The notes: generated by a model from the sequence alone, not told the origin. DNA of 64,000 nucleotides from Cyanophora paradoxa CCMP329 (GCA_004431415.1 QPMI01000519.1:269064-333063); one strand, 5' to 3'. Positions 1-64,000 are shown, counted from the first letter of the stretch. Numbers and translations are program-made.

Positions 1-531
1 GAAAGAGTCATTTCTGCAATCGCTCGATCAGCTGCGACCCAGCCGGCAGCCCATTGAGCGGCGCACTCGCAGTCTCTTCATAGCTTTAGCTATCGTGTGC
101 ATCATCTTCGAGCTTCGTCGCCCCCCGCACTTTCTCTAGCGCAGCTCGGGACGGCAGCGGCTTTTTGCGTGCCAGGTGCGACGCAGCCCTCCGAAAAGTT
201 TCGTTGTGGTCCCTGGAGCGACGTGAGTGGTAATGGCGCGCGCTGGTGGCCTGCCGCTGCGCGTTCCTGTGCAGGTCGCGCAGCGGCTCCCGGACCTTAG
301 CTTTGTTGGACCGCGAGGGCAATAGAACACGTGCGCCACGTTGGAGCATTGCCGCAGAATGCTCTTCCATGTGTCCAGCGGGAGATCGGCCTTTGCTGGA
401 GCCGGCACTCCATTGCCGGCCGCCGAGCGAAGGTGCGGCGGCCGCGCCCTGCGGGAGTCCTATCACGTGCGTCCTCCCTGCTGCCTCTCCGCTTTTTACA
501 GCCACACTACGCTCCCGCGGGCTGGGTGGCA

Positions 532-753
532 AGCGCGCCTCGCCGTAACCGAGACCAGGCTGCAGCTGGACTATAGCTACGGCCGAGCCAAGGTGCGGCG
601 GGGCGGGCGCGGGGGCGCCGAGCGCGCTGCCGCGCGCTATAGACCGATGCTGTCTCCTTCGAAGCGGGCGCTGGCTGCCCGACGCGCCGCGGGCGGCGAG
701 CGCGCCTCGCCGTAACAGAGACCAGCGGGACTACGGCCGAGCCAAGGTGCAGC
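532..753 (+). repeat. Imperfect direct repeat pair (~55-65 bp units at 532-598 and 699-753)
   Basis: Both copies read agcgcgcctcgccgtaac(c/a)gagaccag...ctacggccgagccaaggtgc; the second has an internal deletion. Confidence 0.8.
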
Positions 754-1682
754 GGCCGCCTCGCGATCGGCGAGCGTCTGTCTTTCAGGCCAAGGCCCTG
801 CGCACGGCTGCTCCAAGGCCCCGCACCTCCGGATCCTACGTGTCGGCACCACAGTGCACTGCAGCTGCTCCCCCGTGCGGGTCCTGGATCGGAGTCCACT
901 CCCGGAGTCCGAAGCCTCAGGCCTACAGCAGGTCTAGGCGGCTCCATAGTAACGAACACCTGGCCGCCAGGCTTTTCGGGATCCCCTAGCTCCCGAGGCC
1001 AGAACCCACTTGGGTCCCGTGGCCGGCCGCCGGCGCCGCCAGCTTGCCCTCCAAGCTCGATCGCGAAGTAAGCATATAGGTCCCGAAAATTTCGAGCAAA
1101 TCATACCTTCTCGGCCTTTTGGCTAAGATCAAGTGTAGTATCTGTTCTTCAAGGAGTGATATCCTTGACGCTACCAATGGTAGCTCGATATCACGATAAT
1201 TTCTCTGTGGCGGCGGGATCACCTGGGCTTGCTCAGGCCCTGCCAGGGTTGCTGCGGAATCGCACTGCCTCCGCGGCGGCCCACCCTTTCTTCTCATACA
1301 AACAAATGAAAAACGAATCCGAAATATGGCTGGAAAAAGCTTCGAGCTGGTCATGAGGCGTAGCCCGCGCGGCCTGGCCGCTGAGCCGTCCCATTGAAGC
1401 CGCTACGCATGCTAATGCAGCCGGCCTCGGCCTGAGAGTCGGCCCGCGGCTGCGGGTTACTGAAGGGGATCTGCGTCGAGCTCGAGCTCTGCGCCGGCGC
1501 TGCGGCGCCGCAGCTACTAGTAGGCTGCTGACTGCAGCCGCTAAGCATGCGGGCCCCGGGCCGTGCGCGAAGACCAAGGGCCCGGGGCGAGCAGCGTCGG
1601 GGGTAATGGCTCGCCCTGGTGGATTCTAGCTCTAGTGTAAAAACGAAGCACGCTATGCGAGAGATCTGGAGACAGGGCGCGG

Positions 1683-4536
1683 CTATCGGGCGCTCTTCAC
1701 GGGAGAGGCGGGGCCCCTGCGGGGCGAGGTGGAGTCGTGGGTCGGGCCCAGCGCGAGGTACGCCGCCAGGGCGCCGTTCGCGATGAAGCCGAACCCTGCC
1801 GTTGTTGCTTAGCAAACGTTGCTCGGCGTCAAATGAAATGAACGAGGGGGCGCACAGTTTATGCTGTTGAAGCCCATGTTGGCGTACAGGAAGCCGCCCA
1901 GGGAGGGCGCGATGATGCGCAGGCCGCTGTTCGCGGCCATGTTGAACCCCAGGATCGTCCCGCTGTCGCTCGGGGGTACAGCCTTCGTCTGCGGGGGTAC
2001 AGGCGTTTAGGGGGAGGGGGAGGGGGGGCGGAGGGCGTTCGGAGGTGCGGACCAGGGCGCTCGTGATGATGGTCACTGGCGGAATCGGCCCGGCAGAGGG
2101 AAGCCGGCGTTAGAAAGGGGCACGCGCACGGAAAAGACAACGCGCGCGCGGGGGACGTCGGCCCCGAGCGCAGCGCACCGATGAGCGTCCCGCCGAAGAT
2201 GCAAGGCAGCATGCAGACGCAGCTGCGGGAGCGCGTCAGGACGGGGTACGCTGCACACGAAAAAAGGCGCGGGGGCGCACAGGGTGATGATGCCCTCGCA
2301 GGCGGACATCGCCACGAAAGAGACGCCCTGGGCGCCGCGCCGCGTGAGGCGGGTACACGCATCACGGAGACGAAGGACGGGGGTAGCGCACCATGGAGGC
2401 GCAAGAGAGGACCATGAGACGGTGCTCGGGGTACCGCCGCACCAAGGCGCCCACTGTCGCGAGCGAGCGGGAGGCGCTCAGGCCCGTTCCAAAAACCTCC
2501 GGGGTCAGCGGCGTGGCGCTCACGTACCCATCGCGCCCTGCACGATGATCGATACTACGCCTACGTAGGACAGGACGTAGCTGGCGGGGGTACAGCGTAA
2601 GCGATGTTGCGGGGAAGGGGTGGCGGGGGGGGCGGGGCTGGGGGGCGGAGGGGCACCCGTTCTGCTGGGGGTTGAGCTGGAACTGCTCCACCGCGGCGAT
2701 CGAGAAGATCGTCTGGAACATGGCGAAGGGGAAGCCGGAGATGGCCTTGACGATGAGGAGGGCGCGAACCTGCCAGGTGCGGGGGGCGGTCAGGGCGGCA
2801 ACGGGCCCCGGCGGGGTTCGAGCCGGGCGCCTCCTTGGATTGGAGGAGGCGGGTGAAGCGGCCCAGGCGGAGCGGGGAGGTGGCGGGGGGCGCGCCGGCG
2901 GGGGCGGCGGGGGGGCCGAGGGGCGGCTTGGGGGGCGCGTCGGAGGAGGGGGCGGGGAGGAGGTCGGGGTGGAGGGAGGCGAGGGGGTCGGCGTCGGGGT
3001 CGTCCTCCGGGTGGATGCTCACCACCTTGTGCTTCGTTTGCTGCCGGCGCCCTCGTTGGGGGTTGAAGGGAGGGGCAGGAGCGGGGGGGCACGGGCCGGG
3101 CACCTTGGGGATGCCCCAGAAGATGACGGGCACGGTGAGCAGGGAGACGAGGGCGGCGAGCGCCGCCACGTTCTGCGCCCGCGCCGGCCCCGAGGCGCCC
3201 GGCATCAGCCGCCCCCTCGAGCTGAACCCGGCTAGAGGCCAGGAGCGCAGGAAGCCGAGGGCTCGGGAAGAGCTAAGAGGAGACGAGGAGGGCGGCGTCG
3301 CGTCCCCGGCTCCGGCGCGGGCGGGGCGGGGGCGGGCGGGACAGCATCAAAGGCGGCATCGCATGCTCCGGCTTCCTCCTCCTCGGGGCGCCGGCGCGGG
3401 GGCGCCGGCGGTTCCCTCCCTCGCGCCTCGGGGCGGGGCGGGGCGGGGCGGGGCGGGGCGGGGCGGGGCGGGGACCTGGTTGCCGAAGAACTTGGAGGCG
3501 AGGCCGCCCACGAAGGGGCCGAGGACGATCCCCTGCGCGCCCCCGCCCCCACCCGGGACGTCAGCCCCGCCGCCTCCGCTTCCCCCCGCTTCTAGCCTCT
3601 TTGGAAGCTCGCCGGAGAGACCGCTGCTCGGGGCGGGGCTCGGGCGGGGGCGCACGAGGCCGTAGCTGACGCCGAGGCGCCCGAGGGCCTCCGCGCGGTC
3701 GGCCGTCGTCGAGAGGTCCGTGATCACCATCTGCGCGCCCTGCGGGGGCGCGGCGGGAGGGGTTGGAGGACGAGGTGTGCGGGGGGCGGGGCGGAGCGCG
3801 GAGCATTGGAAGCCCGACGAAAGCGAAAGCTCAATTGGGGACGTTTGGGGGGAAGGAGGCGTGGTCGGGGCGGGAGGAGGGGGCGGGGGGGGGAGGGGGG
3901 GGGAGGGGGAGGGGGCGGGGGGGGAGGTGGCCGCGGGTGGGGCGGGCCGGGGGGCGGGCCGGGCCGGGGCGCGGCACCTGCATGGCGTGCTGGAAGAGCA
4001 TGGGTACGCGCGAGAGGAAGAGCCACGTGATCGAGTCCGCCATCGCGAGGAGGGCGTACCCCGCCCCGCTCGCCGCGATCGCGAGCGTCTGAGGCAGGGG
4101 GGGCACGGTAGTCAGGAGTACGAGAGACGCCCGCGCGCTTCGGAGGGCGGCGCGGCCCCACGCACGAGGGCGATGCGGCCGCCGTGCGAGTCTGCGAAGC
4201 GGCCGTAGATAGGGCCTGCCAAGGGAGCTTAGCGATCCGACGCGGGTACGGCCAGGGATCAAGGAGGAGCGGACCACCCGCAAGCTGCGCGAGGCCGAAG
4301 GCCGAAGTGAGGTACCCGAACGTCTCCACATCGGCGCCCAGCGACTTGGACACGAAGGGCAGCGTGTTCTGCGGCCGCGCCGGGGCTCGCAACCGCGCGG
4401 CCCGAGCCAGCGAGCAGATGCCGGCGCAGTGCACCTGCTGGATCCAGAACGCGAGGCTGTACAAGAAGATCACAAAGTGGCAGAACCTGGGCGGGGCAGG
4501 GCCGTCAGCGCGGGCGGGAATGATTCGACCCTCCAT
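1683..4536 (-). CDS. MFS transporter, SLC22A18-like (DHA1/TetA-type), multi-exon; start uncertain
   Basis: Spliced peptides HFVIFLYSLAFWIQQ, LGADVETFGYLTSAFGLAQLAGGPIYGRFADSHGGRIAL (MFS motif A), LFLSRVPMLFQHAMQGAQMVITDLSTTADRAEALGRLGVSYGL-GIVLGP and SGTILGFNMAANSGLRIIAPSLGGFLY closely follow SLC22A18 as recalled. Stop TAG at 1683-1685. Confidence 0.85.
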
Positions 4537-4949
4537 ATGAAGCAGCGCGGGGCTGGCCGCGGCGCTGCTCGTCTAGATATGCAGATTTCGATTGCGTTTC
4601 GGCCGATCGATATCGGGGCAATGTAAGAACTCGCTCCGGCACGCGCTTGCAATTGCTGCCAGCGGCCCTAGGAACCAACGCCGCGAACGCCCCGCGAGCA
4701 TAGCTAGAGCCGACGTGCACATGCATCGCACGCACACAACAGGGCGGCGCTCGGTGTACATCTTGCCGGGTAGCGACGCGGCCGGCGGCGGCGGCGACGC
4801 GCTCCTTTCTTCCCGCTCACCCTTGCGTTTCATCGATATTGATCGTCCACCGCATCACCTCGCGCCGCAGAAGGGAGCCGCACAGCCCGCACCGCCTTCC
4901 CGGGTACGCGGCCGAATTTCAAGTGGTTTGGCGCGCTTTGTCTGGCACG

Positions 4950-7900
4950 ATGAGGGGCGCCGCCAAGGAGGTCGGCATCTGCAAAGAGTGTATGGAGGCC
5001 GTGAAGCCCCTGGAAGGTGCTAACGTGCCTCTCGCCGAGGCGCGCCGCCGACGCTTGACGTTCTCGGCAGACCCGCCATCGAAGAAGGGCAACCCGTCGT
5101 ATGCCGCTGTAAAATACTTCAGCGACCTGCGCGTGCAACCCGGCGAGAATGCGACGGGTGAGAGATGGCGCGCTCGCGGTCAAATTTGAAGGAGCGCTCA
5201 GCCCGTCCGCAGAGGAGACGCTGCGCTGCGGGGACTTCGGGCTCTGGTGGACCGGAGATGAGACGGGTTGCGACCGCACCATCATGAAGGCGCGCGGAAC
5301 TGGAACGCCGCGCACGCTCAGTCGCGCTGACCTGTGACCACTCGGCCGACTCACAGGTGAAGTCGATCGAGATGAAAGTAGATCGCAATCGTAGGAAAGG
5401 AGAAAAGCTCCAGAAGCATTTCATGGCATGCGGGAGTTATTGCTTCACTCGACGGGAAGCCCTACGCGACGCCAGCAAAGACCTTCCTGAGCTCGCAGAC
5501 GTGCTGCCGGCGCCGTTCTCTCCCGATGACGAGGTTTTTTACAGCCGCGCATGTGAGCCCTGTATCGCAGCGCTTCTCCCAGCGCTGCCACTGACTTGTG
5601 TTTTTAAAGCCGGGGAGATGCCAATTTGCGCGATGGCGGGAACTGTCACGGGTCCGCCCCTCCCCTCCGCTTGACTTCTTCATGCTGATTCTCGCCGACC
5701 GCAGTCCGGGCGGTGCGCCACAATCCGGACGATGCGCTACGACGGCAGTCCGCTCAGGTCCCGCACGACTACAAGGGCCACCAAGAGCACGAGTGCGCCC
5801 CGCAGCTGCTGCCTTTTCCCTCGCAGATCTTGCCCACGCTTGGCGCAGGTACATCGTGCGGCGTTCTGTGCAAATGCCCAGAAAGGACAGTGAGGTTTTT
5901 AAGGTCATCGGCATTGGATCTCTGACTGAGGATCATTTGGAGGATCTCGGCCTCTCCTGTGCGCCTCCCCCTCGCTCGCGTTCGTACGCTCCGCCGACGC
6001 CCTTGTGCATGTGCAGACCCGACGTCGGTCTCGCTGCGGCGCCAGAGCCATAAGCAGCACGAGGACTTGTCAGCCCTCGCCGCGGATCTCCAGAAGGACG
6101 GGAAACGCCGCCGCGTGTTCACGGTGAGCGCGCGGCGTCAGCGCAGCGCACCACCGCCGCCGCCCACGCAGCCCGCCTCGCGCCGATGCACCGCGTACGC
6201 AGGAACTGGCCGACCACCTTCGGGCCCCGGGCTCCTCCCCGCCGCCCCCTGCTGCCGCCCCGCGGCGGCGCGAGAAGTTGGAAGCTCCCTCGCCCAACGC
6301 CCACGCCGGCGAGGCGCCGCTGGAAGCCGCGGCCGCCGAGGAGCCGGCGAGGGCCGCCGAGGCCCCCTCCTCGCCCCCGGAGCCCGCGGTGGCGGCGAAG
6401 GCGATGGAGGCAGGCCCCTCGTCTCCGCCAAAGGGGGACGGCCCTTCCTCCCCGAGCAGCGACGGCGAGGCGAGCCCGGAGCACGTCCACAGCCTCCTCT
6501 CGCCGCCCTTCGGCAACACCGGGAGCCCGCCCTCGCCCCGGGTCCTCCCGCCCAGCCCCGTGCGCCGGATCCGCCGCCCCCGCCCGCTGCCAGGCGCGCC
6601 CCTGACGTTCGGTGCAGGTGCCGGGCCCCCAGGAGCTCTTGGAGCAGGCGGCCGGTGCGGAGGTCGCCGCGGCGCCGGCGGAGAGCCAGGCGGCGCTGCC
6701 CCGCCCGCAGCTCGCGGCCGAGGCGCAGGTGACGCACGACGAGTGGCCGGAGCCGGCGGTGGCGGCCGACCCGATGGTCGTCGAAGAGCCTGCAGGGTTC
6801 CCCGGCCCGCAGGCCAGCAGCGACAGCGGCAGCAGCGGCGGCGGCACCGGAGGCGCCGCTCAGGGCGAGGCCGAGTCCCCCGCGTCACCGCCCTCCGCGC
6901 TGGTGAGCCTCGCCTCCCTCCTCTCACGCGCCGCATCCTCTAACCTTTAAGTGAATCGCGGCAGGGGGAGTCGCCGGAGTGGCTGAGCCCCGTCGTCGTC
7001 ATCGACGTGACGCCGGAAATGTCGCCTTCTCTGGCGGCGGCGCCGGCGCCGTTGGCTGGCGCCGAGGTGGCCCTGCCGGCTCGCCTTGTCGTCACCCTCT
7101 TCGGCGCGCCGGCCGCTGAGGCGAGTCCGGCGACCCAGGCCGCCCCGCCGCCGCCGCCGCTGTCGCTGGCGAGCGCGGTCGATTCGCCCGCGGAGGAGGA
7201 GGCGCCCCTTCCGCCTCCGGAGGAACCAGCGGCAGCGGCAGCCGAGACCGCTCCGGCAGCCGAGGCTGCGGCGTTACCGCTCGTCGAAGCGAGCCCGGTC
7301 GACTTGCCGGAGACAGAAGAGCAGCACGTGCGACCAGCGGGCGAGGCGGCACCGGAGTCCGAGGCGGCGTCGGAGGCCGAGGCGGTGCCGGCAGTCGCGG
7401 TCGCACCGGCAGTCGAGGCGGCGCCGGCAGTCGCGGCCGCACCGGCAGTCGAGGCGGTGCCGGTAGCGGAGGCGGCGCTGCGCTCGCCGGCGCCGGCCGC
7501 CGTGGGCCCGCTCGACTCACCGGCCCGCGCGGTTGCGGCCCTCATCCACCTCGAGCTCTCGCCGGAGGCTCCTCCGGCCCCGGAGGCGCCGCGGACTTCG
7601 GAGGTGGCGCCCTCCGCGCCCCAGCTGGCGCCCGCCGTGGCGAACCTGATCGAGCTCATCGATGCGGAGGCGGAGGAGATCGGGCTGGCCGCTCCGGAGC
7701 GCGTCCCGGCGGCCCCGGCGGCCCAGCCCGAGGGCCCCTTCCCCCCCTCTGGCGCCCTGGGAGTGTCCGTCTTCGGCTCCTCCTCCCCCGGCGCGGCCCC
7801 TTTCGCGCCCCGCCGCGCGCCGTCCCCGTCCCCGGGGCCCTCCTCCTCCCCGCCCCGCCCCCTTTCCCGTCCGCCCCTCTTCCCCGCGGCTCCGGCCAAG

Positions 7901-9663
7901 CGCTCGCCGCGCCGGCACATGTCGGGCGACTCGGACGACGAGAAGCCGCCGTCGCCCGGCCGCCGCCCGCCGGCGCCCTCCTCCTCGTCTTCCTCCTCCT
8001 CGTCCTCCTCCTCCTTCCGCTCCGTGCTCCGGACCGCGGGGACCGCCAAGCGACGCGGCAGCATCCGCTGGCGCAGCCCGCTCGAGGAGGTGAGCCGCGC
8101 TGCGCGGCGCGAGCGCTCCCGCTCGCCCCGCGCGCATCACGCCTGAGCGCCCTCCCTCAGGTAAGGGATTACGTGACCAAGGAGGAGGTCAAGCGGCTCG
8201 AGCAGGAGGAGGAGGAGGCGGAGGAGCGGGCGAAGAAGGAGCGGGGCGAGGCGATGCGGCAGGAGGCCGCCCGCCGGCGCGAGGCGGCGAGGCTCAGGAA
8301 GGAGGCGGAGGCAAAGGCTGAGGCCGCCGCCGCCGCCGCCGCCGCTGCCTCCTCCTCGACGGCGTCGATCTTCGCCGGCTCCAGCTCCGCCCCGGCCTCG
8401 CCCTCGCGCCTCCCGCTCGCCCCGCGGAACGGCACGCCGGCCCGGCCGGTCGGGGCCCCCGGCAGCCCCAGCGGGGCCCTCAAGCGCCCCGCGCTGGCCT
8501 CTTCGGCCCCGCCCTCGCCGCAGGCCGCCAAGCGTCCCCGAGCTCTCCCCCCCTCATCCGACAGCGGCGCCGACCGCGCAGCGACGTCCCCTGCTCCGAT
8601 CCCGGCCGCCGCCGCGAGAGGCTCTCGGCTCCTCTCGGCCCCGGCAGCGCACGGCAGGGGCCAGGCCGTCGCCCCGTACCCCGCCCCCTGCGAGGCGTCG
8701 GACGCGGAGGACTGGGGGCGCGCGTCCCCCCCGAAGCGGGCGCCGCCGGCCAACTCATCCCGCGCTGCCAGCCGCCCCGCGGGGCCCCCGCCCGCCCTCG
8801 GCCGCGCGCCCGGCGGGGGCGGCCGCGCCCCGCGCCCGCCGCCTGAGCCCGAGCCCTCTGCCCCAGCGGCCCGTGCTCCTTGCCTCGGGCCCGCGTCCCC
8901 CCAAGCCCCTGGGGCCCTCACCCGCGTCGTCGCGCGCCTCGCCGGCCCCCGTGGCCCGCGGCTCGCCGCCCCCGCCCGCCGTCTCCGATGACAACGTCGA
9001 CGTGCGTCCTGACCGCCTCACCCGCGCGCCCGCCTGAGGCCCCGCGCAGGACGACGGCGGCTCGCCCGGGCCGCACGGGTCCCCTCCCCTCAACCGCACC
9101 CTGCCCCGCATCGGTGCCCTGCTCACACCCCCCCCCCCCCCCTTCCCGCCTCGGCGCCGCATCCGCGGCTGACGCCCCGCGCGCCGGCCGCGCCGCGAAG
9201 CCTTCCTGGTGGAGCGGGGCGCCATCAGAAGGGAGGAGCGGGCCGTGGTCGAGGCGGCCGTACGCGCGGAGGCGGCCAGCGGGCGGTGGCAGGTCCGGCG
9301 GCAGATCAAGGCATGCGTCCCCACCGCCGCCGGCGCCTGGCCCTTCCGATTGCCGTCTGACGGTCCGCGGCGCAGAACATGGAGGCGACGGCGCTGCGGC
9401 TGGCGGCGCAGGGGTGCGACCTCCTCAGGATGTGCGGCTGCGAGCTCGACGGGGCCGGCCGCAGCTCGAGCCCCAGCGGCAGCGGCCCGAGCTCGAGCTC
9501 CAGCAGCGGCGCCGGCGCGAGCTCCGGCAGCCCGCCCGGCGCGGGTGCCAGCTCGAGCCCCAACGGCGCGGGCCCCAGCTCGAGCAGCGCCGGCGCTAGC
9601 TCGGGCCCCTGCGGCGGGAGCCCTCGCGATCGCGCGTTCGCAGACGAGGTCGAGGACCTGTAG
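4950..9663 (+). CDS. BAH-domain chromatin protein with long Pro/Ala/Glu-rich disordered region
   Basis: Exons give ETLRCGDFGLWW...RTIMK|VKSIE...SYCFTRRE...PDDEVFYS...RYIVRR, a BAH-like pattern (GD start, ExFxS). Low-complexity exons, a charged coiled coil (8161-8340) and ...DEVEDL* at 9661-9663 follow. Joining all exons into one gene is inferred. Confidence 0.55.
7381..7465 (+). repeat. Coding 18-bp tandem repeat (AVxAAP-like units)
   Basis: Recurring ccggcagtcg(c/a)gg units encoding AVPAVAVAPAVEAAPAVAAAPAVEAVP. Confidence 0.75.
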
Positions 9664-10326
9664 CCGGAAGGTGCAGCTAGAGAGTCATCTGTGTAGATCC
9701 CTTGGATCGAGTCCGCACTCGCACCAACAAATTCGAACGCCATGTATACGTAGCTATAGCTAGCGCTAGCGCTTCGCGACATGCGGAAGCCGTATCTGGT
9801 ATTGGTGTTATCTGATATAGGGATCGGAGATTCGTAGCAAGCATATGCCGCAGATATGATCACGTGCTACCGCAGACCTTGAGTTCGCTGCGCCGAAACC
9901 TGCCGCCTCGGGATCCGAACCGGTACTGATCCCGTCGGTTAGCGAAGGTGCAGGCCTACGCCTAGCTATAGGCCGTCTAGACCTCGAGCTCGCGTGCGTG
10001 CGCTGGATTAGTTGCCTTCCGGCACGCGCAAATCCAGGAGTCGCTAAGCCCAACTGCCGCTCCTTGAAACTAGGCGCCAGCTGCAGGCAGCGACACAGCG
10101 TCGCTTAGCGCACCGCAGTCCACACGAGAGCCATTTGGGCACGATTCTTGGTCCTTTTTGAGGCAAACTGCGCAGGCTCGTTGGAGGCTCCGACTGTTGT
10201 TTGTCAGCCTCTAATCTCGATCTGGCTGACGGCAGGGCGCCTCGAGCGGTCCGACACGCAGCCGGATCGGTGAGCCTATTCAGACACTTGTCATTGCACC
10301 ACCGAGCCCGCTGCTCTGGGTCCAGC

Positions 10327-11942
10327 CATCTTACTGATCATGCTTGTGTTCTCGGCCTGGCAACATGCGCAGCCTCCGAGGCTCGACTCCCGCCGAACAG
10401 TGCCGGGAGCGAGCTTCTTCGCACGCTGATTTCGCGTAATCCAGTCCATACAATCGTCGTGCGCGTCGCGCCTCGCCGTCTAGGCGAGGGCCGGGCCGCA
10501 CCGAAAGCATCAACGCTCAGACCCATTGTGCAGCGTCCACGATGTCGACGACGACGACGACGACGAGGCCCGACGATGGCTGCGCATGCTGCGGCATGAC
10601 GTCGTACGCCAACGACGAGGTCGTCTATCCCCCGCTCCCGCAGTGGTGCGCGCCGCGCCGCGTCACCGAAGTGACCGCCGGATCGGGAGGCCCCTAGGGG
10701 CTGTCGCTCCTGCGCGGCCCGCTGGCATGACGCGCGGTGGCTGCGGCAGGTACAACAAACACGTTAAGTACGTGATGTGCGATGGCGGCGGCGACGGCGG
10801 CGGCGGCATCCCCGAAGGGAAGTTCACGATCCGCGAGGTCCGTTCGAGCTCGCATCTCCGGCCCGGCCCCATCGCGGCCGCCACGCCTCCGTCCCGAGCG
10901 GCTCGGTGTGCAGGCCGCCAGCGGCAAGTGCCTCTTCTTCGATTCGACGGCGGAGGCGGACGGGCTCTGGGCCCTCCGCGCTGCCGAGTGCAATTTCGCC
11001 GACCGTGCGCCCGCTCGCCCCCTGGCGTGCCCCTCCCGCCGGCTCCCGTCCGACCGCGTACCCGTCCCGCAGCCGAGCCGAAGTTCCTCTGGTCCTACGC
11101 CACGATCGACCCCGAGCACGAGGAGGCCCAGTACCGCGGCCTCGAGAACAACGTGCCCCCGCCCCTCCCCCGATCGAACATTGTACCCCCCACCCTCGCT
11201 GACGCCGGCGCCTCGCCGCGCTGCAGGGCAAGCACGTGGACCTCCCCGGCGCGTGGGAGGGGTACTACACGGAGGAGCAGGAGCCCCCGGCGCTCATCCG
11301 GGGTGGCCCGGAGCAGACGAGCTTCCCCGACCAGGAAATTTTGTAAGCGTAGCCTGCCATGCGCAGCCTCGTGCTCCTCTGCCGGCGGCCCGCTGAGACG
11401 CGCGCCGGGGGCCTCCTCCTCTCGCGCGCGCCCGGCCAGGTTCGAGCAGCTCTCGACGGACGAGACGGACGGGGACAAGACGCTCATCTGGATGAGGATG
11501 GGCGACACCGTCTGGACGTACGACGGCGACTCCGCGGCCGTCGAGCACGCCGCCCTGTGCGCTCTGTCGCAACCCTCCCGCCCGCTGCTGCTGCTGCGCC
11601 CGATCCGACTCACGGCCCGATCGCGCGCAGCGCCGACGGTCCCCCGACGCCGCAGCAGACCTTCGTCGTGTACCCCTCCGGCCGCCTGCCCTCGGCCGAA
11701 GCCGTACTCAGCGCCGACGTTCGGCTGGACGATGCGGCCCAGGAGGCCGAGCAGGACGAGGAGTACGAGATCGAGGAGGGCGCCGCCGAGGTGCGCCCCG
11801 GCCGGGCGGCGCCTGCGCCCTTCCGCCCTCCTCGGCGTTGCAATTGCCTGATGCGCGTTCCTGCCCGCAGGCCGAGGCCGCGGCGGTCGCGGCGGCCGAA
11901 GCCGCCGCCGCAGACTCCGTCGAGGCCCTCCCCGTCGCCTGA
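10327..11942 (+). CDS. Uncharacterised multi-exon protein with hydrophobic N-terminal segment and a possible ricin-B/beta-trefoil-like repeat; true start not located
   Basis: In-frame spliced exons ILLIMLVFSAWQH..., YPPLPQW|YNKHVKYVMCD...FTIRE|AASGKCLFFD...LWALRAAECNFAD|PEPKFLWSY; acidic tail, TGA at 11940-11942. Confidence 0.45.
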
Positions 11943-12430
11943 GCTCCTCAAGCTGCTGAGCGCCTAGCGCGGCTCATTGTAAATTTTTGGTTTATTCGAG
12001 CCGCCAGCCGCTTAGCTAGCCTAGTAGCCCACGGTGAATTTTTGAAGGCGGTGCATATGCATTGGCCTCGAGGCGCCGGCAAGCAGCCAGCTAGCGCCGC
12101 GGCGCTGCAGGGCGTCGCCTGAGCGCCTGGGACCGCAGCGCTTGTCCTTGCCGAAGCCAGCCCACGATCATGAAGCGCATATGTATATGCCGCTGACGTC
12201 GAGTCGACGCTGCAGCTGCGTGCACGTGAAGCTGGGAGGCGCTTCGAGCTGGCTGTACCCCCAGCTCCCGCCTTGAGTCCAATTGCAAGGCGCGGCGTAC
12301 GCGTCCACCCGCCGCCCGGCCGCCGCACTCCTGCAGTGCCAGCCTTTGCGAGCGAGTAGAGAAGTGGGACCGGCGGCGTCCCCGCGTCCGCAACAGCCTA
12401 AACCCAGCAGGGAACCAGTTTGCAGCAGCG

Positions 12431-15400
12431 ATGAAGGCGCTCGGCCGTGCGCTCAAACGCACGCTCACGGGCAAGGTGCCGATGAAGTGCGTCGAACGGC
12501 CTGCTTTTTGACACGCACCGCCGAAGCTCCTCCGACCCACAGCCGCCCGCCCTCCGCCCGTCCCTAACCGAGCACGCGTCGCAGGTACTCGTTCAACATC
12601 GTGCTTTCCTTCGGTGAGCGCCTGCGCCCCGCCCTGCCCGCCGCTCGCCGGACGGCTAACGCCCGCCGCAGCTCAAAACTTCCCGTGAGCGCCGCGCTCT
12701 GCGTGAGCGCCGCGCGAGTGCTGCGCTAAAGCCAAGCGCAGCTCGAGGATCCAAGGAACGATGGTGCAGACCGAGCTGAAGGTCGGCGCGCGCTTTTCGA
12801 AAACCAGTCGAGCCGCTGAGCCCCGCACAGCGGGGGACGAAGACGCGGGCCAGCGGCCCCGCGTCGATCCAGCAGCGCAACGGGAAGGAAATCGCCGTGT
12901 GGGAAGAAACGCTCTCAGTGACGGTCACGATGTGCGCCCCCCGCGGAGCCTCAACCCGCCCGCCTCGCTTCGCCGCGCCGCGGACCGACGCGGCGGGCAG
13001 GTTCAAGGACCAGCGCACGCACCAGTTCACAGAGAAGGAGGCGAAGATCAGCGTGCTGGCGGTGGAGGGCCCGGCCAAGCAGCGCGTGCTCGGGAGCACG
13101 TACCTGAACCTGGCGGAGTTCGTGCTGCCGGGCACGCAAGAGTTCCGCGAGACGCTCGTGCTCCCGCTCTCGAACTCGGCGAGCAAGCGGCAGCGCAAGT
13201 TCTCGCGTGGCGCCCAGAGCGCTCCCCACGACGCGGTGCTCCTCACGGCCACCATTCAGACATGGTGGCTCCAGGATTACAAGCGGCGGTCTGCCGAGCC
13301 GGCCCCCCTCCCCGCGCCCCGCCCGCCGCCGCTCAGCGGAGGGGGCGCAGGGACGACGCGTCGAGCCACCTCTCGGACCGCACGGGCGTCACCGCCACGA
13401 CGGCGGGCGCCCTCGGGGCCGACACTGACTTCGGTGCTCTAGAGCTCGGCTGAGCGCCCGCCAGTCGCTTGAACCGACCCCGCCGGCCGCAGACGACTCG
13501 GATGTTGAGGACGCGGCCCCGGAACCCGACCAGGTGCCCCCTGCTGCCCGGCCCCCGCCGCCTCCTCCCCCCCTCCTTGCGCGGTCGAACCCCCGCTCGC
13601 AGTACCGTCGTCAGAACGGGCAGCCGGCCGGCCCGCCCGCGCCGGCCTGGCAGCAGCCGCCGCCCCAGCCGCAAGCGCCCCTGTGCGTGGGCCCGCCCGC
13701 CGGCCCCCTCGCTTTCCTCTTGCCCACGGCCGCGGCGCAGGGCGCAGCCGCTCATGGGATCAAACCGGCCCTCAATGGAGGGCTCGAGCCGGAGCCGGGG
13801 ACTCTTCGGCGTGGATCCGGGCCCGGGCCCGGCGCAGACGCAGGCGCCGCCACAGTTCCGCCCCCCGCCCCCCGCGGGGCCGCCGCCGCCAGCGCCGCAC
13901 CTTCAGCAGCACCCGCAGTCCGCGGCGGCGCCGTACCGGCCCCCGCCGCCGGCCGGCCCGCCTCCGCCGCAGCCGCAGCCGATCCCGCAGCCGATCCAGT
14001 CGTCCTACCGGCCCCCGCCGCAGCACGTGATGGGGGGCCACGCCGCCCCGCCCGCGCCTGCGCCCATCCAGCAGTCGTACCAGCCGCCGGCGCAGCCGTA
14101 CCAGCCGCCGGGGCCGCCATACCAGCCGTCGGCGCAGCCATACCAGCCGCCGGGGCCGCCGGCGCCGCAGTTCCACCAGCCGCCGGGACCGCCGCCAGCC
14201 GCGAGCTACATGCCGGAGCCCGTCCCGACCCCCCAGAGCTCCTTCCGGGGCCGCGACCCGGCGCCCGTCTTCCGCCCCATCGGCGCGCCCGCCGGCGCCG
14301 TACCCGGCGAGCCGCCGCGCGTACCCGTCGCCCGGTCGCGCTCGGCCGACCCCGCCGCGTTCGGCAGCCCCGCCGACCGGCACGGGGGCCGATGGGCGCG
14401 GGGCCCGGCGCGCCGTTCCTGGGCGCCGGTCCGCCCCTCACGCCGGCGGGCAGCGGCGGGCGCGTGCGCAGCGCGTATGCCGCGGACGCGCCGGTCGGTT
14501 CGGGCCACCGGGGCACCTTCCAGCTGCAGGCGGAGCAGCCGGCGGCGCCCCTGCAGCAGCCCTCGCGCCCGTCGCTCGACCGCAGCGCCGCCGGCCCCGC
14601 CAGCGGGCGCCCCTCGCTCGACCGGTCGGCCTCGGGCGGGGCCCGACGGGCGGCGCCCCGGGCTCCGGCATCTTCCCCTCCACCTCAGCCCGCTCCTTCG
14701 TGCAGGCGCTGGGGCCTTCCCCGGAGGGGCCGCGGGCCCCGGGCCGGCGCTGGGCCCCACCTCCCTCGCCCCCGCCTTCTCGCACGCGCAGGCCCAGGTC
14801 GCCGGCCGGGCCGCCCAGTGGGAGGCGGGGCCGCAGCAGCGCTCGCTGGCCCCCGCGGGGCCGGCGCCGCCCCTGCGGCGGCCCGAGGGCCCCGGCTCCG
14901 ACGGGCCGTCCCCCGCCGAGACGCCCCGCAGCGTGGCCGCGTACGGCCCGGGGCCCGGCATCTCCCCGGCCGCCCTCACCCGCGCCCTCACCGCCGCCCA
15001 GCAGGCCAGCCTCCCCCGCTCCCCTCCCTGTATCCCCCTAACGCCCCGGGCAGGCGGAGGCGGGGCAGCGCGAGGCCGAGCTCCGGCGCCTCCACGACCT
15101 CGAGGGGCGCGTCAAGGTCGGGCCCGCTCCCCCCCGCGCCCGCCTTCGCGAGCGCCGCCGCACGCTCGAGCGCCGCGGGCAACGCAGACGCTGTACCTGG
15201 CGAACGTGGAGCTGCAGCGGGAGCGGCAGCAGCTGCAGGAGGAGAAGGCGGCGATCGCCGCGCAGCTCAAGGCGGCCGAGGAGCGCGCCGCCTGGCTCCA
15301 CGCCGACCGCGAGCGGCTGAACGAGCAGCTGAACCGGGGCGCCGCCAAGGACCAGCACCTGCGCGCCGCTGAGGAGGCCGTCTCCCGCGTCGAGCGGGAG

Positions 15401-16293
15401 CGCGACCGCATGGCCGGGGAGCTGCGGGCGGCGCGCGACACGGCGGGGCGCCAGCGGGCGACCTTCGAGGCCGAGCTGCGCGCCGCCGTCGAGCGCGCCT
15501 GGGCCGACAGCACCGAGCAGCACCGCGCCTCCGCCGCCCGCCTCGCCGACGAGAACGCCGCCCTCCGCGTTCGCGCACCCCCGCCCCGCCTCGCGCGTGC
15601 CCCCGGACCGAGGCCGTACCCCCGCAGCGGCGCGTGGACGAGCTCGCCGTGCTCGCGTCGGCGCCGCGGAGCCCCATGAAGGTGCCACCGCGTACCCCCC
15701 TTCCCGCATGCGCTGCGCGGCGTTTGACGCGGGCGGCGGGGCAGGCGCCGGCGCCGGCGAACGCGGGGGCGGGGCGGGTGGAGTTCGTGTGCGCGAAGTG
15801 CAAGATGGACCCCATGCGGCGCGGCACGTACACGCTCTCCGACGGGCGCTCCCTCGACGACGTTCGTGGCGCCTCAGATCTGAGACGGGGGAGGGGGTAC
15901 AGCGCGTGCCTGAGAGTCCGTCCAGGTGGAGGACTTGATCGGGGCCAAGCTGGCGCTCGCCGAGGCGCACACGGTGCGCGATGCTGCACCTCTCACCGCA
16001 CCCTCCCCCTCTCACGGGGGTACAGGACCTGCACGAGCTGCGGAACGCGATGGCGAAGATGAAGCGCCGGTCCAACGCGCTCGAGGACGAGATCCGCAAG
16101 GCCAAGGCACGCTCGCTTCCCTTCTGCCCCTGATTTTGCCCCGGCCGTCCAATTCCGAGTGTACCCGTGCCCGCAGCTGATCCTGGAGACGCACGTGCCG
16201 GGGTACAAGTCCTCGGACGAGGGTCTCTTCAGCGACCTGGGGAAGTGCCTCCCGCTGCTCTCGCAGCCCCCCGCCGACCTCTTCAAGTCGTAG
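12431..16293 (+). CDS. NT-type C2 domain protein (EEIG1/EHBP1-like N-terminus) with Pro/Gln-rich linker and C-terminal coiled coil
   Basis: MKALGRALKR...KYSFNIVLSFAQNF...ELK|RGTK...VWEETLSVTVTM|FKDQRTHQFTEKEAKISVLAVE...RVLGSTYLNLAEF is a typical NT-C2 signature. Coiled-coil exons at 15189-15570 and EDLIGAKLALAE; TAG at 16291-16293. Confidence 0.8.
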
Positions 16294-16899
16294 CCGCGCC
16301 GGCGCCCGCCTTCCCGGCGCCCGCGGCGCGTCGCGCGCGGCCCTCTGCGGCTGTGGATCCCTCGAGCTGTGCATGTGGCTGCAGTTCTTTTGAGCTCGAG
16401 TTATCCAGCTGTCAGGCTGAGAGCTGAGGGCACTGCGGGCCTGCGGCACCGGGCCGGGGCCCGGGCCAGCGGCTCGAGACTCCATTCACAATTAAAGCCT
16501 TGAAGGCCGCCGGCCGCGGCCGGCCGCGGCCGGGGGACGTCGACGCAGCTGCATGCGCATGCGTAGGAGGCCGCATAAGCTTAGCTTCGAGCCTTGTTGG
16601 GCTGGCCTGATGCATGGGGCTTGGGCTTGGGCTTGCAATTGGGGTACAAGGCTCCGATGAGTTTTTTGAAGTGGTTTTTCGGTAAAATTCCGAACAGACA
16701 CGCGCAGGCTTGTTGGATCGATCGATCGGCGGCAGGAGCTTGAGCAGCAGCACTGCGACAGCGCCTGCGGTGGCAGCAGTGCATACGCAGCAGCGCAGCG
16801 CTGCATCGGTCGAGCTCGAGGCAGTCCGCGGCCGTAAAATTGACCCAGGGGCGCGCCATATATACCGTACGCGTCGACGATCCTCGCCGGATCGTCGCC

Positions 16900-17652
16900 A
16901 TGGAGCAGCCGGCGTTGCATTCCATCATCGGCGTCAGGTTCCTGCGCGTGGCCAAGCTCGTTGTCCGCCTCCTGAGGCTCCGCGCCGCGGCCGCGGCCGC
17001 CGGCCGCGGTGCCATACGCATCGGCAAGCGTGCGTACTCGTACAGTAGGATAGCAGCTGCAAGATCCAAGGCGCCGGCATGCGCAGCCGCGGCCGTACAC
17101 GTGCCGCCCCGCGCGGTACCGGTCGCGCGGGTCCCGGCCCCGATCTCCGCGTGCATCCGCGCTACCCCGGCGCTCCGCTCGATCGTGCAGAAGATCGCCC
17201 TCGCGGGCGGCCTCCCCGAGGAGCGGCGACCTGGTGGTGCAGGCGTACGAGCGCCGGAGCGGCGAGCTGGCGGCGCGGGAGGCGATCTACCTGCTGCGGC
17301 ACGAGAACTGCGAGCGCTTCCTCAAGGACGCGGGGCCCATGCGGGAGCTCGCCGCCCTCGCGGAGGCGATCGACGCGGACGAGGCATCGCAGCGGCACCT
17401 CGCGGCGCTGGACGAGATCTGGGCGATGGCCTTCGAGCGCAACCCCAAGGGCTCCAGCACGTACTACCGCCTCCTCGAGCGGCCCATGTCGATCGCCACC
17501 ACTGCGGTACGCCCGCTGCCCTTGATCCCCGCACGCGCACCCATGCGCCTCGCGATCGTCCCCGCCTCGAGCTCATGATCACGCCCCGCCTCACGCCCCG
17601 AGCACGCGCAGGTCATGTTTTTGTACCATTAATTAGGCTCTCAAAATCTTAA
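16900..17652 (+). CDS. Hypothetical protein (possibly decaying gene)
   Basis: Host-like codon usage in exon 17243-17506 (AYERRSGELAAREAIYLLRHENCERFLKD...TYYRLLERP) with plausible splice sites; no family recognised. Confidence 0.35.
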   Translation: MEQPALHSIIGVRFLRVAKLVVRLLRLRAAAAAAGRGAIRIGKRAYSYSRIAAARSKAPACAAAAVHVPPRAVPVARVPAPISACIRATPALRSIVQKIALAGGLPEERRPGGAGVRAPERRAGGAGGDLPAAARELRALPQGRGAHAGARRPRGGDRRGRGIAAAPRGAGRDLGDGLRAQPQGLQHVLPPPRAAHVDRHHCGTPAALDPRTRTHAPRDRPRLELMITPRLTPRARAGHVFVPLIRLSKS

Positions 17653-18027
17653 TCCTAAGCGTTTTTCTCTTGATCATGAGCTTAAGGTTGCAATTGTATT
17701 AGCTATCATACTATGATAGTATAGGAATAATACATATAGCTAGTGCTGCCAGGATGTACAGCCTAGGCCTCGTAGGCCGATGGTTCCGGCTTAAAGAGCC
17801 GCTTGCGTGTATACGTATATCATGATCATATGCATGATCATCGTAAATGATCGAACCTGCTGATTTCACATGCGCAGCTGCAGTCTTGACGCTAATATAT
17901 TTTTTTCAGGATAGCCCAATTCTTGGGCGATGATGTTATTTTCAGTTAGCTAACCGTTGAACTTCATCGTATGCACTACCGGTTCGGACTGGGCCGAACT
18001 CTGGGTCAGCTCATGACCTGTGGCCGG

Positions 18028-18480
18028 TACACAGGGATAGGCGCTTCGACGCTAACTCTAAGCGTTCAGTGTGGCCTTGGGGGAGAGCTTGGGCGGGGTG
18101 TCCTTCTTGGGCTCGCGTTGGCGGTACGTAGTCGGTAGGGGGGGTGGGGGGGTGGGGTGGGGTGGGGGGTAGTACAGGCCTAGGGCGGTTGCACATCCCC
18201 CTATCTTTGGGCGTGAGGGCGCGGGGCGGGTGTCCCGGGGAGCCGGGATGGGGCGAGGTACGTAGGGGAGGGGTGAGCACAGGCTAGGTGGGGGCCCAGC
18301 TGGGCCGGGGCTAAGGTGCGGGGCGAGTGGCGGGGGTGGCCTGATCGGGGTCGTGAGCGCGCGCCTGGCATTGCTTCACAGAGCATACAGGACAGCTGTG
18401 AGTCTCGCCCGTGAGGGGAGCAAGGCCTTGAGGCCGCTCAGGTAAGAAGAAATGACTAAAGGAAAGAAAGAAAGAAAGGG
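18028..18480 (+). mobile_element. Putative 5'-truncated non-LTR retroposon copy with (GAAA)n tail and 8-bp target-site duplication
   Basis: gtggccgg at 18020-18027 and 18481-18488 flanks a G-rich insert ending ...ggaaagaaagaaagaaaggg. Confidence 0.45.
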
Positions 18481-18519
18481 GTGGCCGGGGGCCCCAACTC
18501 TAGGAGGGTCCTAGAGAGT

Positions 18520-18920
18520 CTACGCCGCTGCGTTGTCCGCCGCCGCGGCGCGGCGGCCGGCGAGCTAGGCCTCTACGGCGGCGGGGCCGCCGATGGCCGC
18601 CGTGAGCTCGGTGAGGAGCTTCTGGGTGGCCTGGTAGTTGGCGAGCGTGATGTTGGCCGGGGCGGGGCCGGGGGCGGGGCCGGGCCCGGGGCGGGCGCGG
18701 GGGCGGCGATCGGCGCGGGGGCGGCGGCGGCGGCTGCCGCGGCAGCGGCGGCGGCGGGGTGGGGCGCGGGGGCAGCCGGGGCGGCGGGGGCGGCGGCGCC
18801 GCCCTTGTTCTTCTTGCGCGCGTCGGGCCCGAGGCGCTCGGCCGCGCGCTGGCGGGACTTAATTTAGCTTGGCTGCGGCTGCGATCTTGGCGGCCTCCTC
18901 GTTGGTATACAGCTTCTACA
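18520..18920 (-). pseudogene. Decayed coding fragment
   Basis: Minus strand reads KLYTNEEAAKIAAAAK/(frameshift)KSRQRAAERLGPDARKKNKG...ANITLANYQATQKLLTELTAAIGG with TAG stops downstream. Confidence 0.35.
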
Positions 18921-20399
18921 TATGCTTATGCATATGATCATGAGCTCAATTGCAAGGGCCTGGCGATGCGCTTGCGCGCATGGAGTATATATATATGGGC
19001 CGGCTGTCCTGGTTCCCTTGTTTAGAAATTTGCATAATGGATGCTTCAGGCCTGTGCACTGGCATGCAAGTTCTAGCTCGAGCGTGAGGAGGGTGCCCAG
19101 CTCCCTCGTGCAGTTAAAAGCTTTCGAATTGCTCCCCTAGGGGGCCAAGGACGTCCCAGAGCAGACGGGGGCCGACTTATTCGTGTGTATATCGATATCG
19201 CAGGCGCCCCCCAAGCTCGCCGACCGTATAGGAGGCTTGCATCGAGGGGGTGTCAAGGGGACCAGTCGTCTCGTGGGAGAGGGACTCGGGACCGGCGGGC
19301 ATGAGGGGCGGGCGGCGCGGGGCCTGGCAGCGACCGCCGGGACGACTGGGAAGACTTCGACGGAGCCCGGGGATTCCGGGTCCGATAGTGGGCGAGCGTC
19401 ATCCGGCTCGGACCCCACGAGGGCGGGTCCCGGCGAGGCCGGGCCCTGAGGCAGGCGAGCGCCGTCTGGCTCAGACCCCGCGGTGGTAGCTGGGCGAGCG
19501 TTTGAGTGCTCATGCGCCCGGGTATGCGTGGGGGTCGTCGGCTTGCATGCCGGCGCCAGCGGCGCCAGCAGAGGCGGCGTCGCAGCGGGGCGGGGAGCGG
19601 GGCGCACCGCCGCGTCTTGGGGCGTTTGCTCCGCGTCCCGCCAGAGGCCTGCGAGCGTCGCGCACGCGTCACGGAGAGCCAAGTGAGCGGGGGGATGCGG
19701 CCCCGTGGTTCTTGAGTGTCGTGCTGGCGCGGGCGGCCTCGCGCACGGGTCGCTGGCGTCGGCATGCTCTGTGGCAGTACGGGGCCGGCGTCAAAGTTCG
19801 TGGAGGAGGGGCGCGGGCGGAGGGCGTGAGCGACGGGCGCGGGGAGGGTCCCGCATGATCGGCGGCAGCGGAGCCGGGTGCGTTGGCGGAGCCGCGCGTC
19901 CGACTGCCGGAGTCGAGTCGAGTTGTGCGTCGTGCGCTGTAGACGTGAGCTCAGGCGAGCCGCGCATGCGCGGGTGGCAGGCGTTGGCGGGAAGGCGGGC
20001 GGAGCGAGGACGGGAGCTTAAATGAGCGTATGTTGGCTCTAGATGTGGTGTGGCGTCTCTCGGGCGCGCTCGGAGCGGCAGGAGAAGGCGGCGGGGATCG
20101 GCCCGTTTAAACACGTTACCGCGGGAGCTGGCGCGAGTCGCGGCGCCACCAGGGGCGCAACTGCTCTTCTAGATGTCTGTGGTGTCGCTGCGGCTGCCGT
20201 TGCCCGCCCGGCTGACCTGCTTTGCGCGTTCGGGCCGTGCTGGTCGTAGGGCGTCGGCGCCGCGAGTTTTGGGACCGGCCACGTGCAGTGCTAACAGGCA
20301 CCCGCGTTAGGGAAGCCCCACTGCGCCGGCTTACTCGCTCGCGGGCCTTCGCGCAATTTTCCGGGGTACCGGAATCTCTCCTTGACGCTAATATATATA

Positions 20400-22038
20400 T
20401 AATCAGATTTTCTAGATCTCTCCGAGTCTCTGCGTCCCCGGTCTCTTTGCATCTGCATCCACTTTCCCGGATCCGCTTGCAGGCCCCCTCGCCTCCAGAG
20501 CTCGCCATCACTTCGGCCTCCCTCGCCTCCGCTCTCGATTCTCCATACCCTTCGAATAGCCGCCTTCTCTCTCCTCCTCCGCCCTCCCTCCCCCCTCGAG
20601 CTCCGGGTCCTCGGCCTCTGCCCGCTTCCGAGTGTTGGCGAGACTGTCCTCTTTTCGGTCTCCCCGTCATTCCGGCTCCCTGCTCCCCTTCGGCGCCTCG
20701 GGTCCCATATGCGGGTCCTATCCCGCTTCCTGGCGCTCGTGAGATTCGCCGCCGGCGCCCTCGTCGGGCCCTTGCGCCCTCGAGCTCGTCTCTCTCTGCG
20801 CCGCCCATGGCCATGACCTCCGTGTCATCTGATCCGGCGCCACCCGACCTTTCTCCAGCTTCGCTGCCCTCTCTTCGGCGCCGGCAGCGATCCCCGTCAC
20901 CTGCTCGCGGCCCTTCCCCTGCCTCCGACCCTTCCTCGGCCCCCTCCTCGCCTAGGCCTCTTCCGTCTCGTCGGCCCCCGCCGCATTCCCGTCGGCGGAT
21001 CTCTCGATCGACCCTGGACTCTCCGCCTGCCACTGTCTGCGGGGTACCTCCGCCGCCGTGTTCGGCGCCGGCTGTCAGTACTTTGCTCGGTAGCTCCCCC
21101 GTCGTGGCTCCTCGGGGGCCTCTTCGTCGTCGTCGTTCGCTGGGTTCCGGCTCCGGGTCAGATTTCTCGCCGGGCTTACCTTCTCCTGGCTCTGCTCCTG
21201 GGCCCTCAGCTCCGGGACCGGCTTCCCCGATCTCCTCCCGGACTCGTGGTCGTACCCGTCGCCGGCTTGCCGAGCCTGCGGCTCCTTCTACTTCCCCCCG
21301 GCGGTTTGCCGGGCCGGACCCTCCGGCCTTTGTTCTTGATACCGGACTGCCGCCTTTGCCTTCGTCTTCTGCTTCGCTGGTCGCGATCGTATCCCGCCGG
21401 CGCCGGCGTACTTCTTCGTCTTCTAGTTTAGTTCGGTCTGGTTCGGATTCTGATCGTAGTGTTGATGCTAGAGTTAGTTTCAATACTAGCTATAGTCCTC
21501 GTGCTCGACCTGTTGTTCGCCGTCGTTTGCAGTTCGATTGCCCGCCTCGACCCTGGCCGGCTTTAGTGATTCCTTTGACTGTCCTTTTGCCTGCTCTTGA
21601 TCCGCCTGCTCCGCCTCCTGTGTCCTCCTCGACCTCGTGCCGTAGCTCTGCCCTTTCGCATCGTCCTGCTTCGCCTCCGCCTCCATGTCGTCTTGTTGTT
21701 CCTCTTACTTGTCTTCTTCCTGTTATTTATCTTTCTCAATTTTGTCCCCCGCTTCTTAGTGATGTAATTCCTTCTGATATTGATGGTATCTCTAGCTCTG
21801 GCTCTTCTTCGTGTCAGTTATCCTCTGTCCCTAGATCTGCTCGATTTATCGTCTCTTCTCGCTATCGATCTGTCTCGAGCTCTGTGTCTTTCCTTTTTTA
21901 TTGTCGATTTTGGCTCTTTGTCTTATCTTTCTTCGTGCTCTTGTCTTAGTTATTTTGCTTTTTTGTCTTTATGCCCCCTGGGCAGCCCCCGCAGTGCTGG
22001 TGTCTAGAGACTGTGGCCGGTAATTCACCAAAAAAAAA
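20400..22038 (+). mobile_element. Putative LINE-like 3' fragment: intronless C/T-skewed segment ending in poly(A)
   Basis: Abrupt compositional shift (pyrimidine-rich, T-ending codons, no introns), a long Ser/Pro-rich ORF (20222-21949), a T-rich 3' region and terminal ...gtggccggtaattcacc-A9 (22030-22038). No RT motifs seen. Confidence 0.5.
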
Positions 22039-22594
22039 CTCTGCAGCTGTGGCATTAAATATTTGCGCATGCAGTGCAGCTGGGCGCCGGGGCCTCGGAT
22101 GAGCCCCCCAGGGCCTGGCCCCGAGCCTCGGAGGATCGGACCGGAGTACTCGTGAACTGCTGCTTGCAGTTTGCTTACAAATCACCTCGCGTGGCCTACC
22201 GTTATAATTACCGGCTGGGCGGCGGCGGCTAGAAAACGTAGCGCTCGAGCTCAAGCTCGGCGAGCGGGTCACCCTCGCCCTCCATCTCCATCAGGGCGCC
22301 AAGCGCCGGGCTGGCCAGCGCCGTCGGCGTCGCGGCGGGGCTCGCGAGCGGGAAAGGCGCCGGCGTCGCACCCGCGCAGTCCGGCCGCGGGCTGCTCGGC
22401 ACGCTGCGCACCGGTACGGTACGGTGGCGGCCAATAATTATGATCAAGTGGGGCGCGATGCATTTGAAGGGAAACAATTGATACGTATACTCGCGGTTGA
22501 TCGTTATATTTAGCGGGCTCTGCGCGCGCCGCGGTACTTGGGACCCGGGATCCGCGCGCGAAAATTGATGTTTGCGTCGAAAGCTCAACTTAGC

Positions 22595-23272
22595 TTAACT
22601 TAGTAAGCTTTTAAGGCCAGCGTTAGCGCTACAGTTAACGTTCGGACCTGTCGGCAAAGCCCGGGTGCGAGATATCAAACATGCGCTCGGGGAGGACGAA
22701 GGGGTTCCAAACACAGCACGGATCTGCGCATGCCGCAAAATCGTCGGGATCAATATCAGCGCGAGCGCAAAATTCAGATGATTTTCGAAACCATAAGGCA
22801 CCTCCCAGCTCCCAGCTGCGCGAAATATCGTAAGCCGAGGCCCAAGATTCATTTCAAAACCTTGTACGCACCCGTTCGAGTAGCCGTCGCCATCCGAATC
22901 CTTTTCGCACAGCTCCTTTGTCCACTTGTGACCCGCACGCGCGAAATCCTCGCCGAAGACGTTTCGCGGGCCGCCGCCGAGCTTTCGAATTCACGCGCCT
23001 CAAAAGAGATTGCGCAACGCGTACGCGTTAAAGGTTGTTTCGCGCGCTTTCGCGCGCACCGCGTTCTCGTGCCCCACGCCGATCCAGGGAAGGCCGCCGC
23101 GCTTCACGAGGATGCCGTTCGGGATCAACGAAAGGTACCTGCGCCGACCCGTGCTCGCTCGCGATCGCAAAAGTCGCGTGCGTGGCGGGGCGACGGGCGC
23201 GCACATCGGAAACGCGGAGACGTTCAAGAAGACGCTGAGGAGCAGGATTACCGCAGCGGTTCCGCGAGGCAT
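22595..23272 (-). CDS. Small secreted temptin-like protein (standalone temptin domain)
   Basis: Signal peptide MPRGTAAVILLLSVFLNVSA then FPMYLSLIPNG...WIGVGHENA-GGGPRNVFGEDFARAGHKWTKELCEKDSDGDGYSNG|WELG|DPCCVW...DISHPG, matching the temptin signature (IPNG, GVGH, GGG-RN-FG-DF, WT-LC-DSDGDG-NG-ELGDP-C-W, SHPG). The 3' end is approximate. Confidence 0.85.
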
Positions 23273-23535
23273 GGCCCGGCTGTTCAACGGTTGATTGTGT
23301 TTGTCTAAATTTGAGGGCGCTTCGAATTCCTTCTCTCCCTCTCCCTCCTATTTTCCTCTTTAGATTTAGTTCTCTCCTTTCAACGGTTATCTGACCCCAC
23401 TCGCCCCCTGTTTCCCGCCGGCGCCGCCCTCCCCGCCCTTTCCGAGTCCTCTCTCGTCGACTTCTCCTTCGTCCTATCGTCGCTCGCGCATTTCGCAGAG
23501 CGGCGAGGCGCGGGAGGGATCGCGAGGAGGGGGGC

Positions 23536-26385
23536 CTAGAAGGGCCCGAAGCCGTCCCCCTCTGAGCCGTCGTCGTCGTCGTCGTCGGAGGCCGAGGCGG
23601 CCCGCACGGGCGGCCCCACGCCCCCCTCCGCGAACTCCACCAGCAGCCCGGGCCGCCCCTCCTGCAGCGTGAAACTGCACCCGTCCAGTGAGAAGGGCTG
23701 GAGATGGGAGAAGAGGAGAAAGGAGAGTACCGGAGGGACTCCTGCTCCGCTTCATCCAGAGCCGCCGCAGCCGCGCCGGCCACCCGCAGCCGCTGCCCGC
23801 CGCTTTCATTTCAGCGGCGCGAGAGCAATTGCAAAAGGGACCCGGCGGGACTAGAGCGCGAGCGCGCGCCTTCAGGGAGGGCATGGCGAGGATCGCGAAG
23901 GCGGCCTCTGGGAGGGGTACGGGGCTCGCGACGGCGAGCCGCTCGAGCCGGGGTACGTCCTGCAGGGACGGGCCCGGGGTATCAATGTGGGATCGGAGAC
24001 ACGGAGGGAGGAATGAAGGGGTACACAGGGGCGCGGCACCATCGCGAGGCGCTCGAGGATCGAGCAGGGGATTGGGGGGTGCTCGGGCGCACAGGCAAGC
24101 GTGACCCTGGGCGAGCCGGCGTGGGGGGTACAGGAGGAGCAGAACGGGGCGCGGATGCGGGGCGCTCACGTGCGGAGGGCGCCCCAGGCGGCGAGGGAGG
24201 TACCCGCCAGCGCCTCCAGGGCCCCCGGCGTCAGGTCCAGGTGCACAGCCTGGGAGCAGGGCGATCGGCGATGAGCAGAGAAGACAGGGACGAGAGCAGG
24301 CGTGCAAGGGACAAGAGAGCGGCGGGGCGGACCTGGAGGCTGCGGAGGGAGGGGAGGGTGGCGCAGAGGGCGCGCAGGGCCGCCTCCGAGGGCGCCGGCT
24401 GGCTCACCACCACCGCCTTCAGCGTCCCCGCCCCCTGCGACAGTGCGAGCGCAGCGCTCTGCGGCGCTCCTCCGGGGGTGGGGGTGCAGCAGCGCGGCGC
24501 ACGGCGGCGAGCGGGCCGACGTCCGTGTCCTCGCAGAGGTTCACGCTGGCCTGCGGGGGAGGGGGGTACAGCCGAGTCAGGGGGTACGGCGCTCCGGTGT
24601 CGGGCGCGGGGCGCGGGCCTGCTCGAGGCGGGGCATGGAGCGGAGGAACGAGACGCCCTCGAGGTCGCACGCGAACGCGAAGCCTGCGGGGGGTGGGGGG
24701 GTGGGTGGGGGGTGGGGGGGGGGGAGGGAGGGAAAGAGGTCAGCTAGGGGGTAGGGGAGCCGGAGGGGGGTACGGCACTCTTCAGGTTGACGAGCTGCGC
24801 GAAGGGCTCCAGGTGGAAGCTGCCCGCCGTCGGCGCGACTGGAGGGGCGTTAGGGGGGTATGGGGCCTCGGGGGGAGGGGTACGCGCCCTGGAGTTATCG
24901 ATGTGTGGGGAGGGGGGCAAGGACGGCGGGGTACGGGGTAAGGAGGCCTGTCGGGCGCGGGGAAAGGGGAACAAAACGGAGACTCGCCTGCTCGCCCGTC
25001 TCCGGCTGCCGGACCGGGTGAGTGAAGCGCAGTCCCCAGAGAAGTGGGGGGAGGACGGGGGTTACGGCACCTCGAAGAACTCGACGTCGAGCCTCTCGAG
25101 CGCCGTGAACTTCGAGAGGGACGCGATCGTTGCGATCTCCTCCTCCTGGGGGTACGGGGTTGACGGAAGCGGTACGGGGCTCGGGTGGGGTGCGCACGTC
25201 GCCGTCGTGGTAGACTGAGAACTGGAGGACGCGGAGGGTACAGGGGAGGCTAGTGGAGCGCTCCAGGGTCTGCTGCGTTGTCAGAGCCGGGGCGGAACGG
25301 GGGCGGTGGGGGTATGTGCGCGCCTGGAGCTGGGCGACGGTGAGTGGAAAGTGGACGAGTTCGAGGGTCTGGAGGGCGGGGGACAGGGACAGCAGGCCCA
25401 GGGAGGCCTGCGGGGGCATCGGAATGCCGGCCGGGGTACGCGGCAGGGAGAGGGGATGAGGCGGCGGGCCTGGAGGAGGGGGGAGCAGAAGGCCTCGGGG
25501 TAGTCCGTCAGCCTGGCAGGGGCAAGGGTTGGATTGGGCAGGGGATGGGGCTGGGGGAGGGTACGGACCGATCATAAGTCGTGCCGAGGTGGAGGTAGCG
25601 GAGCAGGGGGAAGTGGCGCAGGACGGGTACGGCGTCCAGGGGCATGCGGGAGGGCGGGGAATCCAAGGAGAGGTACAGGTGCTCGAGGGAGGGGCGGAAT
25701 GCGGCGTGCAGGCGCCGGAGGGCGTCGTAGCTCATCCCGCGCCGCCCGCAGCGGATGCGTACCCCCTGCACGGCCTGGCGCGTCCGGGGCGGGAGGGATG
25801 CGAGCCGCGAGACGGCTGCGTCGCTCGGGCGCGGCAGGGCGAGCCTGCGCGGCGGTCATCGCTTGAGTTCCAGCGCGCACAGCGTCCGGCGCACCGCTCC
25901 CAGAGCGGCGGCTCCATCGCGAGCGCGCGGAAGCGCTGCGAGACGTGCGAGAGGCGGAGCAGCGCCTCGGGGCGCACGAGCACGTCCTCCTCGCGCGCGC
26001 CCGCCTCCTCCGCCTCATCCTCAGCGTCGCTATCGCTGTCGCTGCTCTCGCCGCTCGCGCTGCTGCGGCTGCTGCTCGTGTCGCTCCCGGGCCGCTTCCG
26101 CCTCGCGCCGGGGACCGGCCGCGCTGCGTAGAAGAGGATGCGGCACACGAGCGGGTCCGGCAGCACATCAAACGGGCTCTCTCCGCCAGCGATCGCCTCC
26201 GCTACGCTACCCGGCGCAAGCTGCGGCGCGCTCGGGCCCTCCGCGTCGCCGGTCAGGAAGCGCCACACGCCCGTCTCTCGTTTGGGAAGTCCAATCGATA
26301 CTCCGCCTCGCACTCGAATAGTCTGCGGCTCCGCTTGGCCCCGAGCACGCGCGCGCCGCGCCCGGGCGCCGGGCGGGCCCGTCAT
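23536..26385 (-). CDS. F-box protein with leucine-rich repeats
   Basis: F-box PFDVLPDPLVCRILFY...LLRLSHVSQRFRALAMEPPLW (split by an acidic insert); LRR-like exons PSLEHLYLS, FPLLRYLHLG, PALQTLEL, FTALERLDV, LVNLKS, MPRLEQ, LPSLRSLQ, VPRLERLAV; stop at 23536-23538. Confidence 0.8.
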
Positions 26386-26477
26386 GCCACGTATATACGG
26401 CACTGTGCTACGTACACCGGTACGCAACGACGCTGCAGCCGCGATGTGCCAGAGAGTGTACGTGTACCCCCACTCAA

Positions 26478-26532
26478 AGAAGCTCTGAAGCTGCTCTGAA
26501 TTCGAAGCTCAGAAGCTGAGAAGCTCAGAACT
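26478..26532 (+). repeat. Short tandem (AGAAGCTS-like) repeat in the divergent F-box/PCMT1 promoter
   Basis: agaagctctgaagctgctctgaattcgaagctcagaagctgagaagctcagaact directly upstream of the ATG at 26543. Confidence 0.55.
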
Positions 26533-26542
26533 CGAACGCGCA

Positions 26543-27952
26543 ATGGCGTATAGGTGCTTTGCGGCGACGTTTTACCTCATACTCTTGACTGCTGACGCAC
26601 AACCCTACAGGACGAACGCAAAGTCGATGTAAGCACTACGCCCCTTCGCGTCCCGCCGCTCACTCAGCGACCATTTTTTGTCAGGGCGGGGCTTGTTGAC
26701 GGCCTCGTGCGGGAGGGCATCGTGAAAAGTAGGAAAGTCGAAGGCGTGCGCTTCCCGTCGCGGCGCCGATCCGGAACCCTCCGGCGCCCCTAATTAGCTT
26801 TTCACCCTCGAGCTCGCGCCTCGTGACGCTTGCGAATCGCGGCGCGCTGCGCAGACGTGCTGAGAAGGGTCGACCGCGGCGCATATGTCAAGCATCGCCA
26901 CGAAGCTTATGAGGACCGGCCATCGGGGATCGGGCACGACGTCACGATCAGCGCTCCGCGTGCGCCGTTTAGTTTTTTGGAAGCCTGGCGCTCCGATCGC
27001 CGGCGCCGGCGCCAGCCTCGCGCTCATGATGCGCGCCGGCGCCCAGACATGCACGCGTACGCTCTGGAAGCGCTGGAGGGACACCTTCGCCCCAACTCCC
27101 GCGCGCTCGACGTCGGCAGGTGCGCCTTCCTGCGGCGCCGTCCTCCGTTCTGCGCGCGCGCCCGTCGAGGTCCGAGACCTGCCGCTGCAGCGGATCCGGA
27201 TTCTTGACGGTCTGCATGGCGCTCATGGGGGCCGCCCGCGTAATCGGCATCGAGTGCGCCCCGCGATTCGCTGGTTTGACCCGATTTAATCCGCGATCTG
27301 ATCCCTTTCTCCAGGTGCATCCCCGAGCTGGTGAACTCTAGCACGGCCGCGGTGCGCAGGGACCACCCCGAGCTCCTCGACAAGGGCCGCATCCGCTTCG
27401 TCCACGGCAACGGGTACAACGGCTTCCCCGAGGAGGGGCCGTACGACGCCATCCACGTCGGTGCGCCCTCGTACCCCCCGGGCCTTCCTTCCCCCTTCCC
27501 TGAACGCCCGCGAAGGCGCGGCGGCGCACGACGGGCTCCCGGCGGCCCTCGTCGAGCAGCTCGCCCCAGGAGGCCGTATGATCATCCCAGTGGGCAGCTC
27601 CATCACGGGGCAGAGCCTCGTGCAGGTCCGCTGCCGTAGGGCGCAAGCAACATAGCTTCCGGGGTGCAGTCCCAGAGTGTGACCGGCCGCGCGGCGCCGG
27701 CGCCAGGTCGACAAGAGCCACGACGGCCGCATCACAGAGACCGATCTCATGGGCGTCATGTACGTTCCCCTCTACCCCCACCCCGAGCAGGTGGCGCCCG
27801 TACCCCCCTCCCCTCCCTCCCCTCCTGTCTTCTTAAATTCGACATCTTCTCTGCTTCGAATTCTGCGCGACAGCGCGCACTGACGTCGACGTCGCAAGGT
27901 GCCGTCGGAGAAGACGCGCAAGCCTACCGGTGGGAAGCTCTCCGAGTACTGA
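26543..27952 (+). CDS. PCMT1: Protein-L-isoaspartate O-methyltransferase
   Basis: Motifs VDRGAY, AYEDRPSGIGHDVTISAP|HMHAYALEAL, RALDVG|SGSGFLT, EGPYDAIHVGA, LVEQLAPGGRMIIPVG, MGVMYVPL; TGA at 27950-27952. Confidence 0.93.
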
Positions 27953-29616
27953 GGCCCGGCCTTGAGCTTGCAATTGTACAGACGCCCCCCCTGCCCATGG
28001 CCACTGCCAGCACATGTACAGTCGATTGATATATCGCCGCTCCAATTTTGCACTCGATTCCGATCGAAAGTTCTCCAATTTCGCATTCGATTTCGAATTA
28101 GCAATATCTCGCTCGCGAACGTGTATTCGTATTTTCGATCGTATACGTAATATTAATATATATACTATCTCGCCCTATAGTTTCTTCTAAATGTTTCAAT
28201 GTAGGAAGGCCCGCGCGCGCCGGCGCCGCGCCTAGGCCTGGCGCCGGCCGGCCGCCGGCCGAGCTCGAGCTCGCGATCGGAGAGTCGAGCTCGAGGGCCG
28301 GGCGCGCGCGCGCGCGCGGCGCGGGGGCGCCGCGCCGGCCGCGCGCGCGGCCGGCGCCGCGGCCGGTGCTGCAAGCCTGCAACTGGGCTGCCGGGTCGCA
28401 ATTGCAATTGCAAGTTCCTCGCAACCCGCGGGCCGCGGCCGCGCACAGCACCGGTCAAATTGGCGGCGCCAGCCGACGCCTGCACGTACCCCCAAATAAA
28501 CACATGGGTACCGTAGTACACTTGGGAACCAGCTGCTTGGCCCGCATGCTGAGCCAACGCCCGGCCGGCGCCGGCGCCGCGCGCCGGCCCCGCGCGCGGT
28601 TGCGCCGGGCCCCGAATTGCGAATTCGAAATTTAATTTTAACGGCTTGTTAATTTACAGAATTAAAAATGTTCATGGAAAGTGCTGCAATTTTAATTATA
28701 TATTCCGAGCATACGTAATACGTAATGTTCAGCGACTGGGGTACATATTTGATTTCGTTCACGAGCACTTGCGCGCGCCGACGCCGGCGGCGCCGAGTCG
28801 GTTATATATCATAGTACATGCATATGTATATATTATTATTAACTATTACATATATGTGTTTTTCACTTCGGCTTATATAGACTCGTAGCTACTAGGCTAT
28901 AGGTTAACGTTGCAAATTGGCAATTGCAATCGCAAATTAATTGCAGTACCATCCCGGAGGCCACGCGTGCACGGCCCCGGGAGCCTCGATCGGGAGTCGG
29001 GAAGCCGCCGGAGGCGCGCGCTCCTACCTGCATGGTGCGCATGCTAGGCTGGTAGCGCAGTGCGCATACGCGTACGAGTGTTGACGTCGCTGCTCAGCGG
29101 CTGGGCGTTCCGAAGTTCGACGCGTAGACTCATCGATATCGCCAACCCGGCATCAATTCGCCGACGCAGCAGCAGCGCAGGCTTTCAGCTCGTCGTGCGA
29201 TTGCGCCCGGCGCGGCCTTGCAATTGGCGAGCAGCAGCTGTCTTGAGTTTCGGGGGACGCCCTGGAGGTCCGGATCTGGGATGGCGCGGCTTGCCCATCG
29301 TCCTTAGGGTGCGATCATTCCCAGTCAAGCATCAGCCGCAGTGCACCCGGCCCCTCGCCCGCAGTGCCCCGCGCCAGCCGCATGCGCAGGGCCCCGGGCC
29401 CCGCGGCCGCCACTTGGACGCATGCGCAAACATTGATCGGCATACGGCCGCGGGAGGCGATGCATTAGCTTCTAGCCCTGTCTAGATCTTTGAAGGGGAG
29501 AAACAGCTCTAGACTCTGAGAGATTGACAGCGGCGAGCTGACTGCCGCACCCCGAATGCGCAGGTGCTCTTGACTGCAACTGCGGAGGCCTAGGTGAGCT
29601 GGACCGGGCCGCGGTG

Positions 29617-32600
29617 ATGGCAGCGGAGCAGCGAGCCAGCTCTTTTCGTCGCGCCTCGAGCTCGCCGGTGGCGAGCCTTACGCGTCGGCTTTCGCTCGGC
29701 CGCTCCGCGCCGCCCGAAGATGGGCCAGAGCGACGTGTTTCCTACATTTACACGCCGACACCCGAGCCCGCGGCGCCAGCCCCGGCGCCGGCTCGGCTGC
29801 AGGCTCTGAGTGGCCCGCCGGCGGCCGCACTCGAGTCGGATTCGATCAGGCGACGCGCCAGCATTGCGAGCGCGAGCCTGAGCAACCGCCCCGGCGCCCT
29901 CAGCACGGGCTTCGCGTCCGCCTTCGGCCCTGCCGCAGCGATGGCCAACGGTCCGACTGGCGGGAAGGCGTGGCCGCCGCAGCACGTGACAGCGTTTGAC
30001 CTTGGGGACCCCGACGGAGGCACAGCCGAGGCCCCCGCGTACGGCGCCGAGGGCCATGACGACGCCGAGAGCGTTTCCGTGCCGGAGCCGCTCGCCAAGT
30101 TCGCGTCGCGTGCCGGTGCCGGCTGGTCCTGGCCAAGGTGACCCCTTGCGAGATTCAGGCCTCCCGGGGTCCGGTCCTATGCCTGGGCTGACGTCGACCC
30201 CCGCCCCGCCCCCTCAGGCCTCCCAGCGGCAGGGAAAGGCGCCCCGGTCCGCCTCCCCGGGCGGACCCCGCAGACTATATATATATATTCGAGCTCCTCA
30301 CACTGCGCGCGCGCGCGACGCAGAGTCCTCGATAGCGCTGGATGCCGGGGTCGTCACCGACTCGCCACCCGACGTTGGCATACCGGGATCGCCCCCCGGA
30401 CCCGACGTTTTGACATTCCGCAACTTCACGCCGGCGCTGAACGCCCCCGCGCGGGCCTCGCGGGACGGCCGCGATCGCAACCGGGACCCAGCGTCGGGGC
30501 CGGCGCGGCGCGCCTCGACCTCGCGCTCGGGGTCGGGGTCGCGCCGGAGGAAGGGGCGGGCGGGGCGGCGCTCGCTGCGGGACGGCCTGCGCCAGTGGTG
30601 GGCCGACGTGCCCCTCAAGCGCAAGCAGCTCTCCGTCGTCCTCTTCCTCCAGGCCCGCCCCGCCGCCCCCGCCGCCCCCGCCCCCCGCGAGCTCCCCCGC
30701 CCCCGCCCCTGAGCCCCAGGCCCGCAGGCGCTCGCGTTCTGCGCGATGGTCGCCGTCTTCGCGGCGGTCTTCACGACGGCGCACACCTCGCAGCTCGTCG
30801 AGCAGGCGCGCAGCGAGATCCTCATGAACGACATGGTCTACGGTGCGGCCGCGCCACCGGCGTCGCGGCCCCGCTCGCAGCGCGCCGGCTTGCACCCCCT
30901 TGGCCTCCCCGCTCGGCCCCTCACCGCGGTCGCGCAGACATCAAAGTGAACCAGATGGGTTTCGGCTACGCCGGTGCGCCCCGCGCCGCCTCTCCGGCCC
31001 CCGCAAACACCCGTGTCGAATGCTGATCAAATACCGCTCTGCCTGTTGCCCCTCCGGACCGCAGGGCAAGCGGAAAACGCGGATATTGTTGAGGCGGCGC
31101 GGCGGGGCCCCGCAGACGAGAGCGCGGCGGCAGCAGAGGCGCGGGCGCGGGCGAAAGCAGCGCTGGTGAACGAGATCGTCCGGCGCGAGATCGAGTGCGT
31201 CGCCTCTCGCGTTTAAATATGCAGCGCGCGATATTTGCGAGAGGCGCTATGGTTTCATCAAATAACTAGGTTTGAATTTCGAGCTGGTCTGATCGTGGCA
31301 CGCCGCCCGTGGCGCCGCGCAGCGTGTCGAGTCTGGTGACGGCCGACGCGAAGGCGCCCGTCGTCATCGTGAGCAGCTTCCGGGACAGGCGCGGCGAGGC
31401 CCTCGGGCCGCGGCTCGCCGCCCTCGTCGCGCGCGCCATCCAGCACAACAAACAGGCGCGGCCCGGCCGACATTCGCAACTCTGCTGCGCTCTCGTCGCG
31501 AGCCTCGGGGGCGCGCGTGCGCAGGTGCGGGTGACGGCGCTGGTCTCGAAGGAGGAGCTGGCGGCCGAGGGGGCGCCCATCTCCGAGCGCTGCCCGCCCC
31601 ACGCCCTCGTCCGGCCCGTCCACCCTCTAAATTCCTCCCCGCCGAATAAATTCCGACGCCCGCCGCGCCGCGCAGGATCATCGTTACGCCGGCAAGCAGC
31701 AGCCCGCGCCCGAAGGCGCGCGCCGCTCGGACATTGACGACGGCACGCGCGCGCGCGCATGCGCAGGTCTACGCGAGCGGGGACAAGTTCAAGCCCGTCG
31801 GCGTCCTCGTCGCCGCCGACGTCGTGCGCCCCGCCGTCGACGGAACTCGCTCGAAGTGCGCGCCGCGCCGCGCCGGGTCCGAGCGGCTGCGCAGGTGAAC
31901 GGCAAGGGCGCCATTGTGCAGACCGCGATGGCCGCATTCAAGTCGGGCCACGTCGCCAGTGCGCCCGCAGCGCTTCCTGCGCTCGAGCTCCCGCGCTCTA
32001 GGTCTTTGGCGCGCGCCTCAATTTTGCGGCAGTCTATCAGCTGCGGACGCCCGGCTGCCCTCTCAACGACTACAGCTGCTACAGCCTCACCGTCGCCATG
32101 GGAGGTGCGGCCGCGCCGTCGGCGATGGTCCCAGCGGCGTGCACGTGCACGTACACCACGCGATCGCGAGCAGCGTCGCGTGGAGCGCGTGGGCGGTGCT
32201 GACGGCGCGGCCCTCGTCCCCGCAGAGGGCGACTCGGTCTTCCAGAGCAGCTCCCCGATCGAGGAGGCGGCGAAGGGCGTCCTCGTCGCCGCCGCCCGCG
32301 CCCCCGTCGCCAGCAGCAAGTCGGCCGCTTTCTACGTGCGCAGCCGCGCCGCTCTCACGCACCGGTTGTTGGCGTCGACGCCTCACGCTGCGAGGAACGG
32401 GCGGGGCGCAGGAGGGGAGCAGCGTGGGGGCGACGGTGACGGGGGAGATCACGGCGCGGGGCCAGGACTACACGGTGGCCGCCAGCTGCATCCTCGACGA
32501 GGGCGACAACGTCGTCGCCTTCCAGGCGCGCACACATCCCGCAGCTGCAGTCGACGGCGCCTCTGACCGCCGGCGGCGGCGGCGGGGCGCAGGTGCGGGG

Positions 32601-35600
32601 GATGTCGCAGGCGCGGGGCCACGAGTTCCTGCGCAACGGCATCGTCGTGTGCGCCGCGACGGGCGTCGCCCTCTTCGCCCTCTCCGCGGCCCTCGCGCTC
32701 TGGCTCGGGGGCACCATCCTGGAGCCCCTGCGCGCCCTCTACGAGGCCGTCGAGGACTTCTGGAACGGTGACTCCGAGCCCCCGCCCCCGCTCCTCGAAT
32801 TCGACCGCACGTATAGACGCGCTTCCTGCCGGCCTCGCTGCGGTCCGCTGATCGTCGGCGCCGGGGCCGTCGGGGCGGGGGCAGACGAGTCGTCGATCTC
32901 ATCGCGGCAGACGATGGGGCGGGCGTTCAGCCTGCGGGCGCAGGGGCGGGACGAGATCGGGCGCCTCACGGGCGCCTTCGGGCGCATGGCCTCCCGCATC
33001 AGCGAGGCCCGCCCCGCCCCGCCCGACCCGAGCCGCCGCCTCCGCCTCCCCGCGCTGGCTGACCGTCGCGCCATCGCTGCCCGCCCCGCGACACGCGCAG
33101 GCGTACTCGCGGATGCACGAGTCGCGGGTGAAGGCGGCCAACGAAGAGTACCGCACGCGCCTCATCATCGAGACCTCCAACGACGGTGCGCCGCGCGCCG
33201 CGCCCCCTTCACATTTCCTCCTTTGGCTCCAGCCTTTGCCGCGTCGCTCGGCCCCGCGAGCCCTGCCGACTCGCTTCCCTATCGCAGCCGTCTTCGTGAT
33301 CGGGACGGACTGCGTGGTGCGCTGCCCGCCCTCCCCCGCGCCCCGCTCGCCCCCCGCCCGCCCCCCTCGAGCCGAGCCAAACGCGCCCGTGCGCGGCGGC
33401 AGGTGATCTCCTGCAACCACAGCGCCGTCCAAATGTTCGGGTACACCTCCGACGAGGTGCACGCCCCCCGTCCGACTCGCTCGGCCAGCGCGCCCCGCTC
33501 TGAGCAGCGGGGCCCCCAGCTCGTCGGCCAGAACGTGAACAAGATCATGCCCCCGGAGATCGCCGCCCAGCACGACTCCTACGTCAAGAAGTGAGTCTCG
33601 GGCCTTTGATTTCATAGCTGTACTGTAACATCGACATTAGCTATCTATCGCGCTGACTGGCCGGATCTCGCGCGCGCGCGCGCAGGCGGGTGACGAGCGG
33701 GCGGACGCTGCAGTCGCGGTTCGCGATCGTGCAGGGGCAGCGGCGCACGGGCGAGGTCTTCCCCCTCGAGCTCTCCATCAGGTGGGCCCCGCAAGGGGGC
33801 ACGGGCGCGCCCCCGGCCCCCGCTCGAGCCGCCCTCACGCGCCCCGCAGCGAGATGAAGATCGGGGACGAGCACCTCTTCGTCGGCATGCTCCGCGGTCC
33901 GCGCGCCCTCCCCCGCCCCTGCCCCGCCCCGCCCCGCCCCGCCCCGCCGCTGTTTTAGCCCGCAGCTCGCTCGTCGCACTCCTCTGGCGTCCGATTCTTC
34001 CGCCCGAGCATCGCGAGCGACGTCTGACCTCGCGCCCCCCCGGCAGACATCACGGAGCGGAAGGAGATGGAGCGGCAGCTCGAGCGGGAGCGCCAGCGCG
34101 CCGAGAACCTCCTCAAGAACATGCTGCCCCCCTCGGTGAGCGAGCGCCGGCGCCGACCTCTTCACCGCGGGCGCTCGCCGCGCTGACGGGCCGCCCCGGG
34201 CAGATCGCGGAGCGGCTGAAGGACATGGCGGAGAGGGAGGCGGCCAAGGCGATGCGCTCCCGCCGCCAGTCCAAGGCCTACGGGCCGGGCTCCCCCATGT
34301 GCGCCTCCTCCTCGCCGCCTCTCGTCCCGGGTTGGGGTGGGGGGAGGCTGCCCGTGCTGACCGGCGCGCGCGTGGGGCGGCAGCGTCGGGAACGCGGCGC
34401 TCAACTCGGACGACGAGCTGGAGCCCCTCCCGGGCGCCCCGGGGCCCTCCTCCCGCCCGGGCCTCCACCGGGGCAGCCTGGACTCGAGCTCGAGCGGGCT
34501 GGGGCCGCGGGGCAGCCTGCGGAACATCGACCGGCAGCTGCTGGAGGGCGCCCTCACCATCGCCGACCGCTGCGACAATGTACCCGTCCTCTTCGCCGAC
34601 ATCGTGCGGGCCGCCTTCCCTTTCCAACCCTGCTCGAGGCCCGCCGGCCGCCCCCCGCTGAGGGGCCGGGCGCGCCTCCAGGTGAACTTCACGCCCCTCG
34701 CGAGCTCGATGGCCCCGGAGCGCCTCGTCCAGCTCCTCAACAGTGCGCGCGCCCCTGGCTACAGGCGCCTCCCCCGGCGCGGCCCGCTGAGGGGCCGGCC
34801 CCGCCCAGCTATCTTCATGGAGTTCGACGGCCTGGTGGAGCGGTTCGGCCTGGAGAAGATCAAGACGATAGGAGGTGCGGGGGCGAGGGCGGGAGGGGCC
34901 CCGCCGCCGCCGCCGCCGCGCCTCGCCCCGACGCGGCGCTCACCGCGGGGCGCCCCCGCGGCAGACGCGGTGATGATCGCCGGGGGCGTGCCCCCGGAGC
35001 TCCCGGGGGCCTTCCAGGCGCCCGAGAGCCGCAACAGCTCGGGGTCGGCGCGGCGCATGAACCGCGCGCGCCTCGCCTCCGGCGAGAGCGACCTCATCGA
35101 CGCGCGCGCCGAGCCGCCCATCGTCCGCATGGCGGTGCCCCCTCTCTGTCCTTCCCTCCCTTGCCTCTCGGCCGAGCGCGCGCGCCGCGCAGCGCCTGGC
35201 GATCGCGATGCAGGAGTCGATCGCGCGGTTCAAGGGCGCCGACGGGCAGTCCTTCCGCATCCGCATCGGCATGCACGTCGGCACCGTCATCGCCGGCGTC
35301 ATCGGCAAGCGCAAGATCATGTACGACCTCTGGTGCGCGGCGCCGTCCCCCCGTACCCCCATCCCCTTCCGCCCCCCGGCGCTGCCCGGGTCTCATCGGC
35401 CGTCTTCGTAGGGGGGACACCGTCAACATAGCGTCGAGGTCCGGACCGGCCCCACGGCGCGTCCCTCGGCGCGCGGGGCGGGCACTGATGGGCGGGCGGG
35501 CCGGGGGTGCAGGATGGAGTCCTCGGGCGAGCCGGGCCGGACGCAGGTCTCCGAGGAGTGCTTCGCCATCCTCAAGGGCAAGTTCGCGTTCGAGGTGCGC

Positions 35601-37921
35601 CCGTACCCCCCGCCCCACTCGTCCCCCGCCCCGGTCGCCACCCCCCCGCGCCCCGCGCCGCGCGGCATGGCCCGACGGGGCGGCGGGGCGCAGGACCGGG
35701 GCACGATCTTCGTGAAGGGGAAGGGGGAGCTGCACACGTACTTCCTGCTGAGCGCGCGGGGCCCCGGGGCCGCCAGCGATCGCCGCCTCCCGGACTTCTC
35801 CTCCGTCCTCCGCGCCCCCGAGGACCAGCACCCCATGCAGATCACCGTCCGCCGCGCCTCCGCCCTCACGGTACCCCCCCCCCCCCCCCCCCCGCCCTTC
35901 CCCTGATTGAGCCCCGCTAGGTTGGATCCGAGGCGGAAGAGGAGGAGAGGGGCAGGGATGCAGAGCGGGAGGGCAGCGTCATCCGGAGCCTCGAGTCGGT
36001 CCGCGGGCCCCCATGCCCAACTCGGCGTTCAGCCCCTTCTCGGAGCTCATCGATACCCTCCTCCACCCCGCAGATCGGCCCCGATCTCGAGGGCGTCGAT
36101 TTCACGGTGTGGAGGTACCCCCCATCTGCTCTCCCCCAGCTCGTCCGGACCATGCTCGACCGCCTTGGGGTACGTGCACGCGCTCGCGCTTCCGATCTGA
36201 TCCCGTACCCCCCTCACACCCGCTTTCGCCGCAGCTCATCAGCGCATGCAAGATCAGGACGCAGGAGCTCAGCGCGTTCATAGAGATCGCCCTCTGCTCC
36301 TACAGCGAGAAGAACCCGTTCCACGTGCGAGGCCGATCAAATCTGAGCGGGCCCCGCGCGGATTCGAACCCGGGCTCTCAGGACGCGTTCCACGCGGCGG
36401 ACGTGATGCAGTTCGTGTACTGCTGCCTGACGACCGTCGTGCGGGGCCGGTGCGGCCTTTGCTCCGAGCTAAGCTGGTGGAGCTATAGCTAAGCGGGCGG
36501 GCCTCGCCCGGGGTGCAGGGGAAACCGGAGCCCGCGGAGCCCAGTGCTGATGGGCGCCCCCTCGAGCTCCTCGTCGGGGCCCTCGCCGTCGGCCCCCGGC
36601 TCGGCGCGGCGCTCGCAGCAGCCGGCGGCGGCCGTCCTCCGGGAGCTCGACCACGTCGACATGCTCGCCCTCCTCGTCGCCGCCCTCTGCCACGGTGCCC
36701 CCTCCCTCTCCCTTCCTTTTCCCTCCTTCTCCCTCCTCTCGCTGAGGGCGGGGTGTCTCAGACCTGGAGCACCCGGCGGTGTCGAACGCGTTCCTGGTGC
36801 GGACGCGGGCGCCGATGGCGCTGACGTACGCGAACTCGTCGCCGCTGGAGCGGCACCACGCCTTCCGCTGCCTGGCGCTGCTCGAGCGCAAGGACCTCGA
36901 CATCGCCGCCGGCCTCCTCCCCGAGCAGCGCGCCCGCTTCACCCAGGCCCGCCCCCGCCCCCGGCCCCGCGCCCCGCCCCCTCCACCCCGCCCCTAACCC
37001 TCCAAGAGCCATTCGCAACTCTTGGCCCGCCCGCCCCGCGCCGCCTTGGCCTCGCTGACGTGTCGAGCGCCCGCAGCTGGTGCTGGACACGATCCTGGCG
37101 ACGGACATGACCCTCCACGGCGAGTACATGACCGCCGTCCGCGCCCGCTTCGCCCCGGTGCGCCCCGAGCCACCCAGCGATCGCGAGCCTAGCCTCGGCT
37201 GGCCAGGGCACGCTCCCCAGAGCCCGCGCCCTCCATCCCCCTCCGCCTCGACTCGAGCCTAGTCTCGCTCGCCCTCCGCGCGGGCCGGCCCGGCGGGCCT
37301 GACGGGGGGGGGCAGGGGGAGGGCGGGCACGGGCACGGGGCGGCGGAGCCTGCGCGCTCCCGCTTCTCCCACCTCGACGACCGCACCCTCCTACTCGGCC
37401 TCCTAATCAAGGTACCCCACCCCCCCCCCCCCCCCCCGAACCGCCGCGGCTCAGCTTATCGTTCCCTTCCGCTTCCGCAGTGCGCCGACCTCGCGAACGG
37501 CTCTCGAGGCTTCGAAAACTCTCGCCACTGGGCCGAGCGCATCCAGCTCGAGTTCTTCGGTGCGCACGTACCCCCCGCCCTCGGATCCCCCCGCCCGATC
37601 CCCCGCGGCAGAGCAAGGGGCGCTGGAGGCGGAGCTGGGGCTTGACGTCACGCCGGGCTTCCTGGACAACGGCGAGCCGGAGCTGCTCAACGCCACCCGC
37701 CAGGTACCCCCACGCGAATGGCGGTACCCCCCCTTTCATCTGACCCTTCTCCCCCGCAGGTGGGCTTCCTGTCGGCGGTGACGGTGCCGCTCTTCGAGAC
37801 GCTGGCGGGCCTGGTGCCCGAGGTCGGGAGCGAGTTCGCCGCCAACGCGCGCGCCAACGTCGCCCGCTGGCGCGAGGCCGCCGACGCCCTCCGCTCCAAG
37901 TCCCTCCTCAAGCCCTCCTGA
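29617..37921 (+). CDS. Membrane receptor adenylyl cyclase-phosphodiesterase fusion (TM1-sensor-TM2-HAMP-PAS-class III AC-class I PDE)
   Basis: TM1 ~30625-30790; TM2 32638-32720; HAMP GRDEIGRLTGAFGRMA; PAS MFGYTSDE|LVGQNVNKIMPP...HDSY...GEVFPLELSIS...FVGMLR|DITERK; cyclase VLFADI|VNFT...EKIKTIG|DA...RIGMHVG...MYDLW|GDTVNIASR|MES...VKGKG; PDE NPFH|DAFHAADV...ALCH|DLEHP...LERHH...ILATDM...IK|CADL...EFF|EQG...Q|VGF. TGA at 37919-37921. Confidence 0.9.
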
Positions 37922-39235
37922 TCTCGATCATGAGCTTTGCGGGACAGTCCGAGGCCCATTTATCGTTATTTGCCCAGTTTCGCTGTAAAGAGAATACGTA
38001 GCACGTATATGCATGCCCCTGCAGCTGTTCAGTTACCCTGTTTTATTGCAGGCTTCAATCGCTGTTCATGATCAGCGATCACTCTGTGTCATGTCGTGTA
38101 CTGCAGACATAGTATTAGTATGCCGCAGTGCACCCCATTTTGCGAGCTGTTTGTATTTATGTGTATATATTTAGATCTGTCATAGTATAGTACCGTAGTA
38201 CTATTTGAGAGTTTAAGATGAGATCAGCTAGGCCTAGGTACTGGCTTGATTTAGTGATCTAGGGGACCACTCACGATAATAGACCCATTGTCGAAACTCG
38301 TTACACGGCCAAAGGGCTCATGTGATGGTCAGGAGTTCATCGGTTCCATTCTTTATTTATTATAGATTAAGTAATAACTAATTTCGCCCTTCGCATAGTC
38401 GATCAATCACCGCTCCCCGATGTATAATCAGTTTCTTATCCGTACTGTGTGAATTTTTTTCTTGAGAATTCTTCTTCGTGATTAGCCAGGCCACGATTTT
38501 CGCACTCAGCAGTTTCAGATTTGCTTGCTTCGAATTCGAACTCTGGATTCAATGAGTTCTGTAATCCCTTGTTTGCCAGCTTTGATTAGGCCGTAGACTT
38601 CACGTGCTAGTATACTATTCATTACTTCCAGTGTAGCTTCGATTCCAGGCCGCTGTAGCTGGACATGTCACAGTTCACGTGTAGCCTATAGCTAGTATAG
38701 ATTGTAATTGGGAACTTGCTGAATATTTTTTTGTGTTACGTATACGTCGAAAATCCTGCTGCGGGGGCGAGAGTGCTAGCTAGCGTATATTCTAGATCTA
38801 GATCTATGATAGCGCGCTCCGGAGCCTGGCCATGGGACCATGTCGCAATTTTGCAATGTGCAGCTGCAGCTGCGGCTGCATGCGCAGCTGCATTTGAATT
38901 CGCAGCGCGAGCGACTCGGCGACCGCGCGCGCCGGGGCGACTAGTACTGGGCCGGCGCCATGCATGCGCGTAGCATATAGTGCGCATACATTTGCGCATG
39001 CGAACCCCAGTCAATCGATCAACCTATAGCTATGACCGATAAGATCTAGAAACTCATGCATATGCGCGCCGCGCGCGCCGGGGCGGGGACATGCGGTGGG
39101 GGGATGCAACCCGGCGCAGTCCGGGCGCCGAAGCCGTTAGCTATAGCATGAGGTGTAGCGCGCCTTACGGCGCGCCGCGCGCGGCCAAGGGGGGTACACC
39201 CACCATAGATCCAGGGGTGACCGGGATGAGATAGG

Positions 39236-42200
39236 ATGGCAGCCACGGCGCGAGAAGAGCCGCAGGGCAGTAGTAGCCCTGCGCTACAACCATCCGCGCC
39301 ATCTGCGGCGAGCTCGGCGCTCATTCAGCGAGTAGACTCCTTGCTCTCCACATTGGTGCCGAACAAGTGGACCGAATACAGCAGATTGCACGTGTTCAAC
39401 TATGTCAAGTCGATCCTCGTTCGCGTCTTCCCAAACGTGACGGTGAGCTGCCTGGGTCGCTTTCGTATATGGAGCGCCAAGAGCGCCCGGGCGTGGCGGA
39501 GCTTCTGGACCAGTCGATAGGCCGAATCGCCCCGCGCGGGGCGGGCACGCTAGCCGCGCACCTTGCACGGTCCGCGCACAGGCCTTACGCGGTGCTGCAG
39601 GTCCTGCAGTTCGGCTCCGTGCCGCTGAAGACATATCTGCCTGACGGTGACATCGACGTTGGCTTCTTCGGCCTGCGCCTCGAGGAGGACTGGCCCCTCC
39701 GCCTCAAGAGCGCCATCGAGCGTGACGCGGCCAACCAGCAGAAGCTAGGCCATCCGCTGAAAGATGTAGCGTGCATCTTCGCCGAGGTGTGATTGTTGCC
39801 TCCGAGCACGCGGCCCCGGCGCTCCCATTCGCCGCTCATGACGATCTCTCCGTTGCCTGAGCTCGCCCGCGCAGGTGAAGGTCGTGAAGTGCATCTTGGG
39901 CACGATCATGGTGGACATTAGCTCAAATCAAACGGCCGGTCTCTGCACTTTGTGCTTCTTCGAGGAGGCGAGCCCACCGTCTGCTGAATCTCGCCACTCG
40001 TGCTAACGGTGGCGCGCCGCTTTCCGCTTAGGTCGACCGCCTGATTGACAAAGACCACCTGTTTAAGAGGAGCGTCATATTGATCAAGGCGTGGTGCTAC
40101 TACGAGAGCAGGATACTTGGTTCGCAGATGGGTCTGATTTCGACCTACGCGCTGGAGACACTCGTGCTTTACATTTTCAACCGGTTTAACGATTCTTTGC
40201 ATTATCCTATCGATGTTCGTGCATCGCCCCTCACGTAGAGCCGCTTGCGGCGGGCAACCTCCGCGGTTGCCGATGCTCGTTTGAACGTGCAGGTCCTCTA
40301 TCGTTTCTTGGAGGAATTCAGCCAGTTCGATTGGGAGAAGTACGCGATTTCTATATGGGGCCCGATCGAGATTGGAGCGCTGCGGAACCTGCCTCGTGCG
40401 CCGCACCCCACGCCCCTCGCATCTCTTTCCTTCCTTTTCTGACCGGCGCCCGGGGGCCCGCGCGGCGTCTCAGTGCCGGAGCGGGCGTCGTGGGAGGTTG
40501 CGGAAGGCAAGGAGCCGCCGATCACGTCCAAGTTCATGACGTACATGCGGAGCATCTACACGGACTCGTTCGAGCGCCTCGGGGCCAACCGCCCGCACTA
40601 CAAGCGACCGTCCGCGCCCCGCCCCGCCCCGCCCCGCCGCTCGCGCCGCCGCCGCCGCAGCGCTGACGCCGTGGCGCGCAGGGAGCAGCGGCAGTTCATG
40701 CTCAAGCACATGAACGTGGTGGACCCGCTCGTCCCCCACAACAACCTCGGGCGCTCCGTATCCTTGTCCAACCTCGCGAGGATACGGAGTGCCCTCGGGC
40801 TGGGCCGGCAGCAGCTCGCCTCGGTCCTCGACAAGGCGGCCCCCGAGGCGGCCGCTGCCCTGGACCAGTTCTTCACGTCGACGCATCGTCGGCTCCGAGG
40901 GGACGTCTGGAGCCGCTCGGACCTTGCTGGGATCCACCACCTGTGGAACTACGAGCGGTCCATGCTCTACTCGCTCGCGGTCACGGCCTCGGCCGCTCCC
41001 GCGCACGCCACCGCGACAGCCGCGGCGGCCGCAGCAGCAGCAGCGAACGCGCACATCGCTCGCATCCTGGCCGCCGCCTCTGCGGCGCACCTCCCCGCTC
41101 TTCTTCACCAACAGCAGGCCGCCGCAGCCGCCTACCTCCAGGCCTACGGGACTCTCCCCTCTTCCGCCTCCTCCGCCTCCTCCGCGTCCGCCGCCGCTGC
41201 CGTCCAGCCGGCCGCCCCCGCGCTCCCTTCCCCGTCCTCCCGGGGCGCGGCCGAGGCGGCGCGCGCGGCGGTCCTCTCTGCGATCGACGCGGCGGCGGCG
41301 GCGGCCTCGGGCGAAGGCGAGGCCTCGGGCAAGGGCGCTGGGGGCGAGCAGGCGCACCCGCCCGGCGCCGAGCACGCGCACTGGCACGGGCGCAACGGCG
41401 CCGTCAAGCCCCATCCGCAGCCGGCCTCCCCGCGGCCCGCCCGCGCCCTCCCGCGCCCCTGCCCCCTCCGGCCCCGGCTCCCCGGCGGCGCCTCCTCCTC
41501 CTCGGGCCGTCGCCCCGCCCCTGCCGGTCGTCCCCGCCCCGCCCACGGGCCCGCCCCCGCGCCCCCTCCGAGAGCTCTATCCCCGAAGAGCCGCCCATCC
41601 TCTTCGGCTCCGTGGACCCCGCCGAGCTCGCGAACGTCGTACCCCCTCCCTCCCGCCTCCCCGGCCTCCTCCTCCGCCTCCGGGCCTCCTCCGCTCGCCC
41701 CCGCCTGCGCCCGGCGCGCCGCGACCCCCCACCTCGCCCCGACGGCGGCCCCCGCCGCCCGCCCCAGCGCCGGCGCCGGCGGCGGCGCGAGGACCGGCAC
41801 GTCGTCGCCGGCCTCGCGTGCCTCGGTCACCAGCCCGGGGCTGCAGGGGAGCTCTTCGGGGGAAGGGCCCCCCGAGGCGCGGCTGCCCCCCGCCGCCCAG
41901 CCGAGCGCCCCGTCCCTGTCCATCCACCTCCCCACGCCGCCTCACACCCCCGTCGTGCCCCTGCCCCGCTCCCCCGCCGCCTACCCCCACGGCTGGGAGG
42001 CCGATCCGCTCGCTGCCGCCGCCCGCCTCGCCATAAGGCACGCCCAGCAGCAGGCGGCGCAGCAGCAGCAGCAGCAGCCGGGGATCGTACCCCTGCAGCA
42101 GCCGCACCCCGTGCAGGCGGCGGCCTCCCAGATGCAGCAGGGGTACCTGGAGTACGGCCCCTCGGGGGCGGCGTCGCCCATGCCCCTGCCCTCGCCCTCG

Positions 42201-42826
42201 GCCTCGCCGGCCCCGCTCCCCGCGGCGCCCTCGCCGGTGCCGGCGCTGGCGCAGCAGCCCCTGGCGCCGCTCCTCTCGTCGATGCTGGAGAACATCCAGG
42301 GGCCCTTCACCTCGGCCTCGGGCGGCGCCGAGCGCGCCGACTACCTCGCCTCCGACCTCAAGGCCCGCCCTCTTCCCGCTCCGATCCGCGCCCCCCGCCG
42401 CGCCCCGCTCATCCTCCCTCGCTCGCGCGCGCGCAGGGGCTCCGCCAGAACGTCGAGCACCTGCAGACGATGTTCGCGCGGCGCGAGGGGCCCCCGACCT
42501 CCTCCCCCTCGGGCGGCGGCGGCGGCGGCGGGTACCGCCACGACCGGAGCATGACGCCCCCGCCCAGCGGCGCCCACGCTGGCTACGGAGGCGGCGGCGG
42601 CGGGGGGGGCGGCTACGGACGCGGGGGCGGCAACTACTACAGCCCGCAGGGGCAGTACGCCCGCGGCGGGGGCGATCGCTGGGCCTCGCAGGGCGGCGGC
42701 TCGCGGGGCGGGCCCCGAGGAGGCCAGTGGGGCGACGGCGGCGACGCCCAGGGCGGCTACCGCAGGGTGCCGCCCCAGCAGATGCAGCAGCAGCAGCAAC
42801 AACAACACCAGCAGCAACACCAGCAA

Positions 42827-42871
<45 letters not shown>

Positions 42872-44331
42872 CCGATGCCGCAACCGCTGCAGCCGATGCC
42901 CCAACCCGCCGATCAGCAGCAGCCACAGCAGCAACAGCAGCCTCCGCAGCAGCAGCAGCAGCAGCAAGCGTCGACGACGAAGGAAGGCGCCAAAGAGCCT
43001 CCGCAGCAGCAGCAGCAGCAGCCGGCGCAGGGCCACTCGGCCAAGCAAAAAGGGGGCGCCTCCCCTCGGGGCTCCCTCCCCCTCCGCGCTCCTGGGTACG
43101 GCGTGCAGCAGCTTCAGAGCCCGCCGGGGTACCCGCAGCCGCTGCCGCAGGGGGGGTCGGCTAGGACGTCCCCCGGGCCCTCCCCGCGGCAGGAGGAGGC
43201 GGACTCCGCGGCCGCGCGCCCGGCGCCCGACGACGGCGGGCGCGAGGCGCCGCCCAAGCGCGAGGCGACGCCCCCGCCGGCCGCCCACCCGGCCACCGCC
43301 GCTCGGTCCGCCCCCGCTCCCCTTCAGAGTTTTGTCGCCTCTTACGCAGACCGCGCGGCTCACAGGGCTCTGCTGGCGCCATCTCGCCCGCGTATCGCGC
43401 CGGCCGCGGTGCCGGCGGGTCGGACGGGCGCGGCGGGGGCTCGGCGGGCTGGATCGGGGGCCGCGGGGCGGGGCCAGGGGCAGGGCCAGGCGCGGCGGGC
43501 GCTGCCGCCGACGGGGCTCAGCGGGATGCCGGCCAAGTGGGCGGACGTCAGGGACGGCCCCGTGCGGTGCGCTCTCTCGCTCTCTCTCTCCCTCCCCTCC
43601 CTTCGCGCCCGCCTCACGCCCGCGCCCGCAGCGGCGCCTCGGTGCCCTCGTCGCCCTCGGGACGCCGCGGACGCCGGGGGAGGCCCCCGCGCAGTCCCCC
43701 GCCGGCAGCAGCAGCGCCGCCGCCGACCGCGCCTCGCCCCGCCCGAGTCCTTCGAGGTCTCCATGCTCGACTTCCCGCCCCTGGGGGGGCCCGGGCCCCC
43801 TGCAGGCCCCGCCCCGCCCTCCAACGCCCCCCGCCCCGACCGCCTGGCGGCCCCAGCGCCGCGACGCCCGCCGCGACAGCGGGCCACCGGCCCCGCCCCG
43901 GCGACGCCGGCCGCGCCGCCCGCGGCCCCGAGGAGCCCCGGGAGGGCCGGGAGGCCAGGGAGGGCAAGGAGACGACGGCCAAGTACCGCCCGCCGGCGCT
44001 GCGCGGCGACCGCGAGGGCGGCGGGGCGGCCGGCGCGGCGGCGGCGGCGCCCGCGGGGCCCGCCCCGTCGCCCCGCGGCCCGTCGCCTGGCCCTGCAAGC
44101 CCCCGCCCCTCCCCGGAGCCCGAGCCCTCACCCGCTGCCGCCTCCTCCTCTTCCACCTCGACGCCCGCGGCCCCCGCCCCCACCCCCGCCCCCGCCGCGT
44201 CCCCGTCCCAGCCGGCGCCCCAGCCGCCTTCGAGAGAGGGGTCGGCGTGGGGCCCTCCCCTGGCCGGCGGGGCTGCGGCGCCCGCCGGCCGCGCCCCTAC
44301 CCCCTCGAGGACGTCCCCCGTCCCGCACTAG
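39236..44331 (+). CDS. Pol-beta superfamily nucleotidyltransferase, plant-type PAP/OAS1 substrate-binding-domain family, with long disordered C-terminus
   Basis: FGSVPLKTYLPDGDID, AEVKVVKC...VDIS-NQ-GLCTLCFFEE|VDRLI-KDHLFKRSVILIKAWCYYESRILG...LISTYALETLVLYIFN, VLYRFL-FSQFDW, KHMNVVDPL-NNLGRSVS. The 3' end is approximate. Confidence 0.9.
42782..43021 (+). repeat. Coding CAG/CAA trinucleotide (polyQ) tracts
   Basis: Long cagcag/caacaa runs encoding MQQQQQQQHQQQHQQQQ... Confidence 0.95.
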
Positions 44332-45078
44332 TCACAGCGCTCTGCTACGCAACGCTTTTTCTGGCGACCTTTTTTCAAAAAACCTTTTTCGTGTTTGAAT
44401 GAGCGGTTAGACGGTTAGCGTAGCTCTTAGTACAGTGGACGTAGCTTAGTCACTGATGGGGCAACTTCTGTGGGCGTGTAGTATGTATCACACCGAGACA
44501 GTTCACGTGCACGGGCCCCCGGCGTGCGCATGCATATGCGCACCATGGTCGTCGGGCCGCCTTCGAATTCGAATTCCGTACGCGCGCGTGCACGTGGCGC
44601 GCGCCGGCGTGGATATCGATCGATCCATATCGAGTCGACGTCCGTGCGCGCGTGTGCGCGTAATCATGGCGCACGTGGCCTGTACGTGTGAGCAATTGCG
44701 AGCGCTCAGCGGCTATAGCTTGCATGATCGGATTGCAACGCCGGAACGGCATTGCCGAAAATCCGGGTACGATGCGTTGCATTTTGATCGGAGGCTCGGA
44801 GCGTTGTTCGGGTCTGTTAGCTGTACTGCGGCAGCCGGCCAGCAGGCAGCTCGTATAGCTTTGGAGCGAGCGCGGTGACCTAGCCGTTCGGCGCGGCGCG
44901 GCGCCGGGATCCTCAGTCCGCTGGTCCAATATTAATTGCAATTGCAACTGCAGAAGCATCGCCACGGCGCCGGCGTGCCCTTCGCCCGATAGGCCGCGCA
45001 ATCGGCATAAGTTGCAGCTAGGTACTGTTTTCACCAGTGGTCCAGCTGGGCGGCGTGCTAGCTATAGCGGAATTGGCC

Positions 45079-48000
45079 ATGGCCGCGGCCGCGGCACGGC
45101 GGCCGGCGACTGCTCGGCCGCGCTGCCGAATGCTTGGAAACAGCGGGGGCTGCGCCAGCGCGGCCTCCGCGCCCGTCGCCGCCATGCTCCTCGCTTGCCT
45201 CCTCGCCTCGGCAGCGGCCGCAGGTGCGCCTGCGCCCGCCGCCGCGCGCCGCGCCGCGCCATCGAACAGTGCACTTACAGCGTGACGCAGACCTCGCGCT
45301 GCTGTCGCCCGGTAGCGGCGTGGGGACCATCCCGGTCAGCTCGCCCCCCGTGTCTGGGGCCAGCCTGACCGTGGAAGCGTGGATCTACCTTACCGTGCGC
45401 CGCCCTCGGCTTCGGCTGGGCCCGCGCGATTGCCCGCCAGCTTGACGCCCCGCCGCAGGCGGTCCCCGTTACGGGCTTCCGCCCCTTCCAGGTCTCCGTC
45501 AAAGTGAACAACCAGTACAGCTACACCGTGCGGCCGGGCCCGGCCCCGAGCCGCCTACCCACCGTCTAACCGGCGCTCCGCCTCACACTGGGGCGCGCGC
45601 GCGTGCAGCTCTACACGATATTCGATGGCGGTAGCTCTGCCGGCGAGCTCCGCGTCACCATCGAAGGGGAAGGGAACAACGGCTGGTTCAAGTACGAGGG
45701 CGTCAGCATGACCGGCTGGCCCCTGTGCGCGGCGCTCGCGCCGCCTGCCAGGCTGCCCCGCGCCTGACGACCCCCGCAGGAACACCTGGGTCCACGTCGC
45801 TGCCGCGGTCGGACCAAACGACTTCCTGCAACCGTGGGTGCGCATGCGCCCATCAGATGCCGTTGAAATTAAATCTAAATCCAGAACGCTGAGGGGTCGG
45901 CAGTTGAACGGGACGGAACAAGGCGGCTCGGACCCCGGCTGGGGCCTCAGCTCGAACGAGGCGGTCGCCGTCAGCAACACGACGCTCACGAGCCTCGGCG
46001 TGGGGAAGGCGACCGGCTTCAGGATCGAGTGAGCCTTCGTGTACCCTTGCGGCCGCCCGGCCGGATCCCTCTCACCTCGATCACGCCGCAGCGAGTTTCG
46101 CGTGTGGAAGAGCGTCCGAACCACGGCCCAGATCCAGGCGCGCCCCCCCCCCCCCCTCCCACCCCTCCCCTCCCCCTCTAGCCGGGTACCCCGATTAAAC
46201 CGGGCTGCAGGCGGGGATGTCGGCGAAGGCGGACGGGACCAACGCGAACCTCCTCTACTACTTCACGTTCGACGAGGCGCGCCTTGAGTGCCGAGCGCCG
46301 TACCCCGCGGCCCGCAGCCACGCCCCGCCTCATGCCTCCGCAGGACGCTGTGAGCGGGAACGAGATCACGAACAGCGCCGGAGCCGGGTGCGAGCGGTTC
46401 ACGGTGCTCGGGACCTCCGTGGTGGACGGGGGCAAGAGCGTCTCGGGCTTCACGGGCACGTGCGGGAACACCCCCACGCCCAGCCCTTCCCCCTCCCCCT
46501 CCCCCTCCCCCTCGCCCACCGCCTCCGCCACCCCCTCCCCTATCCCCACCCCAACCCCCGCCCCGGCCCCCGTCCCGGCGACGCCCACGCCCTTGCCGGC
46601 CGCCGCGCCGACCGCCACCCCCGCGCCGGCCTCTTCCGGCGGCGGGGGCGCCACGCCCACCCCGGCGACGACCTCTTCCGGCTCCTCCTCCTCCTCCTCC
46701 GGCGTGACGCCCACGCCGACGCCGTCCCCCAGCTCCAGCCCCGCCGTGCGCTCTGAGACCCCGCGCCCGCCCGCGCCGGCGCCGGCGCCTCAGCGCGGGG
46801 GGCAGGGGGCGGCGGGGGTGGAGTACGCGACGCTGGAGCTCACCTTCGCGACCTCCGCCTGCTCCGCCTTCCTCGCCTCCTTCAGCGCAGACGCCGTCCG
46901 GCCCCTCCCCTCCCGCCCTCTCTCCGCTTCCGCTGTCGCCAATCGAGCTTTCCTCAGTGGCTGAGCGAGGTCGTGGCGAAGTCTTTCCCGGGCAAGTCGG
47001 CCGCCGAGCGCGCCGCAATCGCCCTCCAGGCGCGCCCCGCCCCGCCTCGCCCCCGCCCACCCGATCGGTGTCGACGGCTCTGGCTGCGGGCGTTGGCTCA
47101 CGCGGCGGCTTCCGGGGCCGGCGGGGGCGCAGATGGTGGTGGGGAACCTGCGCTGCGGCTCGGTCATCATCACCCTCACCCTCGTCAGGCGCGCCAGCCA
47201 CCTCACCCTGCGAGGGCGTCCGTCCTAGGCCCAGGTCTGACGGGCCGCGCGCGCAGCCCCTCCTCGGGCTCCGCGAACGGGCGCTCGTACGAGACGCTCT
47301 CCTTCCTTGTCTCCGGCATCCAGGCGCGCCCGCGAGCCTCGGGCCCGCCGCTGGGTCTGACGCGGACGGGGCGGCCGGGGCAGGACGGCGTCAAGGCCGG
47401 CACGACGATCGCCGGCCTCTCCGCCGTCTCCGTCACGCAGGCGCGCGATCGCGAGCCGCCGCCGCCGCCGCCGCTCTGGTCGGCACCGCTCGCAATCGCG
47501 CGCGCGCTGACCGGCAGCGCAACAGATCGCCTCGGGGACAGCCGCGGCGACGGTCGGTGCGTCGGCGCCGCCCCTCTCGCCTCCCGCCCCGGCTTCCCAT
47601 CTCCTGACCGTGGCTGCGCCGCGGCCGGCAGACGCGAGCGGGAAGTTCACGGGGGTGACGCCGTTGACCCCGGGCGGCGGCGCGGGATCCGCCTCCTCCT
47701 CCTCCTCCTCCTCGACGGCGGTCATCGCCGCGGCGGCCGGCGGCGGCGGCGGCGGCGCCATCCTCCTCCTTGGCGGCCTCCTCGCGTTCTACTTTGCCTA
47801 CTGGCGCCGCCGCGGGCGCCGCGTCCGGGTCGACGACGCCAACAGGCCGGTCCGCGCCGCCGATCGCTCTAGAGATCATCCCCCGCTCGCCCTACCTGGC
47901 CTCTCGACGCCCAACGCGCGGGGCGCCCCCGGCCAGTTGACGGGGGAGCGGCCGGGGACGCGGGTGCGGCGGGCGGACACGAAGTCGGCGATCGACGAGG

Positions 48001-49575
48001 GCGCCTTCGACGACGAGAAGGCCGAGTCCAAGGCCAAGGCCTGGGACGCCTTCGTCGTGCGCCCCCGCCCGGCCCCTGCCCCTTTAATCTCCCGGGCCCC
48101 GGCGACCATCAAGCTTGCGGCGCGTCGCGCAGTCGTACTCGCACAAGGACGCGGAGCGCGTCTTCGCGTACGTCGACAGCCTCTCCAAGAAGGGCCTCAA
48201 GATCTGGTGCCTACGCGCGCGCGGCCCGTTTGCGAGGCCTGGGCCCCGGCCCCGGCCCCTGCGCAGCCGGAGCCGACGAGCGCCGCGCGCGCCCCGCAGG
48301 ATCGACCGGGAGCTGGCGACCAAGACGGGCACGCGGTGGATGGAGCAGATCGGGGTGCGCGCGCGAGCGCGCGGCCGCCGGGGCCGGGGCCGGGCTGTGC
48401 CGCGCAGCTCCCCCGGGCCCGGCCCGCCCTCGCGCTCACTCTGGCACGGCGGCGCGCAGCGGGCGATGGAGCGGAGCGAGGTCTTCATCTGCTTCATGAG
48501 CCGCGTGCGCCCCCGCCGCCCTCCCCGCAGCGCTAGCCTCGCCCCCGCCGCCTCGCCCCCGACGACCCGCGCGCGCGCGCGTAGAACTACTTCGCCTCGC
48601 GCAACTGCGACGACGAGCTCCAGGTCCCCTCCCCGCCCCTCCCCTCCCCGCCCCTCCCCGGGCCCCGCCCCGTTGATCGGATATGCGGACGCCCGCGGGG
48701 GCCCCGCGTGCAGTACGCGCACCACATCCTGCGCATCCCCAAGTTCCCCGTCTTCATCGAGGACCCGGCCAAAGTCGACCTCCGCACCGACCACAAGGTG
48801 ACCGGCGGCCCCGGGCCCGAGCCCCGCCGCGGCCTCGCCCCGCTCGCCTTCGATCGGGCGCTGACCGCGGCGCCCCCCGCAGATGATGCTCACGGTGCTG
48901 CTCGCATGCATATGGGCCTCAGATGAGCGCGGCGCTCCGCTCCTGACGGCGCGCGTGCCGCGCCCGCGCAGAGCGTGAACTGGACGGTGCAGGCGAAGGG
49001 GACCCGCGCCGCCATCGCCGACGCATGCGAGAAGCTCGTGCGCTCGCGAGCGCGCGCCCGGCCGGAGGATGGGGGTCCCGAGCTGCCCTGTCCTGTAATT
49101 AGATCTGACCGTCGCGATCGCGATCGCGGCGGGACCCCGCCCTGCCCCCAGGTCGTCGCCATCGCGGAGCAGATCAAGGCGAACAAGGCGGAGCGCGGCT
49201 CGGCCGACCCGGTGCCCCCCCGCCCCGACGCCCCCGCCCCCGCCCCCGATCGCCTCCGGATCCGCGCGAGGTCGGCAGCTCACGCGCGCGGCGCGCCGCC
49301 GTGGGCAGGCCAACGAGGTGGGGCCCTTCGCGGGCGAGGCGCACGGGGCCGTGGCGCTCGCGGCCGGCAAGGGCGACGCCGACGAGGAGGCGGAGGGGGC
49401 GCTGCCGGCCCCGCGGGCCCCCGGCCCGGCCTCGGCGGACCGGCCGCGGAACGCACAGCAGGGCTGGTCGGAGCGGATCGAGCAGGACGAGGAGGCGGTG
49501 CCCCGCCGGCAGGCGAGCCTCCTCCACGGCGAGACGCACGTCGAGGAGCTCGACAGCCACGACGCCAGGGCGTAG
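45079..49575 (+). CDS. Single-pass receptor: signal peptide, LamG/pentraxin (ConA-like) domain, Pro/Thr/Ser stalk, SEA-like segment, TM, cytoplasmic TIR domain
   Basis: Signal MLLACLLASAAAA (ATG 45184; alternative ATG 45079); LamG SLTVEAWIY...TWVHVAA...EFRVWKSVRTTAQIQ...NLLYYFTFDE; stalk 46470-46790; TM AVIAAAAGGGGGGAILLLGGLLAFYFAYW-RRRGRR (47718-47825); TIR WDAFV|SYSHKD...KGLKIW|IDRE...GTRWMEQI...AMERSEVFICFMS...YFASRNCDDELQ|YA...PKFPVFIE. Confidence 0.85.
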
Positions 49576-50396
49576 CGGCCCGGTCCGTCTCCCCGCGTCC
49601 CACGGTTGGCGCTAGCCCCGTTGCGACATGCACTCTCTTCCTCTAGATCGTTACTGTATGCGTAGCCTAGTAGCTCTAGTTTATATAATTAGTAGCTAAC
49701 CGTTGAACTTCAACTTCGCTGTAGTTCAAGCCTTGTAGCCCCACTGTACATGTAGTTCAAGCATGCTTTTCTGCAATTGTTAGTTTGCATTTCAAGATTG
49801 TGCCTCAAGATTGTGTTTTAAGATTGCATTCATGTATTCTTGAAAAGAAAGAATTCGAACTACCCGGCTCCATTGAGAGCCAGCCTGTTCATGCCGCCCC
49901 GACCGTCCGGTACGGTCGGACCCCAGGATCAGCTGCAGATTCTAGATCTTGCATATGCATTGCAACATCGATTCAATGATTGCCAAACTGCCATCGATAT
50001 CGCCGAGTCGATCATGAACTTGATCATGGTACGGTCCGAATTCGAATGTGCACGGGTTCGGCCCCGGCGCCCGCGGCCGCGGGCCCTGCCGCAGTGCGGG
50101 GCCGGGCCGATCCATGGCCAGTCAGCGCCGGGGGCGCCGCGCCGCTGCCAGGCTGATCATGCCATGATGAGCGTGCACTGATGCTGATGCATATGTGGCT
50201 TTGTAGTATGAGCTCGAGAGATTGCTTTTGCACAACATGTACAAAGCTGGACTTGGCGCACACGTATACACGAGTACTTGGTGCACGTGGTGACTCAAAG
50301 AGAGATGCATAGGGCACCGCAGTGGGGGCGGTCGCGGGGCGCGCGGGGAAAGGCGGAGTAAAAGAGCGGGGGTGGCGGCGGGGGCCGGGCCGGGGC

Positions 50397-52885
50397 TCAG
50401 GCGGGCCCGGGGCGGGGCGGGGAGGACTGCTGGAGGGCCATGCGGAGGGTGCGGGGCCCGTCGGCCCCCGCCACCTCCACCTCCACCTGCGCCCCGCCCC
50501 GCCCGTCGACTCCCCCCCGAGCCCCAGCGGCGCGGCGCGCGGGGCGGCGGGGGGCGCGCCTTGTCCCCCACCGAGTGCTTCTCGAGGACCTTGTAGAGCT
50601 CGTTCGCCTGCGCTCAGATCAGACCAGATCAGATCGGATCGGATCGGATCAGCTCAGATCGAGCGGGGTCGGGTCAGGCGGGCGGGACGCACAGTGGCGA
50701 CCTTGACGCCGTCGACGCGCACGACGACGTCGCCCAGCGCCACGCCCCCGCCACCCTCCTCGCCCCGCCCGCCCCTCGCCCCCGCCCCGCCACCCGAGGG
50801 CGGGGCGCGCGCACCGGCGGGTGCCGCGCATGCCGGCCCGCTCGGCCTCGCTGCCGCGCGGCACGTCGATGACGAGGATGCCTGCGTGCGGCGCCTCGCT
50901 CGGCTGCGGGCACGCGGGGGCGCGGGTGCGTGGTCGTGCTGACCGTCGATGCCGAGGGCGCGGGCCTGGCGGTCCTCGGCGACGTACACCCCCAGCGTCG
51001 GCCGGATCACCCGCCCGTACTTCACCTGAGGGGGGCGGGGGGTGAGCGCGGGGCGGGCGGGGCGGCGGGGCGGGGCGCGGGGCACGCGCGATGGAGGAGA
51101 CGACGTCGGCGACGGTGTCGACGGGGATGGCGAACCCGACCCCCGCCGACGCCCCCGACGCTGCGAGCCCCGCCCAGGAGGCCTCGCCCCCGCAGCGCCG
51201 GAGGGCGGGGCGGGGATAAAGGTGCGCGCGCACGGGAGTAGATGGCGGTGTTGATGCCGATGAGGCGGCCCTGGCTGTCCAGCAGCACGCCCCCCGAGTT
51301 CCCCGGGTTGATCGCCGCGTCTGCCCCCGCCGCCCCCCGGCCCACTTGAGCTCGAGGCCCAAGGCGGCGCGGGGCGCAGGGGGGGAGCGCATGAGGAGGC
51401 GCACCCGTCTGGATGACGCCCTGGATGGGGCGCCCCCCCACGGAGACGATCTCCCGCCCCAGCCCGCTGATCACCCCCATCTGGCCCCAGAGCGTCGGGC
51501 GCGGCGGGGCGAGACGGGGCGGGGCCGGGGGGATGAGAAAGGGGGCCCCGCACGGTGAGGGTGTGGTCGAGGCCGAAGGGGTTGCCGATGGCGTAGACGC
51601 GCTGCCCGACGAGCAGGTTGTCCGAGCGCCCCACCGGCACCGCCTTCAGCGCCCTCTCCGGCGCCTCGATCGAGAGCACCGCCACGTCCTGCCCCCACCC
51701 CTCAGCCCCGGCCCCGCGGCCCGGGGGTACACGGCCTGCGGGGAGGGGGGGTACGCGGGCCTTGTCCTGGTCGAAGCCGACGAGCTGCGCGTCGTACGTG
51801 TTCTGGTCCGACAGCGTCACCTTCGCCTCGTCCGCCCCCTGCCCCCGCCCCCCTCAGAGGGGTACCGCGCCGGCGGCCCCCGCGCCGGGGGTACCTTGAT
51901 GACGTGGAAGCTGACGGCGCGGGGGGCGAGGCTTCAGTCGGGGAGGGCGACGCCGGCGGGGGAGGGCGCAGCGCACTTGGTGACGATGAACTTGCGGCCG
52001 CCCTCCTCGTAGACGAAGCCCGAGCCCGTGCCCTGCGGGCGCGGGGGCCTCGGCGGGGGTACGGAGAAGAACTCACGGGGGGGTACGGGGGTGCGGGAGC
52101 GGGGGACCTGGGGGATCTCGAGGACGTTGAGGGAGAAGGCGTCGCGCTGGACGGAGAGCGAGGCGATGAACACGACGCTCTCCGAGGACCGCCGGAAGAG
52201 CTCCACCGTCGCCCGCTGCCCCCGCCCCCCGCGTCGACCTCGCCCGCCGGCGCGGCGCGCGGGGGTGCGGGCGGGAGCGGGGGGCACCTCCTCGGCGTCG
52301 AGGTCCTTGCGGGAGGCGGCGGGGTCGGCCTGCGGGACGAAGCCGACGAGCATGGGCCGCTCCGGGAGCTCCACCTCGGGCCACTCGCCGGCCGCCTCCC
52401 GCATCGCCGCCTCCGCCTCGTGCTGCCGCGAGTCCGCCACCGCCGCCGGCAGCCACGGCTCCGCCGGCTCGGCCGCCAGCGGCGCCGCGTCTAGAACCGT
52501 GCAGGACGCGCCCAGCGCCGCCGCCGCCAGCGCCGCCAGCACTGCGCGACCCCTCCGCTTCTCCTTGTCCGCTCCATCCTTCGCCGATGAGGGCCTCCGC
52601 TCGCCGGCGCCGCGAGCTTCGTGCGATGATCTGGCCACGGAACCGGCGATCTGGTCAGGTCGATCGGGCAGCGATCGGGGCGTATGGTACATCGGCGCAC
52701 TCGCAGAAGAAGCCCACTCGCCGCTGGAGCGGTTCCGCCGCTCGGCGCCTGCACCCGCGCAGACCGAAATTCCTGGAGTCTTCGACCGGCGCGCCGGGGG
52801 TCGCCGGTGCAAGTAATGAGCAAGCCCTGTGCTCGGGCCGCCGGAGAGAGGTCGCTGGGGCGGCAGGAACCGCGCTGACGAACAT
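50397..52885 (-). CDS. DegP/HtrA serine protease, Deg1-like, with bipartite plastid/thylakoid presequence and PDZ domain
   Basis: [16 protein letters not shown]...[12 protein letters not shown]|GTGSGFV...IVTN|FHVI (His), VGFDQDK|DVAVL (Asp), [31 protein letters not shown]...PIQGVIQT|[11 protein letters not shown] (Ser), [27 protein letters not shown]...LGDVV; TGA at 50397-50399. Confidence 0.93.
50616..50660 (+). repeat. Intronic (RGATC)n pentanucleotide repeat
   Basis: agatcagaccagatcagatcggatcggatcggatcagctcagatc inside a Deg intron. Confidence 0.8.
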
Positions 52886-52932
52886 TGGCCTCTTTTTTTG
52901 TGAGCCGGGGTACGGGCGTCAGACTGCGAAAG

Positions 52933-53220
52933 ATGGTGGCGGAGCAGGCGGGCAAGATCGGCCGGAAGGCCATTCCTATCATGTACGCCGACTCGATGAC
53001 GGGCAAGCTCCCGCAAGTCATCGCGGCGGCAATGGCCTTCGTCGTCGCCCTCAACTTCGGCTTCAACTACGCAAAGAAAGGAACCGTGCGCTCCGTGTGC
53101 GCTTGCTTCACGCGTCCGCAGCGCTGACGCCGCCGCCCCGGCGACGCACAGATCTTCGACACGAGGCCCCTGAACTACATCGACGAGAACGAGAGGGCGG
53201 CGAAGGCGGCGAGCAAGTAG
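52933..53220 (+). CDS. 73-aa single-TM microprotein, two exons (52933-53085, 53152-53220)
   Basis: MVAEQAGKIGRKAIPIMYADSMTGKLPQVIAAAMAFVVALNFGFNYAKKGT|IFDTRPLNYIDENERAAKAASK*; typical gtgcgc...gctgac...cag intron and strong GC3 codon bias. Confidence 0.75.
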
Positions 53221-54659
53221 GCGGCAGGGCCGGCGGCCGGCCCTCGAGGCGGTGCCGGCGGCGCACGCCTCTGGCCGCGCGTTGCGTACTTTGCCCATCG
53301 GCCGGCGGCGCGCGCCCCCGCGCGAATGCTCAGTGTACAGTGATGTTTTTGCAATGCAGCAGCAACGTGTGGAGCAGCAGCTCGGCCCCCGCCGGGCCCC
53401 CGCGGTGACGCCATCCCGCGCGTCCAGCGCGGCCGCGCTTCGGGACGCAGCTGCAGCTTCGGGCCTTTCTGCGGCAGCTTCTGGTCGCAAATTTCTTTCT
53501 CCGAGCGAGGGCGCGCCGCGCGCCCTTGGCTTTGCATCCGCGGGGCGCGCGTCGACGTGCGGGATGGCCCCCTGGCTCTCCTCTTCAAGGTTCAACACGC
53601 GCAGCGCACCCTATCTCCTACCTAACACTGCATGCGAGGCGGCCATTCCAGAACGTGTGACGCTGCAGGGAGGTCATCGAGTGTCGCAGGCGCGGGTTGG
53701 GACGGGCCGGCCGCGGGCATGCCGATCTAGATCTGCTGGGCTCGTGCAGGCCGTCTGTTGCAGCGGACCCCCCGGCCCAGAGGTCGCTCGCGGGGACTCA
53801 GTGAGTCACGCATCCGCCGAGGCGAACGGACGTGCTCAGCGGCTGGGGAGCCGCGGATGGCCTGGGGAGCCGCGGCTGGCTGGAGTCATCGGCCGCGCGG
53901 GACAGCCGCAGCCGGGTGGAGCCTCGAGCCGAAGGACTGCGGGCTGCGGGCCGCGCCGCTGAAATGGCCGCCGCAGATCTAGATGACATCAAATGAGAGC
54001 GGTCCGATGTAGCAAGAACATCGAACGGCGTGTCTGTTGGGGTAATTATAAGCCTTGAAGGCATGTGCATGCGCACCAGGCTGCGCTGAAAGTCAAGCAC
54101 CTAACTGTGTCTGTGTCCTGCGCGCATCCCGAACAGTGAGCATCCACGCGGACGAGTGCATGTGCGCCGCGACCGCGGCCGCATGGGCACGCGTACGAGC
54201 AGCTGCGAGAACGGCGATCCCAATGCTCGCAACGAGGTTACAAGCCTACGAGCCGCATGTGCGTCATCGAATGAGACTCTGAGAGCGCCTGCGCACTCGC
54301 CGACGTTGATCGCGGTGCCGCGTACGTCCGCATGCGCACGCACAGCCGCGACCTGAGCGAGGGAGCGCCAGTGAGCTGTGGAAATGGAGGCTGTGCCTTG
54401 AATTAGCTAGCCAAACGCGGACCGCCGTTCCCAAATTCAGCTTAAGGCGTCAGTTACGCTTGAGCCTCGGAGCTCTTCGTCGGTTGCGCTGGAGCTCTTG
54501 ACAGTCTTCTAGCTGGCCCCGGAATAGTCGAACGCACAAGATTCGGTCTGATTCCGCATTGCATTCGCAATGTGAGTGCCGACGGGTACGCGCAGTAACA
54601 AGTAGGGCAGCGTTGATCAGTCGGGACTCGGGACGGACGGGCGCGTTGCCGAACCGAAG

Positions 54660-56041
54660 ATGAAGCCGAGCGCGGAGGCCTTGGCCGGCCTGCTAAGGGA
54701 CCTGCGGGAGATGGTCCCGGCGCGCGAGGTTCTCGAGAAGCTCGCGTCGGCCCCGTTCACTAGCGAAGAGGGCCAGGCGGCGGTGCTCGCAATGGTGAGC
54801 GCGACTCGTTTCGACACCTTCGCGCGCCCGGCGAGCCCCGCCTCACGCGTCGGCCGCCCAGCTCCAGGAGGACCCGATTATCTCCCGCTACCCGCCGAGC
54901 CGGCGATACGTGCAGAGCCTGCTGAAGTCGTACATGGATACTGTCGCCGCGGCCGGCGAGGAGTGCTCCGAGGCGCTGCTGGAAATCGCTATCGGCTCGG
55001 CGGGCCCCAACACGAAGGAGCGCATCTGCTACAAGAGCTACGATTCGGGCGTCGGGCGCCCGCCTATCACGCTGCGCCTCAGCGAGGACCTGAGCAACGT
55101 CGGTGCGCCCCACCGCGCCCCGGCCCCCGCGGGCCCGGTCGGTCCGGCGCGGCACGCGCCGACGCGTGCGGGCGGGGGGCGGGCGGGGCAGGGATGACCT
55201 CCTGGGAGGCCGGCTTCCTGCTGGCGGAGGTGATCATGCACAGGCCCGAGCTCACCCGCGGCCTCTCCGTCCTCGAGGCCCGCCCCCGCCCCGTCCGCCG
55301 GCCGGGCGGCCGCTCGGCGAGGGGCGCCCGCAGGTGGGCTCCGGCATCGGGCTGACGGGCGTGGCGGCGGCGCGCTGCGCGGAGGCGCGGGAGCTCTGGC
55401 TCACGGACTTCAGCGACGAGATCCTCCAGAACCTCGAGGGGAACCTCCGCATCAGTGCGCCCCGCCCGCCCCCGGCGCCCCGCGCCCCGCCCGCCCCGGC
55501 GCCCCGCGCCCCGCCCGCCCGCGCCCGCGGCCCCGCGCCCGCCGACCCGCCGTCTCGCCGCAGACGACGTGCCCTTTGTCAGGGGAGCCGGGGCGGACCC
55601 AGGGGGGGTACACACGGGGATCCTGGACCTCGAGAGCCCCGAGTCGATCGCCGCCATGCCCCCCTGCGACGTCCTCCTCGCCGCCGACATGGTGCGGCGT
55701 ACCCCCTGCAGGGCGCGGGCGGCGCACGCCCTCCGACCGGGGCGCGCGGCGCGCAGGTGTACGACCCGCGGCTGACAGCGGGGCTGGTGGCGGCGATAGC
55801 GCGGCACTGCCGGGGGCGCGCGGGGGCCTTCGCGCTGGTGGCGTCGGCGGTGCGCAAGCCGAGCACCTTCGGGGGCTTCCTGGAGGGCCTGCGGGCGGCC
55901 GGGATGGCGACGGAGCCGGTCAACGTGGAGGCCGTCCGCCGCGTCTTCCGCTACCGGGTCGTCCAGGGGGCCACCCTCTCCCTCCTCCGCGTCTCCTGGG
56001 CCGCCCCGGAGCCCGACGACGACGGCCCCGCCGACGGCTAG
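54660..56041 (+). CDS. EEF2KMT: Protein-lysine N-methyltransferase, EEF2KMT/FAM86A (Efm3)-like
   Basis: FAM86-type N-domain RYPPSRRYVQSLLKSY...EALLE; GMTSWEAGFLLAE, SVLE|VGSGIGLTG, LWLTD, DVLLAADM|VYDP; TAG at 56039-56041. Confidence 0.8.
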
Positions 56042-56578
56042 CGGGTGCGGCGCCGGGCCGGGACGGGCCCCAGGGGTGCGCGCAGCTCCCCTCCGGCCTC
56101 GAGCTCGTCCCCTCCTATCCATGCGTATGGCCAGTGTGTTCATGCATGTGATCAGCCAACTTCTGTGTCTAGGCTATCGTGTAACTGAGTAAGTTGAGCT
56201 GCAGAGCGCAAGAGCGAGACACGTTAACGTTGCATGCGCATGTGCGCTGGGGAGGTTAACGTTCATGATCAACGGTTGGGCCGCGGCCGGGCCTCGTGGT
56301 CCGGGAAGGAATTCGAAGTGCCGCGGTGCGCTGGGGAGGTTCAAGTTCCGTTCAACGGTTGCAATTGGGCCGGGCCTGGTGGGTATGGGCAGGCCGGCCA
56401 GCTCGAGGCGCCGGCCTAGGTATGCCATGATCATGATGGGCACAGATCTAGAGGCAGTCCAGGCGCCGGCCGGAAGCTAAAATAAAGCGTCGACGTCGAT
56501 ATTCAAATTCATGATCGATGATCACGTTCGATGTCGATCGCAGCTGCGCATGCGCATGCCGCAGTGCGCTGGATCAAA

Positions 56579-56601
56579 TTGGCGCGAAAAAAAAGTTTGA
56601 A
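56579..56601 (+). promoter_or_regulatory. E2F-type site (TTTTCGCGCCAA on minus strand) followed by CHR-like TTTGAA
   Basis: ttggcgcgaaaa at 56579-56590 and tttgaa at 56596-56601, about 120 bp upstream of the ATG at 56720. Confidence 0.45.
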
Positions 56602-56719
56602 CTGGTACGCCGGCCGCCGTCGGCCCGCCGAGCCCCAAGCGCCTCCCAGACTGTCCCAGCGCGTTCTACGCCGCTTGAAGCTTGCAGCCGAGCGAAACGC
56701 ATCCCAGGCACCGCCAGCG

Positions 56720-59700
56720 ATGCCTGCGGAGGACGCGATGTCGCTGGATGAGGCCAGCCCGCCGCCTGCAGACCCGCACGACGTGGTCGTCGATGAGCTG
56801 CGCACAAGCCTTGCCGCCGAGCTGGCCCGCTTCCGCGAGCGCCGCCGGCGGGTCACGGAGGCGGCGCGCGCGGCTGCCGGGAACCCGCGCAGGCAGATCA
56901 CGGACTACTTCAAGATCGCTGCCGCCGCCAAGAAGCGGCGACAGGCGGCGAGCGGCGGCCCGCAGCTTGCATTTGTCGCCCCGCGGCCCGCACCGGCGCC
57001 GTCCCCCGTGCCCAGCACGAGCGCGCTGGAGCTCTCCGAGCTGATGGAGGGCACCAGCGCGTCGCCACCGGAGATCGTGGATCTTGAGGAGGAGGAGGCC
57101 GAGGGCGACGAGCCCGACACGGCAGCCGGGTGCTACGCCGGCCTCGCCCGGTCCGCCCGCCCGGCGCCCGTTCGCGAGGCGCTCGCTCACGCACAAGCTG
57201 GCGCGCGCCGCAGGATGCTCGAGCGGCTGCGCGGGGAGGTCGGGCGGGCGCTGATCGCCGGCGGGGAGCTCTCGACGGCGGCGGCGGTCTTCGAGTCGGC
57301 GACGGAGGCGTGCCTCGGGCTGCTCGCCGACCACAGCGGCGACGAGGCGCTCGACTCCGCCGCCGAGCAGGCCATGCGCTCCGTCCGCTCCGCCGCCGCC
57401 GCCCTCTGGCCCGTGCGCCCGCCCCCGCCCGCCCGTCGCCCGCCCCGCCCGGCCGGCGCCGCCGGCGCTCAGGCGGCGGCAGCGGCTCGTGATGGACGGG
57501 GCGCTGCCGGCGGAGGAGCGGGAGCGGCTGGCGGCGCGGCTCGCGGGGTGGAGCGGGGCGGAGGGGACGCCTTCGCGACGGCCGCGCTGCTCGCGGGGCG
57601 CGGGTGGGGCGACCCCGCCCTGCGCCGCGCCATGCGGGCCCCCAGCGAGGCCGGCCCGACGAGGGCGAGGGCGAGGGCGAGGGCGAGGGCGGAGAGCTCC
57701 CGCCGGGCGAGACGCCCGCCTCCATCCGCGCCCGCGTCCGCTTCCTCAGCGAGACAGGCGCGCCCCGCCCGCGCCGCGCCGCCCGCCCTCGCCGCCCTGC
57801 TTCGGCCAACCGAGCCCGGGCACGCAGGGGAGCACGAAGCGGCGTTCTGGCTGGCGGCCGGGGCCGGCGAGTTCGCGGCGGCGGCGGCGTGCGGGATGCG
57901 CGGCGGGCGCGTGGCCGAGGCGCTCTGCGCCGCCCTCGAGCGCGTGCCGGAGGCGGCGGCGCTGGAGCGCATCGCCGCCGCCGCCGCCGCCGCCGGCTCC
58001 TTCTGGGGGCCCTTCTGGCTCCGCGCCCGCCTCGCCCGCGCCGCCCCGACGCCGCCGAGGCACGGCAGCGCTACGCCGCCCTCGTCCACGGGGCCGCCGA
58101 CGCCCTCGCCGCCGCCCTCGGGCACCCGACGCGCCCCGCCGCCGCCGCCCCCGCCGGCCCGGGCGGGCCGGGCGAAGCGGGCGGGCCGGAGGGAAAGGAG
58201 GAGGCGCAGGCGGCGGGGCCGGTGGGGCGGGACGTCGGGGGCTCGCTGCTGCGGCTGGCGGCGGGGCGGCGGGCGGGCGCTGGCGGGCGAGGCGTGCGAG
58301 GCGGCGGCCTTCCGGCGCTGCGTGGAGTCCCTGGGGGACGCCCCGCACCTCCCCGCCGCCCTCGCCGCCGCCGAGTGCGCCGCCTGCCTCGCCCAGGCCG
58401 CCGGCCGCCTCACCCGCCCCGCCGCCGCCGCCGCCGCCGCCCGCCTCGAGGCCGCCGGCGACCCCGCGGCCGCCCTGCGCGCCCGGCTCGCCGCGGGCTG
58501 CGCACCCCGGCGACTGCGAGGCAGCGCGCCGGCTGCTCGCCCGGGCGCCCCCGCGGAGGTGCCGGCGCTGGCGGAGGCGGCGGCGGGGTACGCGGCGGGG
58601 GAGCCGTCCCCGGCGACGGTGCGGTGCGCGCGGCGGCTGCTGGACGCGGCGGCCGCCGCCGGCCACGCCGACGCCGCCGCGCGCGCCGCGGGCCGCCTGC
58701 TCGCCGCGCTCTACGCGCGGGCGGCGCGGGCGGCGGGGCCCGAGGCGGAGGAGGCGGGTGCGGGCGGGAGGAGGAGGACGAGGCGGCGGAGGCGGAGTGG
58801 CGGGAGCTGGACGCGCGGGAGGCCGAGGCGGCGGCCCGCGAGGCGGCCCGCGCCCGCCGCCAGCTGCCCGCCCCGGCCCTCCGCCGGGGAGGGCGAGGCC
58901 GCCCCGGGGCCCCCTTGCGGACGCGCTCGGCGAGGCGGGGCGGGGCGGGGGCGTGCCCGGGGAGGCCCCGGGCGCCCCCGCCCCGGAGTGGGAGCTCGGG
59001 CCCCTCACCCGCTGGCTCCTCGACCGGGTCCCCGCCCCGCACGCCCCCCGCCCCGCACCCCCTCCCTCACCCGCCCCCGCAGGCGGAGGCGGCCGCCCCG
59101 GAAGCGGCGTCCGAGTGCCTCGAGGGGGTCGATTGGGCGGGACGCTCCTCGGAGGCGGTCCGCCGCCTGCCCTCCGCTCGCCCCGCACCCGCCCTCCGCG
59201 TGCATCCTGAGGCAGAGCGCAGGCGGCGCGGGCCGTGGACCTGCCCTCGGTCGCCCGGGCGGCGGCCCTGGCGCGGGCGGCCGGCGACGGGCCCGCGCGG
59301 CGGCCCTCGCCCGCGCCTACGCGTGCCGCGTCGCCGTGGACCCCGCCGAGCACCGCGCCGCCGCCACCGCCTTCCCCTGCCCGCCCCCCGGCCCGCCCCT
59401 CGCCCGCCGGGCCCCGCGACGGCGCAGCCCTCCCCGCCATCCTCGCCGCCTCCGCATCCCTCTCCCCGGTCCGCGCCCGCGCCCGCCGCCCTCTGCTTTC
59501 CCTCCGAGCGCGAAAGCGAGCGCGGCGGCGGCAGGAGCGGGCGGAGGAGCGGGCGGCCCTCCGGCGCCTCGCCTTCCGCGCATGCCTCCTCTCCGTCGAG
59601 GGCCCCTCCCTCCAGGCGCGCGCGTACCCCCCTGGGCCTCCCCCCCCCTCGCCGGCTGACGGGGCGCAGCTGGCGTGGGCGACGATGAGCGCCGAGGAGC

Positions 59701-60970
59701 TCTCGGCGCACGTCGAGCCGCTGGCGGGCACCCCGCCGCCTGCCTCGCGGTCGCTGAGGCCTTCGCCGCCGCCGGCTGGCCCCGCCGCGCCCTCTCCGCC
59801 GCCTCCCGCGCCGTCCTCCGCGCCGCGCGCGCCGGCGCGGCCGGCGCGGCGACCCTCTGCGAAATAGAGGAGCGCTTCATGGGCCTCGCCGCCGCCGAGG
59901 GCTCCGGTCCGCCCTCCGCCCCGCCCGCCCCGCCGCCCGCCGCCGACGCGGCCGCAGCGGAGCAGCTCGCGGTCTCGCTGTGGGAGGCGCACCCCAGCCG
60001 GCGCTTCTGGGACGCGGTGCGGGGCGCCGCGGCGGACTGGCCGGCGGCGCGGGCGCGGCTGCTGCGGCGCTGGGCGGACAAGGCGTACGCCAACGCCGCC
60101 GACGCCTGCCGCGTCCTCGCCGACGAGCGGTGCGCCGCCCCGCCCCGCTGCTTCCTGCCCGAGGCTTCTCTCAGCGCCGCGCGGCGGGCAGGGAGTGGGC
60201 GGCGCTGGGGTACGCGCTGCGGGAGGCGGAGCGGCGGCCCGACTCGGCGCTCGCCGCCCTCGAGGGCCTCGCCCCGCCCTCGCCGCCCCGCCGCCCCGCC
60301 GCCCCCGCCGCCGTCCCCGCGGCGATGGGCCGCTGCGCCCGCGCGCACGCGGCGGCTGCCGCCGGGGCGCGGGCCGAGGCGGCGTGGGCCCGCTCCTCTC
60401 CGTCCTGCGCGCCCTGCGCGACGGTGGCGGGGCGGCGGGGCTGGCGGGGCGGCGGAGTGCGCGCGGGGCGCGGTGCTGGGCCTGCTGGACCGCGCGGAGG
60501 CCATCGACGACCCCTGCTTCGACCCCGCCCGCTTCGCCAAGGCGCGCCCTCTCGCCCCGCCCCGCCCCGCCCAAGCGGCCTGGCTTACCGCTGCGCTGCG
60601 GGGGCAGCTGCTGCTGGAGGCGCGGGCGGCGTGCGGGGGCGGCGGGGCCGGCGGCTGGCGCGAGTTCCTCGAGGGGCCCTGCGCCGCGCGCCGCGCGCCG
60701 CCGCCGCCGCCGTCCGCGCCCTCCCCGCCCTCGCCCCCGACCTCGCCGCTCCGCCGCCCCGCCGCGCCGGCTCCGAGGCGCCCGGCCCTCTCGCGGCACG
60801 CTGGCGGGCCGGCAGCCGCCGCCGCTCGCCCCGCTGCCGCCGGCCCCAAGCGGTCCGCGCCGACGGCGCCGGCGGCGGCGGCGGCGGCGGCCACCGCCAA
60901 GCAGGTTCCCAAGGCGGAGGCCGACCCGAAGCGAGCGCGCCTGTTTGCCTTTCTCTCGGGGCGCGGCTGA
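56720..60970 (+). CDS. Large Ala/Leu-rich helical protein with N-terminal PIP-like and SIM-like motifs; family unknown
   Basis: First exon has RRQITDYFK and EIVDLEEEE; many Ala-rich helical exons follow; ends KRARLFAFLSGRG* at 60970. Internal exon structure not fully resolved. Confidence 0.6.
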
Positions 60971-61348
60971 CCGCGGCGCGGCCCCTCGACGGCGCGCGAC
61001 GCCCCATCCCCGTTATGTCATATGCATCAACCATTTCTCTCTGCTTGAATTTGGCCACCTGGGGGTACAGCACGAAACAAACACAAGCGGGGTAAAACGC
61101 ACGGTCCGGAAAAAGATCTAGAGGAGCGGCTAGCAGCGGCGCACGATCAGATCTAGATCTAGATCAGCGCCGATCATATGCATTAGGAGATCTAGAGCCA
61201 TGCATATATATATGGCCCAGCATGCAGGTGTGCTAGCGCTTTTGCTTCGTATGTGCATGATGCCGATGACGCTGGCGAAAGATGTGATCGCCAAGCTCGT
61301 TGGCGGCGACTACTATAAATCATAAAGCTACGCAGCGTCTAGCTAAAG

Positions 61349-64000
61349 CTAGCGCCTGCCCTTCTTTGCGGAGCGGAGGCGCTTGAGGGCGTCCTTGTGC
61401 TTGCGCTTGAAGTCCTGCGTGAGGGCCCGCCGCTCCTCCCGCCACTTCTCCGGCCCCGCCCCGGGCCCCGCCCCTGCCCCCCCCGACCGCACGAACAGCA
61501 GGCTCGCGTCTCCGCCCCCCTCCTCCTCGCCGTACCCCTCCTCCTCGCCGTACCCCTCCTCCTCGCCGCCGCCGTAGCCTCCCCGACCCCAGCGGGGGCC
61601 CCACGCGCCCTCGCCGCCGCCGTCCTCGTCTCCTCCGAAGTCGCCGCCGGCCCCTCCGGCGCCCTTCGGCTTGGCGGCGGAGGACGGCCCCGCCGCCTTC
61701 CTGCGCCCCCAGCGGCCGCCCCTCAGCCGCGGGCGAGGCCGGCGCGCCGCGGCGCACGCGCGCGCGCACCGCTGGGCCCCGCCGGGGCGGCGGGCTCGGG
61801 CGGGCTGCGCCTTGCGGGCGGCGGCGCGCGGGGCGGACTGGGGCGCCTCCGCCGGCTCGTCCCCACCTTCGGGTCGGGTCGGGTCGGGTCGATCGGGCGA
61901 GAGGGGCGGGAGGGGCGGGGCGGGGCACTCGAAGAGCAGCTCCGAGTCGCGCAGGAGGGACGCCAGGTCCTGCCGCCCCCGCAACCCGCCCCGTCACCAG
62001 CCGCAGCCGGCTCGCCGGGCGGGGCGGGGTAAAGCTCGCCTGCTTCGGGCGGGGCCGGGGCGGGGGCGGGCCGGGCGGGCCGCCGAGGAGGGAGAAGGTC
62101 TCGCGAGACTCGGCGCCGAAGAAGATGCCCGGATGCCGGCCTGCCGCCCCGCCCCGCCCCGTCAGCCCGCGCCGAGCAGGGCCAGCGGGCGGGGGGCGGG
62201 CGGGCCTTCACGAAGCCCCCACGGTCACCGCCGCGGCGCCCACGCCGGCCGGCACCTCCGGCGCCGCCGGCAGCGGCGGGCCCTCCGCCCCGCCCTCGGC
62301 CGCCTCGGCCGCCGCCGCCGGCTTCTTCTGCTCCGGAGCGTCGCCCCGCGCGGCGGCCCGCGCCGCGTTGCGCGCGTCGCGCTTCGCCCGCTTGCGAGCC
62401 TTCCGCTCCTCCGCAGTCTCTCCCGCCTCTGCGGCTGCGGCAGGACCCAATTCGGCCCAGCCGCGAGCGGTCCTGGGCTTACTGCGCCACGCACCGGCCC
62501 CCTTTGGCGCATCGCCTGCGCCGGCCGCCGCCCCGCCCGCCGGGCCGCCGTCTGCGTACCCAGCGCTCAAGCGGGGGGCGCCTGCGGGGTGGCCGGGCGC
62601 ACCCGGCGGCGCCACGAGGCCCTCATCGCCGGCCTTCTGCCTCCGCTTGCGGCCCTTCGCCTCCTCGGCCGACGCCGCCACCGCCTCCGGGGCCGGCTCA
62701 GCTGCAGCCGGGGCCGCTCTGGCGTCTCCCTCCCCGTCGCCCTCCGCGCCCTTGCGCCGCTTCCTCGCCTCCCGCCTGGGCGCCTCCGCCTCCGCCTCCC
62801 CCGCCGGCGGCGGCTCTGCTGCGGGGGCGCGTCGGCCGAGAGGGGCGCCCGGGGCTGCACAGGGGACGCACGGAAGGCCTCGCCTGGGGGCGAGCCCTCC
62901 GACTTGTCGCTCTTCCGCCCCTTCTCGGCCTTCTTCTCGGCGGCAGGCTTCGCGGCGGGCGGCGGCGGCTCTGCCCGAGGGCCCTTAGAGGGCCCGCGGC
63001 GATCGCGGGTCCTCAACCCCCCCGCTCACCTGAGCCCTCCGTCGCTCCCTCCTCCGCCTCCGCCGCCGCCTCCGACTTGCGAGCCTTCCTGTCCTTCTTC
63101 TTCTTCTTTTTGGGCGCCGGCTCCGGCGCCGCCTCTTCCCGCCTCTCCTCGTTCTCTGCCGATTCGGGGTCGCCCCTGCGCCTTGCCCTCACCCCCGCCG
63201 TGCCTGCAGGGCGCCGTCAGGCGGCGTCCTGATGGACGCAGCGCCGCGCGCGGCACGGCGCGCCTGTCTCCTCGACGGGCGCCGGCTCCGCCTGCTCCAC
63301 TGGGGCCGGGGCCGGGGCCGGGGCCGGGGCCGGGGCGGGGGCGGGGGCCTTGGCGGCCCTCTCCTCGCGGAGGCGGCGCTGCTCGTCGCGGCGCTTGCGC
63401 GCTTCTTCCTTTCGCCGCCGCTCGTTCTCCAGCGCCCGCGCCCGCGCCTCCTCCCGCCGCTCCGCCGCTGCCCGGCCCCCAGCTCAGAGGCCCGCCCGCG
63501 CGCCGGCGGGGGCAATCGCACCGGTGAGCTGCCGCGGCGACGCCGCGGCGGCCGGGGCCGGCGCTGCGGGCGGCAGGGCGGCGTCAGAGGCGGCGCGCCC
63601 GGCGGGGGCGGCGGGGCAGGGCGGGGGCGTCGTGCCGGGGGCCGGGGCGCGCTCCCTCCGCATCGCCTCGATCAGCGCCCGCTCCGGCCCCGCCTCCTCC
63701 TCTTCCTCTGCATCCTTCGCCTCCTCCCCGCCCGCCCCCGCCCGCCCCTCCTCGCCGCCCTCCTCCGCGCCGCCGTACCCCGCCTGGCCGTCGTCCCCCG
63801 CGTCCTTGCTGGGGTCGTACCGCACGACCGACGGGAGCAGGCCCGACGGGGGTACAGGGCTGCCAGCAGGGGGGGGGGGAAGAGGGTCAGACCGAGGAGG
63901 GGTAAGGGCACAAGAGCGGAGCGCACGGGGCGGGGGCGGGGGCGGCCGGCCCTTCCGCCGGAGCCTCCTCGAGGTCCAGGAAGTCGAGCACCTGTACCCC
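61349..64000 (-). CDS. NOL8-like nucleolar protein, C-terminal part (5' end outside window)
   Basis: VVRYDPSKD and terminal LFVRS...WREERRALTQDFKRKHKDALKR resemble the NOL8 motifs (HYDP; W...LRMDCRKKHKDAKR) as recalled; Lys-rich low-complexity sequence between. Confidence 0.65.

Follow-up and report, generated by a model that had tools for sequence, protein, structure and literature searches.

Single-pass receptors with a cytosolic TIR domain are a hallmark of animal innate immunity. The Toll-like and IL-1 receptors of animals, together with Hydra TRR-2, are built from an ectodomain, one transmembrane (TM) helix and a C-terminal cytosolic TIR, and the TLRs recruit MyD88 through TIR-TIR contacts. 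A Trp located four residues before the Glu (W...E) is typical of SARM1, AbTir, plant TIRs and Cat1. The switching of transmembrane TIRs is a topical subject, since TLR4's own TIR was reported to make cADPR and most eukaryotic TIRs retain the Glu (preprint, 2026, bioRxiv 10.64898/2026.04.20.719644). A preliminary description of the present locus set it against animal TLRs as users of scaffold TIRs; in this light the contrast is dated. In Dictyostelium TirC, a protist TIR of bacterial origin is held by a one-helix membrane tether, and activation by release or clustering was proposed (PMC13142454).

The DNA analyzed here is a stretch of 64,000 nucleotides from Cyanophora paradoxa CCMP329 (GCA_004431415.1 QPMI01000519.1:269064-333063; hereafter the window). 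Its positions 45079-49575 are a real, expressed gene of this glaucophyte alga, with 26 exons, encoding a single-pass surface protein with a TIR at its inner end. From its sequence, the product is predicted to be a type-I single-pass membrane receptor with Toll/IL-1R-like topology: as in TLRs, a single TM helix is followed by a C-terminal cytosolic TIR (aa ~609-759), with RRRGRR on the cytosolic side. In animals, Toll-like and IL-1 receptors instead have an LRR or Ig ectodomain and a TIR of the animal clade. TirC shares with the window protein the protist TIR, the single-helix tether and the bacterial TIR origin, but it is anchored only at its N-terminus, lacks an ectodomain and has a TIR of another, TIR-STING-like clade; NADase activity is shown for TirC (PMC13142454) and is a candidate property of the window protein. 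The literature search for Cyanophora or glaucophyte TIR proteins and for a LamG-TM-TIR architecture returned no description, and Cyanophora is not named in those parts of the eukaryotic TIR atlas supplements that were examined. In this glaucophyte, the layout of the animal receptors arose by separate assembly: the TIR comes from a bacterial-type clade, the ectodomain is of a non-LRR kind, and the gene is expressed.

Transcript and exon structure

The RNA evidence consisted of spliced contigs from three RNA-like runs (X1-X3) of two studies, with the unspliced DNA run X9 for comparison. Fifteen GT..AG joints were directly seen in the X1-X3 contigs, and the same joints were missing from X9. The other introns were set by exact contig-length arithmetic and were further backed by colinearity with P0152, one of two models (.t1, P0001;.t2, P0152) of the C. 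paradoxa relative tig00020693_g13027 (EukProt EP00741). An alternative model, in which 726 letters between 46746 and 47849 were exonic, was ruled out because the RNA contig requires 591; two in-frame introns, 46746-46805 and 47557-47631, reconcile the model with this contig. An X3 contig demands 110 spliced letters between 46028 and 46342. The exon lengths of the final spliced model (Table 1) agree exactly with the RNA contigs, and its CDS of 2544 nt encodes 847 aa with the terminal stop as the sole stop. The first in-frame ATG (45079) and the stop codon (49573-49575) match exactly the limits of the gene given in the preliminary description.

The ectodomain, TM helix and cytosolic TIR had also been placed on one transcript, and this was upheld by one RNA contig linking the stalk, TM and TIR exons, another linking the LamG-like exons to the stalk exon, and a frame open through all 26 exons. 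A second gene copy inside the window was considered and rejected. No annotated protein of the window gene turned up in the protein collection, within the length limits of the search, with the TM/exon-17 read-through, the relative's TIR or the relative's SEA-like part as queries, which returned only P0001/P0152 and one Clostridia LRR-TIR, and none was among the best 150 matches of an exhaustive search of representatives.

Table 1. Features of the gene, in window coordinates.
Feature	Position	Strand	Evidence or remark
5′ UTR	44800-45078	+	RNA contigs colinear from 44800/44803 to 45218; transcript start upstream of 44800; in-frame stop before ATG
Exon 1: start codon and hydrophobic leader, aa 1-48 (h-region aa 33-48)	45079-45223	+	RNA contigs, translation
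Exons 2-7 (45291-45394, 45459-45527, 45609-45724, 45780-45837, 45904-46028, 46092-46137): LamG/ConA-like candidate, aa 50-221	45291-46137	+	RNA joints, model
Exon 8 (46211-46276) and start of exon 9 (from 46344), aa 222-285	46211-46469	+	Spliced model
Remainder of exon 9: mucin-like stalk, aa 286-377, including SP repeat (46473-46592)	46470-46745	+	Model, composition
Exons 10-15 (46806-46895, 46958-47029, 47133-47188, 47257-47323, 47384-47440, 47526-47556): SEA-like candidate module, aa 378-501	46806-47556	+	Exon sum equals RNA contig exactly
Codons G440-S441 of CGSVIITL, candidate SEA-type autoproteolysis motif	47157-47162	+	Sequence
Exon 16: Ser/Gly linker, TM helix aa 531-559 (47718-47804), RRRGRR stop-transfer (47805-47822)	47632-47849	+	Model, sequence
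Exon 17, first part: cytosolic juxtamembrane linker, aa 575-608	47937-48038	+	RNA contigs, model
TIR, aa ~609-759, exons 17-25 (to 48056, 48133-48206, 48300-48354, 48460-48504, 48585-48623, 48714-48797, 48883-48894, 48972-49037, 49152-49211)	48039-49211	+	Every joint RNA-supported
Codon of E683, candidate catalytic Glu in NCDDEL, helix alpha-C	48615-48617	+	Alignment
12-nt microexon encoding MMLT	48883-48894	+	Letters present in an RNA contig between 48801 and 48971; CAG and GT sites on either side
Exon 26: acidic C-terminal tail and stop; motif GWSERIEQDEEAV at 49462-49500	49309-49575	+	RNA contigs, model
3′ UTR	49576-49800	+	RNA contigs colinear from 49308 to 49800; extends past 49800; GC drops to ~52%

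Ectodomain and juxtamembrane module

An N-terminal hydrophobic leader, taken for a signal peptide in the preliminary description, and the mucin-like stalk and single TM helix with its Arg-rich stop-transfer named there were recovered from the spliced translation. The stalk consists of 74% Pro/Ser/Thr and is presumably O-glycosylated. The part between leader and stalk includes a candidate LamG/ConA-like ligand-binding domain (aa 50-221), a probable assignment based on a language-model atlas and on motif resemblance. The atlas matches were Laminin_G_3 (0.84), pentraxin with Laminin_G_3 (0.83 and 0.82) and Laminin_G_1/2 (0.78), to be read against a reliability mark of 0.9 and an unrelated first match. 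The strings SLTVEAWIYL, WVHVAA and GFRIDEFRVW..R....I resemble the LamG family consensus. The exon-by-exon Pfam search (20 pieces, those of the LamG-like candidate only 19-41 aa long) yielded nothing relevant and no LamG, and the exon-wise PDB sequence search yielded noise only (eL39, 53BP1 and sialidase, E around 1). When the LamG-like, SEA-like and tail parts were searched by phmmer against the proteins collected in this analysis, only P0001/P0152 matched.

A pentraxin ectodomain had been suggested as well. The pentraxin signature is H-x-C-x-S/T-W-x-S/T, and it was ruled out because aa 49-221 are free of Cys. An LRR pattern was absent from the translated ectodomain, as were LRR matches from the exon-wise Pfam searches. 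The segment that follows the LamG-like candidate, aa 222-285, is unassigned; it is similar to the strands at the N-terminal end of a LamG_3 domain.

The juxtamembrane module, which may be SEA-like, is colinear with P0152 and 68% identical to it. The string VVGNLRCGSVIITL on which a SEA-like segment had been proposed is present in exon 12; membership of the SEA family, in turn, was unsupported by the searches of the relative, as P0152:1-260 gave no Pfam match (SEA, PF01390) at E up to 10 and the PDB sequence search of its SEA-like region returned nothing. The atlas placed a SEA cluster at rank 6 (0.84), with 7 of the 10 named matches in one clan, which is treated as a lead only. The sequence CG-SVIITL of the window protein corresponds to the conserved CG-SVIVPV / CGSVIV of P0001/P0152 and resembles the G|SVVV autoproteolysis motif of SEA domains, making G440-S441 a candidate cleavage site.

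Relatives, fold and active site of the TIR domain

The TIR was characterized through the relative P0001 and local alignment rather than through the window's own spliced chain, whose exons, taken one by one, are too short and had no Pfam match. P0001 is 83.7% identical over the TIR and matches Pfam TIR_2 (PF13676) at 1.6e-14 (54.9 bits, cut-off 28); all 81 aligned relatives match TIR_2 too, indicating that the TIR_2-type assignment of the preliminary description was right. The relative tig00020693_g13027 is the sister of the window TIR in the tree and shares the juxtamembrane module, a near-identical TM helix and WRRR stop-transfer, and the C-terminal GW..RI.QDEEAV motif. It differs from the window protein by a longer juxtamembrane linker and by the tail motif occurring twice in P0001. 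Its annotated models are probably incomplete because they start without the leader or LamG-like part and miss the microexon, of which MML[AT]S is kept in Cyanophora paralogues. This relative could be a paralogue; if the window derives from a different strain, it could also be an orthologue that has diverged.

In the tree, the window TIR falls in a clade confined to Cyanophora that has at least 16 members of shuffled architecture, beside bacterial TIR_2 proteins and outside the animal TLR/IL-1R clade. Within the named part of the best 150 matches from 1.84 billion representatives, the nearest relatives are Cyanophora proteins, followed by bacterial ones. These placements and the lack of LRRs agree with the earlier proposal of a receptor assembled independently of animal TLRs. 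The closest non-Cyanophora relatives form a bacterial TIR_2 subfamily with the motif S.NC.DEL.YA, for example P0073 (bacterial contig of GCA_045546455.1) and P0002 (LRR-TIR of a Clostridia MAG), with TIRs 30-45% identical and 17 of 17 conserved positions in common, including Asn-Cys..Glu. Unlike the window protein, the bacterial members carry the TIR mostly at the N-terminus, are mostly cytosolic or combined with Sel1 or LRR modules, and retain a DPGTEW BB-loop. To our knowledge, no member of this subfamily has been characterized.

A TIR fold (flavodoxin-like alpha/beta), as expected from the preliminary description, was predicted for the 84%-identical proxy. The AlphaFold (AF2) model of P0001:236-400 built from an 81-sequence alignment reached a pLDDT of 86.9; a single-sequence run gave a pLDDT of 42, was unusable and was replaced by it. 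Foldseek assigned this model a probability of 1.00 to RUN1, SNC1, TLR1 and SARM1. The VIA structure comparison with solved TIRs gave Z 14-17 over about 125-142 residues, including Hydra TRR-2 (Z 16.8), TLR15 (Z 15.2) and the group of Cat1, AbTir, SARM1 and plant RUN1/RPP1 (Z 14.5-16.4); the structural matches do not single out enzyme TIRs over scaffold TIRs. By profile, the best solved relative is the NAD-cleaving Cat1 TIR (3e-15), with the TLR1/6/15 and MyD88 TIRs nearly as close.

The Glu that had been described as an intact catalytic residue is indeed present and conserved. It lies in SRNCDDELQYA, which straddles the RNA-confirmed exon 21/22 junction, is invariant across the 81 relatives, aligns with the helix alpha-C catalytic Glu of Cat1, AbTir, SARM1 and RUN1/RPP1, and falls within helix 87-100 of the P0001 model. 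As a mark of an enzyme, however, it does not discriminate: E683 aligns with DEL of Cat1 and equally with YEL of TLR1/6, and TLR2 and TLR15 have Glu at this position too. Because TLR1/2/6 carry it, the Glu is a necessary but not a sufficient mark and is by itself no proof of NADase activity, and TLR2 was reported inactive although the Glu is present (bioRxiv 10.64898/2026.04.20.719644). Across the family alignment of Cyanophora and bacterial members, S and E are invariant and 15 further residues are at least 90% conserved; the window protein keeps all 17. Such strict Glu conservation from bacteria to a eukaryote fits an enzyme. Two other features weigh against an enzymatic reading. Cat1, AbTir, SARM1 and RUN1/RPP1, which are cytosolic and not receptor-tethered, have Trp at -4 from the Glu, whereas the window protein has Asn679, to which the Trp of Cat1 SDWCWDEL and of TLR6 SEWCHYEL aligns; this Asn (N88) is at least 90% conserved and occurs almost throughout the subfamily. 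In the BB-loop, where the bacterial members have Pro-Gly, the window protein reads ATKTG with a 2-residue insert.

Candidate mechanism and alternatives

With moderate confidence, we propose a type-I receptor composed of a leader, a LamG/ConA-like head, a stalk, a SEA-like module, a TM helix, and a signaling TIR with an acidic tail, which would act by ligand-driven clustering and likely NAD+ processing. A ligand on the ectodomain would cluster the receptor, or the ectodomain would be lost at the SEA-like module, and either event would draw the cytosolic TIR domains together. The assembled TIRs would then signal, most likely by processing NAD+ through the invariant Glu683 to ADP-ribose-type products, and they may in addition seed assemblies that take in the clade's many cytosolic TIR paralogues. 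A glycan might conceivably be the ligand, and the outcome might be an immune one. A stricter version, which we regard as possible but rather unlikely, is that a glycan or other ligand on the LamG-like head, or loss by force or protease at a self-cleaving SEA-like module, turns the TIRs into an active NAD-processing enzyme whose nucleotide second messenger would be received by other Cyanophora TIR-clade proteins. The protein would then be a bacterial-derived, independently evolved 'Toll receptor', with the TIR as catalytic output and not as an adaptor.

The same architecture could instead use its TIR solely as a scaffold, recruiting cytosolic Cyanophora TIR paralogues (SAM-TIR, LRR-SAM-TIR, RING-SAM-TIR-IBR and others) by TIR-TIR contacts and leaving the chemistry to downstream proteins. 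The clade provides ready partners, since its TIRs, at least 16 in number and closely related, sit in cytosolic proteins of widely differing architecture, and the near-equal profile distance to TLR1/6/15, MyD88 and Cat1, the loss of the Trp at -4 and the altered BB-loop point the same way. A pure adaptor surface would nevertheless not be expected to keep the Glu and 16 further positions as far as the bacterial members, and enzyme and scaffold roles are compatible with each other; we consider a scaffold-only TIR a tentative option, improbable on the whole. Doubt is greater still for a non-immune role, in which the protein would be of a mucin-type surface, adhesion or mechanosensing kind and its TIR would let damage at the surface, shedding or contact between cells act on NAD metabolism or cell death. 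The Pro/Ser/Thr stalk and the membrane-adjacent CGSVII motif are reminiscent of the SEA modules of mucins, which come apart under force, the transcripts are found in the RNA runs of both studies, and a TM-tethered TIR NADase, possibly released by cleavage, was proposed for Dictyostelium TirC (PMC13142454). The SEA membership on which this role leans was, however, unsupported by the Pfam and PDB sequence searches.

It is very improbable that two separate genes or transcripts, one for the ectodomain and one for the TM-TIR part, abut within the SP repeat. This repeat is the sole stretch without a bridging RNA contig among those listed (46500-46560 is spanned by none of them), and contigs by themselves are no proof of a single transcript. 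Yet it lies inside one open, stop-free exon (46344-46745) of a frame open over 26 of 26 exons, contigs enter it from either side with continuous depth across it, and a transcript beginning there would carry the TM helix without a leader.

If the TIR of the proposed clustering receptor is active, the protein would offer a compact system for studying how an extracellular signal turns on a TIR enzyme across a membrane. The gene adds to the evidence that one TIR clade has been shuffled onto many architectures in Cyanophora. TIR fusions are common in the Cyanophora genome.

Gene model, transcript support and splicing

The GC content of the gene region (45079-49575, forward strand) is 72-79% and drops to ~52% beyond 49500, and frame translation revealed no long bacterial-type ORF there. 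The peptide pieces quoted in the preliminary description were spread over all three forward frames, as expected where numerous short introns split a eukaryotic gene. Seven RNA-like sequencing runs, from one organism and two studies, carried window words, each ~0.41-0.45 of those sampled; older runs carried up to 0.74.

Assembled contigs of four runs (X1, X2, X3 and X9) were compared with 44800-49800. Thirteen GT..AG joints were the same in X1-X3 and missing from the genome-colinear X9, indicating that X1-X3 are derived from cDNA and X9 is DNA. Exons 1-9 (to 46442) were linked to the 5' UTR and to one another by X1 record 1 together with X3 records 10 and 11; the stalk (46593-46745), TM exon and TIR exons by X1 record 3 and X3 record 12 (1223-1224 nt); and the 3' UTR and the three exons before it by X1 record 4, which overlaps X1 record 3. 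The sole stretch lacking a bridging contig among those listed is ~60 nt inside the SP repeat at 46473-46592, which lies within one unbroken open exon, with contigs reaching in from both sides and depth unbroken. An artefact in which parts of a split gene were run together is unlikely.

Joints that were not listed directly were placed by contig-length arithmetic. X3 record 11 requires 110 letters between 46028 and 46342, and exons 46092-46137 and 46211-46276 fit, given their shared AG/CAG ends; X1 record 3 requires 591 letters between 46746 and 47849, exactly the number in the model. A first model with 726 letters in the latter interval was discarded because of this RNA contig. For the juxtamembrane module, colinearity with P0152, isoform.t2 of the TIR-bearing Cyanophora paradoxa relative tig00020693_g13027 (EukProt EP00741), independently confirmed the exon junctions. 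The resulting model has 26 exons and a CDS of 2544 nt encoding 847 aa, with the start codon at 45079, the first ATG following an in-frame stop, and a sole, terminal stop at 49573-49575. The coordinates first proposed from sequence, 45079-49575, were thus exact.

Features of the candidate receptor and its gene
Feature	aa	Window position (strand)	Remark
Leader	1-48		hydrophobic stretch 33-48
LamG-like candidate	50-221		without Cys
Segment between LamG-like candidate and stalk	222-285	46211-46469	
Stalk	286-377		74% Pro/Ser/Thr
Juxtamembrane module	378-501		CG-SVIITL at 439-446
TM helix	531-559		RRRGRR directly after
TIR	~609-759		
Acidic tail	760-847		
GC donors		46138, 46277, 47030, 47189, 47324, 47441 (+)	gene model

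GC replaces GT at the donor site of six of the 25 introns, each time in the context CAG/GCGCGC, and the GT donors of the same gene mostly read GTGCGC. The evidence is contig arithmetic for two GC donors, and the exact exon-length sum together with P0152 colinearity for the other four. GC-AG introns make up ~1% in most eukaryotes, and their share in this gene is far above that value. A 12-nt microexon (48883-48894) with RNA-contig support encodes MMLT inside the TIR, a peptide that Cyanophora paralogues keep as MML[AT]S, and accounts for the extra RNA-contig letters between 48801 and 48971. In the EukProt model of P0001, isoform.t1 of the relative, this position reads 'AR-A' and an additional RAPA stands at the exon 18/19 junction, so that annotation is probably faulty: mis-spliced and, probably, N-terminally truncated.

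TIR domain and its relatives

The window protein was joined locally only for the frame check and the comparison with relatives, and for database and fold searches the window supplied single exons or stop-free stretches. Pfam gave no TIR match on single window exons, which are too short. The stop-free TM/exon-17 stretch, used as query, retrieved P0001; the window protein has the TM helix and tail motif in common with P0001/P0152, with identities of 68% in the juxtamembrane module and 83.7% in the TIR. P0001 matched Pfam TIR_2 at 1.6e-14 (54.9 bits, cut-off 28), and an exhaustive search with it as query yielded 1629 relatives. In an alignment of 81 TIR segments, all of which matched TIR_2, one Ser and one Glu were invariant and 15 more positions were at least 90% conserved; the window protein retains all 17 residues, the Glu being E683. 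An AlphaFold model of the P0001 TIR built with this alignment (pLDDT 86.9) resembled solved TIR domains of every class (Z: Hydra TRR-2 16.8, RPV1 16.4, AbTir 15.9, RUN1 15.9, MyD88 15.4, SARM1 15.2). The Pfam match and the fit of the model establish the TIR fold and family for this 84%-identical proxy, through which the proposed cytosolic TIR_2-type domain was borne out.

In the ML tree, the window TIR and that of P0001 were sisters (97/77), nested in a 16-member clade (100/100) that includes 11 named Cyanophora proteins and lies apart from a cluster of sequences of metagenomic and bacterial origin. Other Cyanophora members, encoded at other loci (P0003-P0026), comprise two TIRs with beta-helix/NosD, BBS1-SAM-TIR, RING-SAM-TIR-IBR, LRR-SAM-TIR and myosin-LRR-TIR proteins, all of which keep the NC.DE motif. 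One TIR clade on such varied architectures indicates lineage-specific expansion with domain shuffling. A search with the SEA-like part of the relative found only two known members of the SEA-like-TM-TIR form.

The closest bacterial relative, one of the sequences in the metagenomic and bacterial cluster of the tree, was P0073, a protein with two TIR_2 domains. Its gene, on a bacterial contig of 120 kb (JAZQCU010000051.1, GCA_045546455.1), has FtsH on one side and TIR-Sel1 genes on the other; the two TIR_2-Sel1 genes that follow it in succession form with it a small tandem cluster. A further relative was an LRR-TIR of a Clostridia MAG. The conserved tail motif GW(S/A)(E/D)RI(E/L)QDEEAV, with RPR(N/D)A ahead, occurs once in the window protein (49462-49500) and twice in P0001 (aa 455-467 and 498-510), and may serve in docking or sorting.

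Ectodomain candidates

Exon-wise Pfam and PDB searches gave no match for LamG. In a language-model atlas, Laminin_G_3 and pentraxin/Laminin_G clusters ranked 2nd, 3rd, 10th and 30th for the LamG-like region at 0.78-0.84, where the reliability mark is 0.9 and the first match was unrelated. SLTVEAWIYL, WVHVAA and GFRIDEFRVW fit the Laminin G family consensus well, and as a lead this fit makes a ConA-like jelly-roll quite probable. A pentraxin proper, also named in the preliminary description, was ruled out by the lack of Cys. Residues 222-285 (LLYYFTFDE...SGNEITNSAG...) resemble the strands found at the N-terminus of Laminin_G_3 domains, which are seemingly absent from the first LamG-like domain; this segment may be a second domain in truncated form, or the result of circular permutation.

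Pfam and PDB searches of the juxtamembrane region of the relative gave no SEA match, and a SEA cluster scored 0.84 in the atlas. In its CG-SVI motif and its predicted order of strands and helices, the candidate module resembles SEA.

Receptor reading, alternatives and flanking genes

By the positive-inside rule the TIR is cytosolic and the product a membrane protein of type I. It is best read as a type-I receptor with cytosolic TIR output, in which ligand-driven clustering, or loss of the ectodomain, would assemble the cytosolic TIRs; once assembled, these would process NAD+, recruit paralogous TIR proteins, or do both. The single-pass TIR receptor is a known kind, and the host genome is rich in TIR fusions. 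The observations of the preliminary description, beyond its exact coordinates, were largely right; its interpretation is plausible in outline but depends on a non-discriminating residue and two putative ectodomain calls (LamG and SEA).

The residue in question is the Glu E683. It is part of helix alpha-C and in alignment falls on the DEL of Cat1, a CRISPR-associated NAD-cleaving TIR protein that was the best profile match (3e-15). A Trp stands 4 residues ahead of the Glu in Cat1 and TLRs, whereas the window protein and nearly its whole subfamily have Asn; this Trp belongs to the active sites of SARM1, AbTir and plant TIRs. TLR1, TLR2, TLR6 and TLR15 also carry Glu at the E683 position and scored almost equally to Cat1 (~1e-13). 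According to a 2026 preprint, the Glu is retained in most eukaryotic TIRs, the TLR4 TIR produces cADPR, and TLR2 is inactive although the Glu is present (bioRxiv 10.64898/2026.04.20.719644). The intact Glu noted earlier is therefore present and invariant but cannot tell enzyme from scaffold, and the contrast once drawn with animal TLRs as scaffold TIRs is dated by the TLR4 report. That the Glu is invariant in bacterial and Cyanophora members alike speaks for catalysis without proving it. Less probable alternatives are a TIR serving purely as a scaffold and, behind it, a non-immune mucin or mechanosensor.

Upstream of the receptor gene, GC is 74-83% across 40943-44398 (+), where long open frames are rich in Gln, Gly and Pro/Arg; a tract of poly-Q lies near 42700-42900, and 42500-43300 had no Pfam match. 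On the opposite strand, a multi-exon neighbour at 50650-51820 (-), possibly extending to ~53600, contains pieces of a Deg/HtrA-like serine protease, with Trypsin_2 matches at 9.4e-08 and 1.3e-05 and a GNSGG motif.
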